From contig CAVTTN010000002.1 in assembly GCA_963737655.1 (NCBI GenBank), positions 1,440,001-1,504,000 on the forward strand: DNA of 64,000 nt, read 5' to 3'. Source of the stretch: an uncultured Planctomycetota bacterium (lineage in GTDB: Bacteria; Planctomycetota; Planctomycetia; Isosphaerales; Isosphaeraceae). Shown here one piece after another: positions 1 to 64,000 of the stretch (within the stretch, counting starts at the first letter, position 1; every line of letters begins with the position of its first letter). The notes beneath the pieces are model-generated. The model was not told the origin of the DNA. It searched no databases and saw nothing but the letters and a program-made list of their open reading frames with translations. Both the position numbers and the translations under genes were made by a program.

Positions 1-906
1 GCGCGAGAGGCGGCCAGGCGGATGAGATGCGCCAACAACCTGAAACAGATCGGCCTCGCCCTCCAGGGTTATCACTCGGCGATCGGGACGTTCCCGATCA
101 ACTGGCGGAACGACCTGTTCGCTCCTCAGGGGAACCCGCCCAACACCATCGCCAGGCCGTTCTCCGCGCTGACCCGGCTGCTCCCCTATCTGGAACAGGT
201 CCCGCTCTACGACTCGATCAATTTCTCCGTCCAGAACTACCCGGACAACACGAACGGGACCTTCTCCTTCCCCCAGAATCGCTCGGCTTACGCGACGACC
301 CTCGACGTCTTCCTCTGCCCCTCGGACGGCGCCCTCTCGCCGACGCCGTTCGGGTGCAATTACCGGGGGAATTACGGGGTCGGCCCGGCGCCGGGCACGA
401 CCCGGGAGACCTTCGACAGCGGCAATGGTTTTTACACGTTCTATTCCGTCCTGAGCGCGGCGTCGTTCCCGGACGGGCTCTCCCACACGGTCGCTTACAG
501 CGAGCGCCTCCGGGGGAGCGGGGCCGGGGGCGGCCTCTCGCCGGAACGGGATTTCGGCGATATCAACGTTCTGCCGTATTGCACGGATCGGGACGCGGAC
601 TACGCGCTCTCCTGCTGTCGATTGGCCTCGGCGAATGGCTTTCCGGCCTTCCGAACGGCCGGCTCGACCTGGTTCCTCGGCGACTTCGAATGCACCGCCT
701 ACAACCACGCCCAGGAGCCCAACGGACGGGTCCCCGATGCCATCATGAGGAACTCCTGGATTGGCATCGTCACCGCGCGGAGCCACCACCCCGGAGGCGT
801 CAATTGCTTGATGGCCGATGGGTCCCTTCGCTTCGTGAACGAGACGATCGCTCGGAAGGTCTGGCGGGGCCTCGGGACGAGGAACGGAGACGAACTCGTC
901 GAATAG
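1..906 (+). CDS. DUF1559 (prepilin-type/SBP_bac_10) protein, 5' end outside window
   Basis: Frame open from base 1: AREAARRMRCANNLKQIGLAL..., LLPYLEQ..LYD, FLCPSD, DGLSHT and C-terminal SHHPGGVNCLMADGS (H-X9-DG) motifs. Confidence 0.95.
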   Translation, partial: AREAARRMRCANNLKQIGLALQGYHSAIGTFPINWRNDLFAPQGNPPNTIARPFSALTRLLPYLEQVPLYDSINFSVQNYPDNTNGTFSFPQNRSAYATTLDVFLCPSDGALSPTPFGCNYRGNYGVGPAPGTTRETFDSGNGFYTFYSVLSAASFPDGLSHTVAYSERLRGSGAGGGLSPERDFGDINVLPYCTDRDADYALSCCRLASANGFPAFRTAGSTWFLGDFECTAYNHAQEPNGRVPDAIMRNSWIGIVTARSHHPGGVNCLMADGSLRFVNETIARKVWRGLGTRNGDELVE

Positions 907-991
907 GCCACCCGCCGCTTCGGGCCCCCCTATTCGGCCCCGGCGTCGGGGCCGACGTTCGGTCGTGCGAGCTCTTGAGGAGGACGGTCGC

Positions 992-1436
992 GTGACGCTC
1001 ACGAATCGTCATCCCCTGTCCACGTCAGTCCTGATGAGATGGCTCCTGCCTGCGGTCCTCACGGCGACGGCCATCGCAAGCACGGAGTCGTTGCGCCACG
1101 GGCGATCGATCCTCGGTGGACAGGAACTGATCGCCTGTCGGGGCAGCAACCAGAACAAGTTCATCGGCACGTTCTCGTGCAATGAATTCAACGGGCAGGC
1201 AACGACAGCCTGCGCAGTCCGGGGATAAATGCGGTACCTGCCAGAAGGCCAACTACACGGATGTCGGATCGTCAACGGGTGGAGGCTATAATCAGGGTGC
1301 CGACAATGGCGGCGATTGCGGGAACGTCTTCAAGGGGAGCTGCAACGCCCAACTCAAGTGTGTCGCGGATCCCGGAGGCGACACTGGCACCCCCTGTAAA
1401 AAGCCCATTGGTCCACCCGTGGCCCAAGCGGGTTGA
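992..1436 (+). CDS. Small secreted Cys-rich peptide precursor (apparent frameshift near 1213)
   Basis: GAGGAGGA then GTG at 992; hydrophobic leader MRWLLPAVLTATAIAS; LGGQELIACRGS motif; ORF 965-1228 ends ...TTAC and ORF 1182-1436 continues QSGDKCGTC...; joined core has 8 Cys. Confidence 0.65.
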
Positions 1437-1504
1437 GATCGGTTCACGAGGCCGCACGTGGCCACGAAGATTATCTATTCAGATACCATGACGTGTAATC
1501 CCGC

Positions 1505-1536
1505 AAGCGGGCTTCAGGGACTTCAGAAGCCCGCTT
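1505..1536 (+). terminator. Stem-loop between peptide gene and downstream genes (attenuator/RNA-stabilising hairpin)
   Basis: aagcgggcttc-N10-gaagcccgctt, perfect 11-bp stem, no U-tract. Confidence 0.5.
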
Positions 1537-1564
1537 CGAGGATGATCGCGAGTCCGAGGAGTTT

Positions 1565-2671
1565 ATGATCTCGAACTTCCTGGCCGTCATGATGATCGGG
1601 GCCTCCGCAGCCGGTGGCGAGGCGGAGCTCGAATCATTATTGAGCACGATCGAGGCCCTCCAGGTCAATGTCCACGATTTCCGATGCGAATACGAAGGAA
1701 CGTTATGGTTCCGAAACCCGGAGGTCATCCGAGCGAGGAATCTCGATGCCTCGGGTCTCTACGACACCTTCAGCGGGGTCTACATCTGGAGCACGGGGGG
1801 TGATGCTTACGTGGACGCCATCCATCGCTATCAACCCGAGGCGAGATTGACCAGGGAGCTTCTGATCGTCCGCGCCAAGAAGAAGCAGGCCGAGCATTAT
1901 CTCAGGGCCGATGATGCCCCGGTCGGTAGCCTTAAATTCGACGACCCAGAGATCGTGAACCCCCAACGGACCGGCTGCGTAGGCGAACTCTTCGTCCTGC
2001 CGGTCATCCGGCGATTGGCGACAAGGAAGGATCTCGAAGCCTCGATCACTAGCGAGACCCTTGACGGACGAGACGTCACCGTCCTGACCTTCTCGACGAA
2101 GTCTCCGAAGAAGCTCCTCGAACGCTTCTGGCTCGACATGAAACGTGGCGGCCATGCCGTGCGACGCGAGGCCTACTCCGATGGGGCTGCTCTGGTCGGC
2201 CGGATCGAGATCCGGCTCAAGTCCTTCAAGGTGGGCGACGAGCCGGTCTGGTTACCCGTTTCGGGAAGCGGCGAAGGCCACGCCGTGATGAAGGATGGGA
2301 AGATTGTGATTATCAAGGAACCGAACTCCATGGAGACGATCGGGATCGTGGACGGAAGCCTGGAATTCAACAAGTATCCCGGCCCTCACACGTTCGAAGT
2401 CACTTACAAGCCCGGGACCCGGGTCTCCGACAACCTCCGGCAGCTTCAATACGAGTACGGCCAGCAGAAGCAGAAGCCCCGGGCCACGAAGGCGGATGCC
2501 CAGGCCCAGCTCCAGGAGCAGGTGGCCCGGGCGGAGGAACAGCGGAAGGAACTGGTCGCCGGCTCTCCGCTCCGGGATGGCCCCGGATGGACCTCGTGGC
2601 TGGTCTGGATCTTCGGCGCCTCGAGCCTGGTCTTCTCGGTCCTGGTCCTGGTCCTCCGGGGGCGTCGCTGA
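1565..2671 (+). CDS. Secreted hypothetical protein with C-terminal coiled coil and membrane anchor
   Basis: GAGGAG RBS; signal-like N-terminus MISNFLAVMMIGASAAGG; C-terminal WLVWIFGASSLVFSVLVLVLRGRR. Confidence 0.8.
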   Translation: MISNFLAVMMIGASAAGGEAELESLLSTIEALQVNVHDFRCEYEGTLWFRNPEVIRARNLDASGLYDTFSGVYIWSTGGDAYVDAIHRYQPEARLTRELLIVRAKKKQAEHYLRADDAPVGSLKFDDPEIVNPQRTGCVGELFVLPVIRRLATRKDLEASITSETLDGRDVTVLTFSTKSPKKLLERFWLDMKRGGHAVRREAYSDGAALVGRIEIRLKSFKVGDEPVWLPVSGSGEGHAVMKDGKIVIIKEPNSMETIGIVDGSLEFNKYPGPHTFEVTYKPGTRVSDNLRQLQYEYGQQKQKPRATKADAQAQLQEQVARAEEQRKELVAGSPLRDGPGWTSWLVWIFGASSLVFSVLVLVLRGRR

Positions 2672-2712
2672 GGGGCCCTGATCTCGCGAGAGGAATCTCC
2701 CCGGGAGCTCCC

Positions 2713-3375
2713 ATGCTTGCCGAACCATGCTTCGCCCGAAACCTCGGGCGCCGTCTTCCCATCCCGCTCGGGATCTTCGTTTCGATGGCGGTCTGCGCCT
2801 CCGCGACGGCGGCCGAGCCGGGGGCGAGGCCGGATTGCGGAGTGAACTCGCTGTTCCTCCTCCTCGAATTCGAGGCCCGTCCGACCACGCTCGATCGGCT
2901 GGACCGTGCCTTGCCGGAACGTCGATCGGACGGCTATTCGATGGCCGAGCTCGCAGCGGCCTCGCGGTCGCTGGGCTTGCCCCTGGAAGGGGTCGATTTC
3001 GGCAAGGGAGACGCCGCGCTCGATCGCCCGGCCATCGCGTTCTTCCAGGATGCCCAGGCGGGGCATTTCGCCCTGCTCCGGCCCGTGGGGACGCGGGTCC
3101 AGGTGATCGACCCGCCCCTCGTCCCCCGGATCGTCGATTATCCCGATCTCTTCGCCGCCAGGACGTGGACGGGGCGCCTTCTCCTCCGGCGCGATCCCTG
3201 GCCGGTTCGCCACCGGGCCTCCCTGCTCGCGGCCTCTGCATCCGGCGCCCTGTTGGCCCTCGCCTGGTGGCGACGCCGGAGCAGGAGAGCTCGGACCGAG
3301 CCGGTCGACCCTGCTGGTCTCCGTGGGGTGGGACTCAGGAGTCCCGGTCATACGCCGTCCGAAGCCAGCGGATGA
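2713..3375 (+). CDS. C39-family cysteine peptidase-like protein with signal peptide and C-terminal TM anchor
   Basis: PDCGVNSL (Cys), GYSMAEL, GHFALL (His), VIDPP (Asp); hydrophobic N-terminal segment and ALLALAWWRRRSRR tail; no ABC domain. Confidence 0.8.
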   Translation: MLAEPCFARNLGRRLPIPLGIFVSMAVCASATAAEPGARPDCGVNSLFLLLEFEARPTTLDRLDRALPERRSDGYSMAELAAASRSLGLPLEGVDFGKGDAALDRPAIAFFQDAQAGHFALLRPVGTRVQVIDPPLVPRIVDYPDLFAARTWTGRLLLRRDPWPVRHRASLLAASASGALLALAWWRRRSRRARTEPVDPAGLRGVGLRSPGHTPSEASG

Positions 3376-3958
3376 CCTCGGCGTCGATCTCCTCGGGTTG
3401 GGCGATCGGGATGCGGTGGGTGATCCGATCCTTCTTGATAAAGCCTCCGGTGTCGATCAGGCGGCCCTGGGCGGGCAGGTCCTTCAGGGCCAGGCCCAGG
3501 TCGATCCGGGTCCGGGTTGTCGGCTTGATCTGGGCGAACTGGTAGTTCCGGTAGAAGGGGACGATCGTCATGCAGGGGCAAATCTTCACGTCCGGGCCGA
3601 GCTCCAGGACGAGTTCAAGGATGCGGTCATAGATCGGCCGGAGGGCGGCCTTCGGGCCGGCGAACATGGTCTCGACGTACCGTTCGGCCGACGCGAGATA
3701 CGCCTCCGGGTCGCCCTCGCCGATGGCCCGGTCGTTCCCCTCGGCGCGATCGACGAGCCATCCGGCGATGTTCGTGCCGACCCCGAACTCTTTCTTCAGC
3801 CAGAGCTTGCGGCCTTTCGTGTCGCCCGGCCCTTGCTCCGGGATGAAATGGATCCACTGATCCAGGGATCGGCCGGTCTTCGTCGGGAGGTCGGCGATCC
3901 ACTTCCGGACCATCGCCACGCTGGGATGGACGCTGTACGGGGTCCTGGCCTTGGGCAT
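3335..3958 (-). CDS. DUF4287/DUF5655 domain protein
   Basis: LPTKTGRSLDQW N-terminal motif and FAQIKPTTRTRIDLGL...ITHRI...EIDAEVIRWLRTAYD C-terminal domain. Confidence 0.8.
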   Translation of the reverse strand: MPKARTPYSVHPSVAMVRKWIADLPTKTGRSLDQWIHFIPEQGPGDTKGRKLWLKKEFGVGTNIAGWLVDRAEGNDRAIGEGDPEAYLASAERYVETMFAGPKAALRPIYDRILELVLELGPDVKICPCMTIVPFYRNYQFAQIKPTTRTRIDLGLALKDLPAQGRLIDTGGFIKKDRITHRIPIAQPEEIDAEVIRWLRTAYDRDS

Positions 3959-3980
3959 GGGCCTCTCCGTCGAGGTTGGA

Positions 3981-5399
3981 TCAGCATTCGCTGACATTCA
4001 CGGGGATCAGGACGGCCAGGCCGCCCTCGGACGTTTCCTTGTACTTGGCGTTCATATCCAGGGCCGTGGCCCACATGGATCGGATCGCGGCGTCGAGCGA
4101 GACCTTGGCCCGCTCGGGGTCGCTCGACAGGGCGAGGTGGGCGGCCGTGATCGCCTTGACGGCCCCCATCGTGTTCCTCTCGATGCACGGCACCTGGACC
4201 AGCCCGCCGACCGGGTCGCACGTCAGGCCCAGGTGGTGCTCCATCGCGATCTCCGCCGCCATGAGCGCCTGGGGGGCCGAACCTCCCAGGACTTGCGCCA
4301 GTCCCGAGGCCGCCATCGCGCTGGAAACGCCGATCTCCGCCTGGCAGCCGCCCATCGCCGCCGAGAGCGTCGCCCCCTTCTTGAAGAGGCTGCCCACCTC
4401 GCCGGCCGTCATCAGGAGATCGGCGATCCCCGGCTCGTCGATGGAATGAAACAGGACCGCGTGGAGCAAGACGGCCGGGATCACCCCCGCCGCGCCATTG
4501 GTCGGGGCCGTCACGACCCTCCCGAACGCCGCGTTCTCCTCGTTCACGGCCAGGGCGAAGACGCTGACCCACTTCAGGGTCTCGGGGAAGCTCCACGACC
4601 GGCCCCGGATCGCCTCCAGGAACGCCTCGGGATCGGCCGGGACCGGCCCCGAGAGCAGGTTGCGGGCCATCGTCGCGGCCCGGCGGACGACTTCCAACCC
4701 GCCGGGCAAGACCCCGTCGGTCCGGCACCCTCGGACCACGCAGTCCCTCATGGTCCGCCAGATTCGCATCAACCCGTCGCGGACGTCTTCCTCCGATCGC
4801 CACGCCCGTTCGTTCTCCCGGACGACCTCGGGGATCGTCAGGCCGCCCTCCCGGCAGTAGCGGAGGAGGTCGGCGGCCGTCTCGATCGGGCGGGGCAGGG
4901 CGACGGCCCTCGCCCCCTCGACCGTCTCCCCCTCCTGGACCACGAACCCGCCCCCGACCGAGAAATACGTCTCCGAACGTCCCGGATGATCCTCCAGGAA
5001 CGCCGTGAACGTCAGCCCATTGGGATGGAACGGCAGGGACTCGGTCCTGTGGAACAGCAGGTCGGCCGCCGGGTCGAACGGGATCGGCCGGACGCCTTCC
5101 AGGGGCAAGGATCGGCCGTTGCGGATCGCGGCGACCTTCGCGTGGAGGGTCGCGGTGTCGCACGAGACCGGATCTTCGCCGGAGAGGCCCATCAGCACGG
5201 CCAGGTCGGTCCCGTGCCCCCGGCCGGTCTTGGCCAGGGAGCCGTACAGATCGACGCGAATTCGCGTGATCTTCTCGAGACCCTTTGCATCGCGGAGGGC
5301 CGCGAGGAACCGCTGGGCGGCCCGCCACGGGCCCATCGTGTGAGAGCTCGACGGCCCCACGCCGATCTTGAAGATGTCGAAAACGCTGATGGATTCCAA
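3981..5399 (-). CDS. sdaA: L-serine ammonia-lyase (Fe-S dependent, single chain)
   Basis: TTG start; [76 protein letters not shown]. Confidence 0.95.
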
Positions 5400-5482
5400 G
5401 GGTCGAGCCCCCCGCCTCTCCAGCAACCCCGGCCGACCGACCATTCTATCCGATCCGGCGGCGGTCCCGAGGAAATCGGCGA

Positions 5483-6187
5483 TCAATCGAGATAGGCGTC
5501 GGCCGCGGCCCGGGAATAGGTCATTTCCAGGTCGATCGAGATCGCCGCCTCGATGGCCAGGGGCAGGGGGATCGTCGGCAGGGGGGCGCCCACGACCAGG
5601 GGGCGCCGCCAGATCGCCAGAAACCGCCCCCCCTCGGCCGCCGGCTCCCCCACCCGATAGCTGACCGCCGCCGGGGCCGGGCAGGGGGGCTGCGTCATCG
5701 AGAATTCCGCCGCGATCGCATCCGCGAAGGAAAATCCCACAGGCCGGGCATGGACGTCGATCACCACCAGATGCGCCCCGCCGAGCAGATAGCCGAGATC
5801 CCGAGCCAGGTAGGACGCCCGAGCCGTCGGACGGTCCTTGTTCCGGGGCGAGATCAGCTCCACGGCGGCGACCAGGCGCCCCCGACGCTCGATCATCAGC
5901 GAGGTCCCGGGGTCGATCGCGGCCACGGCGACTTCCACATCGGGCCCCTCCGACGAGGCCGCCTCGCCGGAAGCCTCCGGCGGCCGGACGTCCTCGACGG
6001 CCCCCCACGATCGGACGCCCAGATCGGGACGCTCCGGGGGCGCCCCGACGGCCAGCAACGGGGCCGTCCCCACATACGCCCGATACCCCTCCGGCAAGCG
6101 GGGCTTCACCCAGCGGAGCAGCTCCGAGATCCACAGCAGATGCATCCCGTCCCACCCGGGGCGGTCGGTCCAATCGTGGAAGGGCAT
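5483..6187 (-). CDS. DUF4058 family protein
   Basis: MPFHDWT...[25 protein letters not shown]...IDLE..Y pattern typical of this planctomycete family. Confidence 0.85.
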
Positions 6188-6373
6188 GGCGAGTCGTCCT
6201 CATCGCGGCAGAACCAGGAGCCGGCCGGACCCGGCAATCCTGACCCTCGCCGCCCGATCTTACCAGGAAGAGGTCGGTCCGCGGGGGGGCCGGGGTGTGG
6301 CGGAGCCTCCGGGATGCCGATAAGTTCGCGGAGGTCGCCCTTCCTCCCCTCGCCGATCCCGAGACTTCCGCCG

Positions 6374-7012
6374 ATGGACATGCCGCCGATCGAGGAAATC
6401 CTTCAGGTCGTCCGGGAGGAGGACGACGCGGCCCGGGGCCTCCACCGGCTGACCCGTCTCTGTCGGAGGGAAAGCCCCGGGCTCCTGTGGGACCGCTTCG
6501 ACGCCGTTGACCCGAAAAACGACGTCGAGGCCGCCCGCGAGTGGCTCCGCCGGGCGAGGAAATCGGCCGACTTCCCCCGGCCCGCGCAAGGCCTCTACCT
6601 CGGACTCCTGGATCTCGACGACGGGCCCGGCCCCCACGTCGAGATCGCGGCGACCTCCGATCGCGACCCGTCCTCAACCGACCTCGAATGGGCCTGGCGG
6701 TGCGAGTGGCGAGGCGACCCCCACCGGATCGCCGGCCTCGGCGAGATGAGGCGGGTCTACGGCCAGGGGAAGTGGAAGAGGCACTTCGAGATCGCCGACT
6801 ACGCCCTCCCCCTGGGCTACGGAGGGCTCGTCCTGGCCGAGGCGCTGGCGGATCTCGCGGCCGGCCCGCCGTTCCTGGCCGCCTGGGGCTTCCACGACGG
6901 CGACCTCTTCCCCCTGGGCCGGGCCGACGGCCGAGGGTTCGCCCGGATCGCGACGATCGCCCCCGAAGCCCCCGACCGGCCGACCCTCCGCCTATGGACC
7001 GGCCCCGATTGA
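6374..7012 (+). CDS. Hypothetical protein
   Basis: Protein-like composition from [10 protein letters not shown]...; C-terminal WGFHDGD motif; no family recognised. Confidence 0.65.
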
Positions 7013-7970
7013 GCCGGCCTCCGACCCGTCCGGCGGTTCTGTCGGAGATTTTCCATGATTTTCGCGTAATCCTGTGAACAACGGATCAGAAAACAGGCCG
7101 ATGAGCTCTTGGTCGCGAATCGCCTCGACCCGGCGGAGGAATTCCCGCTCGCTCTCGGTCAGGGGAGGACGGAACGGGGCGGCGAGGGCGGCGATCTCGT
7201 CCATCGCGGCCAGCCGTTCCTTTCGGCCCGGCACCAGCGGCTCGATCCTCGGAGGCTGGTCGTCGTGGGTCCGGCCCTGGAGGAGTCGGCCGGTCTTGCC
7301 CTTTCTTGTCCCTCCCCATTGCTTGAAGAAGAAGGGGATCTGGGCCTCGGCGCACTGGTCCCGGAGCGAGAGGACCCAGCGTTCTTCCATCGGTCGGGCC
7401 CCGGGGCCGCTCTCTCCGCCGACGATCACCCAGGAGATGCCGGTCAGGTCGACCCGCCCGAGGTCTTCCAGCAGGGGTTCGACCGAGAGGAACCGCACGC
7501 GGGCCGGGGCGTCTCGGAGGTGGTCGATCCTCGGCAGGCCGTGCTTGCGGTTCTCGACGCTCACGCCCCACCAGACGTGCTCGGCGCCGGCGGCGTCCGA
7601 GAAACGGCCCTTCAGGGAGATCGCGCATCCGCTCCGAACGCTTGCTCAAGACCTGATACGTGTGCCAGTGGGCCAGTTCCATCACGCGGACGAACGCGGC
7701 GATGTAGTCGTCGGGGACGCCTTCGAGGAACAGGTCGCTCATCGAGTTGACGAAGATCATCCGGGGGGCGGCCCACCGGAGGGGCTCGGCCAGCTTCTCG
7801 GGGACCAATCGGAGGTCGAAGCCCTGTTCATACGGGTGGCCGGGGACGCCCCGGAAGCGCTCGGCGAAGGTCTCGGCATAGCAGTGGGCGCAGCCGGGGC
7901 TGATCTTCACGCACCCCCGGACCGGGTTCAGCGTGGCGTCGGTCCATTCGATGGCGGAACGGTCGCTCAT
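6992..7970 (-). CDS. DUF5131 (phage Gp37/Gp68-like) protein, frameshifted near 7616
   Basis: [37 protein letters not shown] in one frame; [32 protein letters not shown] in the next; removing one G of ggg at 7615-7617 joins them. Confidence 0.9.
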
Positions 7971-7992
7971 GGTCGGGGCCCCTCTGGAACGA

Positions 7993-8574
7993 TTATAGGG
8001 ACCAGAGCATGAGCATCAACGCGACCCAGGACGCCCCGACCGCCAGCCCCGCCCGATCGATCCAGCCCGACGCGACCCATCGGCGTCCCCCGAGCCCATG
8101 CAGGCCGAGCGCGACGAGCACGGCGACCGCCGGCCCCCGGACGCATCGCTCGCTGAGGAGCAGGCGCACGGAATTGTGGACGGCATAAAGGTCCCGCTCG
8201 ACCCGGAAATAGAAGGCCCCCCAGTCCAGCCTCCGCTTCGCGGCCAAAACGCCGATTTCCAGGACGTGGACGAGCAGGCCGATCGACGCCCCCCAGACGG
8301 CCGCCAGCCCCGGACGCCGAGAAACGCGAAGGGGGCGGGGGCCGCGGAGGGAGAGCAGGGCGAGCGCCAGCGTCCAGGCCCCCAGCATCGGCGGGAGCTC
8401 GTCGGCCCACGCCTGGAGCCCGTTGCGAATCCGCTCGGCCGTGAACGCGACCGGGATCAGCTCCGAGTCCATCCAGTGCACCGAAGGCCGCATCGCCAGG
8501 CCGCAGGCCGTCGCGGCGACGAGGACCAGGGCGTCCGAGATCCGGAAGGGCCGCTGGTCGGCTCTTTTCTGCAT
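7993..8574 (-). CDS. Hypothetical membrane protein
   Basis: RPFRISDALVLVAATACGLA start, several hydrophobic segments, WIDRAG..VG..W C-terminus. Confidence 0.7.
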   Translation of the reverse strand: MQKRADQRPFRISDALVLVAATACGLAMRPSVHWMDSELIPVAFTAERIRNGLQAWADELPPMLGAWTLALALLSLRGPRPLRVSRRPGLAAVWGASIGLLVHVLEIGVLAAKRRLDWGAFYFRVERDLYAVHNSVRLLLSERCVRGPAVAVLVALGLHGLGGRRWVASGWIDRAGLAVGASWVALMLMLWSL

Positions 8575-8602
8575 TGACGATCCTGAAAATGTTGCCATTG
8601 AC

Positions 8603-8671
8603 GTAGGGTCCGCTATTGCGGACCTCTTCGATACGATTGAGGGAGAAGAGGTCCGCAATAGCGGACCCTAC
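8603..8671. repeat. GTAG-type REP-like inverted pair (family A)
   Basis: gtagggtccgctattgcggacc...ggtccgcaatagcggaccctac; near-identical element at 51404. Confidence 0.85.
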
Positions 8672-8672
8672 A

Positions 8673-8750
8673 TCACTGGGCCGGGCCGTGGGCGGCCTCG
8701 GCCCGGTTGGCCAGCCGACCCAGGATGCTTGTGTCGATGAGGGTCGCCAT
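8673..8750 (-). pseudogene. Truncated PIN/VapC toxin remnant (25 aa)
   Basis: MATLIDTSILGRLAN is a PIN N-terminal DTS motif; TGATG-coupled to upstream small gene; stops immediately before the REP element. Confidence 0.7.
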
Positions 8751-8971
8751 CACTCGTACAGCCCGTCGCTGCTCAGGGCCGCGTCCGGGACGGACACGCC
8801 GCAATCGACCGAGGCGGCGAACAGGCGGCGTTCCCTCTCGTCGATCGGGATCGCCGGTGCCGCCGGCAGGAGATGACGGCGGAGGAGGGCCAGGGCCTCG
8901 GGGGCGACCCCACGGCATCGGGCCTGGGCGGCCCATTCGGCTTCCAGATGAGGCGGGAGGGTGATGGTCAT
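8750..8971 (-). CDS. Putative antitoxin of a VapBC-type pair
   Basis: 73 aa MTITLPPHLEA...RGVAPEAL...ALSSDGLYE, coupled to PIN remnant. Confidence 0.7.
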   Translation of the reverse strand: MTITLPPHLEAEWAAQARCRGVAPEALALLRRHLLPAAPAIPIDERERRLFAASVDCGVSVPDAALSSDGLYE

Positions 8972-9122
8972 CTCTCGCTCCGCTCCGATCCGATCCGGCC
9001 TTGACCATGATCCTCGCGGCGGCCGAACCGGGGTCATTGTACGAAAAACGGCCCCCGGGCACAGGAGATTGCTCCTCGCCCGGGGGCCGTCGGCGTTCGA
9101 TCTCATCCCCGAAAAGGGCGGA

Positions 9123-12100
9123 TCAATCCTCGTTCTTGTCGGCCACGGCGCCGCCCTGCGGCGGGAGCTGCTTGAGGAGCTCCTGGACGGCCACCTCGAC
9201 TTGCCTGTCCTTGCCGGCGAGGTTGTCCTCGGGGGAGTTCTCCACGAAGATGTCGGGCTTGACCCCGGTGTTCTCCATGTTCGTGTGGTTCGGGTCGGCC
9301 AGGAACACGCCGACTCCCGGCGTGCGGACCGTCGAGCCGTCGATCAGGCTATAGCTGCCGGTGCCGATCACGGCGCCCATCGTCGGGGTGCCGATGACCT
9401 TGCCCAGGCCGAGCGCCCGGAAGCCGGCGGGGAACATCTCGGCGTTGCTGGCGCTCCTCCAGTTCTGGAGGACCACTTTTGGCCCGAAGTACCCGGCGAA
9501 GGGGCGCTGGGTCGGCTCGGAGCCCCGGGGCTGCCAGAACTGGTAGGGCTTCTGGACGAGGATGGCGAGCAATTCCTGCTCGATGTTGCCCCCGCCGTTG
9601 AACCGCTGGTCGATGATCAGGGCTTCCTTCAGGCGGTTCTCGCCCAGGTCGCGGCGGAACCGGGCGAGCGAGGGCTGGTCCATCGCCTTGATGTGGAGGT
9701 AGCCGACCCGCCCGCCGGAGAGCTTCTCGACCATCGCCCGGCGGTCCTTGACCCACTTCTCGTAGACGAGCGTGGAGTAGGCCCCGTTGGAGATCGGCTC
9801 GATCTTGAGCTTCCACGAGCCCTCGGTGCCGGGCTTGTCGTTGATCGTGAGCTCGACCTTGCGGTTCAGGCGGCGGTTCATGAGGTCGAAATAGTCGTCG
9901 CCGGCCTTCAGGGGCTTGCCGTTGAAGGCGACGACGTAGTTGCCGGAGGCGAGCTTGATCCAGTCCTTGTCGGCCGGCCCCTCTTCGTAGATATGTCCGA
10001 CCTTGTAGAGCTTGGACTCGGCGTCGGGGACGAGCTCGAAGCCGAGGTGGCCGGTCTGGACGCCCGGCGAGTCGTCCGAGCCGGCCCGCCGGCCGCCCCC
10101 GGCGGAGGCCCCGGTGTGCGAGGCGTTCAGCTCGCCGATCATCTCGTTGATGATGTTGATCAGCTCCTCGCGGTCGCCGACGAACTCGACCAGGGGCTTG
10201 TACTTGGCCCGGGCGGCGTCCCAGTCCATGTTGTGCATCTTGGGGTCGTAGAAGCGGAACTTCATGGTCCGCCAGGCGTCGTCGAACATCTCCTCCCACT
10301 CGGCGGGATGGTCGATCTTGACCTTGGCGGTGAAGGAGATCTTGCGACCGCCCCCGCCTCCGCCGGTGCCCCCGGCCGCGGCCATCATCGCGGCGATCCC
10401 GCCGGCGCCTCGGCCTCCTCCGCCTCCTCCGCCGGTCGCCGCGGCGCCGCCGCCGCCCCCGCCGCCTCCTCCGATGGAGGCCGTGAAGACGCCGTCACCT
10501 TCCTGGTAGAAGACGGTCCGGCCGTCCCGGGCGATCTTGATGTTGGAGATCCCCCCGCCGCCGAAGCCCCCTCCGCGACGGCCTCGCGGGGCGCCGGTGG
10601 TCTCGGTCGGCGTCGCGGTGCTCGGCCCGGCGATCCGGGTCATCCTCTTGCCGTCGTCCTGGATCGAGTAGAGGCCCGCGCCTCCCCCGGCGCCCGCGCC
10701 GGCTCCTCCGCCGGGGCCGCCCGCCCCCGCGCCGCCCTCGGAGCCGGAGAAGACGATGGTGCGGGAGTCATAGGCGGGCGTGAAGGTGCCGACCGTCGCC
10801 CCGCTGGTCACGCGGACGGTCCGCCGCTTCAGCCCGGCCCAGTCGATCTTGACCTCCTTGGGAGCGGCCGGGGCCGGCGGGGCGGCGTCCGGGTTCATCC
10901 CGGGGAAGCCCATGCCGCCCATCCCGCCTCGGCCGGTCGTCGCGGCCGGGGTCGCTTCGGTCGGGTCCTTGTCCTGCTTCTCCAGGTAGATCACGAACAG
11001 GGACGAGCCGCCGCCACGGCCGCCGAAGCCGCCCCCGCCGCTCTCGGGGTTGAACTCGCTGCGGACGAAGTACACCTTCTTGCCGTCGGCCGAGAACTTC
11101 GGCGATCGCTCGCTCTCGGGCTCGAACGTGAGCTTCTTCTCCTCGCCGCCGGTCGAGGGGATCATGTACACGTCGCTGGACATCGTCGCGTCGGGCTTCG
11201 AGTACACGAACCACTTGCCGTCGGGCGACCAGGCGAACCCGCCGAGGGAGCCGTGCTTGGACGCGACGACTTCCTTCAGCTCGCCGCCGTCGGCGTTGAC
11301 CGTCAGGAGCTGGCCGTCGAGCGTCGCGAAGGCGATCTTCTTCGAGTCCGGCGACCAGGAGAACGACGGCTTCAGGCTATCGTGGTCGGTCACCTTCTTC
11401 GGGTCGCCGGCGCCGTCGGCCGGGACGGTGTAGATCTCCTCGCGGCCGGTGCGATCGGAGACGAAGGCGATCAGCTTGCCGTCGGGCGAATACTCGATGT
11501 TGTAATCCTTGCTCGCGCCCTCGGTGACCTGGACGAGATCGCCCTCGTCCACCGGGGCCGTGAACACCTCGCCGTGGACCGCGAAGGCGATCCTCTTGCC
11601 GTTGGGGGCGGCGTCGAAGTCATCGACCTCGGAGTTGAACTCGCGGTACTCGGTGAGGTTCTCCTGGGTCTCGGCGGCGATCTCCAGCTTGATCGGCTCG
11701 ACCTTCCGGGAGGCCACGTCGAGCTTCCAGAGGCCGAAATCGTGCTCGAAGACCACGGTCTTGCCGTCGGCGCTCATCCCGGGGAAGCGGACGTCGCCGG
11801 CCTCGAACGTGGTGACCTTCTCCGCCGGGCCGCCGCTCTCGGGGACCCGCCAGATGTTCGTCAGGCCCTTGCCGTCGCGGTCCGAGACGAAGTAGACGAA
11901 GCCGTCCGGGCTCCACATCGGCCAGGAGTCCAGGCCGTCGAAGTCGGTCAGGTCCTTGAATGTCCTGGTGCCGAGGTCCATCACGGTGACGTCGCTCTGG
12001 TACGCCCCGCGATAGTACTTCCGCCAGTAGGACTGGGCCTTGCGGTTGATGGCCAGCTTCTGGCCGTCGGGCGAGTACGAGCCGTCCACGCCCATGTCGG

Positions 12101-12548
12101 GGCCGGCGTCCTTGGGCAGGCCGCCGTCGACCGACACGGTGTAGAGCTTCGGCATGAACCCTTCGCCTCGCTGGCTGACGAAGAGGACGCTCTTGCCGTC
12201 GGGCGACCAGCCGACGACCTTGTCGTCGGCCGAGTGGGTGGTCAGGGCCTTGACCGAGCCGCCCTCGGCGGGGATCAGGTAGACGTCCATGTTCCCCTCG
12301 CGATTGGAGGAGAACGCGATGGTCTTGCCGTCGGGCGAGAACCGGGGATAGACGTCGCGGGCCTTGTGGGCGGTGAGCCTCTGGATGCCCTTGCCGTCCT
12401 CGGAGGCGGTCCAGATGTCGCCGAGGTAGCAGAACGCGACCTTCCCATGCGAATAATGCGGATACCGGACCAGCTTCGCCTCGCGGGCCGAGGCGAGCCC
12501 CGCCGCGCCGAGGGTCAAGGCGAGGGCGAGCGTGGAGGCTCTCTTCAT
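9123..12548 (-). CDS. Tricorn-like S41 protease (PD40 propellers, PDZ, S41 domain), secreted
   Basis: Signal peptide; repeated FSPDGK/WSPDG; GELNASH; VGYLHI; IIDQRFNGGG; SASNAEMF; GKVIGTPTMG; ENTGVKPDI. Confidence 0.93.
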   Translation of the reverse strand: MKRASTLALALTLGAAGLASAREAKLVRYPHYSHGKVAFCYLGDIWTASEDGKGIQRLTAHKARDVYPRFSPDGKTIAFSSNREGNMDVYLIPAEGGSVKALTTHSADDKVVGWSPDGKSVLFVSQRGEGFMPKLYTVSVDGGLPKDAGPDMGVDGSYSPDGQKLAINRKAQSYWRKYYRGAYQSDVTVMDLGTRTFKDLTDFDGLDSWPMWSPDGFVYFVSDRDGKGLTNIWRVPESGGPAEKVTTFEAGDVRFPGMSADGKTVVFEHDFGLWKLDVASRKVEPIKLEIAAETQENLTEYREFNSEVDDFDAAPNGKRIAFAVHGEVFTAPVDEGDLVQVTEGASKDYNIEYSPDGKLIAFVSDRTGREEIYTVPADGAGDPKKVTDHDSLKPSFSWSPDSKKIAFATLDGQLLTVNADGGELKEVVASKHGSLGGFAWSPDGKWFVYSKPDATMSSDVYMIPSTGGEEKKLTFEPESERSPKFSADGKKVYFVRSEFNPESGGGGFGGRGGGSSLFVIYLEKQDKDPTEATPAATTGRGGMGGMGFPGMNPDAAPPAPAAPKEVKIDWAGLKRRTVRVTSGATVGTFTPAYDSRTIVFSGSEGGAGAGGPGGGAGAGAGGGAGLYSIQDDGKRMTRIAGPSTATPTETTGAPRGRRGGGFGGGGISNIKIARDGRTVFYQEGDGVFTASIGGGGGGGGGAAATGGGGGGGRGAGGIAAMMAAAGGTGGGGGGRKISFTAKVKIDHPAEWEEMFDDAWRTMKFRFYDPKMHNMDWDAARAKYKPLVEFVGDREELINIINEMIGELNASHTGASAGGGRRAGSDDSPGVQTGHLGFELVPDAESKLYKVGHIYEEGPADKDWIKLASGNYVVAFNGKPLKAGDDYFDLMNRRLNRKVELTINDKPGTEGSWKLKIEPISNGAYSTLVYEKWVKDRRAMVEKLSGGRVGYLHIKAMDQPSLARFRRDLGENRLKEALIIDQRFNGGGNIEQELLAILVQKPYQFWQPRGSEPTQRPFAGYFGPKVVLQNWRSASNAEMFPAGFRALGLGKVIGTPTMGAVIGTGSYSLIDGSTVRTPGVGVFLADPNHTNMENTGVKPDIFVENSPEDNLAGKDRQVEVAVQELLKQLPPQGGAVADKNED

Positions 12549-12787
12549 GATGTTCGTCCTGAGGTGGAGCATCGAGACGTCGAGGGCCGTCGGCGAGGGG
12601 TCCAATCACGGAAGGGAGAGGCCGGACCCGGCACGCTCATCGTGCCAGGGCGCGGAGGGACCACCCGGCGGGCGCGTCGCCTATTATGAGCGTCCTTCGT
12701 GCCCGATCGGCCCGAAATTCTTCCCGATTTTCCCGATTTTTCGCCAACGGAACCGGGCGGAGCGGAGTAGGCCCCGCGCCGATTGAC

Positions 12788-13189
12788 CTATGGGAAGAGT
12801 TCGAGCCTCGCCCACTGACGCCGAGCCGAGCGCTGGGCTTCGCGGTTCATCCCGAGACGGGCCACCGTCGCGCGGCCGACGGCCGTCCGGCCCACGATCG
12901 TCCCGTCCTCGACCTCGGCCCGAAAATGATCGTCCCAGGCGTCTTCCCTCGGTTGGAAGAGGCGGACTTCCTCCCCGCTCTCGGGGTCAATTCCGCTCAA
13001 AAATGCGGACTTGAGCACATTGCACGAGCGACAGGACAGGGCCCAGTTCTCGGCGACGTCGGCCCCTCCGCGACGAGGGGGGACGATGTGCTCGACCTCG
13101 AACGGGAAGTTGAAGAGGACTTCCGGGGCCCGGCAATACTCGCACCGATGCCCCGCCCGCGCCGCCACCGCCGCGTATCGGGGATTCAT
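12788..13189 (-). CDS. HNH endonuclease
   Basis: RAGHRCEYC...FEVEHIVP..RGG....NWALSCRSCN..K; LFQPR...W..HF. Confidence 0.9.
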   Translation of the reverse strand: MNPRYAAVAARAGHRCEYCRAPEVLFNFPFEVEHIVPPRRGGADVAENWALSCRSCNVLKSAFLSGIDPESGEEVRLFQPREDAWDDHFRAEVEDGTIVGRTAVGRATVARLGMNREAQRSARRQWARLELFP

Positions 13190-13548
13190 CGCCCCACTTC
13201 GTCGGCCAGGGCGGAGGCCCGGGCCGTCGCGGCGAGGGTCTCGGCCTCGATCAGCGACTCCAGCTCGTCCTGCTCCTGCCGAGGAAATTCCGTCCCCGAG
13301 TCCCGGGCGTCCCGCCATCGGCCCATCAGGTCGGCCAGCCGACGCTGGGCCTCGGCGTCGAAGAAGCGATCAGGCCGGAGGCCCTGGACGACGACCATCG
13401 TGCCCCTCGACGGTTCGGGCAACAGCGCGGTCAGGGCGTCGAGCGCCTCTCCGGCCGTCCGACCCAGCGATTGACGGTCGCCCGAGACGGCCCGGTACGA
13501 CACGACCCCGCCGTCCATCTCCACGGGCAGGATCGCCACCCTCGTCAT
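13186..13548 (-). CDS. Small protein with HicB-like N-terminus, ATGA-coupled to HNH gene
   Basis: YRAVSGDRQSLGRTAGEALDAL resembles the HicB G-x-T-x-x-E-A motif; helical C-terminus. Confidence 0.65.
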   Translation of the reverse strand: MTRVAILPVEMDGGVVSYRAVSGDRQSLGRTAGEALDALTALLPEPSRGTMVVVQGLRPDRFFDAEAQRRLADLMGRWRDARDSGTEFPRQEQDELESLIEAETLAATARASALADEVGR

Positions 13549-13734
13549 CGCGCCCGCCCCCGCGTCCTTTTGGCCCTCTCGGACCCTTTCAGCCTATCGA
13601 CCGTCGGAAGATCGGGCAAGAGACGGCCCCGAACCGCCGTTGACGCCCCCGGCGAGAACGAATAAATTCCCACTCGCCGCCGGAGGCCCTCGCCCTCGGC
13701 GCCTTTGCGGCCTTCACGGAGGAGCGCCCCGACG

Positions 13735-14883
13735 ATGCCTCGAATCGCCGTCCGATGGGTTCATGCGACCACGTTCTTGATCTTGATCGGCCTCGGCGGC
13801 TCGCGGGCCGACGCCGGGGCGCTGTATTCGATCACCGACCTCGGCGCCGGCGCCACGCCGACCGGGATCAGCAACGCCGGGCAGGTCGCCTACGGAGGCG
13901 CCCCCGGCTCCTACAGCACCGGCCAGGGCAGCTCCATCAGCCCGGGAGGCACCGTCGCCTACACGAACTTGAATTTCCCGGGCCTCGCCCACGTGATCCG
14001 GAACGGCCAGGACGTCAGCGCGGGCGCCGTCCCCTATTCCGGCAACACCTACGGATATTCTCACAGCAGCGCCCGCGCCGTGAACGATTCCGGCGTGGTC
14101 GTCGGCGAATCCCACTCGAACGAGCGGTTCGAGCAGGCGTTCATCTCGACCCCGGGGCCCAACGGCACCTATCAGCCCGTCTCGCTCGGCTCCAACGGAG
14201 GGACCGTGAGCGCCGCCACCGGCATCAACAACGCCGGGACCGCCATCGGCTGGACCGACGTCCCCGGCCAGTGGAAGAATCACGCCTTCGTCGGCACCTC
14301 TTCCAACGACATCGGCACCCTCGGCGGCCAGAACAGCGCCGCCACGGCCATCAACGACAAGGGCCAGGTCGTCGGCTGGTCGAACATCGCCACCGACTGG
14401 ACCCCGCCCACCAACCCGCAAAGCTACTACACGCCCCAGCCCACCCACGCCTTCCTCTACCAGAACGGCAAGATGATCGACCTCGGCACGCTCCCGGGCT
14501 ACGCCGACAGCGCCGCGACGGCCATCAACGCCTCCGGCCTGATCGTCGGCCACGTCAGCAACACCCAGGACGCGATCTACACCGGCAGCTATTCGATGTT
14601 CTCCTCGCCGGTCCACGCCGCGCTGTTCGACCCGCAGACCGGCCCGGTGGACCTCAACGGCTTGCTCCCGCCGAACTCCGGCTGGGTCCTGCAGGACGCC
14701 ACCGGGATCAACGCCTCGGGCCAGATCGTCGGCTGGGGGACGTACAACGGCCAGGAGGAGGCCTTCCTGCTGAACCCCGGCTCCGGCAGCCCGCAGGCCG
14801 TGCCCGAGCCGACCACGCTGGCTCTCTTCGGCCTCGCCCTGGCCGCGACGGCGATCCGCCGGGGCCGTCGCCGAGCGGGATGA
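13735..14883 (+). CDS. PEP-CTERM protein with HAF extracellular repeats
   Basis: YSITDLG, repeated SAATGINN.G / HAF / IGTLGG; ends VPEPTTLALFGLALAATAIRRGRRR. Confidence 0.92.
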   Translation: MPRIAVRWVHATTFLILIGLGGSRADAGALYSITDLGAGATPTGISNAGQVAYGGAPGSYSTGQGSSISPGGTVAYTNLNFPGLAHVIRNGQDVSAGAVPYSGNTYGYSHSSARAVNDSGVVVGESHSNERFEQAFISTPGPNGTYQPVSLGSNGGTVSAATGINNAGTAIGWTDVPGQWKNHAFVGTSSNDIGTLGGQNSAATAINDKGQVVGWSNIATDWTPPTNPQSYYTPQPTHAFLYQNGKMIDLGTLPGYADSAATAINASGLIVGHVSNTQDAIYTGSYSMFSSPVHAALFDPQTGPVDLNGLLPPNSGWVLQDATGINASGQIVGWGTYNGQEEAFLLNPGSGSPQAVPEPTTLALFGLALAATAIRRGRRRAG

Positions 14884-14886
14884 TTC

Positions 14887-15783
14887 TCATCCGTATCGTT
14901 CCATGACCTCACATAACCGGATATGGAATGGGCCGAGCTTCCCGCCGTAATTCCCGGCCGTGATCCGCACGATCCCCGGCCGGCATCCGGCGAGAATCCC
15001 GGCGGCCGTCGCCCTTTCGACGCTCTCGAGCGTCAGGCCGTCGATCACGATTTCATACGCGCACTCGACCTCGGGCGGGAGCAGGGTCTCGACCAACCCG
15101 CGCAACGTCGGCGCGAACGCGGTGTTGGTGCTGGCGCAGAGCGCCTTGTACTTGCTCCCGACTTTCGAGCCCGATCGAGCGATCCCGCCCGGAAACGGCA
15201 GGATCACGTCGGGGACGGCCCTCATGGCCTCGGCCGCCGCCTCGGCCGCGTCGAGCGCCGCCCCGGGAGACGTCCCGAGCAGGATGATGTTGCCGCCGGC
15301 CACGCCCTTGGTCGTGCCGAACGTCTCCTCGCATGTAAATTCGCCGTCCATCACGGGGACCCGCCAGTACCGCCGCCCTTCGAGCGTCTTGCTCTTCTGC
15401 CAGCCGTCGCCGAAATAGCGCAACCGGCCGCCGACGACGATGGTCTTCTCCCCCGGGGGAATCCCATTATAGCATGCCGAAGTGGGACACGTCATCACGC
15501 ACTGGCCCACGCGGTTCGCCAGCGCCTTTTCCAGGGCGTCGCGGCTGAAGGCGAACAGCAAGACGCTCACGCCGGGCCGGCCGTCGGGCGTCTCGTCGGG
15601 ACTCAGGACCCGCTCGATGGCGGCCTCGGCGTCGCAGGCGATCACGCTCGTGCCATAGCCCGTCATCGTCCTCGCGGCGATCTCGGCCCACTTCGCCGAT
15701 TCGGCCGTGAGGATCGCCCGGGCCGCCGTCATCGGGAACGCCTCGGCGAACGTATCGGCGATCTCGACCCCACCGATCTCCAT
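14887..15783 (-). CDS. fhcD: Formylmethanofuran-tetrahydromethanopterin N-formyltransferase
   Basis: DTFAEAF, TSVIACDAEA, ETPDGRPG, RVGQCVMTCP, YFGDGWQ, GVAGGN, PFPGGIARSGSK, EIVIDG, AGNYGGKLGPF. Confidence 0.96.
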   Translation of the reverse strand: MEIGGVEIADTFAEAFPMTAARAILTAESAKWAEIAARTMTGYGTSVIACDAEAAIERVLSPDETPDGRPGVSVLLFAFSRDALEKALANRVGQCVMTCPTSACYNGIPPGEKTIVVGGRLRYFGDGWQKSKTLEGRRYWRVPVMDGEFTCEETFGTTKGVAGGNIILLGTSPGAALDAAEAAAEAMRAVPDVILPFPGGIARSGSKVGSKYKALCASTNTAFAPTLRGLVETLLPPEVECAYEIVIDGLTLESVERATAAGILAGCRPGIVRITAGNYGGKLGPFHIRLCEVMERYG

Positions 15784-15796
15784 TTGTGGCCCTCGG

Positions 15797-15858
15797 GCTG
15801 AGTGCTGAGTGCTGAGTGCTGAGTGCTGAGTGCTGAGTGCTGAGTGCTGAGTGCTGAG
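15797..15858. repeat. Heptamer tandem repeat (GCTGAGT) x8 plus partial
   Basis: Perfect array read directly; ends 13 bp upstream of the fhcD start codon. Confidence 0.97.
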
Positions 15859-15905
15859 AACGCTGGTCCGGGTTGTCCTCTCCGTCTCCTCGAATGCGGT
15901 TTTCG

Positions 15906-16026
15906 TTTGGGCGTGGCGGTTGACAATTCGTAGGGCGGGCCCTGGCCTGCCGAGACCGACGGCAGGCTAGGGCCTGTCCTACGAAGGGCGCCGAGGCCCG
16001 CTCGGAAGTCAACCGCCACGCCCAAA
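15906..16026. repeat. Nested palindromes: outer 19-bp inverted repeat enclosing a GTAG-type REP pair (family B, 15927-15985)
   Basis: tttgggcgtggcggttgac / gtcaaccgccacgcccaaa flank ttcgtagggcgggccctggcctgccg...cggcaggctagggcctgtcctacgaa. Confidence 0.88.
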
Positions 16027-16090
16027 TGAAAATCGCTCCAGTCCTCTCTGCTCCTCTCCTCTCCTCTTGGCGACCTTGGCGTCTTGGCGG

Positions 16091-17706
16091 TTAGTCCTCC
16101 TCGCTTACCGCGAAATTCGAAAATCGGATCGACGAAGACGTGTTGAACCATCGTTCGATGTCCGGGATCACCTCGCGGTCATACTCGGGAGACGAGCGGA
16201 GCAGGCTGCCCTCGGGCGCGGAGCGAGGGGAGCCGTCGTCGATCACGACCGTCCCGGATTTCAGGACGTATCGGGGCATCGAGAACATCCGCTCGATGTC
16301 CGGGTCGGGCGAATAGATCGTCACGTCGCCGTCGGCGCCCGGCCCGAGGTGCCCCTTGTTCGCCAGGCCGAGCATCCTCGCCGGCCCGGCCCTCGTGATG
16401 GTGGCGATCTCGGAAAGGCTGTATTCTCGCGAGATTTCCGCGAGCCCGACCGCGCGCGAACCTTCTCCGGCAGCGCCTTCAACGCCTCGTCGCGGCGGTT
16501 GCGATCCATCAAAAGCGCCATGATTTGCGGATAGGCCAGGAATGAGCCTCCGTTCGGATGATCGGTCGAGAGCGCGACCTTCCACGGGTCGTCCACGAGG
16601 AGGAACCACTCCAGGCCGATCGACCACTGGAGGGCGTGGACCAGGTTCTTGTCGTCGTACTCGATCGGCACCACGCCGCAGCCCGTCTCGTGCTCGATGT
16701 CCTGGCTGAACCACTTCCGGCCCGTGACCGAATGCAGGAATTGGCCGACGGCGCCGTCGGCCGTCATGCTCGTGGTCTCTCCGAACACCACCTGGCCCAC
16801 GTCCACCGTCATGCCTTCGTGAGAATTCAGGAAATCGGCCAGGATCGGCACCTGAGAATCGATCCGCCCGGGACGATCGGGCGTCCCCCCGTAGCTGTGG
16901 AACTGGATGTGGGCGAGATGGGCGCGGCGGCCGTCGAGGGCCTTCATCGTGTCGAGGGTCGTCGCGAAGTTCCCCGGGAGGCCCAGGTTCAGGCCGTGGA
17001 CGTGGACGGGATGGGGGATTTTCAGGTCATCCACCGTCTCGGCGAGCGACGTGAGGATCTGCCGGGGCGTCACGCCGAATCCTTCGATCACCTCATCCAG
17101 CGAGGAGACGTTGCCCCGTCCCTCCTTCCATCGCTCGATCCCGCCGGGGTTCACGACCTTCACGCCGAACCCGCGGGTCGCGTCCAGGAGCCAGGCCACG
17201 TAGGCGCGGAGCCGGTCGCGGTCCCCCTCGCGGACCCGGTCCATCACGTAATGGTTATTGCCCATCAGGACGAGAAATGCCTTGTCGATGCAAGGGGTGT
17301 CGCGCATCTCGTGGAGGGCGTGGCGCGCGCCCATCGGGGCGATGGCGGCGTCGAGGGCCGTCGTGTAGCCGAGCCCGGCGTACCTGTAGCCGGTGGCGAA
17401 CGTCGTCGGCACGCTCCCGCAGACGCCCGACCGGCGATCGCCGTCGCGGGGCAGGGGGCCTCCCCGGTCCTCGGGCCTCATCGCCCGGGCGGCGTTGACC
17501 TTGGATCCGGCGATGTGGCAATGAACATCCACGCCGCCCGGCATGACCACATAGCCTCGCGCATCGATCGTCCGATCGGCTCGCGCCCCGGGATCGGCGG
17601 GCGGCCCGATCACCCGACCGGCCTCGATCCAGACGTCGCGGACCTCGTCCACCCCGTGGGCCGGGTCCACCACGCGCCCCCCGGCGATCTTCACGAGCCC
17701 GCTCAT
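16091..17706 (-). CDS. fhcA: Formyltransferase/hydrolase complex subunit A (FwdA-like amidohydrolase), frameshifted near 16446
   Basis: MPGGVDVHCHIAG, GVKVVNPGG, HVHGLNLG, HLAHIQFHSY, STDHPNGG; C-terminus EYSLSEIATITRAGPARMLGL..KGHLGPGADGD in adjacent frame. Confidence 0.93.
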
Positions 17707-18311
17707 GGGCCGATCACCCCGGCCAGGGCCGGTGCGAAGCCCGGGAGGCGCGGCGACGTGTACGTGTCCGCCGGGCCGAGGACGCCCTCGGTATAGCCGT
17801 CGGGGCCGAGCGTCAAGACGGTCACCTTCGCCTCGAATCGATCGACGATCACGTACTCGGGAATGCCGAGCCTCTGATATTCGGCCCTCTTGTCGACATG
17901 GTCTCGCCGATGCGATCGCGCCCCGGGACCGACGAACTCGAAGACGAGGTCGGGGACACGATCGGGCGTCTTCGCCCCCGGGGCCTCCGGGACGAGGTAC
18001 ACGGCGATGTCCGGGAGGCGATCGGTCTCGCCGCCCACGCGGACCCAGCCGCCGGATCGGACCTTCTGGACCAGATCGGGGCGGGCGAATCTTTTATACA
18101 CGATCAATTCATCGCGCCAGAAATCGGACAGGTCGGCATGTTCTTCCCCTTCCGGCGACATGGCCACCACCCCCCCCTCGACCCTCTCGAACCGCCAGCC
18201 CGGCGCGAATTCCGCGCCGGCGAATTCCTCGGCCGAGAGGGATCGCCCTTCATCCTCGGGGCCGAGGACCGACCCAGGCTCGACGATCGCTTCAGGCATA
18301 GTCATGTTCAC
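17703..18311 (-). CDS. Uma2 (DUF820) family endonuclease
   Basis: FERVEG..VAMSP...H, RLPDIAV, PDLVFE, DHVDKRAEY..LGIPEYVIVD, SPRLPGF; overlaps fhcB stop and fhcA start. Confidence 0.9.
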   Translation of the reverse strand: MNMTMPEAIVEPGSVLGPEDEGRSLSAEEFAGAEFAPGWRFERVEGGVVAMSPEGEEHADLSDFWRDELIVYKRFARPDLVQKVRSGGWVRVGGETDRLPDIAVYLVPEAPGAKTPDRVPDLVFEFVGPGARSHRRDHVDKRAEYQRLGIPEYVIVDRFEAKVTVLTLGPDGYTEGVLGPADTYTSPRLPGFAPALAGVIGP

Positions 18312-19576
18312 TCCCTCCTCGGTTCGGCCCCGCCCAGGACTCGCCGGATCTCGGCGAGGAGGCGGCGGAGCGGGGGGCGATCGGTCTTCAGGGCGGGGCG
18401 GAGGGGCAGGGCGGGGCCGTCGGACCTCATCACGTCGCCGCCTTCGTGGATGCCGAACGTCGCCGAGGCGATCGCCACGGTCGCCGGTCGCGAGGGGTCG
18501 GTCGCCCGGGGTCCGACGGCGATCGTGGGGATCGTCGCCAGGTTCGCGAGGGCCTCGGCGGAGAGGAAGTCGCGGGGGTCGTCGGCCACGATCAGGGCGG
18601 AGTCGGCCCGACGACTCCGCAGGCGGGCCTCGGCGGTCGCCTCGTCGGGCAAATATCGGGGAAAACCCCGCGAGAAATCGACCGCCACGGGCGATCCGGC
18701 CTGCCAGGTGAGCGTCGCCTCGGCCCCGGTCGGGTTGCCCGCCGAGCCGAGCGCGAGCGCGACGAACCGGCGATTCCCGCCCCCATTCAAGTCCCTGACG
18801 AGCGTCAACGCGGCCTCCGCGGCCTCCAGGCCCGCGCCGAAGACGAACGCCCCGTACCGGGCCCCGACCATCGCCGAGGCCAGCGCCCTCATCGAATCCG
18901 AGGCCGGCACGTCCTTCCCCCGGACGAGCGCCCTCAGAATCGATAATGCCTCGACGTCTTCAGGACACGGGACCGTCACGAACAGGTCGGCCCGCGCCGA
19001 GGTCGCGTTCGGCGCCCCGCCCACGACGGCCACGAAGCGACCGGCGCGCCCCTCGGGCACGAACCGGCCGATCGCATCCACGGAATAGCGTTCGAAATGG
19101 CGAGGATGGGTGGCGATCGGATCCACGCCCCAGAAAATCACCACGTCGGCACGATCTCGGACTTCGCCCCAGGTCGCCGACACCATGCCGACCCTCTGGA
19201 TCGCCCGCCACCTCGGCAGCGAGTCGGCCGAGCCCGCCGGGTCGATCGTCGCTCCCAACCGATCGGCGATCGCCACCGCCTCGGCCTGCGCCTCGAGGGT
19301 CGCGCGGGTCAGGCCCAGGATCAGGGGCGACCGGGACGCCTTGAGGATCGCGGCCGATCGGCCGATCGCCTCGTCGAGCGAGGCGGGACGGCCCTCGATG
19401 GTCGCGTCGGCGATGTCTCGATGGGAATGGTCCGCCAGGAACCACGAGACGCCGACCGGGCAGGCGCGTTCGGCCCGGACGATCCGATCGTGGTCGACGA
19501 AGATCCCGATATCATCACACAAGCACCCGCACGCGGTGCAGGTCACGTCGAGGAGGGTCGGGTCGGGCGAGGCCAT
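18308..19576 (-). CDS. fhcB: Formyltransferase/hydrolase complex subunit B (FwdB-like)
   Basis: CTACGCLCDDI, ATWGEVRDRADVVIFWG.DP..THPRH.ERY, LTWQAG.P.AVDF, GIHEGG..MRSDG..LPLR. Confidence 0.9.
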   Translation of the reverse strand: MASPDPTLLDVTCTACGCLCDDIGIFVDHDRIVRAERACPVGVSWFLADHSHRDIADATIEGRPASLDEAIGRSAAILKASRSPLILGLTRATLEAQAEAVAIADRLGATIDPAGSADSLPRWRAIQRVGMVSATWGEVRDRADVVIFWGVDPIATHPRHFERYSVDAIGRFVPEGRAGRFVAVVGGAPNATSARADLFVTVPCPEDVEALSILRALVRGKDVPASDSMRALASAMVGARYGAFVFGAGLEAAEAALTLVRDLNGGGNRRFVALALGSAGNPTGAEATLTWQAGSPVAVDFSRGFPRYLPDEATAEARLRSRRADSALIVADDPRDFLSAEALANLATIPTIAVGPRATDPSRPATVAIASATFGIHEGGDVMRSDGPALPLRPALKTDRPPLRRLLAEIRRVLGGAEPRRE

Positions 19577-19582
19577 CGCGGG

Positions 19583-20296
19583 TCACTCCGCCCCGGCCGG
19601 GGGATTTTCCGGGCCGACGCGCGTCTCGCGGACCCAGGCCCGGACGAGGCGAGCCCAGCGGGTATGGTCCATCCCCTCGGCCTCGCGGACCAGGCGGACG
19701 ACCTCGGCGACCGGCAGGGACGGCAGGGCGAGGCTCGCGGTCGCCTCGGCATACGTCCCATTCGGCCCCAGGACGGCCACGACGAGCCGTTCGCCGTCGA
19801 ACCGCCAGACTTCCGGGACGCCCAGGGCCGCATAAATGCCCATCTTGTTCACGGCGCTCCGGGTGATCTCGACCTCGATGCACAGGTCGGGCGGCGGGTC
19901 CACCTCCAGGTCGGCCTTCTTGCCCCGGGCGACGATCCGGTCGGCGTTGGCGAGGTAATAGCAGTCGTCCGCCTCGATCCCTTTCTCCAGGAGCTTCCGC
20001 TTCCACGTCTTCGATCGCAGGCCGAGGCAGGGGAGGTCGAGTTCCTCGACGACGGCCTGGATCAGGATGTCGAAGAGCCGAGCGAACTCCTCGTGGGGCA
20101 TCGACGGCGACATGAGTTCCAGAATCCCCCGGTCATAGGTCATCCGGGTCAGCCGGAGGCCGGCGAGCCCTCGGATCGCCTCGTACTCGTCCCACGAGAC
20201 GTGGAAGAACACGAACCGCTGGCCGGTCATGCCCGGGTCCCAGTTCGGCAGGTCGGGAGTCGTTCCGACGATCGGTTCGTCCGCGACGGTCGCCAT
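19583..20296 (-). CDS. Uma2 (DUF820) family endonuclease
   Basis: VSWDEYE, RMTYDRGILELMSP..PHE, GIEADDCYY, PPPDLCIEVEIT, YAALGVPEVWRFDG. Confidence 0.92.
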   Translation of the reverse strand: MATVADEPIVGTTPDLPNWDPGMTGQRFVFFHVSWDEYEAIRGLAGLRLTRMTYDRGILELMSPSMPHEEFARLFDILIQAVVEELDLPCLGLRSKTWKRKLLEKGIEADDCYYLANADRIVARGKKADLEVDPPPDLCIEVEITRSAVNKMGIYAALGVPEVWRFDGERLVVAVLGPNGTYAEATASLALPSLPVAEVVRLVREAEGMDHTRWARLVRAWVRETRVGPENPPAGAE

Positions 20297-20443
20297 GATC
20301 GCTGTCCCTCCGAATCGTCGCATCTCTGGACCGTCCCGCATCCTACCATGACCGCGTCCCCCGGGCGACGTCGGCTCGGGCCCCAAATCGCCCGGCCCGG
20401 AGTCTCCCTTCGGAGGCCCGGGGGCGGTAGACTGGACGTCCTT

Positions 20444-21211
20444 ATGAATCGCGCGATCCCCGACCTTCGAGACCTCCGCGCGGCCGTGATCGGCTCGACC
20501 TCGGGCATCGGCCGATCGGTGGCGCTGGCCCTGGCCGAAGCCGGAGCGTCGGTGATCGTCCACGGCCGACGGTCGCGACCGGACGCGGAGGCCGTCGCCT
20601 CGCTCTGCCGGGAGCGAGGAGGCCGGGCCGAAATCCTGATGGCCGACCTCGCCGATCGCGCCGAGGGAGACCGCCTGGTCGAATCGGCCTGGAACGCCTG
20701 GGGAGGGCTCGACGCCTGGCTCCACATCGCCGGCGCCGACACCCTGACCGGCCCCGGGGCGAAACTCGACTTCGATCAGAAGCTCGACACGCTCTTGACC
20801 GTCGATGTCGTCGCCACGATGAGGCTCTGCCGGGCCGTCGGCCGGAGGATGAAGGCCAACGGCGGAGGATCGATCGTGACGATGGGCTGGGACCAGGCCG
20901 AGACCGGGATGGAAGGGGACTCCGGCGAGTTGTTCGCCGCGACCAAGGGGGCCATCCTCGCCTTCACCAGGAGCCTCGCGCTGAGCCTCGCCCCCGAGGT
21001 CCGAGTCAACGCCGTGGCCCCCGGATGGATCAAGACCGCCTGGGGCGAATCGGCCTCCGAGACCTGGCAGGACCGCGTGATGCGAGAGACCCCGCTGAAG
21101 CGTTGGGGAACGCCCGAGGACGTGGCGAACGCCGCGCGGTTCCTCGTCTCGAACGAGGCGGGGTTCCTGACGGGGCAGGTGGTGAGGGTCAACGGCGGGG
21201 CCGTCCGTTAG
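20444..21211 (+). CDS. SDR family oxidoreductase (atypical active site) heading the pterin operon
   Basis: GSTSGIG, HGRRS, VRVNAVAPGWIKT, PLKRWGTPEDVA, LTGQVVRVNGG; FAATK in place of YxxxK. Confidence 0.9.
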   Translation: MNRAIPDLRDLRAAVIGSTSGIGRSVALALAEAGASVIVHGRRSRPDAEAVASLCRERGGRAEILMADLADRAEGDRLVESAWNAWGGLDAWLHIAGADTLTGPGAKLDFDQKLDTLLTVDVVATMRLCRAVGRRMKANGGGSIVTMGWDQAETGMEGDSGELFAATKGAILAFTRSLALSLAPEVRVNAVAPGWIKTAWGESASETWQDRVMRETPLKRWGTPEDVANAARFLVSNEAGFLTGQVVRVNGGAVR

Positions 21212-21263
21212 GAAGGACGGGTGGATGTCTACGGCTCAGAGATCGGCCGATGATGGGCCCGCG

Positions 21264-22662
21264 ATGGATGCCCCCCCTCCCCGCATCCTGTTCGTGACCG
21301 GCCGCCTCGCGGAATCGGCCTTGAGGCGGGTCGTGGCGGATCTGGCTTCTCGGGTAGGGTTCGTGGCCGAGGTCGCCGTCTTGCCGATCTCGGTGGCGGC
21401 GCTGATGCCCCCGAAGTGGGTCGCTCGGCATCTCGTGGTGCCCGAGGGGGTCGGCCGGGTGATCCTCCCGGGGCATTGTCGGGGCGACCTTGCTCCGGTG
21501 GTCGAGAAGGCCGGGGGCGCGACCGTGGAGCTCGGCCCGAGGACCTCCGCGAGCTGCCCCGGCATTTCGGCCTGGAGGCGTCGCGGCCGAAGGATTATGG
21601 GCGGTATGACATCTCGATCCTCGCCGAGATCAACCATGCGCCGAGGCTCGCTCGCGAGGAGATCCTGGCCCTCGCCGCGAGGTTCTCGGCCGAGGGGGCC
21701 GACCTGATCGACCTGGGGTGCGACCCCGGCGGACCGTGGCCGGGCGTGGGGGACGCCGTCCGGGCCCTCCGCGACTCGGGCCATCGCGTGTCGATCGACA
21801 GCTTCGACCCCGAGGAGGTCGCCGACGCCGTGGGCGCCGGCGCCGAGCTGGTCCTGAGCGTGAACGGGTCGAATCGTCATCATGCGAGCGAATGGGGCGT
21901 CGAGGTCGTCGCGATCCCCGATCGGCCCGGGTCGCTCGACGGCCTGGATTCGACGATCGAGGACCTCCGCGCCGAAACATCCCGTTTCGGGTCGATCCGA
22001 TCGTCGAGCCGATCGGCCTGGGGTTCGCCCGGTCGCTGGGGCGGTATCTGGAGGTCCGCTCGCGACATCCCGACGTGCCGATGATGATGGGCGTGGGGAA
22101 CGTCACCGAGCTGACCGACTGCGACTCGGCCGGCGTGAACGCGGTGCTCGTCGGGTTCTGCCAGGAGGTGGGCGTGGGGAGCGTCCTGACGACGGCGGTG
22201 ATCAACTGGGCGAGGTCGTCGGTCCGGGAGATCGACCTGGCGAGGCGGATGGCCTATCATGCGGTCTCGAGCGGGACGCCCCCGAAGCGGGTCGAGCCGG
22301 CGATGGTCCTCCTCCGCGACCCGAGGGTGCCGAGGCTCGGCCCCGAGGCCCTGGCCGAGCTCCGCCGCCGGATCAAGGACCCCAACTGGCGGATTTTCGC
22401 CGAGGACGGGCTGATCCACGCCATGAATCATGAGAATCATCTCGCCGATCCCGACCCCTTCGCCCTCTTCGCCGCGATGGGCGTGACCGACCCGTCCCAC
22501 GCCTTCTATCTGGGATATGAACTCATGAAAGCAAAAACGGCACTCACGCTGAGCAAGGCGTACCGGCAGGACCAGGCGCTCGACTGGGGCTTCCTGACCG
22601 AGCCGGAGGCGGGGCACCGGGGCAAGGACCGGCCGCCCGGCCGCCGGGATCGCCAGTCGTGA
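21264..22662 (+). CDS. DUF6513/dihydropteroate-synthase-like H4MPT biosynthesis protein, two frameshifts (~21536, ~21972)
   Basis: ILFVTGRLAE, ISVAALM / ILAEI..AP, GADLIDLGC, VSIDSFD / DPIVEPI..GF..SL.RY, GVGNVTELTD.DSAG, HAFYLGYEL.KA, Y.QDQAL.WG across three frames. Confidence 0.88.
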
Positions 22663-23255
22663 TCCTCGAGGCCCTCGTGACGACGGCCAACCCCGACGGC
22701 TCGGCCCACGTGGCGCCGATGGGCCCGGAGGTCGGGCCCGACCTGTCGCGGTTCGTCCTCCGCCCGTTCCGGACGGCGACCACGTATCGGAACCTCGTCG
22801 CGCATCGAGAAGGCGTCCTGCACGTGACCGACGATGTGTTGATGCTCGCCAGGGCGGCCGTCGGGCTCGATCCGAGGGCCGAGACGAGGCCGGCGGGATC
22901 GGTCCGGGGGCATGTGATCGCCTCGGCATGCCGGTATTATGAGTTCCGCGTGGTCGAGATCGACGACCGCGCCGACCGGGCGACGATCCGGGCCGAGACG
23001 GTGGGTTCGGGCGTCCTCCGCGAGTTCTTCGGCCTGAACCGGGCGAAGCATGCGGTGGTCGAGGCCGCGATCCTGGCCACCCGGACCGAGTTCCTGCCGA
23101 TGCCCGCGATCGCCGACGATTTCCGCCGCCTCCGCCCCCTGGTCGAGAAGACCGGCGGCCCCTCCGAGCGCCTGGCGTTCGCCGAGTTGACGGCGTTCGT
23201 TCGAGAGAAGGCGCAACTTCGGGGAGAGATCGGCCCGGACGAGTTCTCGCCATGA
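22659..23255 (+). CDS. DUF447 family protein (H4MPT cluster associated)
   Basis: MILEALVTT...HVAPMG, RPFRT.TTYRNL, FFGLNRAKHAVVEAAILATR, VEKTGG. Confidence 0.9.
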   Translation: MILEALVTTANPDGSAHVAPMGPEVGPDLSRFVLRPFRTATTYRNLVAHREGVLHVTDDVLMLARAAVGLDPRAETRPAGSVRGHVIASACRYYEFRVVEIDDRADRATIRAETVGSGVLREFFGLNRAKHAVVEAAILATRTEFLPMPAIADDFRRLRPLVEKTGGPSERLAFAELTAFVREKAQLRGEIGPDEFSP

Positions 23256-24208
23256 CCACCACGCGAATCCGAACCCCCGGCCGCCTCCATTTCGGCCTCC
23301 TGGCGAGAGGCCCCGCCGCCCCCCGCCAGTTCGGCGGGCTGGGGCTGATGGTCGATCGGCCGGGGATCGTCCTCGAGGCCGAACCGGCCGGGTCGTGGTC
23401 GGCCTCGGGCTTTTTGGCCGAGAGGGCCCGAGGCGTCGCGGAGAGGGTCGCGGGGGCGATGGCCTCGTCGTTCGGCGTCGGGCCTCGCCCCCTGTCGTTC
23501 CGGGTGGTCGAGGCGCCTCCGGAGCACGTCGGATTGGGCGTGGGGACGCAACTGGGCCTGGCGGTGGCGAAGCTGATCGCGACCTCCGCCGGGCTCGACC
23601 TCGACGCCCCGAGCCTCGCCGCGATGGCCGGTCGCGGGGCCCGGTCGGGCGTGGGGCTTCATGGGTTCGATCGCGGCGGATTGATCGTCGATGGCGGCCA
23701 TCGCGGGGCAGGGGGGGTCGCGCCGATGGTCGCCCGCCCGGAGTTCCCGGCCGAATGGTCGGTCCTCGTGGCGACCCGGTCGAGGCCCCGAGGGCTGAGC
23801 GGCCCGGACGAGATCGGCGCGTTCGCCAGGCTCCCGCCGATCCCCGAGAGCGAGACCGATCGGCTCTGCCGGCTCGTCCTCCTGGGGATCTTGCCGAGCG
23901 TCGCCGAGCGCGATCTGGAGGGGTTCGGCGCGGCCCTGGAGGAGATCCAGCACCGGGTCGGCTCCTGGTTCGCCCCGGCGCAGGGCGGCCTCTTCGCCGG
24001 GGAGGACGTCGCCGAGCTGGCCGCCTGGCTGAAGGAGGGCGGACTCGTCGGCGTGGGCCAAAGCTCGTGGGGCCCGACGCTCTACGGCTTCACCGCCGAA
24101 GGCCCCGAATGGCAGGAAGCCTTCCTGCGAAGGCTCCGCGAGCGATTCGGGGCGATGGACCTCCTCGGGTGGACGGCCGCGAGCCCTCGCGGGGCGATCC
24201 TCACGTAG
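23252..24208 (+). CDS. mptG: Beta-ribofuranosylaminobenzene 5'-phosphate synthase (GHMP kinase fold)
   Basis: TPGRLHFGL, FGGLGL, PEHVGLGVGTQL, GRGARSGVG..GF..GG.IVDGG, F.PAQGG, GVGQSSWGPT. Confidence 0.92.
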   Translation: MTTTRIRTPGRLHFGLLARGPAAPRQFGGLGLMVDRPGIVLEAEPAGSWSASGFLAERARGVAERVAGAMASSFGVGPRPLSFRVVEAPPEHVGLGVGTQLGLAVAKLIATSAGLDLDAPSLAAMAGRGARSGVGLHGFDRGGLIVDGGHRGAGGVAPMVARPEFPAEWSVLVATRSRPRGLSGPDEIGAFARLPPIPESETDRLCRLVLLGILPSVAERDLEGFGAALEEIQHRVGSWFAPAQGGLFAGEDVAELAAWLKEGGLVGVGQSSWGPTLYGFTAEGPEWQEAFLRRLRERFGAMDLLGWTAASPRGAILT

Positions 24209-24356
24209 GGCGGGTGCAACCCGCCATCTTCCCTGGGGAGGGAATGCGTGTGGCGGGTTCCACCACCCTCCACGTCCGGGTTTCGCCGGCCCTTCTTGCT
24301 TCGTTATAATGGTGGGCGACCGGGCGATGCGACGGCGAGGGAGGGGCGGGCCGGCG

Positions 24357-25124
24357 ATGCGACGGGACATCGACGACGCTTTGCATGATTGGCCCTACGA
24401 GCCCGATCCCGGCGAGGTCCTCGCCCGGGAAGTCCGGGCCCGCGACGGCCGCACGGTCGTCCAGATCCGGGTGGAGCTCGGCCTGTTGCAACTGGAGACC
24501 GAGGGCCGGCCCGACGGCGTGAGGCCCCACGGGTTCGCCACGTATCTCGATTATCTCCGCCATCGCGCCGCCGGGAGGGGGCTGGCCCCGGGAGGGAAGT
24601 CCCCCCCGTGGACGATGGGCGACGCCCAGTGCGTCGAGGCCGACCGCGAGTTCGTCCAGTTCCACCATCGGCGGGTCGCCTGGCTGTCCCTGCAGAAATA
24701 TGAGCGCGCCTTGCTCGATGCCGACCACACCCTCGCCCTGATGGACTTCGTCCGCCGCCACGGCGGGACGCCGGAGTACATCGCCTCCCACGAACGATTC
24801 CGGGGGCTCGTGCTGTTCCACCGGACGAGGGCGGCGGCGGCCATCGCCCTGGAGAGGAGGCGGCCCGACGAGGCGATCGACGCCGTCCACGAGGGGGCCG
24901 AGCGGCTGACCGCCCACCAGAAATCCTGGGACGCCGAGCACGAGGACGACGAGACCCCCAACGCCGCCCTCCTCGAACAGCTCGGCCTCCTCGAATCGGA
25001 GATCCGCAAGAATTTCGAGGTCGCCAAGACCCTCCGCGAGCAGCTCGACGAGGCCGTCGCCAGCGAGGATTACGAGACCGCCGCGAGGCTCCGCGACCAG
25101 ATCCGCGCCAGGGGCCGGAGGTGA
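24357..25124 (+). CDS. UvrB/UvrC-motif-containing conserved protein
   Basis: QIRVELGLLQLE.EGRPDG.RPHG, DREF.QFHHRR, C-terminal EQLDEAVASEDYETAARLRDQI (UVR motif). Confidence 0.88.
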   Translation: MRRDIDDALHDWPYEPDPGEVLAREVRARDGRTVVQIRVELGLLQLETEGRPDGVRPHGFATYLDYLRHRAAGRGLAPGGKSPPWTMGDAQCVEADREFVQFHHRRVAWLSLQKYERALLDADHTLALMDFVRRHGGTPEYIASHERFRGLVLFHRTRAAAAIALERRRPDEAIDAVHEGAERLTAHQKSWDAEHEDDETPNAALLEQLGLLESEIRKNFEVAKTLREQLDEAVASEDYETAARLRDQIRARGRR

Positions 25125-25295
25125 TCGGGGCCGGGCCGGGTGGATGAGTTCGTGGATCGCGCAAGATCGATGGCGGACCGTGCTTGTCGGGCCCGCTCTT
25201 GCGGATGTCTTCGACTTCACTTCGGTCCGAAGAGGTCCGATCCGAGCTACGCCACGGACCGCCCGGATTCGGCCTCGCCCGGGTCCGGGAACGGA

Positions 25296-25380
25296 GCGCG
25301 ACGGCCTTCGTAGGGCAGGCCTCGGCCTGCCGTCTTCGCGGATCGGCAGGCCGAGGCCTGCCCTACGAAGGCCGTCGCGC
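25296..25380. repeat. 37-bp perfect inverted repeat containing GTAG-type REP (family B)
   Basis: gcgcgacggccttcgtagggcaggcctcggcctgccg and its exact reverse complement; between convergent genes. Confidence 0.9.
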
Positions 25381-25404
25381 GCCTTCCGACTCCTTGGGAC
25401 GTAA

Positions 25405-25911
25405 TTATCTTCTCGAAGAATCCGTTTCTTCAGACGAGGATTCAGGGGAGGGGAGCGGATCATCCGAGGAGCGACGGAATTCCCGGATCACCCGCTCGAA
25501 GGATTCGTCGGGCCTCCGGGCCGCCCTGGTGAGGATCGCGACCGGCGAGGCGACCGCCAAGGCGTACCGCCCGTCCCCGATCTCCCGGATGGCCAGCGCC
25601 TCGTACAGCTTCGCCACGGCCCTCCGGGCGTCGTCGCGGGGGCCCGGGTTTCCGTACCAGATCCGGGACATCCGCTCGGTGAGTTCCGCCTCGTCGGCCC
25701 CTCGCTCGCGATATCTCGCGAAGTCCTTGAGGTCCGAGGCGAGGGCCTCTCGGTCGTCGGATTCGGCCAGGGGCAGGAGGAGCTCACAACATCGCTCGGC
25801 CCAGTCCAGAGCCGGTCCCCGGCCCCGGGCATCGAGCGCGTGAATCAGCGGCAGGGGCCAGAGCGGGCCGCCCCGGGCGAACGCCTGGCGGGCCTCCTCC
25901 ATCACGTCCAT
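25405..25911 (-). CDS. Hypothetical helical protein
   Basis: GGAGGG RBS, protein-like composition, follows the glycosidase on the same strand; no family recognised. Confidence 0.65.
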   Translation of the reverse strand: MDVMEEARQAFARGGPLWPLPLIHALDARGRGPALDWAERCCELLLPLAESDDREALASDLKDFARYRERGADEAELTERMSRIWYGNPGPRDDARRAVAKLYEALAIREIGDGRYALAVASPVAILTRAARRPDESFERVIREFRRSSDDPLPSPESSSEETDSSRR

Positions 25912-25929
25912 CGCCCCTCCCCGGCCAGG

Positions 25930-26838
25930 CTATTTCGGATGCACATACAATCGCACTTCGGGATGCATGCTGTAGAGCCGGTCCCCCTCGGGCGTCTCGA
26001 CGAGGATCGCGCTGGAGGCGTTGTCGCCGAGGATCGGGTTGCCCGGGTATTTCTCCCAGTGGATCAGGTCTTTCGAGCGCGCCACGCAGGTCGTCCAGTC
26101 CTTCCAGGGCTGGTGGGCGTTGGCGTGGTAGAAGGCGTAATAGACGCCGTCTCGCTTGATCACCTGATCGACGGCGATGGCCGTCCTGTCGTAGGGTTCG
26201 GGGCCCATCTTCAAAACCGGCTCATCTTTCACGTTGGTCCAGACCTTGCCGTCCTTCGATCGCGCGAGCCAGACCCCGCGGTCGCCCCTCTCGTACAGGA
26301 GGGACCACTCGCCGGCGTCGAACAGGGCCGTGGGCGTGCCGTAGGGTCCGGAGCGGATCGGCTTGCCCTCGGTCGTGCGGACGTCCAAAGGGCCCCGTTC
26401 GGTCCATCGCAGGCCGTCGGGCGACGTGAGCAGGTGGGCCACGTCGTTCTCCCCCTCGGCGAAGAGGAAATCGACCCCGTCTTTCTTGAACATGCAGACG
26501 TCTTCCACCCAGGTCTCGCCGTGGATCGGGTTGGCGGGGTCCCGGGTCCAGGCCAGGCCGTCGGGGGAGGTCGCGTGGCCGAGCTTCCGGAGAGGGGATT
26601 TGTCGTCGTTGTAGCCGGTGTAATAGAGGTGGTATGTCGGCCCTTCGCGGACGATCCAGCCGCGTTCGCGGATCTTCTTGTCCCAGGCCGAGCCCCCTTC
26701 GCCCCGGAAGACCACGGGATGCTGGGCGTCGGGGACCCAGGAGACGATGGATTTCGGGAAGTCCTGGGCGCGGGACTCGCTCGCCCCGAGGGCCACGATC
26801 GCCACGAGGCCCAGACGGCGGAATTGCTCTCGGATCAT
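25930..26838 (-). CDS. Secreted five-bladed beta-propeller glycoside hydrolase-like protein
   Basis: Signal peptide; YHLYYTGY, GHATSPDGLAW.R...NPI, ARSKDGKVW, ARSKDLIHWEKYPGNPI repeats. Confidence 0.85.
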   Translation of the reverse strand: MIREQFRRLGLVAIVALGASESRAQDFPKSIVSWVPDAQHPVVFRGEGGSAWDKKIRERGWIVREGPTYHLYYTGYNDDKSPLRKLGHATSPDGLAWTRDPANPIHGETWVEDVCMFKKDGVDFLFAEGENDVAHLLTSPDGLRWTERGPLDVRTTEGKPIRSGPYGTPTALFDAGEWSLLYERGDRGVWLARSKDGKVWTNVKDEPVLKMGPEPYDRTAIAVDQVIKRDGVYYAFYHANAHQPWKDWTTCVARSKDLIHWEKYPGNPILGDNASSAILVETPEGDRLYSMHPEVRLYVHPK

Positions 26839-27013
26839 CGTCGCTCCTTCCCCGTCTCCATGTTCCTCAACAGAGATGGAATGGAATTGAACCGCCCGGA
26901 CCCTCGGGGCGCCAAGAGAGGTTCCGCCGCCCTCCTCCCGGGTCGTCCCCTCGTCACGTGGAACCGTCCCGGTTTCTCGGGCAGGAGGGGGAGGAAAACG
27001 GCCCTTCGCCTTC

Positions 27014-30000
27014 TTACGACCGAGGGGCCCCGGCTCGGGCGATCAGGGCCTCGACGTCGGCCCAGAGCTTGCGGATCTCGGCCTTCTGGTCGTCGGGGAG
27101 GGGGGCGGTGGCCTTCTCGTCGCGGAGGCCGGCGAGGTCGGGGTCTTGCTTCCAGTGGGTCAGGGCCTGAATCACCACGGGCCCGGCCAGTTTCGGCGAG
27201 GCGTCGAGGAGCCCGGTCCAGGCATCGAGCTCGGCGCGGAGCCATCCCAGGGCTTTTTGGCGGAGGGCCTGCCTGGCCGGGGCGTCGGGCTTCGGGTCGT
27301 CCCGGCCTTGCTCGCCGGCGGCCAGGGCGGCGGCGCAGGAGGCGTTGTAGCGGACTCCGGCCCGGCGGTCGTCGCCGAGCTTCGGGTTGGCGTCGAGCGC
27401 CTCGCCCCAGAGCCTCGCGGCCGAGGCGTGGAGCCCCGTCTCGGAGGCCCGTTGCGCCAGGGCGAGCCGCTCGGCGACGTTTTTCGGGGCCTGCTTCCCC
27501 TGGATCACCGCGGAGAGCCGGGCGTCGAGGGCGACGGCCTTCGGATCCGAGTCGCGGAGCCTGGTCCGCTCGGCCCTGGCCTCGGCCGCGGCCGAGGCGT
27601 CGCCCAGGCCCCGGGCGGCTTGCTCCAGGCGTTCGAGGCTGTCGGCCAGGTAGCTGCGATAGGCCGGGTGATCGGGGAACGCGACCAGGGCCTTCTTCTG
27701 CAACGCGATGGCCGGGCCGAGCCGGTCTCGGGCCTCGGCGAACCGCTTGGCCTCCAGGTCGGCCGCGGCGATGTTGCTCAGGGTCGTCCCCAGGCCGCTG
27801 GCGAACTCGGGCATCTCGGGATGGGCCTTGACCAGCCCCTCCAGGATCGCCGCCGCCGCCTCGAATTCCTTCTTCGCCTCGGCCTGCTTCCCGGCCGACC
27901 ACAGGGGGTTGGCCATGTTGTTGTGGACGGCCGCCAGGTCGTTCTGGAGGTCGGTCTGGGTGGGGTTGGCCTCGGCCAGCTCCTTGCGGATCGGCAGGGC
28001 GGCCTCGTACGACTTCAGCGCCTCGGCCGGCTGGCCCATCGCCCATTGCAACAGGCCGATATTGTAGTAGGTATTCGCCACGTCCCGGCGGAACGTGGTG
28101 ACGGTGGGGTTGGCCTCGGCCAGGGCCTCCTGGATCGTCAGGGCGGCCTGGTACGACTTCAGCGCCTCCGCCCTCTGGCCCGATTGCTTCAAGAGGACGC
28201 CCACCGTGTGGTAGCTGGTCGCCAGGTCGTTCTGGGACTCGATCGCGCTGGGCTCGGCCTCGGCCACCCCCTTGCGGATCGCCAGGGCGTCCTTGTGGGC
28301 CTTGAGCGCCTCGGCCGGCTTGCCGAGCTCGCGGAGGAGGCTGCCGAGGCTGTAGGTGCTCATCGCCAGCTCTCGGCGGTACTGGACCACCGACGGGTTG
28401 GACTCGGCCAGGGCCTTCTGGATCGCCAGGGCGTCCTGATGGTCCTTCAGCGCCTCGGCCGGCTTGCCGGTGTTGCCCAGGACCAGCCCGAGGTTGTGGA
28501 GGCTCTGCGCCAGGTCGGCCCGGAGCCGGGCGTTGCCGGGATCGGCGTCGGCCAGCTCCTGGCGGATCGTCCGGGCCTCCCGGTGGGCCTTGAGCGCCTC
28601 GGCCGGCTTGCCGGTGATCCTCCGGAGGCTGCCGATGTTGTTCAGGGTCGAGGCCAGGTGGCGACGGAAGAGCGCCGAGGCCGAAGGATCGTCCCGGAGG
28701 AGCTCTCGCCAGAGGGCCGCCGCGTCCTCGTCCTCCGAGAGCGCCTCGGCCGTCTTCCCGGTGGCCGCCAGGAACATGCCGATGTTGTGATGGCTCTGCG
28801 CCAGGTCGATCCGGTACTTGATCGAGGACGGTTCGGCCTCGACCAGCTTCCGGCAGATCGCCAGGGCCTCCCGATAGGACGCCAGGGCGTCCTGCTTGTC
28901 GCCGATCTCGTTGGTCAGGTCGCCGAGGTCGAAGTCGGCATCGACCAGGCGGTGGAGCGTCTCGGGGCGGGTGTCGCCGCCGGCCTGGAGGCGCCCTCGG
29001 AGCTCCCGGAAGAACGCCCGGGGCTCCTTCAGGAGCCTCTGGCGGAGGGGCGCCAACCCCGGGGCGTTCTTGAGCTCGGGCTCGTTCGTCACCACGGCGC
29101 CGAACCGCTTCACGGCCTCGATCGCCAGCCCCTCGTTGGCCTCGGCGCGGAGCCTCTGCTCGTCCAGCCTCTCGTTGGCCGACTTCAGGTCGCGATAGGC
29201 CCTGGCCTGGACGGCGATGACCCCGGCGGTCCCGCCGACCAGGGCGATCAGGGTCGAGGCCGCCAGCGCCGCCACCGCCGGCTTCCTCTTGCACCAGAGC
29301 CACGCCCTCTCCGCCGGGCCGACCCTCCGGGCCGAGATCGGCCGGGAGCCCAGCCAGTTCCTCAGGTCGTCGGCCATCGCCTGGGCCGAGGCATACCGCC
29401 GCCTCGGGTCCTTGTCCAGGCACTTCAGGCAGATCGTCTCCAGGTCCCGGGGCGTCCCGTCGTTGAACTTGCTCGGAGGCTCGGGCAGACGGGTCCGGAC
29501 CGCGTCGAGGGTCTCGATCACGCTCTCGCCGCCGAACGGGGCCCGGCCCGTGAGCGTCGCATAGAGGATCGCCCCCAGCCCGTACACGTCCGTGGCCGTG
29601 GTGATCGACCCCCTCCGGCCGTGGGCCTGCTCCGGGCTCATGTACGCGGGCGTCCCCAGGATCGCGCCGCTCTGGGTCATCTCCGCGTCCCCCTCGACCC
29701 TCTTGGCCAGGCCGAAGTCGGTCACGTGGGGATGCCCCTCGGCGTCCACCAGGATGTTCGCCGGCTTCAGGTCGCGATGGAGGATTCCCCTCATATGAGC
29801 ATGATGGACCGCCTCCGCCGTCTCGGCCAGGAGCGCCGCCGCCGCCCTCGGGTCCTTCTTCAAAACCGAGAGCCGGGAGGACAGGTTGCCCCCCTCGACC
29901 AGCCTCATGCTGAAGTAGCGCTGGCCGTCGTGGTCGCCGACCTCGTACACCGGGACGACCCCCGGGTGATCGAGCAGGGCGACGGCCTCCGCCTCGTTCT

Positions 30001-30517
30001 GGAACCGGCGGAGCTCGGTCTCGTCGGCCAGCATCCCCGCCTTGATCATCTTCAGCGCCACCGGCCGGTTCAGGCTGACCTGCCGGGCCCGGTACACCAC
30101 GCCCATCCCCCCTCGGCCCAAGATCGCCTCGACCTCATAATCCCCGAAGTAGCGGATCGGGGTGCCCGGGTCGAGGTCGCGGGGCCGCTCGACCGGCTCG
30201 AACCCGGCGCCCCGGGTCGCGTCCCGGGTGGACTCCCACGACGACCCGGGCCGGGCGACCGTCGAGGGCGCGTTGCCCGGTGACACGGAACGGTCGGTCG
30301 CGTCGTCGGTCGCCTCCCCCGAGGGCGACGCCGACGCCGAGGCCGAGGCCGGTCCCCCGGTCCCCGAATCCCCCCGGGTCCTCCACGTCTCGGCCCTCCG
30401 GCCGCACTCGGCGCAGCCCTCCACGTGACGGCCGATCCGCTCCGCCTCCGCCGGCTCCAGCTCGCCCCGAAGGAACGCGCAAAGGCGGGACTCGTCCGGG
30501 CAGGCAGGAGAGGACAT
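27014..30517 (-). CDS. Ser/Thr protein kinase with N-terminal zf-HC2 and C-terminal TPR repeats
   Basis: HVEGCAEC; GRGGMGVVY, VALK, HRDLKPAN, DFGLAK, YMSPEQ; ~49-aa PAEALK...ALAI...LAEANP repeats. Confidence 0.95.
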   Translation of the reverse strand: MSSPACPDESRLCAFLRGELEPAEAERIGRHVEGCAECGRRAETWRTRGDSGTGGPASASASASPSGEATDDATDRSVSPGNAPSTVARPGSSWESTRDATRGAGFEPVERPRDLDPGTPIRYFGDYEVEAILGRGGMGVVYRARQVSLNRPVALKMIKAGMLADETELRRFQNEAEAVALLDHPGVVPVYEVGDHDGQRYFSMRLVEGGNLSSRLSVLKKDPRAAAALLAETAEAVHHAHMRGILHRDLKPANILVDAEGHPHVTDFGLAKRVEGDAEMTQSGAILGTPAYMSPEQAHGRRGSITTATDVYGLGAILYATLTGRAPFGGESVIETLDAVRTRLPEPPSKFNDGTPRDLETICLKCLDKDPRRRYASAQAMADDLRNWLGSRPISARRVGPAERAWLWCKRKPAVAALAASTLIALVGGTAGVIAVQARAYRDLKSANERLDEQRLRAEANEGLAIEAVKRFGAVVTNEPELKNAPGLAPLRQRLLKEPRAFFRELRGRLQAGGDTRPETLHRLVDADFDLGDLTNEIGDKQDALASYREALAICRKLVEAEPSSIKYRIDLAQSHHNIGMFLAATGKTAEALSEDEDAAALWRELLRDDPSASALFRRHLASTLNNIGSLRRITGKPAEALKAHREARTIRQELADADPGNARLRADLAQSLHNLGLVLGNTGKPAEALKDHQDALAIQKALAESNPSVVQYRRELAMSTYSLGSLLRELGKPAEALKAHKDALAIRKGVAEAEPSAIESQNDLATSYHTVGVLLKQSGQRAEALKSYQAALTIQEALAEANPTVTTFRRDVANTYYNIGLLQWAMGQPAEALKSYEAALPIRKELAEANPTQTDLQNDLAAVHNNMANPLWSAGKQAEAKKEFEAAAAILEGLVKAHPEMPEFASGLGTTLSNIAAADLEAKRFAEARDRLGPAIALQKKALVAFPDHPAYRSYLADSLERLEQAARGLGDASAAAEARAERTRLRDSDPKAVALDARLSAVIQGKQAPKNVAERLALAQRASETGLHASAARLWGEALDANPKLGDDRRAGVRYNASCAAALAAGEQGRDDPKPDAPARQALRQKALGWLRAELDAWTGLLDASPKLAGPVVIQALTHWKQDPDLAGLRDEKATAPLPDDQKAEIRKLWADVEALIARAGAPRS

Positions 30518-30854
30518 GAGCATTCGCTCCAATGGTATTCAAGGAACCACGTCGTTCTCCCATCATCTGTACCCGATCCGCCGACCCCGGTAAACCCGCC
30601 GGGCCGTTTCCTTCTCGGCGCAAGATCCTTCCAAAGGCTTATGGGCGGCACGGGTTCCGTCTTCAAGACCCGAGGGACCGCCCGCACGGGTGACCGCGGA
30701 ATCTGCGGTCGGCCGGAGGCCCTCCCCGGGTTCGTGGTCGATCCCAGGGTGCGTCCCCCCTCCGGCATTCGCCCCGTCGATGGTATGGTCTATGCGTCCT
30801 CCCTCCCTCACCGGGCGCCCTCTCGGCGTCCTCTTCCGCGAAGGGACTGCCCCC

Positions 30855-32222
30855 ATGCCCCAGGGGATCGGCTGGATCGGCGACGCGGACTTCGTCCTCA
30901 ACGGCTGGGCCGCCGAGCCGGGCGTGGCGGCGCCGATCCGGGTCTACGTCGAGGTCTTCGCGCTCGACGAACACGGCAAGGTCGCCGGGCCCGCGAAGAT
31001 CGCCCAATACCTGACCGCCGACCGCCCCCGGCCCGACGTCCCCGCCAGCGACCGCCGGGTGATCGGCGAGGCCCACGGCTTCGAGATGCCCCTGCCCCCC
31101 GGAGACCTCCCCGACGGCGGATACCTCGTCCGCGCCCGGGCCCTGGCCTCCACCCACGGATCGCTCCTCCCCGGGGAGGTCCGCATCGCCCGGACCACCG
31201 TCGGCTCGCCCCCGGTCCGGTTCTCCCTCCGCTACCACGGGCCCGTCGGCGGCCTCCAGCGGACGGATAATTACGAATCTTACCCCACCGCGATGAGAGA
31301 CGGCAATCAAATCCGCATGTGGTTCGCCGGAGGCCCCGGCGACAAGATCTATTACGCCACCTCGCGATCCCCCTCCGGCCTCGACGGCTTCCGCGTCTAC
31401 GGCAACTTCCGCCCCGTCCTCCAGGAAGGCCGGACCGGCCCCGACCGCGGCCTGACCGCCGACCCCTCCGTCGTCAAGGTTCCCTTCCCCGACCCGCGGT
31501 TCCCCTATCGCTTCTTCATGTATTACACCGCCGTCCCCTCCATCGACGGCCGCAACGGCATCTTCGGCGCCATCTCCACCGACGGCATCCGATGGGACAA
31601 GATGGACCCTCGTGTTCACACCTTCGGCATGTGCTACCCCATCATCACTCCATTAAAACCCGGCAAGGACGGCTACGGCGCCGGCCAGTCCAGCGTGATC
31701 TGGACCGAGAAACCCCTCGGCCCCATGCCCCCCGGCCTCGTCCACTACTTCACCGACACCACCGTCGGAGGCCCCTGCGTGGCCGTCAGCACCGACGGCG
31801 GATGGACCTTCCGGCGGATCGACGCCGACCTCTCCAAACATCTCGGCGACTATACCTGGGACATGAAATTGCTCGATGATAACCGAATCCTCGGATTCGT
31901 GGCCATCCCCGGCGAGCGGTTCGTCGGCAAGGACCGCCGCGAACGAGTCCAGGGCTCGATCGGCCTGAGCGTCTCCGACGACGGCCTCAAATTCGCCAAG
32001 CAGGCCCGAATCCCCATGAAGTGGCTGACCGACGACGAGGACCATCAATGCATCAATAACGGTGGACTCCTCGGCTCCCCCGAGGGACACATCCACGGAG
32101 ACTCCACCGTCTTCTACTTCGGCGCCGGCTACGGGATGCAGGACGACCCCCGGCCCCGGAACAACCGCTGGCCCCCCCTCGACTGGGACATCGCCGCCGT
32201 CTCGGTCAAGATGGCCCGATGA
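30855..32222 (+). CDS. Beta-propeller glycoside hydrolase-like protein with N-terminal accessory domain
   Basis: N-terminal GWA...ADRPRPDV...HGF; YPTAM, ADPSVV, FMYYTA, STDGIRW, YGAGQSSV, STDGGWTF. Confidence 0.65.
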   Translation: MPQGIGWIGDADFVLNGWAAEPGVAAPIRVYVEVFALDEHGKVAGPAKIAQYLTADRPRPDVPASDRRVIGEAHGFEMPLPPGDLPDGGYLVRARALASTHGSLLPGEVRIARTTVGSPPVRFSLRYHGPVGGLQRTDNYESYPTAMRDGNQIRMWFAGGPGDKIYYATSRSPSGLDGFRVYGNFRPVLQEGRTGPDRGLTADPSVVKVPFPDPRFPYRFFMYYTAVPSIDGRNGIFGAISTDGIRWDKMDPRVHTFGMCYPIITPLKPGKDGYGAGQSSVIWTEKPLGPMPPGLVHYFTDTTVGGPCVAVSTDGGWTFRRIDADLSKHLGDYTWDMKLLDDNRILGFVAIPGERFVGKDRRERVQGSIGLSVSDDGLKFAKQARIPMKWLTDDEDHQCINNGGLLGSPEGHIHGDSTVFYFGAGYGMQDDPRPRNNRWPPLDWDIAAVSVKMAR

Positions 32223-32255
32223 CCGACCAGTCGGCCGGACGGACGAAGGGGGAAA

Positions 32256-32319
32256 ATGGTGAAAAATGGTGTCGGATCTATTTTATACTCAAAATAGATC
32301 CGACACCATTTTTCACCAT
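32256..32319. repeat. AT-rich 29-bp perfect inverted repeat
   Basis: atggtgaaaaatggtgtcggatctatttt-atactc-aaaatagatccgacaccatttttcaccat. Confidence 0.92.
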
Positions 32320-32380
32320 CGTCCGACCATTCTTCGCCGACGCTCCCCTCAATTCCAGGATTGACACCCCATCGATCCCA

Positions 32381-32417
32381 CGGAACTTGACGACACTTTT
32401 GCGGAACTTGACGACAC
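32381..32417 (+). repeat. 16-bp direct repeat at 21-bp spacing
   Basis: cggaacttgacgacac at 32381 and 32402. Confidence 0.8.
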
Positions 32418-32803
32418 ATTTTCGCCAAAATCGCCGAGAACGGCGGAAAACAAGGGAAATCCCGCGCGCAACGACGCGTACCAGGCCACGACCATTGATA
32501 AAAACACACGTCGTTCGATTCGGCGCAATCCCCGCCCCTGAAACAGCCTGGGCCCGAGCCTGATCTCGTCCCGGACCCGTCCCCAAGGGGGAAAACGTGT
32601 CCCCGAGCCCGCACACTTCGGGCCTCCCGGGCGCCTCGCCCCCGATCGGCCCATCGAAATTCGGGCGATCGCGGACCGGCCCCGGGCCCGATGGTAGGTT
32701 CGCGGGCCGGGCCTCGTCCGCAGGATTGCACCGCGACCCACAGGGCGTTACCCTCTCCCCGCGGCCCCCTCGCGCCTCCGATCGAAACAAGGCAGATCGC
32801 GCC

Positions 32804-33907
32804 ATGAAGATCCGTCGGATCGCCGCCCACCGCGTCGAGCTCCCCCTGGTCGAGGGGAGCTATCGCTGGTCGGGCGGCAAATCGGTCAGCGTCTTCGACA
32901 GCACCATCGTGGCCGTCGAGGCCGACGACGGCTCCATCGGCGTCGGCGAGGTCTGCCCACTCGGCCCGGCCTACCTCCCCGCCTTCGCCGCCGGGGCCCG
33001 GGCCGGGATCGCCGAGCTTGCTCCCCACCTCCTGGGCGAAGACCCCCTCCAGCTCGACCGCCTGAACGCCCGGATGGACGCCGCCCTGAAGGGCCACCCC
33101 TACGTCAAATCGGCCCTGGACATCGCCTGCTGGGACCTCCTCGGCCAGGCCGCCCGCCTGCCCGTATCCATCTTGCTCGGCGGACGTTACGGCGAAAGCT
33201 TCCCGCTCTATCGGGCCATCTCCCAGGAGGATCCCGACACGATGGCGGGCAAGGTCGCCGGCTACCGGGCCGAAGGCTATCGGAGCTTCCAGCTCAAGGT
33301 CGGCGGCGACCCCGACACCGACATCGCCCGGATCAAGGCCGTCTCCGCCGCCCTCCGGCCCGGAGACCGCCTGATCGCCGACGCCAACACCGGCTGGCTG
33401 ATGCACGAGGCCGCCCGGGTCGTCCGCGCCGTCCGCGACATCGACGTCTCCATCGAGCAGCCCTGCCTCTCCTACGAGGAATGCCTGTCCATCCGCCGAC
33501 GGACCGACCACCCGTTCGTCCTCGACGAGGTCATTGACGGAATCCCCGCCCTGCTTCGAGGTTACGCCGACGGCGCCATGGACGTCGTGAACCTCAAGAT
33601 TGGCAAGCTCGGCGGCTTGACCCGGGCCCGCCAGGCCCGAGACCTCTGCGTCTCGCTCGGGATCGCCATGACCATCGAGGATACCTGGGGCGGCGACATC
33701 ACCACGACCGCCATCGCCCACCTCGCCCACAGCACCCCGCCCGCCTACCTCTTCACATCCACCGATTTCAACAGTTATGTGACCGTAAGCACCGCAAACG
33801 GCGCCCCGAACCGTCGCGAGGGCCGGCTCTCCGCCCCGACCGGCCCCGGCCTCGGCATCCTCCCCCGGATGGATGTCCTCGGCCCCCCGGTCGTGGAAGT
33901 CTTTTGA
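32804..33907 (+). CDS. Mandelate racemase/muconate lactonizing enzyme family (cis-3-hydroxy-L-proline dehydratase-like)
   Basis: [61 protein letters not shown]. Confidence 0.88.
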
Positions 33908-34125
33908 AGGAAAAGACTTCGGTCGGGCAACCCCGCTCGGTCCCCGGATCGCCGAAATGATCTCAGCCGCTCCAAACGATCCATTTCACATGAAATTGCG
34001 ATGAAAACGGATCAAAACCTCCTGATCGACCTTCGCAAGAGGGCATGGACTCGCTATTTTCGCTCCTCCCGGCGACGAGGTCGGGACGTCTATCCTCTCC
34101 ACGACCGTCTCAGGAGCAGCCTCTC

Positions 34126-34785
34126 ATGGAAACGCATCAGGAAACGGGCCGGCGGCCGAAGGCCCGGACCTTGTGGATCGTCGCGGCCCTGGGGATGATC
34201 GCCGGTCCGGCCCGGGCCGAGTACATCGACCAGTCGAACACCAACGCCCCTCAGCGGTTCTACAACACCGACCCTTCATCAGGGAACACGCCGATCGGTC
34301 AGGAGTTCACCCCGACGATCTCTTCTCTCGATTTCGTCAAGCTTTACGTCGCCGACGCCGGCAGCGACATCGGCCCCGGGGCGAATTTCGAGGTGAACAT
34401 CCGCCAGGCCTCGATCGCCGGGACGATCCTCGGGACGAGCGACGTCACCTACGTCCCCGACGGCACGAACACCGGCGGAGGCTCCACGATCACCGACTTC
34501 TCGTTCGCCAGCCCCGTGAGCCTGACCCCCGGGTCGCTTTATGTGATCCAGGTCGTCCAGCTCGCCCCGATCGTGACTGGGAACTTCAATTTCGGGATCG
34601 ACGGCAACACCGCGGACGTCTATTCGGGCGGTCGGGCGATCATCGGCGGCATCCCGAACTCCAATTTTGACTTCTATTTCAGCGAAGGCGTCCGCGCCGT
34701 GCCCGAGCCGGCGAGCCTCACGCTGGTGGGGATCGGCCTGCTCGGACCGATCCTCGCCCGACGAGCCCGTCGCCGGGCATCCTGA
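34126..34785 (+). CDS. PEP-CTERM sorting domain protein
   Basis: AGGAG RBS, signal peptide ending PARA, IGQEFTP, VPEPASLTLVGIGLLG..LARRARRR. Confidence 0.9.
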   Translation: METHQETGRRPKARTLWIVAALGMIAGPARAEYIDQSNTNAPQRFYNTDPSSGNTPIGQEFTPTISSLDFVKLYVADAGSDIGPGANFEVNIRQASIAGTILGTSDVTYVPDGTNTGGGSTITDFSFASPVSLTPGSLYVIQVVQLAPIVTGNFNFGIDGNTADVYSGGRAIIGGIPNSNFDFYFSEGVRAVPEPASLTLVGIGLLGPILARRARRRAS

Positions 34786-34922
34786 TCCCTCGAACGGCCC
34801 CGGGCCGGGGGCGGGGCCTTGACGGACCCGGGGCCCTCGGCCATCCTGTCCGATCTCGGGACCCGGGCCTCTGGCCGACCCTTTCGGATCGGGGGCGGGC
34901 ATCGCGAGGAGGGACCGCCCCG

Positions 34923-35963
34923 ATGCCCCGATGCCCGACCCTCGCGGCCATCGTCCTGACACTCCTCACCGTTGCCGAACCTTGTCCGGCCCAATGGGTT
35001 GCGCAAGAAAGCGGAACAAAAGCCCGGCTCCGCGGGGTCTCGGTCGTCGGCCCCGAGGTCGCCTGGGCCAGCGGGGCCGGCGGGACGGTCTTGATGACCC
35101 TCGACGGCGGCAAGACCTGGAAGCCCCGGCCCGTACCCGACGCCTCCGGCCTGGATTTCCGGGACGTCGTGGCCATCGACGCCCGGACCGCCTACCTCCT
35201 GGCGATCGGCGAGGGGGAAAAATCCCGGATCTTCAAGACCAAAGATGGCGGAACTTCCTGGACTCTCCAGTTGACCAACCGCGACCCCAAGGGATTTCTC
35301 GACGCCCTCGCCTTCTGGGACGCCGACCACGGCCTGGCCCTGGGCGATCCGGTCGACGGACGGTTCACCATCGTGACAACCGACGACGGCGGCAAGACTT
35401 GGGTCAAATCGGGCATCGAGGGCATGCCCCCGGCTCTCCCCAGGGAAGGAGCTTTCGCCGCAAGCGGAACCTGCCTGATTACCCAGGGCCACCACAACGC
35501 CTTCTTCGCCACGGGAGGGGCCAACGTCGCCCGGGTCTTCCGTTCCCGGGACCGGGGACGGACCTGGACCGCCTCTGAGACCCCAATTCGCGCCGGATCG
35601 GCCACGTCGGGGATCTTCTCCCTGGCTTTCCGAGACGCCGACCACGGAGTGATCGTCGGAGGCTCCTACGACCGACCCGACCTCGGCGGAAGGATCGTCG
35701 CAACCTCCGATGACGGCGGGACAACCTGGAAATCTTCCGAAGGACCAAACCCTCAAGGGTTTCGGTCGGCGGTCGCCTATCTCGACAGGCCCAACCGGCT
35801 GGTCACGGTCGGTCCGTCCGGCTCGGATCTGTCGAACGACGGAGGCAAATCCTGGAAACCCCTGGGGCCATTGGGCTTCCACGCCGTCAACTTCGCCGGC
35901 CCGGATGCCGGCTGGGCCGTCGGCGAAGAAGGTCGGATCGCCCGGTTCCAGATCCAGCCCTGA
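34923..35963 (+). CDS. Secreted BNR/Asp-box (YCF48-like) repeat protein
   Basis: Signal peptide; repeated T.DGG.TW / SRDRGRTW / SNDGGKSW. Confidence 0.9.
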   Translation: MPRCPTLAAIVLTLLTVAEPCPAQWVAQESGTKARLRGVSVVGPEVAWASGAGGTVLMTLDGGKTWKPRPVPDASGLDFRDVVAIDARTAYLLAIGEGEKSRIFKTKDGGTSWTLQLTNRDPKGFLDALAFWDADHGLALGDPVDGRFTIVTTDDGGKTWVKSGIEGMPPALPREGAFAASGTCLITQGHHNAFFATGGANVARVFRSRDRGRTWTASETPIRAGSATSGIFSLAFRDADHGVIVGGSYDRPDLGGRIVATSDDGGTTWKSSEGPNPQGFRSAVAYLDRPNRLVTVGPSGSDLSNDGGKSWKPLGPLGFHAVNFAGPDAGWAVGEEGRIARFQIQP

Positions 35964-36020
35964 CCCGACACCCAGGCGCCCGTCCGCCGGCGTGTTCGGT
36001 CGGTCGGGTGGCGCGTGGAG

Positions 36021-36061
36021 ACGCCCGCCCCGGAGACGGGATTCGTCTCCGGGGCGGGCGT
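36021..36061 (-). terminator. 18-bp GC-rich hairpin just 3' of 5S rRNA
   Basis: acgcccgccccggagacg-ggatt-cgtctccggggcgggcgt; no clear U-tract. Confidence 0.6.
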
Positions 36062-36070
36062 GTTGGGGGA

Positions 36071-36181
36071 TCCCGGCGATCACCGACTTTCGCGCCTTGG
36101 GCACTATCATGGGCCCGGCGGGCTTAACGGCCGTGTTCGGGATGGGAACGGGTGTGGCCCCGCCGGTCTGGTCGCCGGGAA
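36071..36181 (-). rRNA. rrf: 5S rRNA (short, ~111 nt)
   Basis: Minus strand contains CCACACCCGTTCCCATCCCGAACACGGCCGTTAAGC and pairing termini. Confidence 0.93.
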
Positions 36182-36388
36182 CGCGGCCCGGGGGCGGTCG
36201 GGCCCCGCGGGTCGCGGCAATCTCGCGTCGGTGACGAGGCGTCGATTCGATTCGGCATGGGTCGTGGCAGGACGGCGTCATCTCGCCGGATGCGGCGATC
36301 GTTACCATCTTTGCTCGGGGACCTGGGCCACCGGATCGGCCCGGCGCGTCGCATGCCCTTTGGGGGGCGTGCGGCGGCGGGTCGGGGT

Positions 36389-39189
<2,801 letters not shown>

Positions 39190-39707
39190 ACGCCGACCCG
39201 ACGCCGTCTCCGGCGCCTGCCGACGAATGGTCGCATGTCCCCGCCCCGCCGCGCGTCTCGCGACGCTCCACGGGGCGCTGAGTAACGATCCCCGCGCGGC
39301 CTCGCGGCCGGGCGGGTCGCATCCAAGGAGATGAAACCTATCCTGTCCTAGACCCTGTCCCGCCCCAGAATTCCTCGGCCGAGGCCGATCGATCCCGGGG
39401 CGGACGAATCTTCGTCTCGTCTCGTCACCGACGCCAAATTGTCAAAAAGCCGGGCCGAGGATTCCTCCTCGGCACGCCTGGCCGCCGGCCAGGGGCCGGG
39501 GCACGCCCCCGCTCGGGGAGGGATGCCGCGGCCCGCGCCCGGAGGGGCAGACGGGGTCGCAATGCGGCCGATCGCAAGATCTCACCGTCCATTCCGCGTG
39601 GACCCGCGGGGGGAGCCGGCGTAGGCCTCGCCCTCACCGCAGGAGGAGGGGCGGGCCGATGCGGTCACCGAGATCCGAGGATCCCGGGCCGAGGTCGATC
39701 GTCCTTA

Positions 39708-41230
<1,523 letters not shown>

Positions 41231-41483
41231 TGTGCTCCGGGGTGGCCCCCTCCCTCTCGCGAAGGAGGAGTCGCCCCGTCGCTCCTCGATGGGTCGAGGA
41301 TGTGCTGATGGTCGCTCCGGACTCTCTCTCGAGAGGCCGGGGCGTGCTGACCGCCCCCCGGTACGCCCGGATCGCCCCCGAAGAGGTGATTCCAAACGCC
41401 CCCGGCGGATGCGCGGCCCACGCCGGCTTCCCTCACGGGTCCACAAGCTCTTCGAGCTTGTCATTCGATCTCGCGATCGGCCG

Positions 41484-41497
41484 AATTGTCAAAGAGG
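41484..41497 (-). promoter_or_regulatory. boxA-like antitermination element in rrn leader (second copy in ITS ~39437-39450)
   Basis: CTCTTTGACAATT in leader and CTTTTTGACAATT in 16S-23S spacer resemble boxA. Confidence 0.65.
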
Positions 41498-41652
41498 TCG
41501 GACGCCAGTGGCCGGGTTGACTCGCCCTTGTGAGAGGCTCGTCACCCCGGCCTGTGAAGTACGTCGCCAGAACCGATCCGGTTCGAAACCCGGGTGATCG
41601 TCGCGTCGTGCTTGCCGTCGTCGAAGCGTTCGTTTCGTCGTCGGCGAGGGTT

Positions 41653-41680
41653 ATCATAACGGCCAATCGGCGTGGGTCAA
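41653..41680 (-). promoter_or_regulatory. Sigma70-type rrn promoter
   Basis: TTGACC-16 bp-TATGAT on minus strand; the -35 box contains the TGA stop of the upstream gene. Confidence 0.75.
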
Positions 41681-42078
41681 GACTCTGCTTCGGTTTTTTG
41701 AGGAGACGGGGTGATGGGGTTGCGGGTGTGGGGTGAAGGGACGGCCCTGGCGGCCCGTTCCGCGGCCCGTCGTCGGCCCTTGGCGACGAGCATCAGGTTC
41801 CTCACGTAGATGAACACGCCCAGGGCCTGGCCGACCATGATGACCGGGTCTTCGCGGTGGTTGGCGTAGATCAACAGGGTGGTGCCGCCCGCCAGGCTGA
41901 GCCACCAGAAGATGACCGGGACGACCGAATCCTTCCTCTTTTCCGAGGCGATCCACTGGGCGAGGAACCTCGCGGTGAAGATCGCCTGGCCGAGGAAGCC
42001 GACGGTCAGCCACAAGGTGGACGACGAGGAGACGTGGCCGCAGGTCGGGCACGGGGCGTCGGCGAGGAGGGGGATCAT
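41677..42078 (-). CDS. Lipid-A-disaccharide synthase N-terminal (LAB_N) domain membrane protein
   Basis: GFLGQAIFTARFLAQWIASEKRKDSVVPVIFWWLSLAGG..LLIYA...DPV...GQ..G..IY.RNL. Confidence 0.9.
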   Translation of the reverse strand: MIPLLADAPCPTCGHVSSSSTLWLTVGFLGQAIFTARFLAQWIASEKRKDSVVPVIFWWLSLAGGTTLLIYANHREDPVIMVGQALGVFIYVRNLMLVAKGRRRAAERAARAVPSPHTRNPITPSPQKTEAES

Positions 42079-42082
42079 CGCG

Positions 42083-42964
42083 TCAAACCTCCTGGGCGAC
42101 TGGGGTTGAGGCGAGGTTCGCGGCGGGGACGGCCGAGGGCGAAGGGACGATCTCGTAGCGGATCGGCCGGCGCATCAGCCAGGCCACGCCGAGGAGGTCC
42201 ACCACGACCTTCAGCGAGCGATTCCAGAGGTTGTAGTGCGACTGGCCGTGGGGGCGAGGGCGATGGCTCACGGGCACCTGGATGATCTGGCACCCCTCGC
42301 GGAGCAACAACGGGCCGAAGAAGCGGTGAGACCCGAGGAACAGGGGCAGGCGGAGGGCGACGTCCCGGGGAAAGATCCGGACCGAGCAGCCGGTGTCCTT
42401 GATCGACTGGCCGAGGGCCGCGTTGCGGATGCGGTTGGCCCAGCGGCTGATGATCCGTTTGGACCAGACGTCCTCGCGCTTCACTCGCCAGCCCAGGGCG
42501 GCGTCGTGGCCGGGCAGGGCGTCCCAGAGGGCGGCGAGGTCGGCCGGATCGTTCTGGAGGTCGGCGTCGAGGACCGAGACCCAGTCCCCCCGGGCGGAGT
42601 GGAACCCGGCGGCCGTGGCGGCGGATTGCCCGACGTTGCGGGCCAGGGTGACGGGGCGGAGCTCGGGATACTCAAGCTGAAGCCCGCGAAGGACTTCGGG
42701 CGAGGAATCGGTCGAGCCGTCGTCCACGACCACGACCTCGAACCAGTCGAGTCGGCCTTTGGAATGGTCCAGGACCCTGGGTCGGAAGGCGCGGGCGATC
42801 TCGGCGAGGAGCTGGGGGAGGCTCTGGGCCTCGTTCTTGGCGGGCACGATGATCGAGAGCGACGGGCGACGGCCTCGGGAGTCGGCCGGGCCCGCGCTCA
42901 GGCGAGTGACCGAACCGAGGGTCGGCCCCCGGCGGTGGGGGGAATCGTGCCTCATGGTCGTCAT
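42083..42964 (-). CDS. Glycosyltransferase family 2 (polyprenol-phosphate sugar transferase-like)
   Basis: SIIVPAKNE, VDDGSTD, RNVGQSAA..AG, LDADLQNDP, DTGCS, HRF, V.HRPR.HG.S.Y; start uncertain. Confidence 0.92.
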   Translation of the reverse strand: MTTMRHDSPHRRGPTLGSVTRLSAGPADSRGRRPSLSIIVPAKNEAQSLPQLLAEIARAFRPRVLDHSKGRLDWFEVVVVDDGSTDSSPEVLRGLQLEYPELRPVTLARNVGQSAATAAGFHSARGDWVSVLDADLQNDPADLAALWDALPGHDAALGWRVKREDVWSKRIISRWANRIRNAALGQSIKDTGCSVRIFPRDVALRLPLFLGSHRFFGPLLLREGCQIIQVPVSHRPRPHGQSHYNLWNRSLKVVVDLLGVAWLMRRPIRYEIVPSPSAVPAANLASTPVAQEV

Positions 42965-43129
42965 CGCGGCTGGCCTCCCTGCCTCGCTCGGTCCGAGAAG
43001 GGTCATCCTGACCCTTCGCGTGGGCATTTTGCACGGGGGGCGAAACGCGCCTACCCCAGATCGAGGAGATCGGCTAGCCTGGCGGCCGAGCTTCAGGGAT
43101 GACCTCCGCCGACCAGGGACGACGCGGCC

Positions 43130-44479
43130 ATGACCACCCTCGCCGTCGAGCCGACGACCCGGCTCCTGCCCGTCCGAAGGCTGAACGCAAGCCCTTTTAG
43201 CCTCGAAATTTACGGCGACCCCGACGCGGAGACCGACGGCCTCCTGGAGAGCGTCCGGGAGCGAGGGGTGCTGGTCCCGCTGGTGGTCGTCCGCGAGGAA
43301 ACCGGCTGGGGGGTGGTCTCGGGGCATCGGCGGCTGGCCTGCGCCCGGTTTCTGGGGCTGGACCGGGTGCCTTGCGAGGTCCGGGAGATCCCGTCGGAGG
43401 AGGGCCGAAGGCGCGCGGTCCTCGATTATAACCGCCAGAGGCGCAAGACGTTCGGGCAGATGATGCGGGAAGCCTCGGCGCTGGAGGCGCTGCTCTCGGC
43501 CGAGGCCCGGAGGCGGAGCGAGGGGAACCTCGCGCAGAATGCCGAGCGTCGGGATTCCGACGGTCGGGAGGGCCGGACCGATTCGGCCGTGGCCCGGGCC
43601 ATCGGGATCGGCGGGAAGGACGTTTACCGCCAGGCCCGGGCGGTGTGGAAGGCGGCCGAGGAGGGGGACGCTCGGGCCCGGGCCGCCGTGGCGGGGATCG
43701 AGGCGGGTTCGAAGACGATCCACGCGGCCTACAAGGACTTGCGGCGACGGGATCGGTTCTCCTCCGGGTTCCGGCCCTCGCCGTATGACGTCTGGGCGTT
43801 CCGCCACGACCGGGCCTTTGGCGTGCCCCATCCCGGGTCGATCCCGCCGGCGATCGTGGCGCATGCGGTCCACTACTTCACGGCGCCGGGCGACCTGGTG
43901 GTCGATCCGATGGCCGGGGGGGGGACGGTGCTGGACGTCTGCCGGTCGATGGGTCGGCGGTGCCTGGCGTATGACATCCATCCTATCCGCGAGGAGATCG
44001 CGGAAAGAAACGTAAAGGACGGCTTTCCGCCGGACGCGAGCGGATGCCGGCTGATCTTCGTCGATCCACCCTACCACACGATGAAGGCCCGGGGGTACGG
44101 GGCGGCGGGGGTCGGCGAATCGCCCCTGGCCGACTGGATTGCGTTCTTGCAAGTCCTCGCCCGGGACGCCTTCGCCACCCTGGCCGACGGGGGCTATTTC
44201 GCCCTCCTCCTGGCGAGCCAGACCGAGAAGGACCTCCCGGCCGGCGTGGGCTACATCGACCATGCCTTCTTAGGATACCAGGCGATGGCCGCCGCCGGGT
44301 TCGTGCCCGAGAGGCGGATCAGTTGCCCGATGGATGGGCATTACCTGCCCCAGCACGTGCGGAAGGCCCGGGCCGAGGGGCGGATGCTCGGCCAGGTCCG
44401 CGACTTGTTGGTCATGAGGAAGCCCGACGGGCAGCGATCGGCCCCTTACTGGAGCGGCTCTCCGCCGGCCAGCTCGTAG
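43130..44479 (+). CDS. ParB N-terminal domain / DNA amino-methyltransferase fusion
   Basis: LLESVRERGVLVPLVV...VSGHRRLACA (ParB), central HTH-like segment, VVDPMAGGGT (motif I), LIFVDPPY (motif IV). Confidence 0.88.
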   Translation: MTTLAVEPTTRLLPVRRLNASPFSLEIYGDPDAETDGLLESVRERGVLVPLVVVREETGWGVVSGHRRLACARFLGLDRVPCEVREIPSEEGRRRAVLDYNRQRRKTFGQMMREASALEALLSAEARRRSEGNLAQNAERRDSDGREGRTDSAVARAIGIGGKDVYRQARAVWKAAEEGDARARAAVAGIEAGSKTIHAAYKDLRRRDRFSSGFRPSPYDVWAFRHDRAFGVPHPGSIPPAIVAHAVHYFTAPGDLVVDPMAGGGTVLDVCRSMGRRCLAYDIHPIREEIAERNVKDGFPPDASGCRLIFVDPPYHTMKARGYGAAGVGESPLADWIAFLQVLARDAFATLADGGYFALLLASQTEKDLPAGVGYIDHAFLGYQAMAAAGFVPERRISCPMDGHYLPQHVRKARAEGRMLGQVRDLLVMRKPDGQRSAPYWSGSPPASS

Positions 44480-45471
44480 ACTTTCGCCCGGACGAACGGG
44501 TTGGAGAGCGACGGGTTCCGCCGGACGATCGGCCCGGGCAGGGACGCAATCGCTTTCTCGATCAGGTCTTGCAGCTCGTCGCCGTCGAGGCTGGCGAGCA
44601 CCGATTCGATCGCGGCGTTCTCGGCGGCGCGGGCCGCCTCCTGGCGGATCTGCTCCCGTCGCGAGGCCACGGTCTTGAGCTTCTCCTCCAGCTCCCGGCG
44701 GCGGGATTCGAGCCGCTGGGCGACCTGGGGGAGCAGGTCGTAACCGTCCTCGATCCCCGCGCGGATGTAGCCGGGACCGTTCTGAAGTTTGCCCTGGCTC
44801 TGGAGATAGAGCGCGTTCAGGAGGACTTTGGCCACGGCCTCCGGGTCTTTCTGGGCCGCGAGCTTCTCGGCGAGGCGTTTGGGAAGGCCCTGGTCGGTCA
44901 GCAATTCCTGGAGGTCCACCGCCACCAGCAACCGGCCATCGGCCGAGAGGCGGAAGGGCGTCCCGGGGATGCCGACGCTGGGTGCGTCTTCTCTCGTTCC
45001 TGGATCTCGTTTGGGCCTATCGGCGGGGCCTGGCGGGCCGAAGAACTGGGCCAACGCCTCGAAGCTTTCTGGGACACCCGAGGGGGTGACCTCGAAAGAT
45101 TCTGGGCCCGTCCCGGGGTCGTCCTCTAAAGAATCCAGGACAGTTCGTCCCGGTTTCTGGGACGGCTTCGCCCCCTTGCCCGGGGGGCGGGGCGGGGCCT
45201 GGCGGATGATCTTGTAGGCCGTCGACTTCCCCTTGGTCTTGCTGCTGGCGAGGAAGCCGGATTTGCTTAATTCGGCGATGGCGTCGAGGACGGTTTGTCG
45301 GCTTAATCCGGCCTGTTTGGCGAGGGTGCGGATGCTGGGATAGGCCCAGCCGGAGGTGAAGTCGGCGTAGAGGCCGATCACGAGGTAGACCTTGATGGCG
45401 GACCCGCCGAGGGCCTTGAACGCCTCCGAGCGGAGCAAGTCGTGCTCGACGCGGAAGAAGAAGTGATCCAT
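44446..45471 (-). CDS. Winged-helix protein resembling phage/plasmid replication initiator
   Basis: AIKVYLVI...GWAYPSIRTLAKQAGLSRQTV..AI.EL...G, Pro/Gly linker with 11-aa repeats, NGPGYIRAGIEDGY, coiled coil. Confidence 0.75.
   Translation of the reverse strand: MDHFFFRVEHDLLRSEAFKALGGSAIKVYLVIGLYADFTSGWAYPSIRTLAKQAGLSRQTVLDAIAELSKSGFLASSKTKGKSTAYKIIRQAPPRPPGKGAKPSQKPGRTVLDSLEDDPGTGPESFEVTPSGVPESFEALAQFFGPPGPADRPKRDPGTREDAPSVGIPGTPFRLSADGRLLVAVDLQELLTDQGLPKRLAEKLAAQKDPEAVAKVLLNALYLQSQGKLQNGPGYIRAGIEDGYDLLPQVAQRLESRRRELEEKLKTVASRREQIRQEAARAAENAAIESVLASLDGDELQDLIEKAIASLPGPIVRRNPSLSNPFVRAKVYELAGGEPLQ
45057..45163. repeat. Degenerate direct repeats with 33-bp period inside the initiator-like gene
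   Basis: cctcgaagctttctgggac (45057), cctcgaaagattctgggcc (45090), cctctaaagaatccaggac (45123); tttctgggac again at 45154. Confidence 0.6.
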
Positions 45472-45559
45472 GAGCGGCGGGGGCCTTCCTCGGGGCGCCT
45501 CGGCCCGGCTCCATCCGGTCCCGATTCGATCGATTTTCGGTCGATCCGACCCGGAATGT

Positions 45560-45874
45560 TCAGTTGGCTTCGGGGGACGGGGGGTCGGAGACGTAGTACG
45601 TCTTGACCTTGCCGCGTTCCCGGGTGGTGGAGACGACCAGGCCGAGGGTTTCGAGCCGGGCGAGGCTGTCCAGGACGGTGGGGCAGGAGAGGCTCGTGCG
45701 ATCCTGGAGCTGGCGGAGGCTGAGGGTCACGCTGGAGTCGGGCCGGCCTCCGCAGGCCTGGAGGATCACGAGGTAGACCTTGATGGCCTCCCCCTTGATC
45801 CGGGCGAGGTAGCCGCGGTCCAGGAGGACGCTTCGGAGCCATTCGGTCTGGATCGGCGGCATCGTGGCGGGCAC
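45560..45874 (-). CDS. Small winged-helix protein paralogous to the N-terminus of 44446-45471
   Basis: AIKVYLVI...LSLRQLQDRTSLSCPTVLDSLARLETLGLV; 24 nt identical between 45376-45399 and 45764-45787. Confidence 0.8.
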   Translation of the reverse strand: MPATMPPIQTEWLRSVLLDRGYLARIKGEAIKVYLVILQACGGRPDSSVTLSLRQLQDRTSLSCPTVLDSLARLETLGLVVSTTRERGKVKTYYVSDPPSPEAN

Positions 45875-46268
45875 GGCGGACCCCCTCCCTGGCTCCTCTC
45901 TCCGCGTCGTCGCGGGCCCTGGCGTCCGGGCCGGGGCGTCTCCTGGGTCAGTATCGACCCGGCGCCGGTCGGCCCCCCAGCAATTCGGGGAGGACGGTCC
46001 GTGAGCCTTCTCACCCCGGTCGCCAGGAGTCCGTTGGGACGCCGGATTCCTGGTCTGGCCGGGAGGGAAGGGGCGTTCGGTGGCGTGGGGGTCGAAGAAG
46101 CCGAACCCAGGATTCCGGAAGGGTTAAGGGAGATTCGGAGAGCCGCCGATCGGTCGCGGCACGAGGGCTGAATAGGGGGATTCCGGGTCGCGATCCGGGA
46201 GGGCCGCCGACGCGACGGATCGAACCGGACCGGGCCCGGCGGACGGATCATCACGAGGGACGACGGAC

Positions 46269-46862
46269 ATGCGGCCGACCATCACGACGACGACCTGGGC
46301 GGGGATTCTGGCGGTCGGGGGCCTGCTGGGCGTGGGGCAGACGGCCCGGGCCCAGGGGGGATATTACGGCGGGGGCGGTTACGTGGGCGGAGGTTACGGT
46401 GGCGGGGGTTACGGTGGCGGAGGGGTGGCGGTGCCGGTCTCGCCGGGCTACGGCTACGGCTACGGCTACGGCTCGGGCTATGGCTCGATCGGCTCTCCGG
46501 GCATCGGTTACGGCTCCGGGGGTTATGGGGCCGGCTGCGCGACCCCGGGCGGCTATGCGCCGGGCTACGGTTCCGGAGGGATTGGCTACGGGGGGGCGGG
46601 CTCCGTGGGAGGGGGCGTCGCGGGGTACAATCCGGCCCTGCCGTTCTCTCCGGCCCAGCAGCAGGGCTGGCGCGAGGGGCGTCTGTATTACGAGACGGGC
46701 CTGGCGCCCAATCATCGGCTGTCGCCGGCCGAGGCGCGAGGGTTCGTCGCCGGGGAGACGAGGCAGGCCCAGACCCCCTGGCAGCTCGACCCGGCCCGCC
46801 AGCAGGGCTGGCGAGAGGGCCAGGTCTTCTGGGAGACCGGGCCCTCCCGAACCGCCCGCTGA
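46269..46862 (+). CDS. Secreted Gly/Tyr-rich low-complexity protein
   Basis: Signal peptide ending TARA; GGY/GYG repeats; duplicated PA.QQGWREG....ETG motif. Confidence 0.8.
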   Translation: MRPTITTTTWAGILAVGGLLGVGQTARAQGGYYGGGGYVGGGYGGGGYGGGGVAVPVSPGYGYGYGYGSGYGSIGSPGIGYGSGGYGAGCATPGGYAPGYGSGGIGYGGAGSVGGGVAGYNPALPFSPAQQQGWREGRLYYETGLAPNHRLSPAEARGFVAGETRQAQTPWQLDPARQQGWREGQVFWETGPSRTAR

Positions 46863-47240
46863 CCCCGGCCGAGCGCCAGGGGTTCGTCGCGGGCGAGCGT
46901 CAGGCGGCGAGCGGGTTCGCGCCGTATCCGCCCAGGTGGTGAGGTGAGGTGAGCGGGGGCAGGGGCGGGTGGCGCCCTCCGACGTCGCGATCGTCCCTCC
47001 GCCGAGGTCCCGGCCGCCCGCCCTCGGAAAACGCCGACGGCCGATCCCAGGAGATCGGCCGTCGACGCCGGAACAGTCGCCGCGAGAGGCGTCGCGGCGG
47101 CGGGACCTAGCAAATCCCGGACCCGGACCAATCCGGGCGATCGGTGGGCGGCGTAGGGTGAGTCGGGTTCCGAAGACGAAGCCCGTCCCGCCCGGGATGC
47201 TTCCGAAGCATCGTCCTTCGGCACAAAACGGCCCTGGGGG

Positions 47241-48293
47241 TCAGCCGGAGTGCTTGGCCTTGGCCTTCGCCTTGGCGGCGGCCCGGGCCTCGGCCCTCGC
47301 TTCGGCCTTCGCTTTGGCCTTGGCCCTGGCGGCGGCCCGAGCGGCCTCGGCCTTGGCCCTGGCGGCGGCCCTCTTCTGCGCCGGGGTCAGGGTGGTCGTG
47401 GTCCCGGTGCTGCCGGTGGTCCCGGTGCTGCCGGAGCCCGAGGGCGGGGTTCCGCCTCCCCCGGCGGGCGGGGCTCCGCCTCCTCCGCCCTCGGAGCCTC
47501 CGGTGGGGTCCTCGTTGGCGGTGTCCGAGGGGTCGATCACGACGTGGAACGTGGCCTGGGCCTCGGTGCCGTCGTCGGTCAGGGCCAGGATCATGTAATC
47601 GCCGGCCTCCTGCTCGGGGCTGCCGTTGGCCGAGGCGCCGGTGAAGACGTTGTCGGTGGCGTTGGTCGTGTCGCGGGCCCCGGAGCGGGCATAGGCCGCG
47701 TTCTGGGCGAAGACGGTGTTGGTCACGGCGTCGTCGAAGAAGAACTGCGAGGTCCAGTCGTAGGCGACGTTCCCCGAGGCGTCCAGGGTGCGGACGCGGA
47801 CGTGGATGTGGGGGGTCCGGCCGCTGTACCAGCCCGGGTAGATCGTCAGGAACTGGACGTTGCCGGAGGCGTCGGAGACCTGATAGCCGCGGAGGTGGTC
47901 CAGCCCGGTCGTCCCCTCCTGGGCGATGTCCGAATACACGCCCTGGGCGTTGGCCGACCAGAGATCGACCTTGGCGCCGGCCAGGGGGGTCAGCGAATAG
48001 GGGGCCGAGTCCGAGAGGGCCGACAGGGTGATCCCCAGGGACAGGGGCAATCCGGCCTGGACGGCCCCGGTGGAGGTGTCCGAGCGGACGTCGGACCGCT
48101 CGGCCTGGCCATCGACCCAGTACGGCCCCTCGGTCAGGCCCGGGGACTCCCCGTGATCGACGCCGGGCGTCCCGGCGAAGACGGTCCCCGTCCTCGACCA
48201 GAACCCCGCCACGGCCAGGGCCCCGGCGAACCCCCGGATCAGCACCTCCCGGCGATTGAGCGAATAGACGACGCGATCGCGATCCTTGGACAT
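47241..48293 (-). CDS. Exported intradiol ring-cleavage dioxygenase-like protein with Ala/Lys-rich tail
   Basis: Tat-like NRREVL; TEGPYW, GVYS, LRGYQ, TIYPGWYSGRTPHIH, TSQFFF; Gly/Pro/Thr linker then AKAKAKA tail. Confidence 0.88.
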   Translation of the reverse strand: MSKDRDRVVYSLNRREVLIRGFAGALAVAGFWSRTGTVFAGTPGVDHGESPGLTEGPYWVDGQAERSDVRSDTSTGAVQAGLPLSLGITLSALSDSAPYSLTPLAGAKVDLWSANAQGVYSDIAQEGTTGLDHLRGYQVSDASGNVQFLTIYPGWYSGRTPHIHVRVRTLDASGNVAYDWTSQFFFDDAVTNTVFAQNAAYARSGARDTTNATDNVFTGASANGSPEQEAGDYMILALTDDGTEAQATFHVVIDPSDTANEDPTGGSEGGGGGAPPAGGGGTPPSGSGSTGTTGSTGTTTTLTPAQKRAAARAKAEAARAAARAKAKAKAEARAEARAAAKAKAKAKHSG

Positions 48294-48468
48294 GATCAGA
48301 TCCTGAAATGGGGGGAGAAGCTCCGGGGCCCGATCCGATCGAACGTCCGTCGCGGCGTCCGGCGAGAGAAAGAGCGGAGGAGGGCCGCGCGATCGCGCGC
48401 GGCGTCTCAACCTCGGCGGCCCAGGGATGGGGCACTGGATTCCGGAGATCGACTCGTCGGGCGTCCCA

Positions 48469-48587
48469 TCGATTCGGGTGCCCCCGGTTCTCGAACCGGG
48501 GCGATGGAGCCGCAAGAGGCCATCCTCGCCGAGCGGCCTCTTGTCGCTGCGCGACCCCGGTTCGAGAACCGGGGGCACCCGAATCGA
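48469..48587. repeat. 33-bp perfect inverted repeat with inner stem (REP/MITE-like, family C)
   Basis: tcgattcgggtgcccccggttctcgaaccgggg ... ccccggttcgagaaccgggggcacccgaatcga; inner caagaggcc/ggcctcttg. Confidence 0.88.
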
Positions 48588-48726
48588 GGTGACCCGGAAA
48601 CCTCATCTCCCGAATCCAGAGCCCAACCCAGCGAAACCCGCGCCCGACCAGCCCGTTGCATCGCGGGAGGCCGGCGGGTAGCCTCGGGCCTCTGCCATGG
48701 TCCCTGTCCCGGAGGGTCGCTTCATC

Positions 48727-49188
48727 ATGGGTGCTGACGCCCGCTTGGCCGAGCTGAACTTGACCCTCCCGCCGACCCCGAAGCCGGTGGCGACGTACTT
48801 GACGGCCGTCCGCCACGGCGACCTCCTGTTCGTCTCGGGCCACGGGCCCCTGAAGGCCGATGGGTCGCTCCACCTCGGCCGGCTCGGGGCCGACCTGGAC
48901 CTCGACGCCGGCTATCGCGCGGCCCGCGATACCGGGCTGGCGATCCTCGCCACGCTCAGGAGCCATCTCGGGTCGCTCGACGAGGTGGTCAGGCTCGTCA
49001 AGGTGCTCGGCCTGGTCAATTGCACGCCGGAGTTCGTCGATCAACCCAAGGTGATCAATGGATTTTCGGATTTGATGGTCGAGGTCTTCGGCGAGAGCGG
49101 CAAGGCGGCGAGGAGCGCCGTGGGGGCGCCGTCGCTGCCGGGGGGGATCGCGGTGGAGGTCGAGGCGATCTTCCAGGTGAAGGGCTGA
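48727..49188 (+). CDS. RidA (YjgF/YER057c) family protein
   Basis: LPPTPKPVATY, VSGHGP, VKVLGLVN, QPKVINGFSDL..EVFG..GK.ARSAVG..SLP...AVEVE. Confidence 0.93.
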   Translation: MGADARLAELNLTLPPTPKPVATYLTAVRHGDLLFVSGHGPLKADGSLHLGRLGADLDLDAGYRAARDTGLAILATLRSHLGSLDEVVRLVKVLGLVNCTPEFVDQPKVINGFSDLMVEVFGESGKAARSAVGAPSLPGGIAVEVEAIFQVKG

Positions 49189-49197
49189 TCGTCACCC

Positions 49198-49788
49198 ATG
49201 CTCGCCCTCCGTCGGCCTTCGGAAGCCGCCGTCCGGTCCCTCCTCGATCGCCAGGAGGGCCTGCCGTTCTCGTATCCCGACGTCGGCGCGATCGCCCGGG
49301 GGGCGGTCCCTTCGGGATATGTTCAGGACCATCACTGCGTGGAGCTCGGCCGGGGTCCGGAGGCGTTTTCGGCCGCGCAGGAGGCGATCGGCCGATGGGC
49401 CATGTTCCGCACCGGCTGGACCGAGGTCGTCCCCGCCTCGTCGCCCATCGAGCCCGGCCGGGTCGTGGCGATCGTCGCGAGGAGCTTCGGCGCGTGGACG
49501 GTGAACCCGGCGAGGATCGTCGAATCGATCGACGAATCCGGCCCCGTCGATCGGTTCGGATTCGTCTACGGGGCCTTGCCCGACCATGCCGAGAGCGGCG
49601 AGGAGCGGTTCTCGGTCGAATGGCGGCATGGCGACGATTCGGTCTGGTACGACCTCCTCGGGATCTCCCGGCCGGGCCGGTGGTATTCGAAGATGGCCGG
49701 GCCTCTCACGCGATCGGTGCAGAAGAAGTTCGCCCGGGACTCGAAGGCGGCGATGGTCCGGTTCGTCCTGGAGAGGCTGGGATCATGA
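49198..49788 (+). CDS. DUF1990 family protein
   Basis: FSYPDVGA, LGRG..AF..A, FGFVYGALPDHAESGEERF.VE. Confidence 0.9.
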   Translation: MLALRRPSEAAVRSLLDRQEGLPFSYPDVGAIARGAVPSGYVQDHHCVELGRGPEAFSAAQEAIGRWAMFRTGWTEVVPASSPIEPGRVVAIVARSFGAWTVNPARIVESIDESGPVDRFGFVYGALPDHAESGEERFSVEWRHGDDSVWYDLLGISRPGRWYSKMAGPLTRSVQKKFARDSKAAMVRFVLERLGS

Positions 49789-50617
49789 GCGGCCGCCCGC
49801 GTCGCCTGGAAGGCCGGAATGCCCTGATCGTCGGCGGGACGGGCGGGATCGGCCTGGCCTCGGCCCGGAGGTTCCTCGAAGAAGGGGCCGAGGTGGTGGT
49901 CTCGGGCGTCGAGGAGGGCGCGAAGGAAGCCGCGAGGGAGGCGCTCTCGCCGATGGGAACGGTTCATGCGATCGGCTCGGACGTCCGCCTCGAATCGGAC
50001 GTGATCGCCCTGTTCGCACGGGCACGGGAGCTCCTCGGCGGGCGGATCGACATCCTGTTTCATGTGGCCGGGATCAGCGGGCGGAGGTTCGGCGACGGCC
50101 CCTTGCCCGACGCCTCGGCCGACGGCTGGGACCGCGTGATGGAGGCCAACGCCCGGGGGGTGTTCCTCACCAACCGCGAGGCGGTGCGGATCATGAGGGG
50201 GCAGCCCCTGGATTCGTGGGGGATTCGCGGGACGGTCCTGAACCTGGGGTCGGTGCTCTCCGGGTCGCCGTCTCCTCGTTTCTTCGGGACGATCGCCTAC
50301 GCGGCGAGCAAGGGGGCGGTCCGGGCCCTGACGATCGCGGCGGCCTCCGCCCACGCGGCCGACTGCATCCGGTTCAATCTGATTGAGCCGGGCCTGATCG
50401 ACACGCCGATGGCCGCCCGGGCGGCCCAGGACGCCACGATCCGCCGGTTCCTGGCCTCGAAACAGCCGATCGCCGGGGGCCCGGCTCGGCCGAGGACGTC
50501 GCCGAGGCCGCCTTGTACTTGTGTGAGCCCGCGAGTCGGTTCATCACGGGAACCATCCTGAATGTGGACGGAGGTTGGTCCGTGAGCGAGGGGCAAATCC
50601 CCGGGGATATTTCGTGA
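49785..50617 (+). CDS. SDR family oxidoreductase, frameshifted near 50480
   Basis: GGTGGIG, YAASKG, PGLIDTPM; C-terminus EDVAEAALYL...FITGTILNVDGGW in shifted frame, ending TGATG with the next gene. Confidence 0.88.
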
Positions 50618-51390
50618 TGGCCGACGTGTTCACGCAATACTTCGACGCGATCCGCTCGGCGATCGACGCGATCGAACGGACGGAGCGGGACGCCATCCGC
50701 GCCGCCTCAAGCCGGTTCGCGGCGAGCATTCTCCAGGGAAGGCTCGTCCACGTGTTCGGCACGGGGCATTCGCGGATGGCCGTGGAGGAGATGTTCCCGC
50801 GCTATGGGTCGTTCCCCGGGTTCCACCCGATCGTGGAGCTGTCGATGACGTTCCACAACCCGGTGGTGGGCGCCAACGGCCAGCGCCAGGCGATGTTCCT
50901 GGAGAACGTCCAGGGATTCGGGCCGGTCCTCTGGAGGAATTTCGCGACGAGCCCCGACGATTGCCTGCTGGCCATCTCCACCAGCGGCTGCAACGCGGCG
51001 ACGGTGGACGTGGCGATCGAGGCGAAGGGGCTGGGGATGTTCGTCGTGGCGATGTCGTCCAGGGAGCATGCGAACGCTTCGACATCGAAACACGAATCGG
51101 GGAGGAAACTCCTGGACGTGGCCGACCTGACGATCGATCAGCACGCGCCGAAAGGGGATTCGGCGGTGTGGATCGACGGCCTCGAAACGCCGGTCTCGCC
51201 GGTGTCGAGCGTCTCGGGCTGCGCGGTCATCAACCTGATCAAGGCGGAGGTGGCCCGGCTGTTGACCGAGGCCGGCCAGCCGCCGAAGGTCCTCACGGCG
51301 GCCTGCCACCTCGGCGCCGAACGGGCCTCGGCGCTGTTCGAGGAGACGTACGACGACTACCGGAGGCGGGTGGGCGTGCTCTATCGGTGA
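50617..51390 (+). CDS. SIS domain (sugar isomerase) protein
   Basis: HVFGTGHSR..VEEMFPRYGS, ISTSG.N, GRKLLDVAD..ID...PKGD. Confidence 0.9.
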   Translation: MADVFTQYFDAIRSAIDAIERTERDAIRAASSRFAASILQGRLVHVFGTGHSRMAVEEMFPRYGSFPGFHPIVELSMTFHNPVVGANGQRQAMFLENVQGFGPVLWRNFATSPDDCLLAISTSGCNAATVDVAIEAKGLGMFVVAMSSREHANASTSKHESGRKLLDVADLTIDQHAPKGDSAVWIDGLETPVSPVSSVSGCAVINLIKAEVARLLTEAGQPPKVLTAACHLGAERASALFEETYDDYRRRVGVLYR

Positions 51391-51403
51391 GGGATCCCAT
51401 CGT

Positions 51404-51465
51404 GTAGGGTCCGCCATTGCGGACCATTCCCGCGAGCCCGGATGGTCCGCAATGGCGGACCCGAC
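51404..51465. repeat. GTAG-type REP-like inverted pair (family A)
   Basis: gtagggtccgccattgcggaccat...atggtccgcaatggcggaccc; between convergent genes. Confidence 0.85.
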
Positions 51466-51481
51466 GACCGGAAGCCCGGCC

Positions 51482-51994
51482 TCATCGCCCCGATTCGAGG
51501 GCGGTGGCGAGCCAGGACCGGGCGTAGGCCCATTCGCGGAAGGCGGAGGCCCGGGAGACGCCCATCGCCTCGGCGGCCTCGTCGATCGAAAGGCCGGCGA
51601 AGAGGCGGTAGCGGGCGACCTCGGCGGAGGTGGGATCCTCGGCGGCGAGCCGCGAGAGGGCGTCGTCGATGTCCAGGAGCAAGTCGGGGTCGGCGCCCGG
51701 GCTTGGGGCGTCGCCGTCGAAGGAGATCGTCCGATTTCCTCCGCCCCGCTTGCCGGCCTTCCGGCGACGGGCGTTATCCACCAGGATGCGCTGCATGGCC
51801 ACGGCGGCGGCGCGGAAGAAGCCGCTGCGGTCGGCGAACACGGCGTCTCCCAGCCGCAAATAGGCCTCGTGGACGAGCGCGGTGGCGTCGAGCGAATGGC
51901 CGTTGGCCTCGTTCGCGAGCCGGGCGGAGGCGAGCTTGCGGAGCTCGTCGTAGACCAGGGGGAAGAAGCCTCCGGGGGCGTCGGGTTCGCTCAT
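51482..51994 (-). CDS. ECF sigma factor (TIGR02999-like, kinase-associated type)
   Basis: PLVYDELRKLA, SLDATALVHEAYLRL, AMQRILVDNARRRKA.KRGG, FAGLS..EAAE..GVS...REWAYARSWL; ATGA overlap with kinase stop. Confidence 0.92.
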   Translation of the reverse strand: MSEPDAPGGFFPLVYDELRKLASARLANEANGHSLDATALVHEAYLRLGDAVFADRSGFFRAAAVAMQRILVDNARRRKAGKRGGGNRTISFDGDAPSPGADPDLLLDIDDALSRLAAEDPTSAEVARYRLFAGLSIDEAAEAMGVSRASAFREWAYARSWLATALESGR

Positions 51995-54900
51995 TTCTCC
52001 CCCGCCTCCGACTTCGGCGACCCGTCGGCCAGCTTCGCCCGCTCGGCCGTCCACGCTCGCACCTCCTCGGCCTTGCCGGTCGCCTCGCCGAAGGCGATCA
52101 GGCGGTCCAGGGCCTCGCGCCTGAAGGGGCGGAAGAACGCGATGATCGCCTCGGGCTTGCGGGACAGCCCCTCGTAGCCGGAACGGAGCAACGGCTCGGC
52201 CGGGGCGTGCTTCCCCTGGCCGAAGTAGGCCCACCCGAGGAGCGAGCGGACTTCGGCGATGACCCAGTTCTCGAGCCGGTCCGCCTCGGCGACCCTCAGG
52301 GCCTCGCGGAGGACGCCTTCGGCCTCGGCGTCCTGCTTCAGGGCCAGCAGGGCCCGGCCCAGCATCATCAGGGTGAACTGGCGGAGCGAGTCGCCGGGGG
52401 CCGTCTGGCGACGGCTGAGGAACGACCGGAACAGCGCCTCGGCCTCGGCCGGGTCGCCCCTCTCCGCGAGGAAGGTGCCGAGGTTGACCCGGGCGAAGTC
52501 GGTCGTGGGATCGTGGCCCGGGCCGAAGACTCGCAGGCAGTCGGCCAGGACGGCCCGGTAGTCCGCCTCGGCGGTTTTGAGACGGCCGGCGGCCAGCTCG
52601 TTGTCGGCGCGGCCGAGCCGGGTCTCCATGGTGGCCCTGTGGTCCTCGCCGTGGACCTTGCGACGCGCGGCGACCGCGGCATCCCAGAGCGGCCGGGCCT
52701 CCTCGAAGCGGCCATCCTCCGTGAGCGCCGTCGCCAGGACCACGAGCGTGTCGATCGTGTCGGGGTGATCGGCCCCGAGCTTGGCCCTCTCCCGGGCCGA
52801 CGTCTCCCCCAGGATGTCGATGGCCCGCCGCCGCTGGCCGTCCGCCAGAAGGGCCAAGGCGAGGATTCGCCGGGCCCGGAGCGTCGTGGCATGGTCGGGC
52901 CCGAGCCCGGCGGCGGCCAGGGCGTGGGCCTCCTCGGCCAGGGCCAGGCCGCGGTCCAGCCGGCCGAGATCGACGTAGGTGGACCCCAGTCGGAGCATCG
53001 TCTGGAGAGTGTCGGGGTGGCCGGGGCGGAGCGCCGCCCGCTCCGAGGCGAGCGCCTGCTCGTACAGGGCGATGGAGCGGTCGGGCCGCCCGACCGACGC
53101 GTAGGCCTGGGCCAGCCGGCTCGTGGCCCGGAGCGTCACGCGGTGGGCGGGCCCGAGGGCGGCCCGCATCCGGGGGATCGCCTCCTCCAGGAGGCGGACG
53201 GCCTCCTCGGGCCGGGAGCCGCGCTCGTAGAGGGCGCCCAGCGTGGCTCGGCTCTCGAGCGTCACCGGGTCGTCGGGCCCGAGCCTCGCGTCCATCCTCG
53301 GCGGCAGCCCCTCGTACAGGGCGATGGCCCGGTCGATGCGGCCCGCCAGGCCGGTGGCCATGGCGAGCTCGTCGGCGCACCGGAGCGCCTCGGGGTCGTC
53401 GGCGCCGAGGAGGGCGGCGAGGGCGTCTCGGGCCCGGGCCAGCACCCGGGTCGCCTCCTCGTAGTGGGCCAGCCCGCGCTGCGATCGCCCCAGCTTCGCC
53501 AGCATCCGGGCCGCGGCGAGCGGGTCGCCCGTGGCCTCGGCATCGACCTCCGAGGCCGCCCGGTCCAGCCGGTCGCCCAGGATCGCCGCCAGCGGCTTGC
53601 CCTCCGTCTCGGCCAGGTCCGGGTCCAGGTCCTCGAAGACCGAGCCGAGGATGTCGTTCATCGTCGCCACCTGCGCCAGCCGCCTCTCGGCCCGCTGGCG
53701 CTCCCTCCTCGCCTCGATCAGGCCCCAGGTCGTGCCGATGACGCCGGCGACCATCGCCACGATCACCAGCGACGCCGCCACGACCCGCCCCCGGTTCCGC
53801 CGGACGAACTTCCGGAGCCGATACGCCGCCGTCGGCGGGCCCGCCGAGACCGGCTCGTGGTTGAGGAACCGCTCGACGTCGTTGGCCAGCCCGACCGCCG
53901 AGTCGTACCTCCGGTCCCGCTCCTTGGCCAAGGCCTTCATGACGATCCAGTCCAGATCCCCCCGGACCAGCCGCGAGAGCCTCGCCGGCTCGATGTGGCG
54001 ATTCGCCGCGACGCTGGGTCGCCCCGCCGAGCTGCTGATCCGGCTCGACGGCACCGGCGGCTCGACCTCGCGGATGGAGCGGAGCATCTCCTCCAGGGCC
54101 GCCCGCCTCATCGTCTCGCGAGTGATCGGCGTCGAGCCGGTCAGGAGCTCGTAGAGGATCACGCCCAGGGCGTAGATGTCGGCCCGGGTGTCCACGTCCA
54201 GCGCGTTGAACGTGGCCTGCTCCGGCGCCATGTACAGAGGAGTCCCCGCGACGCTGCCGAAGGCCGTGAACAGCGAGTGCTCCGAGAGCTGCATCCCGCT
54301 GGTGGCTTTCGCGAGGCCGAAGTCGATCACCTTGGGCACGGGCTTGTCGTCGTGCGATTCGACCAGGATGTTCGTGGGCTTCAAATCGCGGTGGATGATC
54401 CCTTTTTGATGGGCATGCTGCACCGCCGAGCAGATCTGGCGGAACAGAGACAGCCGGGCCGGGAGGTCCAGCCGGTGGTCGTCGCAATACTGGGTCAGGG
54501 GGACGCCCTTGACCAGCTCCATCACGAAGAACGGGCGGCCGTCGGCCGTCGATCCGGCATCGAGGACCCGGGCGATGTTGGGGTGATCCATCAGCGCGAG
54601 GGCCTGGCGCTCGCTCTCGAACCGGGCGAGGACCTGGCGGGAGTCCATCCCCGGCTTGATCAGCTTCAGCGCGACCTGCCTCTTGACCGGGCGGAGCTGC
54701 TCGGCGAGGAAGACGGTGCCCATCCCGCCCTCGCCGATGCTCTGGCGGATCTTGTACCGGTCGGCGATCACGGAGTTCAGGAGGCCGGCGGCGTCGGGGT
54801 CGTGGTAGCTGAGGGTGGGGCCCTCGGGGTCGGTCCGAGCCGGAGACGGCGCGATGTCGACGGTGGCCTGCGGTCCGGTATCGACGGTGGCCCCGGGGTC

Positions 54901-55089
54901 GTCGTCGCCCAGGGGCCGCTCCAGGGCGGCGGGCGGGTCGTCGAACGCGGCGAGGAGGGCGTCGAGACGATGACGCAACTCGGCGTCCCCGCCGATCTCG
55001 GCGTCGAGGAACGCCCGGCGATCGGCCCGGTCGTCCTTCTCGATGGCCTTCTGGAATAACGCCTTGACGCGGACGGGGTCGGTCGCCAT
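51991..55089 (-). CDS. Ser/Thr protein kinase with TPR repeats
   Basis: GEGGMGTV, VALKLIKPGMDS, HRDLKPTN, DFGLAK, YMAPEQ, TM segment, G.DHP.TL repeats. Confidence 0.95.
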   Translation of the reverse strand: MATDPVRVKALFQKAIEKDDRADRRAFLDAEIGGDAELRHRLDALLAAFDDPPAALERPLGDDDPGATVDTGPQATVDIAPSPARTDPEGPTLSYHDPDAAGLLNSVIADRYKIRQSIGEGGMGTVFLAEQLRPVKRQVALKLIKPGMDSRQVLARFESERQALALMDHPNIARVLDAGSTADGRPFFVMELVKGVPLTQYCDDHRLDLPARLSLFRQICSAVQHAHQKGIIHRDLKPTNILVESHDDKPVPKVIDFGLAKATSGMQLSEHSLFTAFGSVAGTPLYMAPEQATFNALDVDTRADIYALGVILYELLTGSTPITRETMRRAALEEMLRSIREVEPPVPSSRISSSAGRPSVAANRHIEPARLSRLVRGDLDWIVMKALAKERDRRYDSAVGLANDVERFLNHEPVSAGPPTAAYRLRKFVRRNRGRVVAASLVIVAMVAGVIGTTWGLIEARRERQRAERRLAQVATMNDILGSVFEDLDPDLAETEGKPLAAILGDRLDRAASEVDAEATGDPLAAARMLAKLGRSQRGLAHYEEATRVLARARDALAALLGADDPEALRCADELAMATGLAGRIDRAIALYEGLPPRMDARLGPDDPVTLESRATLGALYERGSRPEEAVRLLEEAIPRMRAALGPAHRVTLRATSRLAQAYASVGRPDRSIALYEQALASERAALRPGHPDTLQTMLRLGSTYVDLGRLDRGLALAEEAHALAAAGLGPDHATTLRARRILALALLADGQRRRAIDILGETSARERAKLGADHPDTIDTLVVLATALTEDGRFEEARPLWDAAVAARRKVHGEDHRATMETRLGRADNELAAGRLKTAEADYRAVLADCLRVFGPGHDPTTDFARVNLGTFLAERGDPAEAEALFRSFLSRRQTAPGDSLRQFTLMMLGRALLALKQDAEAEGVLREALRVAEADRLENWVIAEVRSLLGWAYFGQGKHAPAEPLLRSGYEGLSRKPEAIIAFFRPFRREALDRLIAFGEATGKAEEVRAWTAERAKLADGSPKSEAGEK

Positions 55090-55181
55090 GAGCGGGCCTC
55101 TCCAGAAGAGGTGGTTTCCCCTCATGGCGTCGAGTCTCCGCGAAGAGTCTCAAATCGGGAAGGGGATGGCCTCTCCCAAAT

Positions 55182-55283
55182 TTCACCACAAAGCCACGAA
55201 GGGCACGAAGGCAGACACAAAGAATCGAGTGATTCTCTCTTCCTTTGTGTCTGCCTTCGTGCCCTTCGTGGCTTTGTGGTGAA
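55182..55283. repeat. 41-bp perfect inverted repeat with 9-bp internal period (CACGAAG type, family D)
   Basis: ttcaccacaaagccacgaagggcacgaaggcagacacaaag and exact reverse complement at 55243-55283. Confidence 0.92.
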
Positions 55284-55292
55284 TCCGAAGGA

Positions 55293-56585
55293 CTACACCA
55301 GGCAAGCCAGCCTCTCCGATCCGGCTTCCGATTCCGCGTCGGCAAGCTCGCCACAGGCGGCCCCGGGGTCGTCCCGGTGGTGGAGGAGGTGCCCCTGGAT
55401 CTCGGCCGGGGTCCGCCCCGACCACGTCTCGGCGAACCCGTCGGCCCGCGACTCCTCGCCCGGGAAGAACCGGAGGAACAGCCGGCGGGCGACCGCGAAA
55501 TCGGCCGGGCCGAACCGGACCTCGCGATCAATCCGGCCCTTGCGGACCAGGGCCGGAGGCAGGTTCTCCGGGTGGTTGGCCGTCATCACGAGGATGCGGC
55601 CCTCGCCGGCGCCGAGGCCGTCCAGGGCGTTCAAGAGCACGTCCAGCGGCACCTGCTCCTCCTCGGGCCGGTCGAAGTGGCGGTCCACGTCTTCGAGGAC
55701 GAGGATCGCCCGCTCCGGGACGCACCGGAGGAGGTCCACCAGCCGATCCACCTCCGTCCGGGTGAACCCCGAGAGCGACAGCAACGCCAGGTCCAGCCCG
55801 AACTTCGCGGCCAGGGCCGAGACCGCCGTGGTCTTGCCCGTCCCCGGGCTCCCGGAGAACATCAGGCCGAGCCGATACGGCACCTGCCGGGCCTCGTACC
55901 ACGATCGGCCGTCCAGGAACGCGCCGACCTCTCCCAGGAGCGACTCGAGGATGCCATCGCGGAGGATCACCGAATCCGGAGTGCGGACCCTCGCCCGCCC
56001 CACGGGCGTCCAGCTCGAATAATCGGGCTCGAAGACCACGGCGCGGGGGTCGTCGGCCGGCAGGGCGGAATCGCGGGCGTCTTCCAGGAGGCCGCGGACG
56101 AACCCCCGGTCGAACGTCAGGGCCCGGAGGCTGATGACCTCCCGGGTCGCCAGCCGTTCCAACGGGCTCTCGCTCGTCGGCTGCTCTCGCGAGACGGCCA
56201 CGATCACCCCCCGATGGCGGATCCAGTGCGTCCCGTCCCCGGCCGTCAGGCGAATCCCCGGGCGCTCTCGTCGCGAGGAGGCGCCACCGTCCCCGCCGGG
56301 CTCGCCCGGGGCCGCCACCCTCCTCGCCACGTCGGCGCGGAGCTGGCCGCCTCGGCGGACGTCCGGATGGGTCGCCAGCCACGCCTCGACCCAGCCGAAG
56401 ACCTCCGAGTCCGACCTCACCTCGACCAGGACCGTCCACCTCCGCAACGCGGCCGACCACAGCCGGTTCGGGAGCTGCCGGGCCATCGCCACCAGCATCC
56501 CCAACGCCCCCAGGACCAGCCCCCCCGAAAGGAACGTGTTGCCCTCCAGGGCCGTTCGGATCGATTCGACAAGATGAAGACTCAT
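55293..56585 (-). CDS. Bcs1-like membrane-anchored AAA+ ATPase
   Basis: N-terminal TM (NTFLSGGLVLGALG), BCS1_N-like VEVRSDSEVFGWVEAWL and GDGTHWIRHRG; WYEARQVPYRLG, GSPGTGKT, LEDVD, LLNALDG, MTANH...ALVRKGRID. Confidence 0.85.
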   Translation of the reverse strand: MSLHLVESIRTALEGNTFLSGGLVLGALGMLVAMARQLPNRLWSAALRRWTVLVEVRSDSEVFGWVEAWLATHPDVRRGGQLRADVARRVAAPGEPGGDGGASSRRERPGIRLTAGDGTHWIRHRGVIVAVSREQPTSESPLERLATREVISLRALTFDRGFVRGLLEDARDSALPADDPRAVVFEPDYSSWTPVGRARVRTPDSVILRDGILESLLGEVGAFLDGRSWYEARQVPYRLGLMFSGSPGTGKTTAVSALAAKFGLDLALLSLSGFTRTEVDRLVDLLRCVPERAILVLEDVDRHFDRPEEEQVPLDVLLNALDGLGAGEGRILVMTANHPENLPPALVRKGRIDREVRFGPADFAVARRLFLRFFPGEESRADGFAETWSGRTPAEIQGHLLHHRDDPGAACGELADAESEAGSERLACLV

Positions 56586-56853
56586 GACCAACCCCCTCCG
56601 GGGCCACCCATCCCGATCGGTCCGCAAACCCCCCTCCGGACCATCCGATCCGAGCGGGGCGGACCCTCAGGACACCTCACCCCCCCGCCTCGGTTCGCCC
56701 GTTTCGGACGATCCGTCGAGCTTCGGTCGCGATAGTATACAAAATTCGACTACGTGCCGTCAACCCGCAACCCTTTGACACCCGGCCCGCCCCCGGCCAC
56801 GATGGGGCGGCCTGGGCTGATCGCCGTCTTTCTCGAACCCGAGCGATTCCATC

Positions 56854-58187
56854 ATGTTCACCAGCGAACCGCCCCTCTCGCAGAGGATCGAGCGGATGAT
56901 CGAGCGGACGCCGATCGTCGATCCTCACACCCACATCCGCTGCGACCGCCCGAGCGCCCCGGACCTGGCGTCCCTGATGAGCTATCACTGGGTCAAGACC
57001 GAGTTGCTCGCCGTGGGGATGCCCGAGGCGGACCTCGACCCGGCCTTGCCCCCGGATGAGCGAGTCCGCCGGTCGATCCCGTTCCTCCGCCGGATGAGGA
57101 ACACGGCGATGGCCTGGTGCTTCTACCGGATCTTGCGGGATTTGTACGACTTCCACGACCCCCACATCACCGAGTCCAACTATCGGGAGATCTGCGACAA
57201 GGTCGAGGCCAGCGGCAAGGACCCGCAATGGCCCCTCCGCGTCCTCCGGGACCGCTGCAACGTCCGATGGGTCGTCACCAGCCTCGGCAACAAGAGCGCC
57301 GACGAGTCGAAGAACCCGGATTTCGTCTCGTTCATGCTCGACGCCCATTACCTGTTCTGCCCGGGGGTCGCCACCGACCTGGAGCCGTTCTTCGTCGGCC
57401 GGACGCGGAAGGCGGAGTACGGGAACGCGCTGTTTACGCTTCTTGGGAACGAATGGCCGACGTCCAGTGAGCGGATGGAGCGGGTGGTGGGCGAATGGCT
57501 CGACCGGACCGTCACCGGCAAGACCACCTTCACCAACACCTTCATCCCGATCGAGCAACGGTTCGGCCCCATCGACGAGTCCCGCGTCTCGGCCGCGCTC
57601 AACCGAGGGCCGGGCGACCCGGACATGGCCGATGCGGACGTGGACGCCCTCTCCCGGTTCGTCTCCCGGGCGGTCTTGCGGTGGCATCACGACCATAAAA
57701 AAGCGGTGCAGATCGCCGTGGGGGCCGAGTACTTCATCTGCGACGGCAAGAGCATCCCCAGGTTCCAGGAGACCTGGACGAGCGAGATGGCCCGGTCGTT
57801 CCACGAGTTCCGGGCGCGAGGTTCGACCTCATGATGGCCTCGGACGTCCTCTCGCACGAGGTCGCCGTCCTGGCCCGGCAGTTCCCGAACGTGTATGCCT
57901 CGGGCTACTGGTGGCACAACTTCTTCCCGATCACGATCGAGAAGATCGTCGGCCTCCGGACCCAGGTCGCGCCGATGGCGAAGTGGTCGGGATTCCTGTG
58001 CGACGCCTATTACGTCGAATGGACCTACGGCAAGCTCCAGGTGGTCAAGAAGGCGATGGCCGCGGCGCTGGCGAGGCTGGTGGAGGCGGGGTTCTCCGAG
58101 GAGGAAGACCTCCCGCCTCTCCTCCGGCAAGTCCTCCACGACACCCCGAGGGACCTCTACGACCTGCCGATCGCGTCGGGTGCATGA
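56854..58187 (+). CDS. Uronate isomerase (UxaC)-like amidohydrolase, frameshifted near 57810
   Basis: PIVDPHTHI, YHWV.TEL..VG; FPNVYASGYWW, GFLCDAY.VEW.YGK in shifted frame. Confidence 0.75.
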
Positions 58188-58188
58188 C

Positions 58189-58902
58189 ATGCCCCGCCTT
58201 CGCTCTCCAACCTCCCGGCTCCCGACGGTGGCGGTGATCGTCCCCACGCTGAACGAGGCGGGCACGATCGAGGCATGCTTGAGGAACCTCGCCGCCCAGG
58301 AAGCCGACGAGGTCGTGGTCGTCGATGCCGACAGCCCCGACGGCACGGCCGACCTCGCGCGATCGTGCGGGGCCCGGGTCCTCCGCTCGTCTCGGGGCCG
58401 AGGCGCCGAGCAGAACGAGGGGGCCCGGGCCTCGTCGTCCGAGATCCTCCTGTTCCTCCACGCCGACGGCCGGCTCGACCCCGGGGCGATCGCCTCCCTC
58501 CGCAGGTACGCCGCCCGCCACCCCAAGATCCCGGGCGGATGCTTCCGGATGAGGGTCGAGGCCCCCGACCCGGCCTTCCGGCTGATCGACGCCTCGGCGC
58601 ACCTGAGGGCCGGAATCCTGGGCATCCCCTACGGAGACCAGGGGATCTTCGCCCGCCGAACCGCATTCCAGGCCGTCGGAGGCTTCCCCGAGATCCGCCT
58701 GATGGACGACGCGATCCTCGCCCTCCGGCTCCGAAGGCTCGGCCGTCTCGCGCTGCTCTCGCCCACGATCCACGCCTCGCCCCGGAGATGGAAGGCGAAA
58801 GGGCTGATCCGCCAGACCCTCCTCAACTGGGCCCTGACGGCCCTCGCCACCCTCGGAACCCCGCCAGACCGCCTGGCCCGGTTCTATGAGGCGGTGCGGT
58901 GA
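58189..58902 (+). CDS. GT2 glycosyltransferase (TIGR04283-like)
   Basis: VIVPTLNEA, GRG..QN.GA, LLFLHAD, PYGDQGIF, VGGFPEI.LMDD, SPRRW. Confidence 0.9.
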   Translation: MPRLRSPTSRLPTVAVIVPTLNEAGTIEACLRNLAAQEADEVVVVDADSPDGTADLARSCGARVLRSSRGRGAEQNEGARASSSEILLFLHADGRLDPGAIASLRRYAARHPKIPGGCFRMRVEAPDPAFRLIDASAHLRAGILGIPYGDQGIFARRTAFQAVGGFPEIRLMDDAILALRLRRLGRLALLSPTIHASPRRWKAKGLIRQTLLNWALTALATLGTPPDRLARFYEAVR

Positions 58903-59214
58903 GCGGGGGATCGGTGTCCACAGGTCATGTGCTGCATGCTCAGATGAACCGAGAACACAAATTTTCCCCATTGCGACGCAATGACCTAATTAGACCTTAA
59001 CTCGGCCGCTTCATCCCGCAAGTCCGGCATGAATTCGGTTTTTTTCAGCTTGACAAGGGGGGGGCAGCGGCTAAGGTCTCGCTCGCTTGAAGGCGGTCAT
59101 GGATGGCCGGGCCTCCCGCAGAGGCGTCGGCCGGGAAAATTGCCACCTTCGAGCGGCGTTTCAGGCGTTGGCCGAATTGATCGCCCATTGATCCAAACCC
59201 AGGGAGGCGCAGGG

Positions 59215-59877
59215 ATGCACGGCGTGAAGAAATGGATGAACATCGGGGGCCTCTTGCTTGGCGCCGGGATCTTTGCGTATGGCGATCGCACGGCCGAGGC
59301 CGGGGCGATGGCAAATCCCGTCATCTATCAGACCTCCGGGGTCGTCTACTCCGACTCGACCGAGATCACGCCCGGAGGCCAAACCAACAGTGATCCGTAC
59401 ATCGGATTCCAGGGCGTCGTCAACGGGACGTCCGACCTGCCCGGCCCGTTCACTCTCGGGCAATTCGTGCTGACCCTCCCGCCGACCGGCGCGTCGAAGG
59501 ATTATTTGAATACGCCTTTCATTGTTCAGGTCGATTTCGGTGGGTCGTCGTCGATTGGTCCGACCGAGAGCCTCACGCTTTTCGGTCAATTGAATGGCGT
59601 CCTGACCGGCGACGCCTCCTCGACGCTCCAGGCCACGGTCAGCCGGATCGAGCTGTTCAGCCCGCTCGACACGACTCCGTCGAAAGGGGCGCTGTTTCCT
59701 GTCGGGGATTTCCGCGTCTTGGGTCCGAGCGAGTTCGCGATCAATCCGGGGAATGGGAATCCGGTGGTCCAGGCGGAGGTCGTCCCCGAGCCGGCGTCCT
59801 GCGCGACCATCCTCGTCTCGTTGGGCTGGTTGGTCCTCGCGCGGTCCCGCCGTCGGAAAAATGCGACCTCATCTTAA
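59215..59877 (+). CDS. PEP-CTERM sorting domain protein
   Basis: GGAGG RBS, signal peptide ending AEA, VPEPASCATILVSLGWLVLARSRRRK. Confidence 0.85.
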   Translation: MHGVKKWMNIGGLLLGAGIFAYGDRTAEAGAMANPVIYQTSGVVYSDSTEITPGGQTNSDPYIGFQGVVNGTSDLPGPFTLGQFVLTLPPTGASKDYLNTPFIVQVDFGGSSSIGPTESLTLFGQLNGVLTGDASSTLQATVSRIELFSPLDTTPSKGALFPVGDFRVLGPSEFAINPGNGNPVVQAEVVPEPASCATILVSLGWLVLARSRRRKNATSS

Positions 59878-59992
59878 TAAGATACCCGAGCGTCTTTTTC
59901 GCCCCTGTCGGGCAGTGACGGGGGCATGTTCGACTTCCAAGAATCCGTCATCGACGTAACGCTTGCTTCAACACCAACATGAGGTCGCACCG

Positions 59993-62194
59993 ATGAAACG
60001 ACGAACCTCCAGGCAGTTCGCGTTCACCACCCGCTTCGAGGGTCTAGAGCACCGTGCATTACTCACAACATTAGTCGCCGAAATCGACACTGGCGTCGAT
60101 GAGTCTTCGACGTCGGCGGACCTGAACTACTACGCCCTCTCCACCGGCTACAATGCGTACACCCTCCAGTCGGTCGCACAGACCAACAATCCGAACATCG
60201 TGCAGGACGGAACGATCAATGGTGGCTACGGGCCAGGCCATGGATCGGCAGTCGCCGACGTGATTGTCCGGGCTATCCAAGACGCGGCCAGCATCAGTGG
60301 GGTGAGCAATGCGGCAAGTAACGTGAAGATCATGCCGATCGTTGCTCAAGATGGGTATGACAATATCGCCCCGAGCGCCGTCATTGAGGGGATCTACTAC
60401 GCCGCCGATCACGGTGCTTCAATCATCAACCTCAGCTTGGCAGGCAATGGCGGTTTCAGTGACTCGAATCCGAACGGGAGTCACTACGGCTCGACCATCA
60501 CCGATGCCATCAATTATGCGGCTTCCAAGAATGTCGTGGTCGTTACGGCCGCTGGGAACGGGGAGGACGGCAATGGTCCTGGAGAGGACATCGAAGCTGA
60601 TCCCTGGTTCAAGCCTTATCCGGCTTGGGTTCATACCGCGAATATGATCGTCACAGCGGCGATCGATAAAACAACGGGCAAACTTGGATCGCTCTCGAAC
60701 TGGGGGGCCGTCCACGTCGATCTCGGGGCACCGACCCCGGGGGTCGAGATTAAGACGTCATTCTCAACAGCCTACACGACAGGGATCGCCGGGGTCGTCG
60801 CCGCCCTGTCGGGGAACTCGTCCACGGGCAATCCGGTCTCCGCGACGCAGATCGTCCAGGACATCACCAACACGGTCACGCCCTATACGCAAACGGTCGC
60901 CACGAAGTGGTGTACGACGAACGGCAATATCAATCCGGCCGCCGCCTTCGCCGCCGTCGCCCCGTCCGCGCCATCAGTCCCGGCAAACCTTACTGCCGTC
61001 GCCTATTCCAGCAAGGCGGTCTCGGTCTCCTGGAGCCCCGTGGCCGGCGCCACGTCCTACACGCTCCAGCGGAGCACGTCGGCGAGTTTCTCCAGCCCCG
61101 TGAATGTCTCCTTGACCTCGCCGACAAGCACCTCCGCCCTCGACATCGGACGGAACGCGACGACGACCTACTATTATCGCGTGAACGCCACCGTCGGCGG
61201 CCAGACCTCGGCATTCTCGACTGCGTCCCAGGCCACGACGACCAACCGGGCCGTGGGCGACTTCGACGGTGATGGCAAGACCGACTTGGCGGTCTTTTCC
61301 AGTTCCACCGGGACGATCAAGTATCGGCCCTCCGGGGGCGGGGCCGACGTGACGGTCTCGAACTTCACGATCCCCGCCGGGGATACCCCCGTCGTGGCCG
61401 ATTACGACGGCGACGGCCGGGCCGACGTCGGGTACGTCTACTCTGACGCGAACAACACCTATTTCGTTTGGAAGCAGTCGAGCGACGGCACGACCCAGAC
61501 CCGGACTTTCGGCCCGAGCGGATGCAGCCCGCTCGTCGGCGACTTCGACGGCGATGGCAAGGACGACCTGGCGATCTTCAAGTCGAGCGGCGGGACGGAC
61601 TACTTCAACTACTTCTCGTCGGCCGGCAACACGGTCATCTCTTTCACCTACCCTGATTCGCCCGTGCTCACGCCCATCGTGGCCGACTTCGACGGCGACG
61701 GCCGGAGCGATCTCGGCCTGTTCTGGACCGACTCCCAGGGCGGACACCTCAAATACCATCCGTCCAGCGCCGGGGCCGACGAGTCGCACGACGTCACGTC
61801 CGGGGCGTTCGGCGCGTCGGACGGCGCCCCGCTGGTGGGCGACTTCGACGGCGACGGCAAGGCTGACCTCGCCGTCTATGTCGTCCGCAACGGCCAGTAT
61901 TACATCAACTACTTCTCGACGAAGAACAACAAGCCGGTCGGCTTCAACTGGGGCAACGCGTCCTATCAGATCGCCACGGGCGACTTCGACGGCGACGGCG
62001 TGACGGACGTTCTCCAGTACGACCAAAGCGGGGCGAACGCCTACGAGATGAAGTCCTCCCAGAACGCCGACTTCTTCGCCAACAACGCGAACCTCGGCAA
62101 CAACGAGACGCCGGCGATCGCGCCGCCAATCTCTTTCGGCCTAACGAACGACACCCCGCAACTCCTCGTTTCGGCCCCCCGGAAGCGATCCTGA
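59993..62194 (+). CDS. Extracellular S8-like peptidase with FN3 and FG-GAP repeats
   Basis: Planctomycete export motif FEGLEHRALL; EIDTG, GHGSAVA, IINLS, TAAGN, KTSFST; FN3 (P.NLTA..VSWSPV..YYYRV); repeated GDFDGDGK.DLAV. Confidence 0.88.
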   Translation: MKRRTSRQFAFTTRFEGLEHRALLTTLVAEIDTGVDESSTSADLNYYALSTGYNAYTLQSVAQTNNPNIVQDGTINGGYGPGHGSAVADVIVRAIQDAASISGVSNAASNVKIMPIVAQDGYDNIAPSAVIEGIYYAADHGASIINLSLAGNGGFSDSNPNGSHYGSTITDAINYAASKNVVVVTAAGNGEDGNGPGEDIEADPWFKPYPAWVHTANMIVTAAIDKTTGKLGSLSNWGAVHVDLGAPTPGVEIKTSFSTAYTTGIAGVVAALSGNSSTGNPVSATQIVQDITNTVTPYTQTVATKWCTTNGNINPAAAFAAVAPSAPSVPANLTAVAYSSKAVSVSWSPVAGATSYTLQRSTSASFSSPVNVSLTSPTSTSALDIGRNATTTYYYRVNATVGGQTSAFSTASQATTTNRAVGDFDGDGKTDLAVFSSSTGTIKYRPSGGGADVTVSNFTIPAGDTPVVADYDGDGRADVGYVYSDANNTYFVWKQSSDGTTQTRTFGPSGCSPLVGDFDGDGKDDLAIFKSSGGTDYFNYFSSAGNTVISFTYPDSPVLTPIVADFDGDGRSDLGLFWTDSQGGHLKYHPSSAGADESHDVTSGAFGASDGAPLVGDFDGDGKADLAVYVVRNGQYYINYFSTKNNKPVGFNWGNASYQIATGDFDGDGVTDVLQYDQSGANAYEMKSSQNADFFANNANLGNNETPAIAPPISFGLTNDTPQLLVSAPRKRS

Positions 62195-62471
62195 GATCGA
62201 CCGATGGCATTCGGCATTCGGGATATCCCTAAATATTGCCGCAATCTGGGGGACTTGGTGAGATATGAGACCGTAATCCACGGAGCAGAGATGTCCTCCC
62301 ATTTCTCTTTGCGGGGATAGAAATGGAGACCTCAGTCATTTAGCAAGGCGTCTGGCGGAACGGGATCGAAACAAGACTCGAGATGGAATCGTCCATCTCC
62401 CCCCAGACCTCCGGGTGATTCAGCGAGGCCCCCGTTTCTCCTCTCGGACCCTTGCTCCGGCTTCGTCGCGC

Positions 62472-63884
62472 TCAACTGGTTGCGTGAGGGGGGATGCAAT
62501 TCGTGACCGGTGCCCCTGTTGGGTCGACCCCAACTCGGGGAGAGTTGCGTCTCTGGCGGAGGAGAGGTCCGTCGGCTCGGCCGGTGATCAGGCGGGCCCC
62601 GCGATCGTAGGTCACGTACGACCAGGCCCACTGGATCATCACCAGCAGGCGGGTGCGGAAGCCGATCAGGAACAGAACGTGGACGAACAACCAGAGCAGC
62701 CAGGCGGGCAATCCACTGAGTTGGAGGCGACCGAGCTTGGCGACGGCGGCGGCCCGGCCGATCGCGGCCAGGTTCCCCTTGTCGACGTAACGGAACGGCC
62801 GTCGCGGCGATCCGGCGAGGGTCCGCAGGATGTTTCGCGCCGCGTGTCGGCCTTGCTGGGCGGCGGCCGGGGCCACGCCCGGGATCGGCCGGCCGTCCTG
62901 GGCAAAGTGCGCGAGGTCGCCGATGGCGTAGACGTCCTCGCGGCCGGGGATCGTCAGGTCGGGGTCGACAAGCACGCGGCCGGACCGATCGAGCGGGACG
63001 CGGAGGCTGGCGGCCAGCGGTGATGCCGCCACGCCGGCCGCCCAGAGCACGGTTCGCGCGGGAATCCTCACGGCGCCGGGGCCCTGGCCGACGGTGACCC
63101 CCTGGGCGTCGATCGCCGTCACGCGCATGTTCCGGCGCACGTGGACGCCCAGCCGGGTGAGTTGCCGACGCGCCGCCTCCGAGAGCTTCTCGGGGAACGA
63201 GGTCAGGAGGCGTGGGCCGCTGTTCAGGAGGATGACCCGGGCCGAGGCCGAATTGATGTGCCGGAAGTCGCTGGCGAGCGTCTTGCGGGCGACCTCGGCC
63301 AGGGCGCCGGCCAACTCGACGCCCGTCGGGCCGCCGCCCACGATGACGAAGGTCATCCAGGCCTGTCGTCGCTCGACGTCGGTCTCGCGCTCGGCGATCT
63401 CGAATGCGAGGAGCAGGCGCTTGCGGATCTCCAGGGCGTCGCCGAGGCCCTTGAGCCCCGGTGCGTGCGGCCCCCATTCGTCGCGGCCGAAGTAGGAGTG
63501 CGTGGCGCCCGCCGCGAGGATCAATACGTCATAAGCAATGTCGCCGTCGCTGAGGATCACGCGCCTGCCGGGGACGTCCACCGCCGTCACGTCGGCCAGG
63601 ACGACTTCGACGTTCGACTGTCGGCCCAGGATTCGCCGGATCGGCGCCGCGATGTCGCTGGGGCTCAACAGGGCGGTGGCCACCTGGTAGAGCAACGGCT
63701 GGAACAGATGATGATTCGAGCGGTCGATGACGGTGACGGAGACCGCCTTGCCCCGGAAGGCCTTCGCCGCGCTCAAGCCGCCGAACCCCGCGCCGACGAT
63801 GACCACCCGGGGCCTCGCCCCGCTGAGCATCCGGTGCGGCGGCTGCATTCCGTGCCGGTCGTGTCGCGTGAATTGAATATTCAT
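62472..63884 (-). CDS. ndh: NAD(P)/FAD-dependent oxidoreductase (type II NADH dehydrogenase family)
   Basis: VIVGAGFGGL, HLFQPLLYQVAT, VGGGPTGVELAG, LWAAGV, AIGD, PGVAPAA.QQG, YVDKG.LA.IGR, AWLLWLFVH; true start may be a later ATG. Confidence 0.92.
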   Translation of the reverse strand: MNIQFTRHDRHGMQPPHRMLSGARPRVVIVGAGFGGLSAAKAFRGKAVSVTVIDRSNHHLFQPLLYQVATALLSPSDIAAPIRRILGRQSNVEVVLADVTAVDVPGRRVILSDGDIAYDVLILAAGATHSYFGRDEWGPHAPGLKGLGDALEIRKRLLLAFEIAERETDVERRQAWMTFVIVGGGPTGVELAGALAEVARKTLASDFRHINSASARVILLNSGPRLLTSFPEKLSEAARRQLTRLGVHVRRNMRVTAIDAQGVTVGQGPGAVRIPARTVLWAAGVAASPLAASLRVPLDRSGRVLVDPDLTIPGREDVYAIGDLAHFAQDGRPIPGVAPAAAQQGRHAARNILRTLAGSPRRPFRYVDKGNLAAIGRAAAVAKLGRLQLSGLPAWLLWLFVHVLFLIGFRTRLLVMIQWAWSYVTYDRGARLITGRADGPLLRQRRNSPRVGVDPTGAPVTNCIPPHATS

Positions 63885-64000
63885 GGGCCGGATTGTAGCT
63901 CGGGTTCGGCCCCCGTGAATCCGAAACTCGACGAGAAAAAGATTCCCGGAAAACCGACGAAATGGCGCGCGCTCCGAGGTGCGTACTACGTTGTTATCAG

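What the first reader, a model, noticed from the sequence alone, without database searches (positions are those of the whole stretch)
1..3375. Candidate extracytoplasmic double-glycine/C39 peptide-maturation system linked to DUF1559
Seen: four co-oriented genes - DUF1559 pilin-like protein, a small precursor, an anchored secreted protein and a stand-alone C39-like peptidase. The precursor has a hydrophobic signal-like segment, then L-G-G-Q-E-L-I-A-C-R-G-S (1112-1147), then an 8-Cys core. Established: this fits the double-glycine leader register L(-12), E(-8), L(-7), hydrophobic(-4), G(-2), G/A/S(-1) cleaved by C39 domains, which normally act in the cytoplasm fused to ABC exporters. Here the peptidase has its own signal segment and C-terminal anchor and no ABC domain. 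Inference: Sec export followed by periplasmic leader cleavage to release a disulfide-rich peptide, possibly handled by the 368-aa protein and the DUF1559 protein.
Basis: partly seen in the sequence, partly recalled or inferred. Interest (0 to 1): 0.85.

Follow-up and report, generated by a model that had tools for sequence, protein, structure and literature searches.

The report
Planctomycete periplasmic double-glycine processing cassette
A conserved five-gene planctomycete cassette encodes an eight-cysteine mini-protein with a predicted export signal followed by a bacteriocin-type leader, next to a protease predicted to face the periplasm and likely to cut that leader off; I found no paper describing it, and in this copy the mini-protein gene is broken by a frameshift.

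Summary
The observation largely stands, with one correction. The precursor is not one ORF here: signal, leader and two core cysteines end at a stop (1228), and the other six cysteines lie in another frame. A fifth gene, a DUF1573 lipoprotein, lies just upstream of the window and is also broken. A second cassette in the same genome is intact.

Across relatives the order DUF1573–DUF1559–precursor–LolA-fold protein–C39 is conserved. Of 58 distinct cassettes, 49 carry an 8-Cys ORF, and 43 of those have L(-12)/L(-7)/G(-2), against 8.8 in shuffles. Divergent planctomycete cassettes carry classical G-[GAS] leaders (11 of 13, hand-picked). The C39 keeps its Cys/His/Asp triad, has hydrophobic segments at both ends, and no ABC domain lies nearby.

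Against a textbook cut: residue -1 is G/A/S in only 30 of 44, E(-8) in 9, the oxyanion Gln is missing, and 5 of 58 cassettes lack a precursor. Cleavage is untested.

The core is acidic and hypervariable, with no fold match found, so it is unlike a cationic bacteriocin. The closest precedent is Pseudomonas FapD. This scan noted the same kind of cassette before in other genomes.

The parts
1..906 (+). DUF1559 pilin-like gene (3' part; it starts 134 nt upstream of the window, 346 aa): class III signal motif and H-X9-DG-CTERM; member of a cassette-specific DUF1559 clade
   Evidence: tree
992..1228 (+). Precursor, N-terminal half (GTG start 9 nt after AGGAGG; alternative ATG at 1034): hydrophobic signal-like segment, leader, core Cys1-2, then a premature stop
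1112..1147 (+). Double-glycine-type leader: L(-12), E(-8), L(-7), C(-4), R(-3), G(-2), S(-1); predicted cut after 1147
   Evidence: family statistics
1214..1229 (+). Interval holding the frameshift between core Cys2 and Cys3 (includes a CC-GGGG run); assembly error or real lesion undecided
1230..1436 (+). Precursor, C-terminal half in the shifted frame: core Cys3-8 and the conserved C-terminal Gln; 44% identical over 80 aa to an intact homologue (L036)
1498..1543 (+). Strong intergenic hairpin between the precursor and the 368-aa gene (possible attenuator or mRNA stabiliser; not general in the family)
   Evidence: z -4.6; 12 of 40 homologues z <= -2
1565..2671 (+). 368-aa protein: N-terminal hydrophobic segment, LolA-superfamily domain (about residues 18-282), helical stalk, C-terminal membrane helix and basic tail
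2713..3375 (+). Stand-alone C39 peptidase with signal-like N-terminus and C-terminal anchor; Cys42 (2836-2838), His118 (3064-3066), Asp133 (3109-3111); no oxyanion Gln; 3 residues shorter than relatives between His and Asp

Best explanation
The cassette likely exports an eight-cysteine mini-protein through Sec, after which its own C39 protease, predicted to be anchored in the inner membrane and to face the periplasm, likely cuts off a second, double-glycine-type leader and frees a predicted disulfide-bonded beta-protein. Shown: gene order, motif conservation, catalytic triad, hydrophobic segments, absence of a nearby ABC domain, LolA-type fold of the 368-aa protein. Inferred steps: (1) signal peptidase, or an uncleaved signal anchor, leaves a 15-25-residue leader; (2) the leader helix docks L(-12)/L(-7)/(-4) in the C39 groove and the cut falls after residue -1, with a relaxed P1 pocket in this subfamily; (3) four disulfides form in the periplasm; (4) least certain (about 0.35): the hypervariable, acidic core is a surface recognition or adhesion module handled by the LolA-fold protein and the DUF1573 lipoprotein and displayed on the dedicated DUF1559 pilin. 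This window's copy is broken in the assembly; the genome's second copy (L001) is intact.
For: Five-gene order recurs in relatives (maps); 41 of 121 family genomes have a matching C39. 49 of 58 slots hold an 8-Cys ORF; leader motif in 43 of 49 against 8.8 shuffled. 11 of 11 new held-out precursors show it too (read by eye). Divergent cassettes with other Cys skeletons have strict canonical leaders in 11 of 13 against 0.41 shuffled (rows picked by eye). Hydrophobic N-segment in 41 of 46 precursors; [AVS]xA just before the leader in 26 of 42 (no null). AlphaFold places a helix on residues 41-47 of the homologue, where G(-2) is residue 49, matching the -10 to -4 helix of the PCAT1 substrate (PMC6959990). 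C39: Cys 66, His 67, Asp 62 of 67; N-hydrophobic 61, C-anchor 58, basic tail 61 of 64. PCAT1 groove residue A55 aligns with M/L/F in 67 of 67. No ABC ATPase near 71 of 71 C39 hits. FapD shows that a Sec-exported C39 works in the periplasm (PMC5557850). The genome has prepilin peptidases, T2SSF, secretins and DsbD. Cut-to-Cys1 distance is 10-11 residues in 31 of 35.
Against: No cleavage, localisation or expression data. Residue -1 is R/L/T/N/C in 14 of 44 and is not clustered on the C39 tree (6 changes against 6.7 shuffled), whereas PCATs need G/A/S in a narrow cleft. E(-8) in 9 of 44; -4 is Ser in 19 of 44. The oxyanion Gln is replaced; in CvaB Q26A/N had a minimal effect but Q26E lowered secretion (PMC3335142). 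The PCAT1 I59 position is often polar (R 20, S 11, Q 11 of 67). 5 of 58 cassettes have no precursor in the slot or the fetched locus. No partner gene co-varies specifically with the core (partial r at most 0.15). A C39-like fold need not cut GG leaders (PMC13642728). One distant cassette lacks DUF1559 within the contig (L134). Signal peptides were judged by hydropathy only.
Confidence: 0.66

Rival explanations
1. The cognate periplasmic C39 cuts the precursor, but in this subfamily not at the canonical bond: after the invariant Gly, or between Arg and Gly, so that residue -1 is simply the first residue of the product.
For: G(-2) is nearly invariant and R(-3) is present in 37 of 44, while -1 varies freely even between close relatives. 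The peptidase has an acidic residue in place of the oxyanion Gln in many members.
Against: The spacing of L(-12)/L(-7) to the Gly is identical to that in divergent cassettes that end in GG/GA/GS and to the PCAT consensus. G/A/S is still the majority at -1.
Confidence: 0.13
2. The leader is only a docking helix. The C39 binds it as a chaperone, or cuts another cassette protein (for example releasing the anchored LolA-fold protein), and the mini-protein keeps its leader.
For: Non-small P1 in 14 of 44; no oxyanion Gln; 5 of 58 cassettes persist without a precursor, at least four of them with catalytic Cys and His; non-cutting C39-like domains exist in T1SS (PMC6363468 passage).
Against: Catalytic Cys and His are kept in nearly all members, unlike the non-catalytic T1SS domains. 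The Gly at -2 is conserved, which cleavage requires and docking alone does not obviously require.
Confidence: 0.13
3. Function rival: the released core is a secreted antimicrobial or polymorphic toxin and the LolA-fold protein is its immunity factor or receptor.
For: GG leaders typically precede bacteriocins. The core is the fastest-changing gene (median 15% identity outside Cys). Patchy distribution, up to 12 C39 matches in one genome.
Against: Cores are neutral to acidic (median -2.5; 0 of 44 at +3 or more). No toxin fold or family match. No specific co-variation with the 368-aa protein (partial r 0.04). A dedicated pilin clade and fixed-length terminal arms fit an assembly role better.
Confidence: 0.2
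4. The precursor is an ordinary PCAT substrate, processed in the cytoplasm by an ABC exporter encoded elsewhere, and the neighbouring C39 is incidental.
For: This genome has a PCAT-length C39 frame elsewhere (C2:6007459, 822-aa frame).
Against: A hydrophobic signal-like segment precedes the leader in 41 of 46. Six cassette-bearing genomes 92-99% complete (G074, G091, G094, G120, G076, G064) list only C39 frames of 416 aa or less. The linkage to the anchored C39 is tight.
Confidence: 0.03
5. About this copy only (not exclusive of the others): the window's cassette is a decaying pseudo-operon rather than a victim of assembly errors.
For: Two frameshifts plus an in-frame stop within about 4.6 kb. 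The genome background is 26 switches in 292 kb and 3 internal stops in 285 kb. The C39 has a 3-residue in-frame deletion absent from 184 other rows.
Against: Cassettes from few-contig genomes show 23 frame switches in 85 kb against 2 in 112 kb for many-contig assemblies, which points to long-read indels. This genome has 3 contigs yet 87.7% completeness. An unrelated DUF5131 gene in the window is also split. Both precursor halves keep all family hallmarks.
Confidence: 0.45

Closest known systems
PCAT/AMS exporters (PCAT1, LahT, ComA, CvaB) and their double-glycine leaders
   Same: C39 domain with Cys-His-Asp (only PDB sequence matches are PCAT1 entries, E 3e-4); leader with hydrophobic -12/-7 and Gly -2; predicted leader helix
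   Different: No ABC or transmembrane transporter domain; peptidase has its own signal-like segment and C-terminal anchor; leader sits behind a signal-like segment; R(-3) conserved, -1 and -8 relaxed; oxyanion Gln absent
Pseudomonas Fap system, FapD (PMC5557850, passages read)
   Same: Stand-alone, Sec-exported C39 whose catalytic Cys is needed; substrates are Sec-exported
   Different: No FapF-type barrel or amyloid subunits in the cassette; cargo is an 8-Cys folded protein; this C39 has a C-terminal anchor; partners are LolA-fold, DUF1573 and DUF1559 proteins; the FapD target was unresolved in the passages read
LolA superfamily (3bk5, DUF1329 4z48, P. gingivalis LolA3 9tp6)
   Same: Fold of residues 18-282 of the 368-aa protein: Z 16.1-16.3, rmsd 3.2-3.5 A over 209-213 residues; Foldseek E 7e-10
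   Different: 12-14% identity; added helical stalk and C-terminal membrane anchor, so not a freely shuttling carrier; ligand unknown
Bufferins and other Sec-exported RiPP precursors (PMC11626156, passages read)
   Same: Small Cys-containing precursors with a Sec signal that mature in the periplasm
   Different: Bufferins begin at the signal-peptidase site and carry MNIO modifications; here there is a second leader with a dedicated protease and no modifying enzyme in the cassette
Modular type IV pilins and pilin-adapter pairs (PilB, CofB-CofJ; PMC8179133, passages read)
   Same: Large pilin-like protein (DUF1559) that could present a partner at a filament tip
   Different: Analogy only; no binding or pilus incorporation shown for DUF1559

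Membership tests
Peptidase C39 (PF03412) | Profile score over the curated cut-off | tested here: met
   26.2 bits against cut-off 22
Peptidase C39 (PF03412) | Cys-His-Asp catalytic triad | tested here: met
   C42/H118/D133; 66, 67 and 62 of 67 homologues; aligns with the PCAT1 triad
Peptidase C39 (PF03412) | Conserved Gln six residues before the catalytic Cys | tested here: not met
   Pro in the window; Glu commonest; Gln in 5 of 100 database homologues
Peptidase C39 (PF03412) | Proteolytic activity on a double-glycine leader | not testable with these tools
   needs an assay; no complex model was obtained
PCAT/AMS exporter system | C39 fused to an ABC transporter, or an ABC exporter in the locus | tested here: not met
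   220-aa stand-alone protein; ABC ATPase near 0 of 71 C39 hits
Double-glycine leader | Hydrophobic residues at -12 and -7, Gly at -2 | tested here: met
   43 of 49 against 8.8 shuffled; 11 of 11 held-out
Double-glycine leader | G/A/S at -1 | tested here: inconclusive
   Ser in the window; 30 of 44 in the subfamily; 13 of 13 hand-picked divergent precursors show a G-[GAS] pair
Double-glycine leader | Glu at -8 and hydrophobic -4 | tested here: inconclusive
   Glu and Cys in the window; family Glu 9 of 44, V/I/L/F at -4 in 18 of 44, Ser in 19
Double-glycine leader | Leader at the very N-terminus, no Sec signal | tested here: not met
   hydrophobic segment precedes it in 41 of 46
Fap functional-amyloid system | FapF-type outer-membrane barrel and amyloid-repeat subunits in the operon | tested here: not met
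   the five cassette genes are DUF1573, DUF1559, 8-Cys precursor, LolA-fold protein and C39
LolA superfamily | Unclosed beta-barrel with helical lid | tested here: met
   Z 16 to three LolA-like structures from a model with pLDDT 92
LolA superfamily | Lipoprotein binding and transfer | not testable with these tools
   fold only; anchored topology differs from LolA
DUF1559 / prepilin-type | PF07596, TIGR02532 N-terminal motif and TIGR04294 C-terminal motif over cut-off | tested here: met
DUF1573 lipoprotein | PF07610 match and lipobox Cys | tested here: inconclusive
   over cut-off in the genome's second copy (28.5 bits), under it in the window's broken copy (21.2); lipobox-like site in 30 of 50 N-termini
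Cationic class II bacteriocin / defensin-like peptide | Short cationic core | tested here: not met
   median core about 105 aa, median charge -2.5, none at +3 or more

The most novel reading that the evidence does not exclude
A polymorphic pilus-tip display system: periplasmic C39 cleavage unmasks a fixed-length N-terminal arm on a hypervariable four-disulfide beta-protein of unmatched fold, which then docks on a dedicated DUF1559 pilin, while the anchored LolA-fold protein and the DUF1573 lipoprotein act as its private chaperone and outer-membrane partner. This would give the first cargo and function for a DUF1559 clade, and a C39 protease that cuts after R-G-x with almost any x.
Probability: 0.25. 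Interest if true: 0.87.

Novelty: new variant of a known kind. Interest (0 to 1): 0.66.

Why it matters
Double-glycine leaders are treated as cytoplasmic export tags read by ABC transporters. Here the same tag follows a Sec-type signal and is paired with an anchored, outward-facing C39, so it would serve as a periplasmic maturation switch. The cassette names a specific substrate and bond for a peptidase class whose one studied member, FapD, had no defined target in the papers I read. It also ties three uncharacterised planctomycete families (DUF1559, DUF1573 and an unannotated LolA-fold protein) to a testable cargo, and supplies dozens of disulfide-rich mini-proteins with no family or fold match. 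A cultured carrier exists (Tautonia sociabilis GM2012, L046), so the test is practical. A stand-alone C39 with relaxed P1 could be a useful leader-removal tool.

Tried and rejected
1. Reads to settle the frameshift: no run was listed; this is no evidence either way.
3. Programmed frameshift at 1214-1229: rejected. 49 of 53 homologous precursors are single ORFs, and I saw no slippery heptamer by eye.
4. Fold of the core: no Foldseek match at E <= 0.001 and best Z 2.3; ESM Atlas gave no usable hit. The model included signal and leader, so this does not show the fold is new. A protein search with the precursor profile returned only 2 proteins (word-index limits).
5. Cognate pairing by co-variation: partial correlations of core identity with each partner were -0.04 to 0.15 over 22 intact cassettes; uninformative.
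6. Conserved hairpin after the precursor: 12 of 40 at z <= -2 against 0 of 40 coding controls; not general, and the control is not intergenic.
7. Phylum search with the 368-aa profile matched 2 of 400 other genomes, but only 4 candidates per genome were scored and one search shows divergent cassettes that this profile barely detects; not evidence of absence.
8. An ELxxx[RKQ]G pattern behind a signal in five FapD-like loci: none found.
9. First genome-wide frameshift count timed out and was rerun on 220 of the candidate queries.
10. Literature: DUF1559 + C39 gave 0 papers; seven further searches listed nothing describing this cassette. Most subscription papers are outside the library and no supplements were read.
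11. Promoter and terminator scan: one sigma-70-like site upstream of the DUF1573 gene; weak.
12. A weak Pfam hit to Pertussis_S2S3 (1 of 89 members, E 0.009) was treated as noise.
Full report
OBSERVATION. The window is G000:C2:1440001-1504000 of a 7.6-Mb, 68.7% GC genome in 3 contigs; the named relatives are mostly Isosphaeraceae. The DUF1559 gene (1-906) starts 134 nt before the window and has a prepilin motif and H-X9-DG-CTERM. The 368-aa gene and the C39 gene are as described. The motif at 1112-1147 is present. The precursor, however, is split: the frame with signal and leader stops at 1228 after core Cys2, and Cys3-8 lie in another frame ending at 1436. The two halves match consecutive parts of the family profile. 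A fifth gene, a DUF1573 Ig-like lipoprotein, precedes DUF1559 outside the window and carries a frameshift and an in-frame stop. A second, intact five-gene copy lies at C2:4.446-4.451 Mb (L001).

IS THE BREAK REAL? Undecided. For artefact: cassettes from few-contig genomes have 23 frame switches in 85 kb, many-contig assemblies 2 in 112 kb, and a DUF5131 gene in the window is split too. For decay: this genome's background is 26 switches in 292 kb and 3 internal stops in 285 kb of paralogue matches (220 queries), lower than seen here, and the C39 lacks three residues between His and Asp (spacing 15 against 18 in 184 other rows). No sequencing run was listed. The family-level result does not depend on this copy.

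CONSERVATION. 41 of 121 family genomes match the C39, including this one; 0 of 3 others in the genus do. Maps of the fetched loci show a fixed order DUF1573, DUF1559, gap, LolA-fold protein, C39. Of 58 distinct gaps, 53 hit the precursor profile (49 as one full ORF, 4 split or truncated) and 5 are short and empty. That profile was seeded on the motif, so I repeated the selection on the Cys skeleton alone: 49 of 58 gaps qualify, and upstream of the core 43 have L(-12)/L(-7)/G(-2), 34 also R(-3), and 28 the canonical G-[GAS], against 8.8, 0.7 and 2.8 in shuffles. These loci are kin, so the shuffles test chance, not independence. Of 16 further family loci, 12 held the slot and all 12 had a precursor; the 11 new ones all show the motif (read by eye). 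Position counts use 44 rows (49 less 3 unparsed and 2 misparsed): R(-3) 37; G/A/S at -1 30; E(-8) 9; N/D at +1 34; eight Cys in most; 10-11 residues from the predicted cut to Cys1 in 31 of 35. The window's halves fit these spacings.

WIDER DISTRIBUTION. From a class-wide PF03412 search (51 of 121 genomes) I picked 20 short-frame C39 loci by hand. By eye, 5 resemble FapD-type loci, 2 are unrelated, and 13 are cassette-like, 12 of them with a signal-bearing Cys-rich small ORF. With one more from a distant lineage (L134, no DUF1559 on the contig), 11 of 13 have a strict canonical leader against 0.41 in shuffles; I had seen the motifs before choosing these rows. Their Cys skeletons differ, so the signal-leader-Cys-core logic appears wider than this subfamily. 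None of the precursors scanned has a Pfam or NCBIfam family over cut-off.

THE PEPTIDASE. Cys, His and Asp are kept in 66, 67 and 62 of 67 homologues; 61 of 64 have an N-terminal hydrophobic segment, 58 a C-terminal one and 61 a basic tail. By the positive-inside rule (established knowledge, not tested) this puts the catalytic domain in the periplasm. The only PDB sequence matches are PCAT1 entries. PCAT1 A55, which contacts the leader leucines (PMC6959990, passages), aligns with M/L/F in all 67, but the I59 position is often polar. The Gln at Cys-6 is absent. In CvaB, Ala or Asn there had a minimal effect and Glu a larger one (PMC3335142, passages); in LahT the Gln lay 4.3 A from the oxyanion and His was proposed instead (PMC6363468, passages). 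No ABC ATPase lies within 3.5 kb of 71 C39 hits, and six well-assembled cassette genomes list no PCAT-length C39 frame. The class of residue -1 is not clustered on the C39 tree, so either P1 is relaxed or the register differs.

THE PARTNERS. The 368-aa protein (442 relatives at E <= 0.001) folds with pLDDT 92 into a LolA-superfamily domain, a helical stalk and a terminal membrane helix; both hydrophobic ends are conserved (81 and 82 of 86). All 46 full-length cassette DUF1559 proteins fall on one branch (SH-aLRT 99, quick tree) that excludes 33 of 34 non-cassette paralogues of this genome; the exception is a very long branch. DUF1573 members show a lipobox-like Cys in 30 of 50 N-termini. An intact precursor homologue folds (pLDDT 79) into signal helix, leader helix and an all-beta core with no structural match found. 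Cores are neutral to acidic and the most variable part of the cassette. The genome has prepilin peptidases, T2SSF proteins, secretins and DsbD.

MECHANISM. Shown: anatomy, conservation, folds. Inferred: Sec export, periplasmic topology, leader docking and cleavage after -1 (0.66), disulfide formation. Speculative: the LolA-fold protein chaperones the cargo or the lipoprotein, and the DUF1559 pilin displays the mature core (about 0.35; full novel case 0.25). Rivals: shifted register (0.13), docking without cleavage (0.13), PCAT in trans (0.03); for function, an antimicrobial product (0.2).

KNOWN SYSTEMS. It works like PCAT leader removal but fails PCAT membership (no transporter, signal before the leader). 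It shares a periplasmic C39 with Fap; FapD has a Sec signal and needs its Cys, and its target was unclear (PMC5557850, passages). A 2026 preprint calls FapD a precursor-processing protease without naming a site in the passages found (10.64898/2026.10.01.755530). Bufferins are Sec-exported RiPPs without a second leader (PMC11626156, passages). Eight searches found no description of this cassette; I read passages of 11 papers, no whole text and no supplements (also PMC3482391, PMC10885120, PMC8179133, PMC5352709, PMC13642728).

EARLIER SCAN NOTES. The same or a very similar cassette was noted in other genomes (e1-3914324, e1-4727418, e1-5067502, e1-6380949). I had recorded the five-gene reading before looking. 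Notes on Fap-type loci report leaders ending in R-G-G or G-Q behind signal peptides (e1-4193900, e1-2567380); if right, they would favour a relaxed P1, but I did not confirm them.

VERDICT. A real, conserved and apparently undescribed system; a new variant of double-glycine/C39 processing placed outside the cytoplasm; cleavage and cargo function untested; this copy is broken as assembled. Interest 0.66.

Noticed in passing
L002:4780-5836 (just upstream of window base 1): DUF1573 Ig-like lipoprotein, first gene of the cassette, with one frameshift and one in-frame TAG.
   Followed up: yes
L001:8295-13031 (minus strand): Second, intact five-gene cassette in the same genome, from the other main DUF1559 sub-branch; leader ends in S-G-A, eight Cys.
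   Followed up: yes
window 6992-7970 (minus strand): DUF5131 gene split over two frames, each half matching Pfam.
   Followed up: partly
window 3335-3997 and 5483-6187 (minus strand): DUF4287-DUF5655 protein overlapping the C39 3' end convergently, and a DUF4058 protein; not part of the cassette.
   Followed up: no
L134:1417-8211: Distant planctomycete variant: ECF sigma-like and anti-sigma-like genes (judged by eye), a secreted protein, a signal + classical GG leader + Cys-rich precursor, a LolA-like protein, C39 and DUF1573, with no DUF1559 on the contig.
   Followed up: partly
L164:6244-7317, L169:5963-7006, L161:4030-5664, L170:5891-7078: Domain variants of the cassette C39: fusion to rhodanese (L164 by Pfam, L169 by eye), C39 running into an Ig-like part (L161), tandem C39 domains (L170); L164 also has a MauE/DoxX-like gene (by eye).
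   Followed up: no
L151, L153, L154, L156, L157: Planctomycete stand-alone C39s of another type (Gln kept at Cys-6 as seen in L153 and L156) beside two secreted proteins of about 370-400 aa; they look like FapD-type loci. My leader pattern found nothing there.
   Followed up: partly
L041, L067, L068, L073, L086: Cassettes without a precursor gene in the slot or fetched locus; possible orphans served in trans, or decaying copies.
   Followed up: partly
L034, L043/L044, L036: Tandem or nearby duplicate cassettes with different cores in one genome.
   Followed up: no
L002:4500-5000 and 7000-8500: GC dips to 55-61% upstream of DUF1573 and over the precursor and LolA-fold genes, against 69% genome-wide; one sigma-70-like site at L002:4657.
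   Followed up: no
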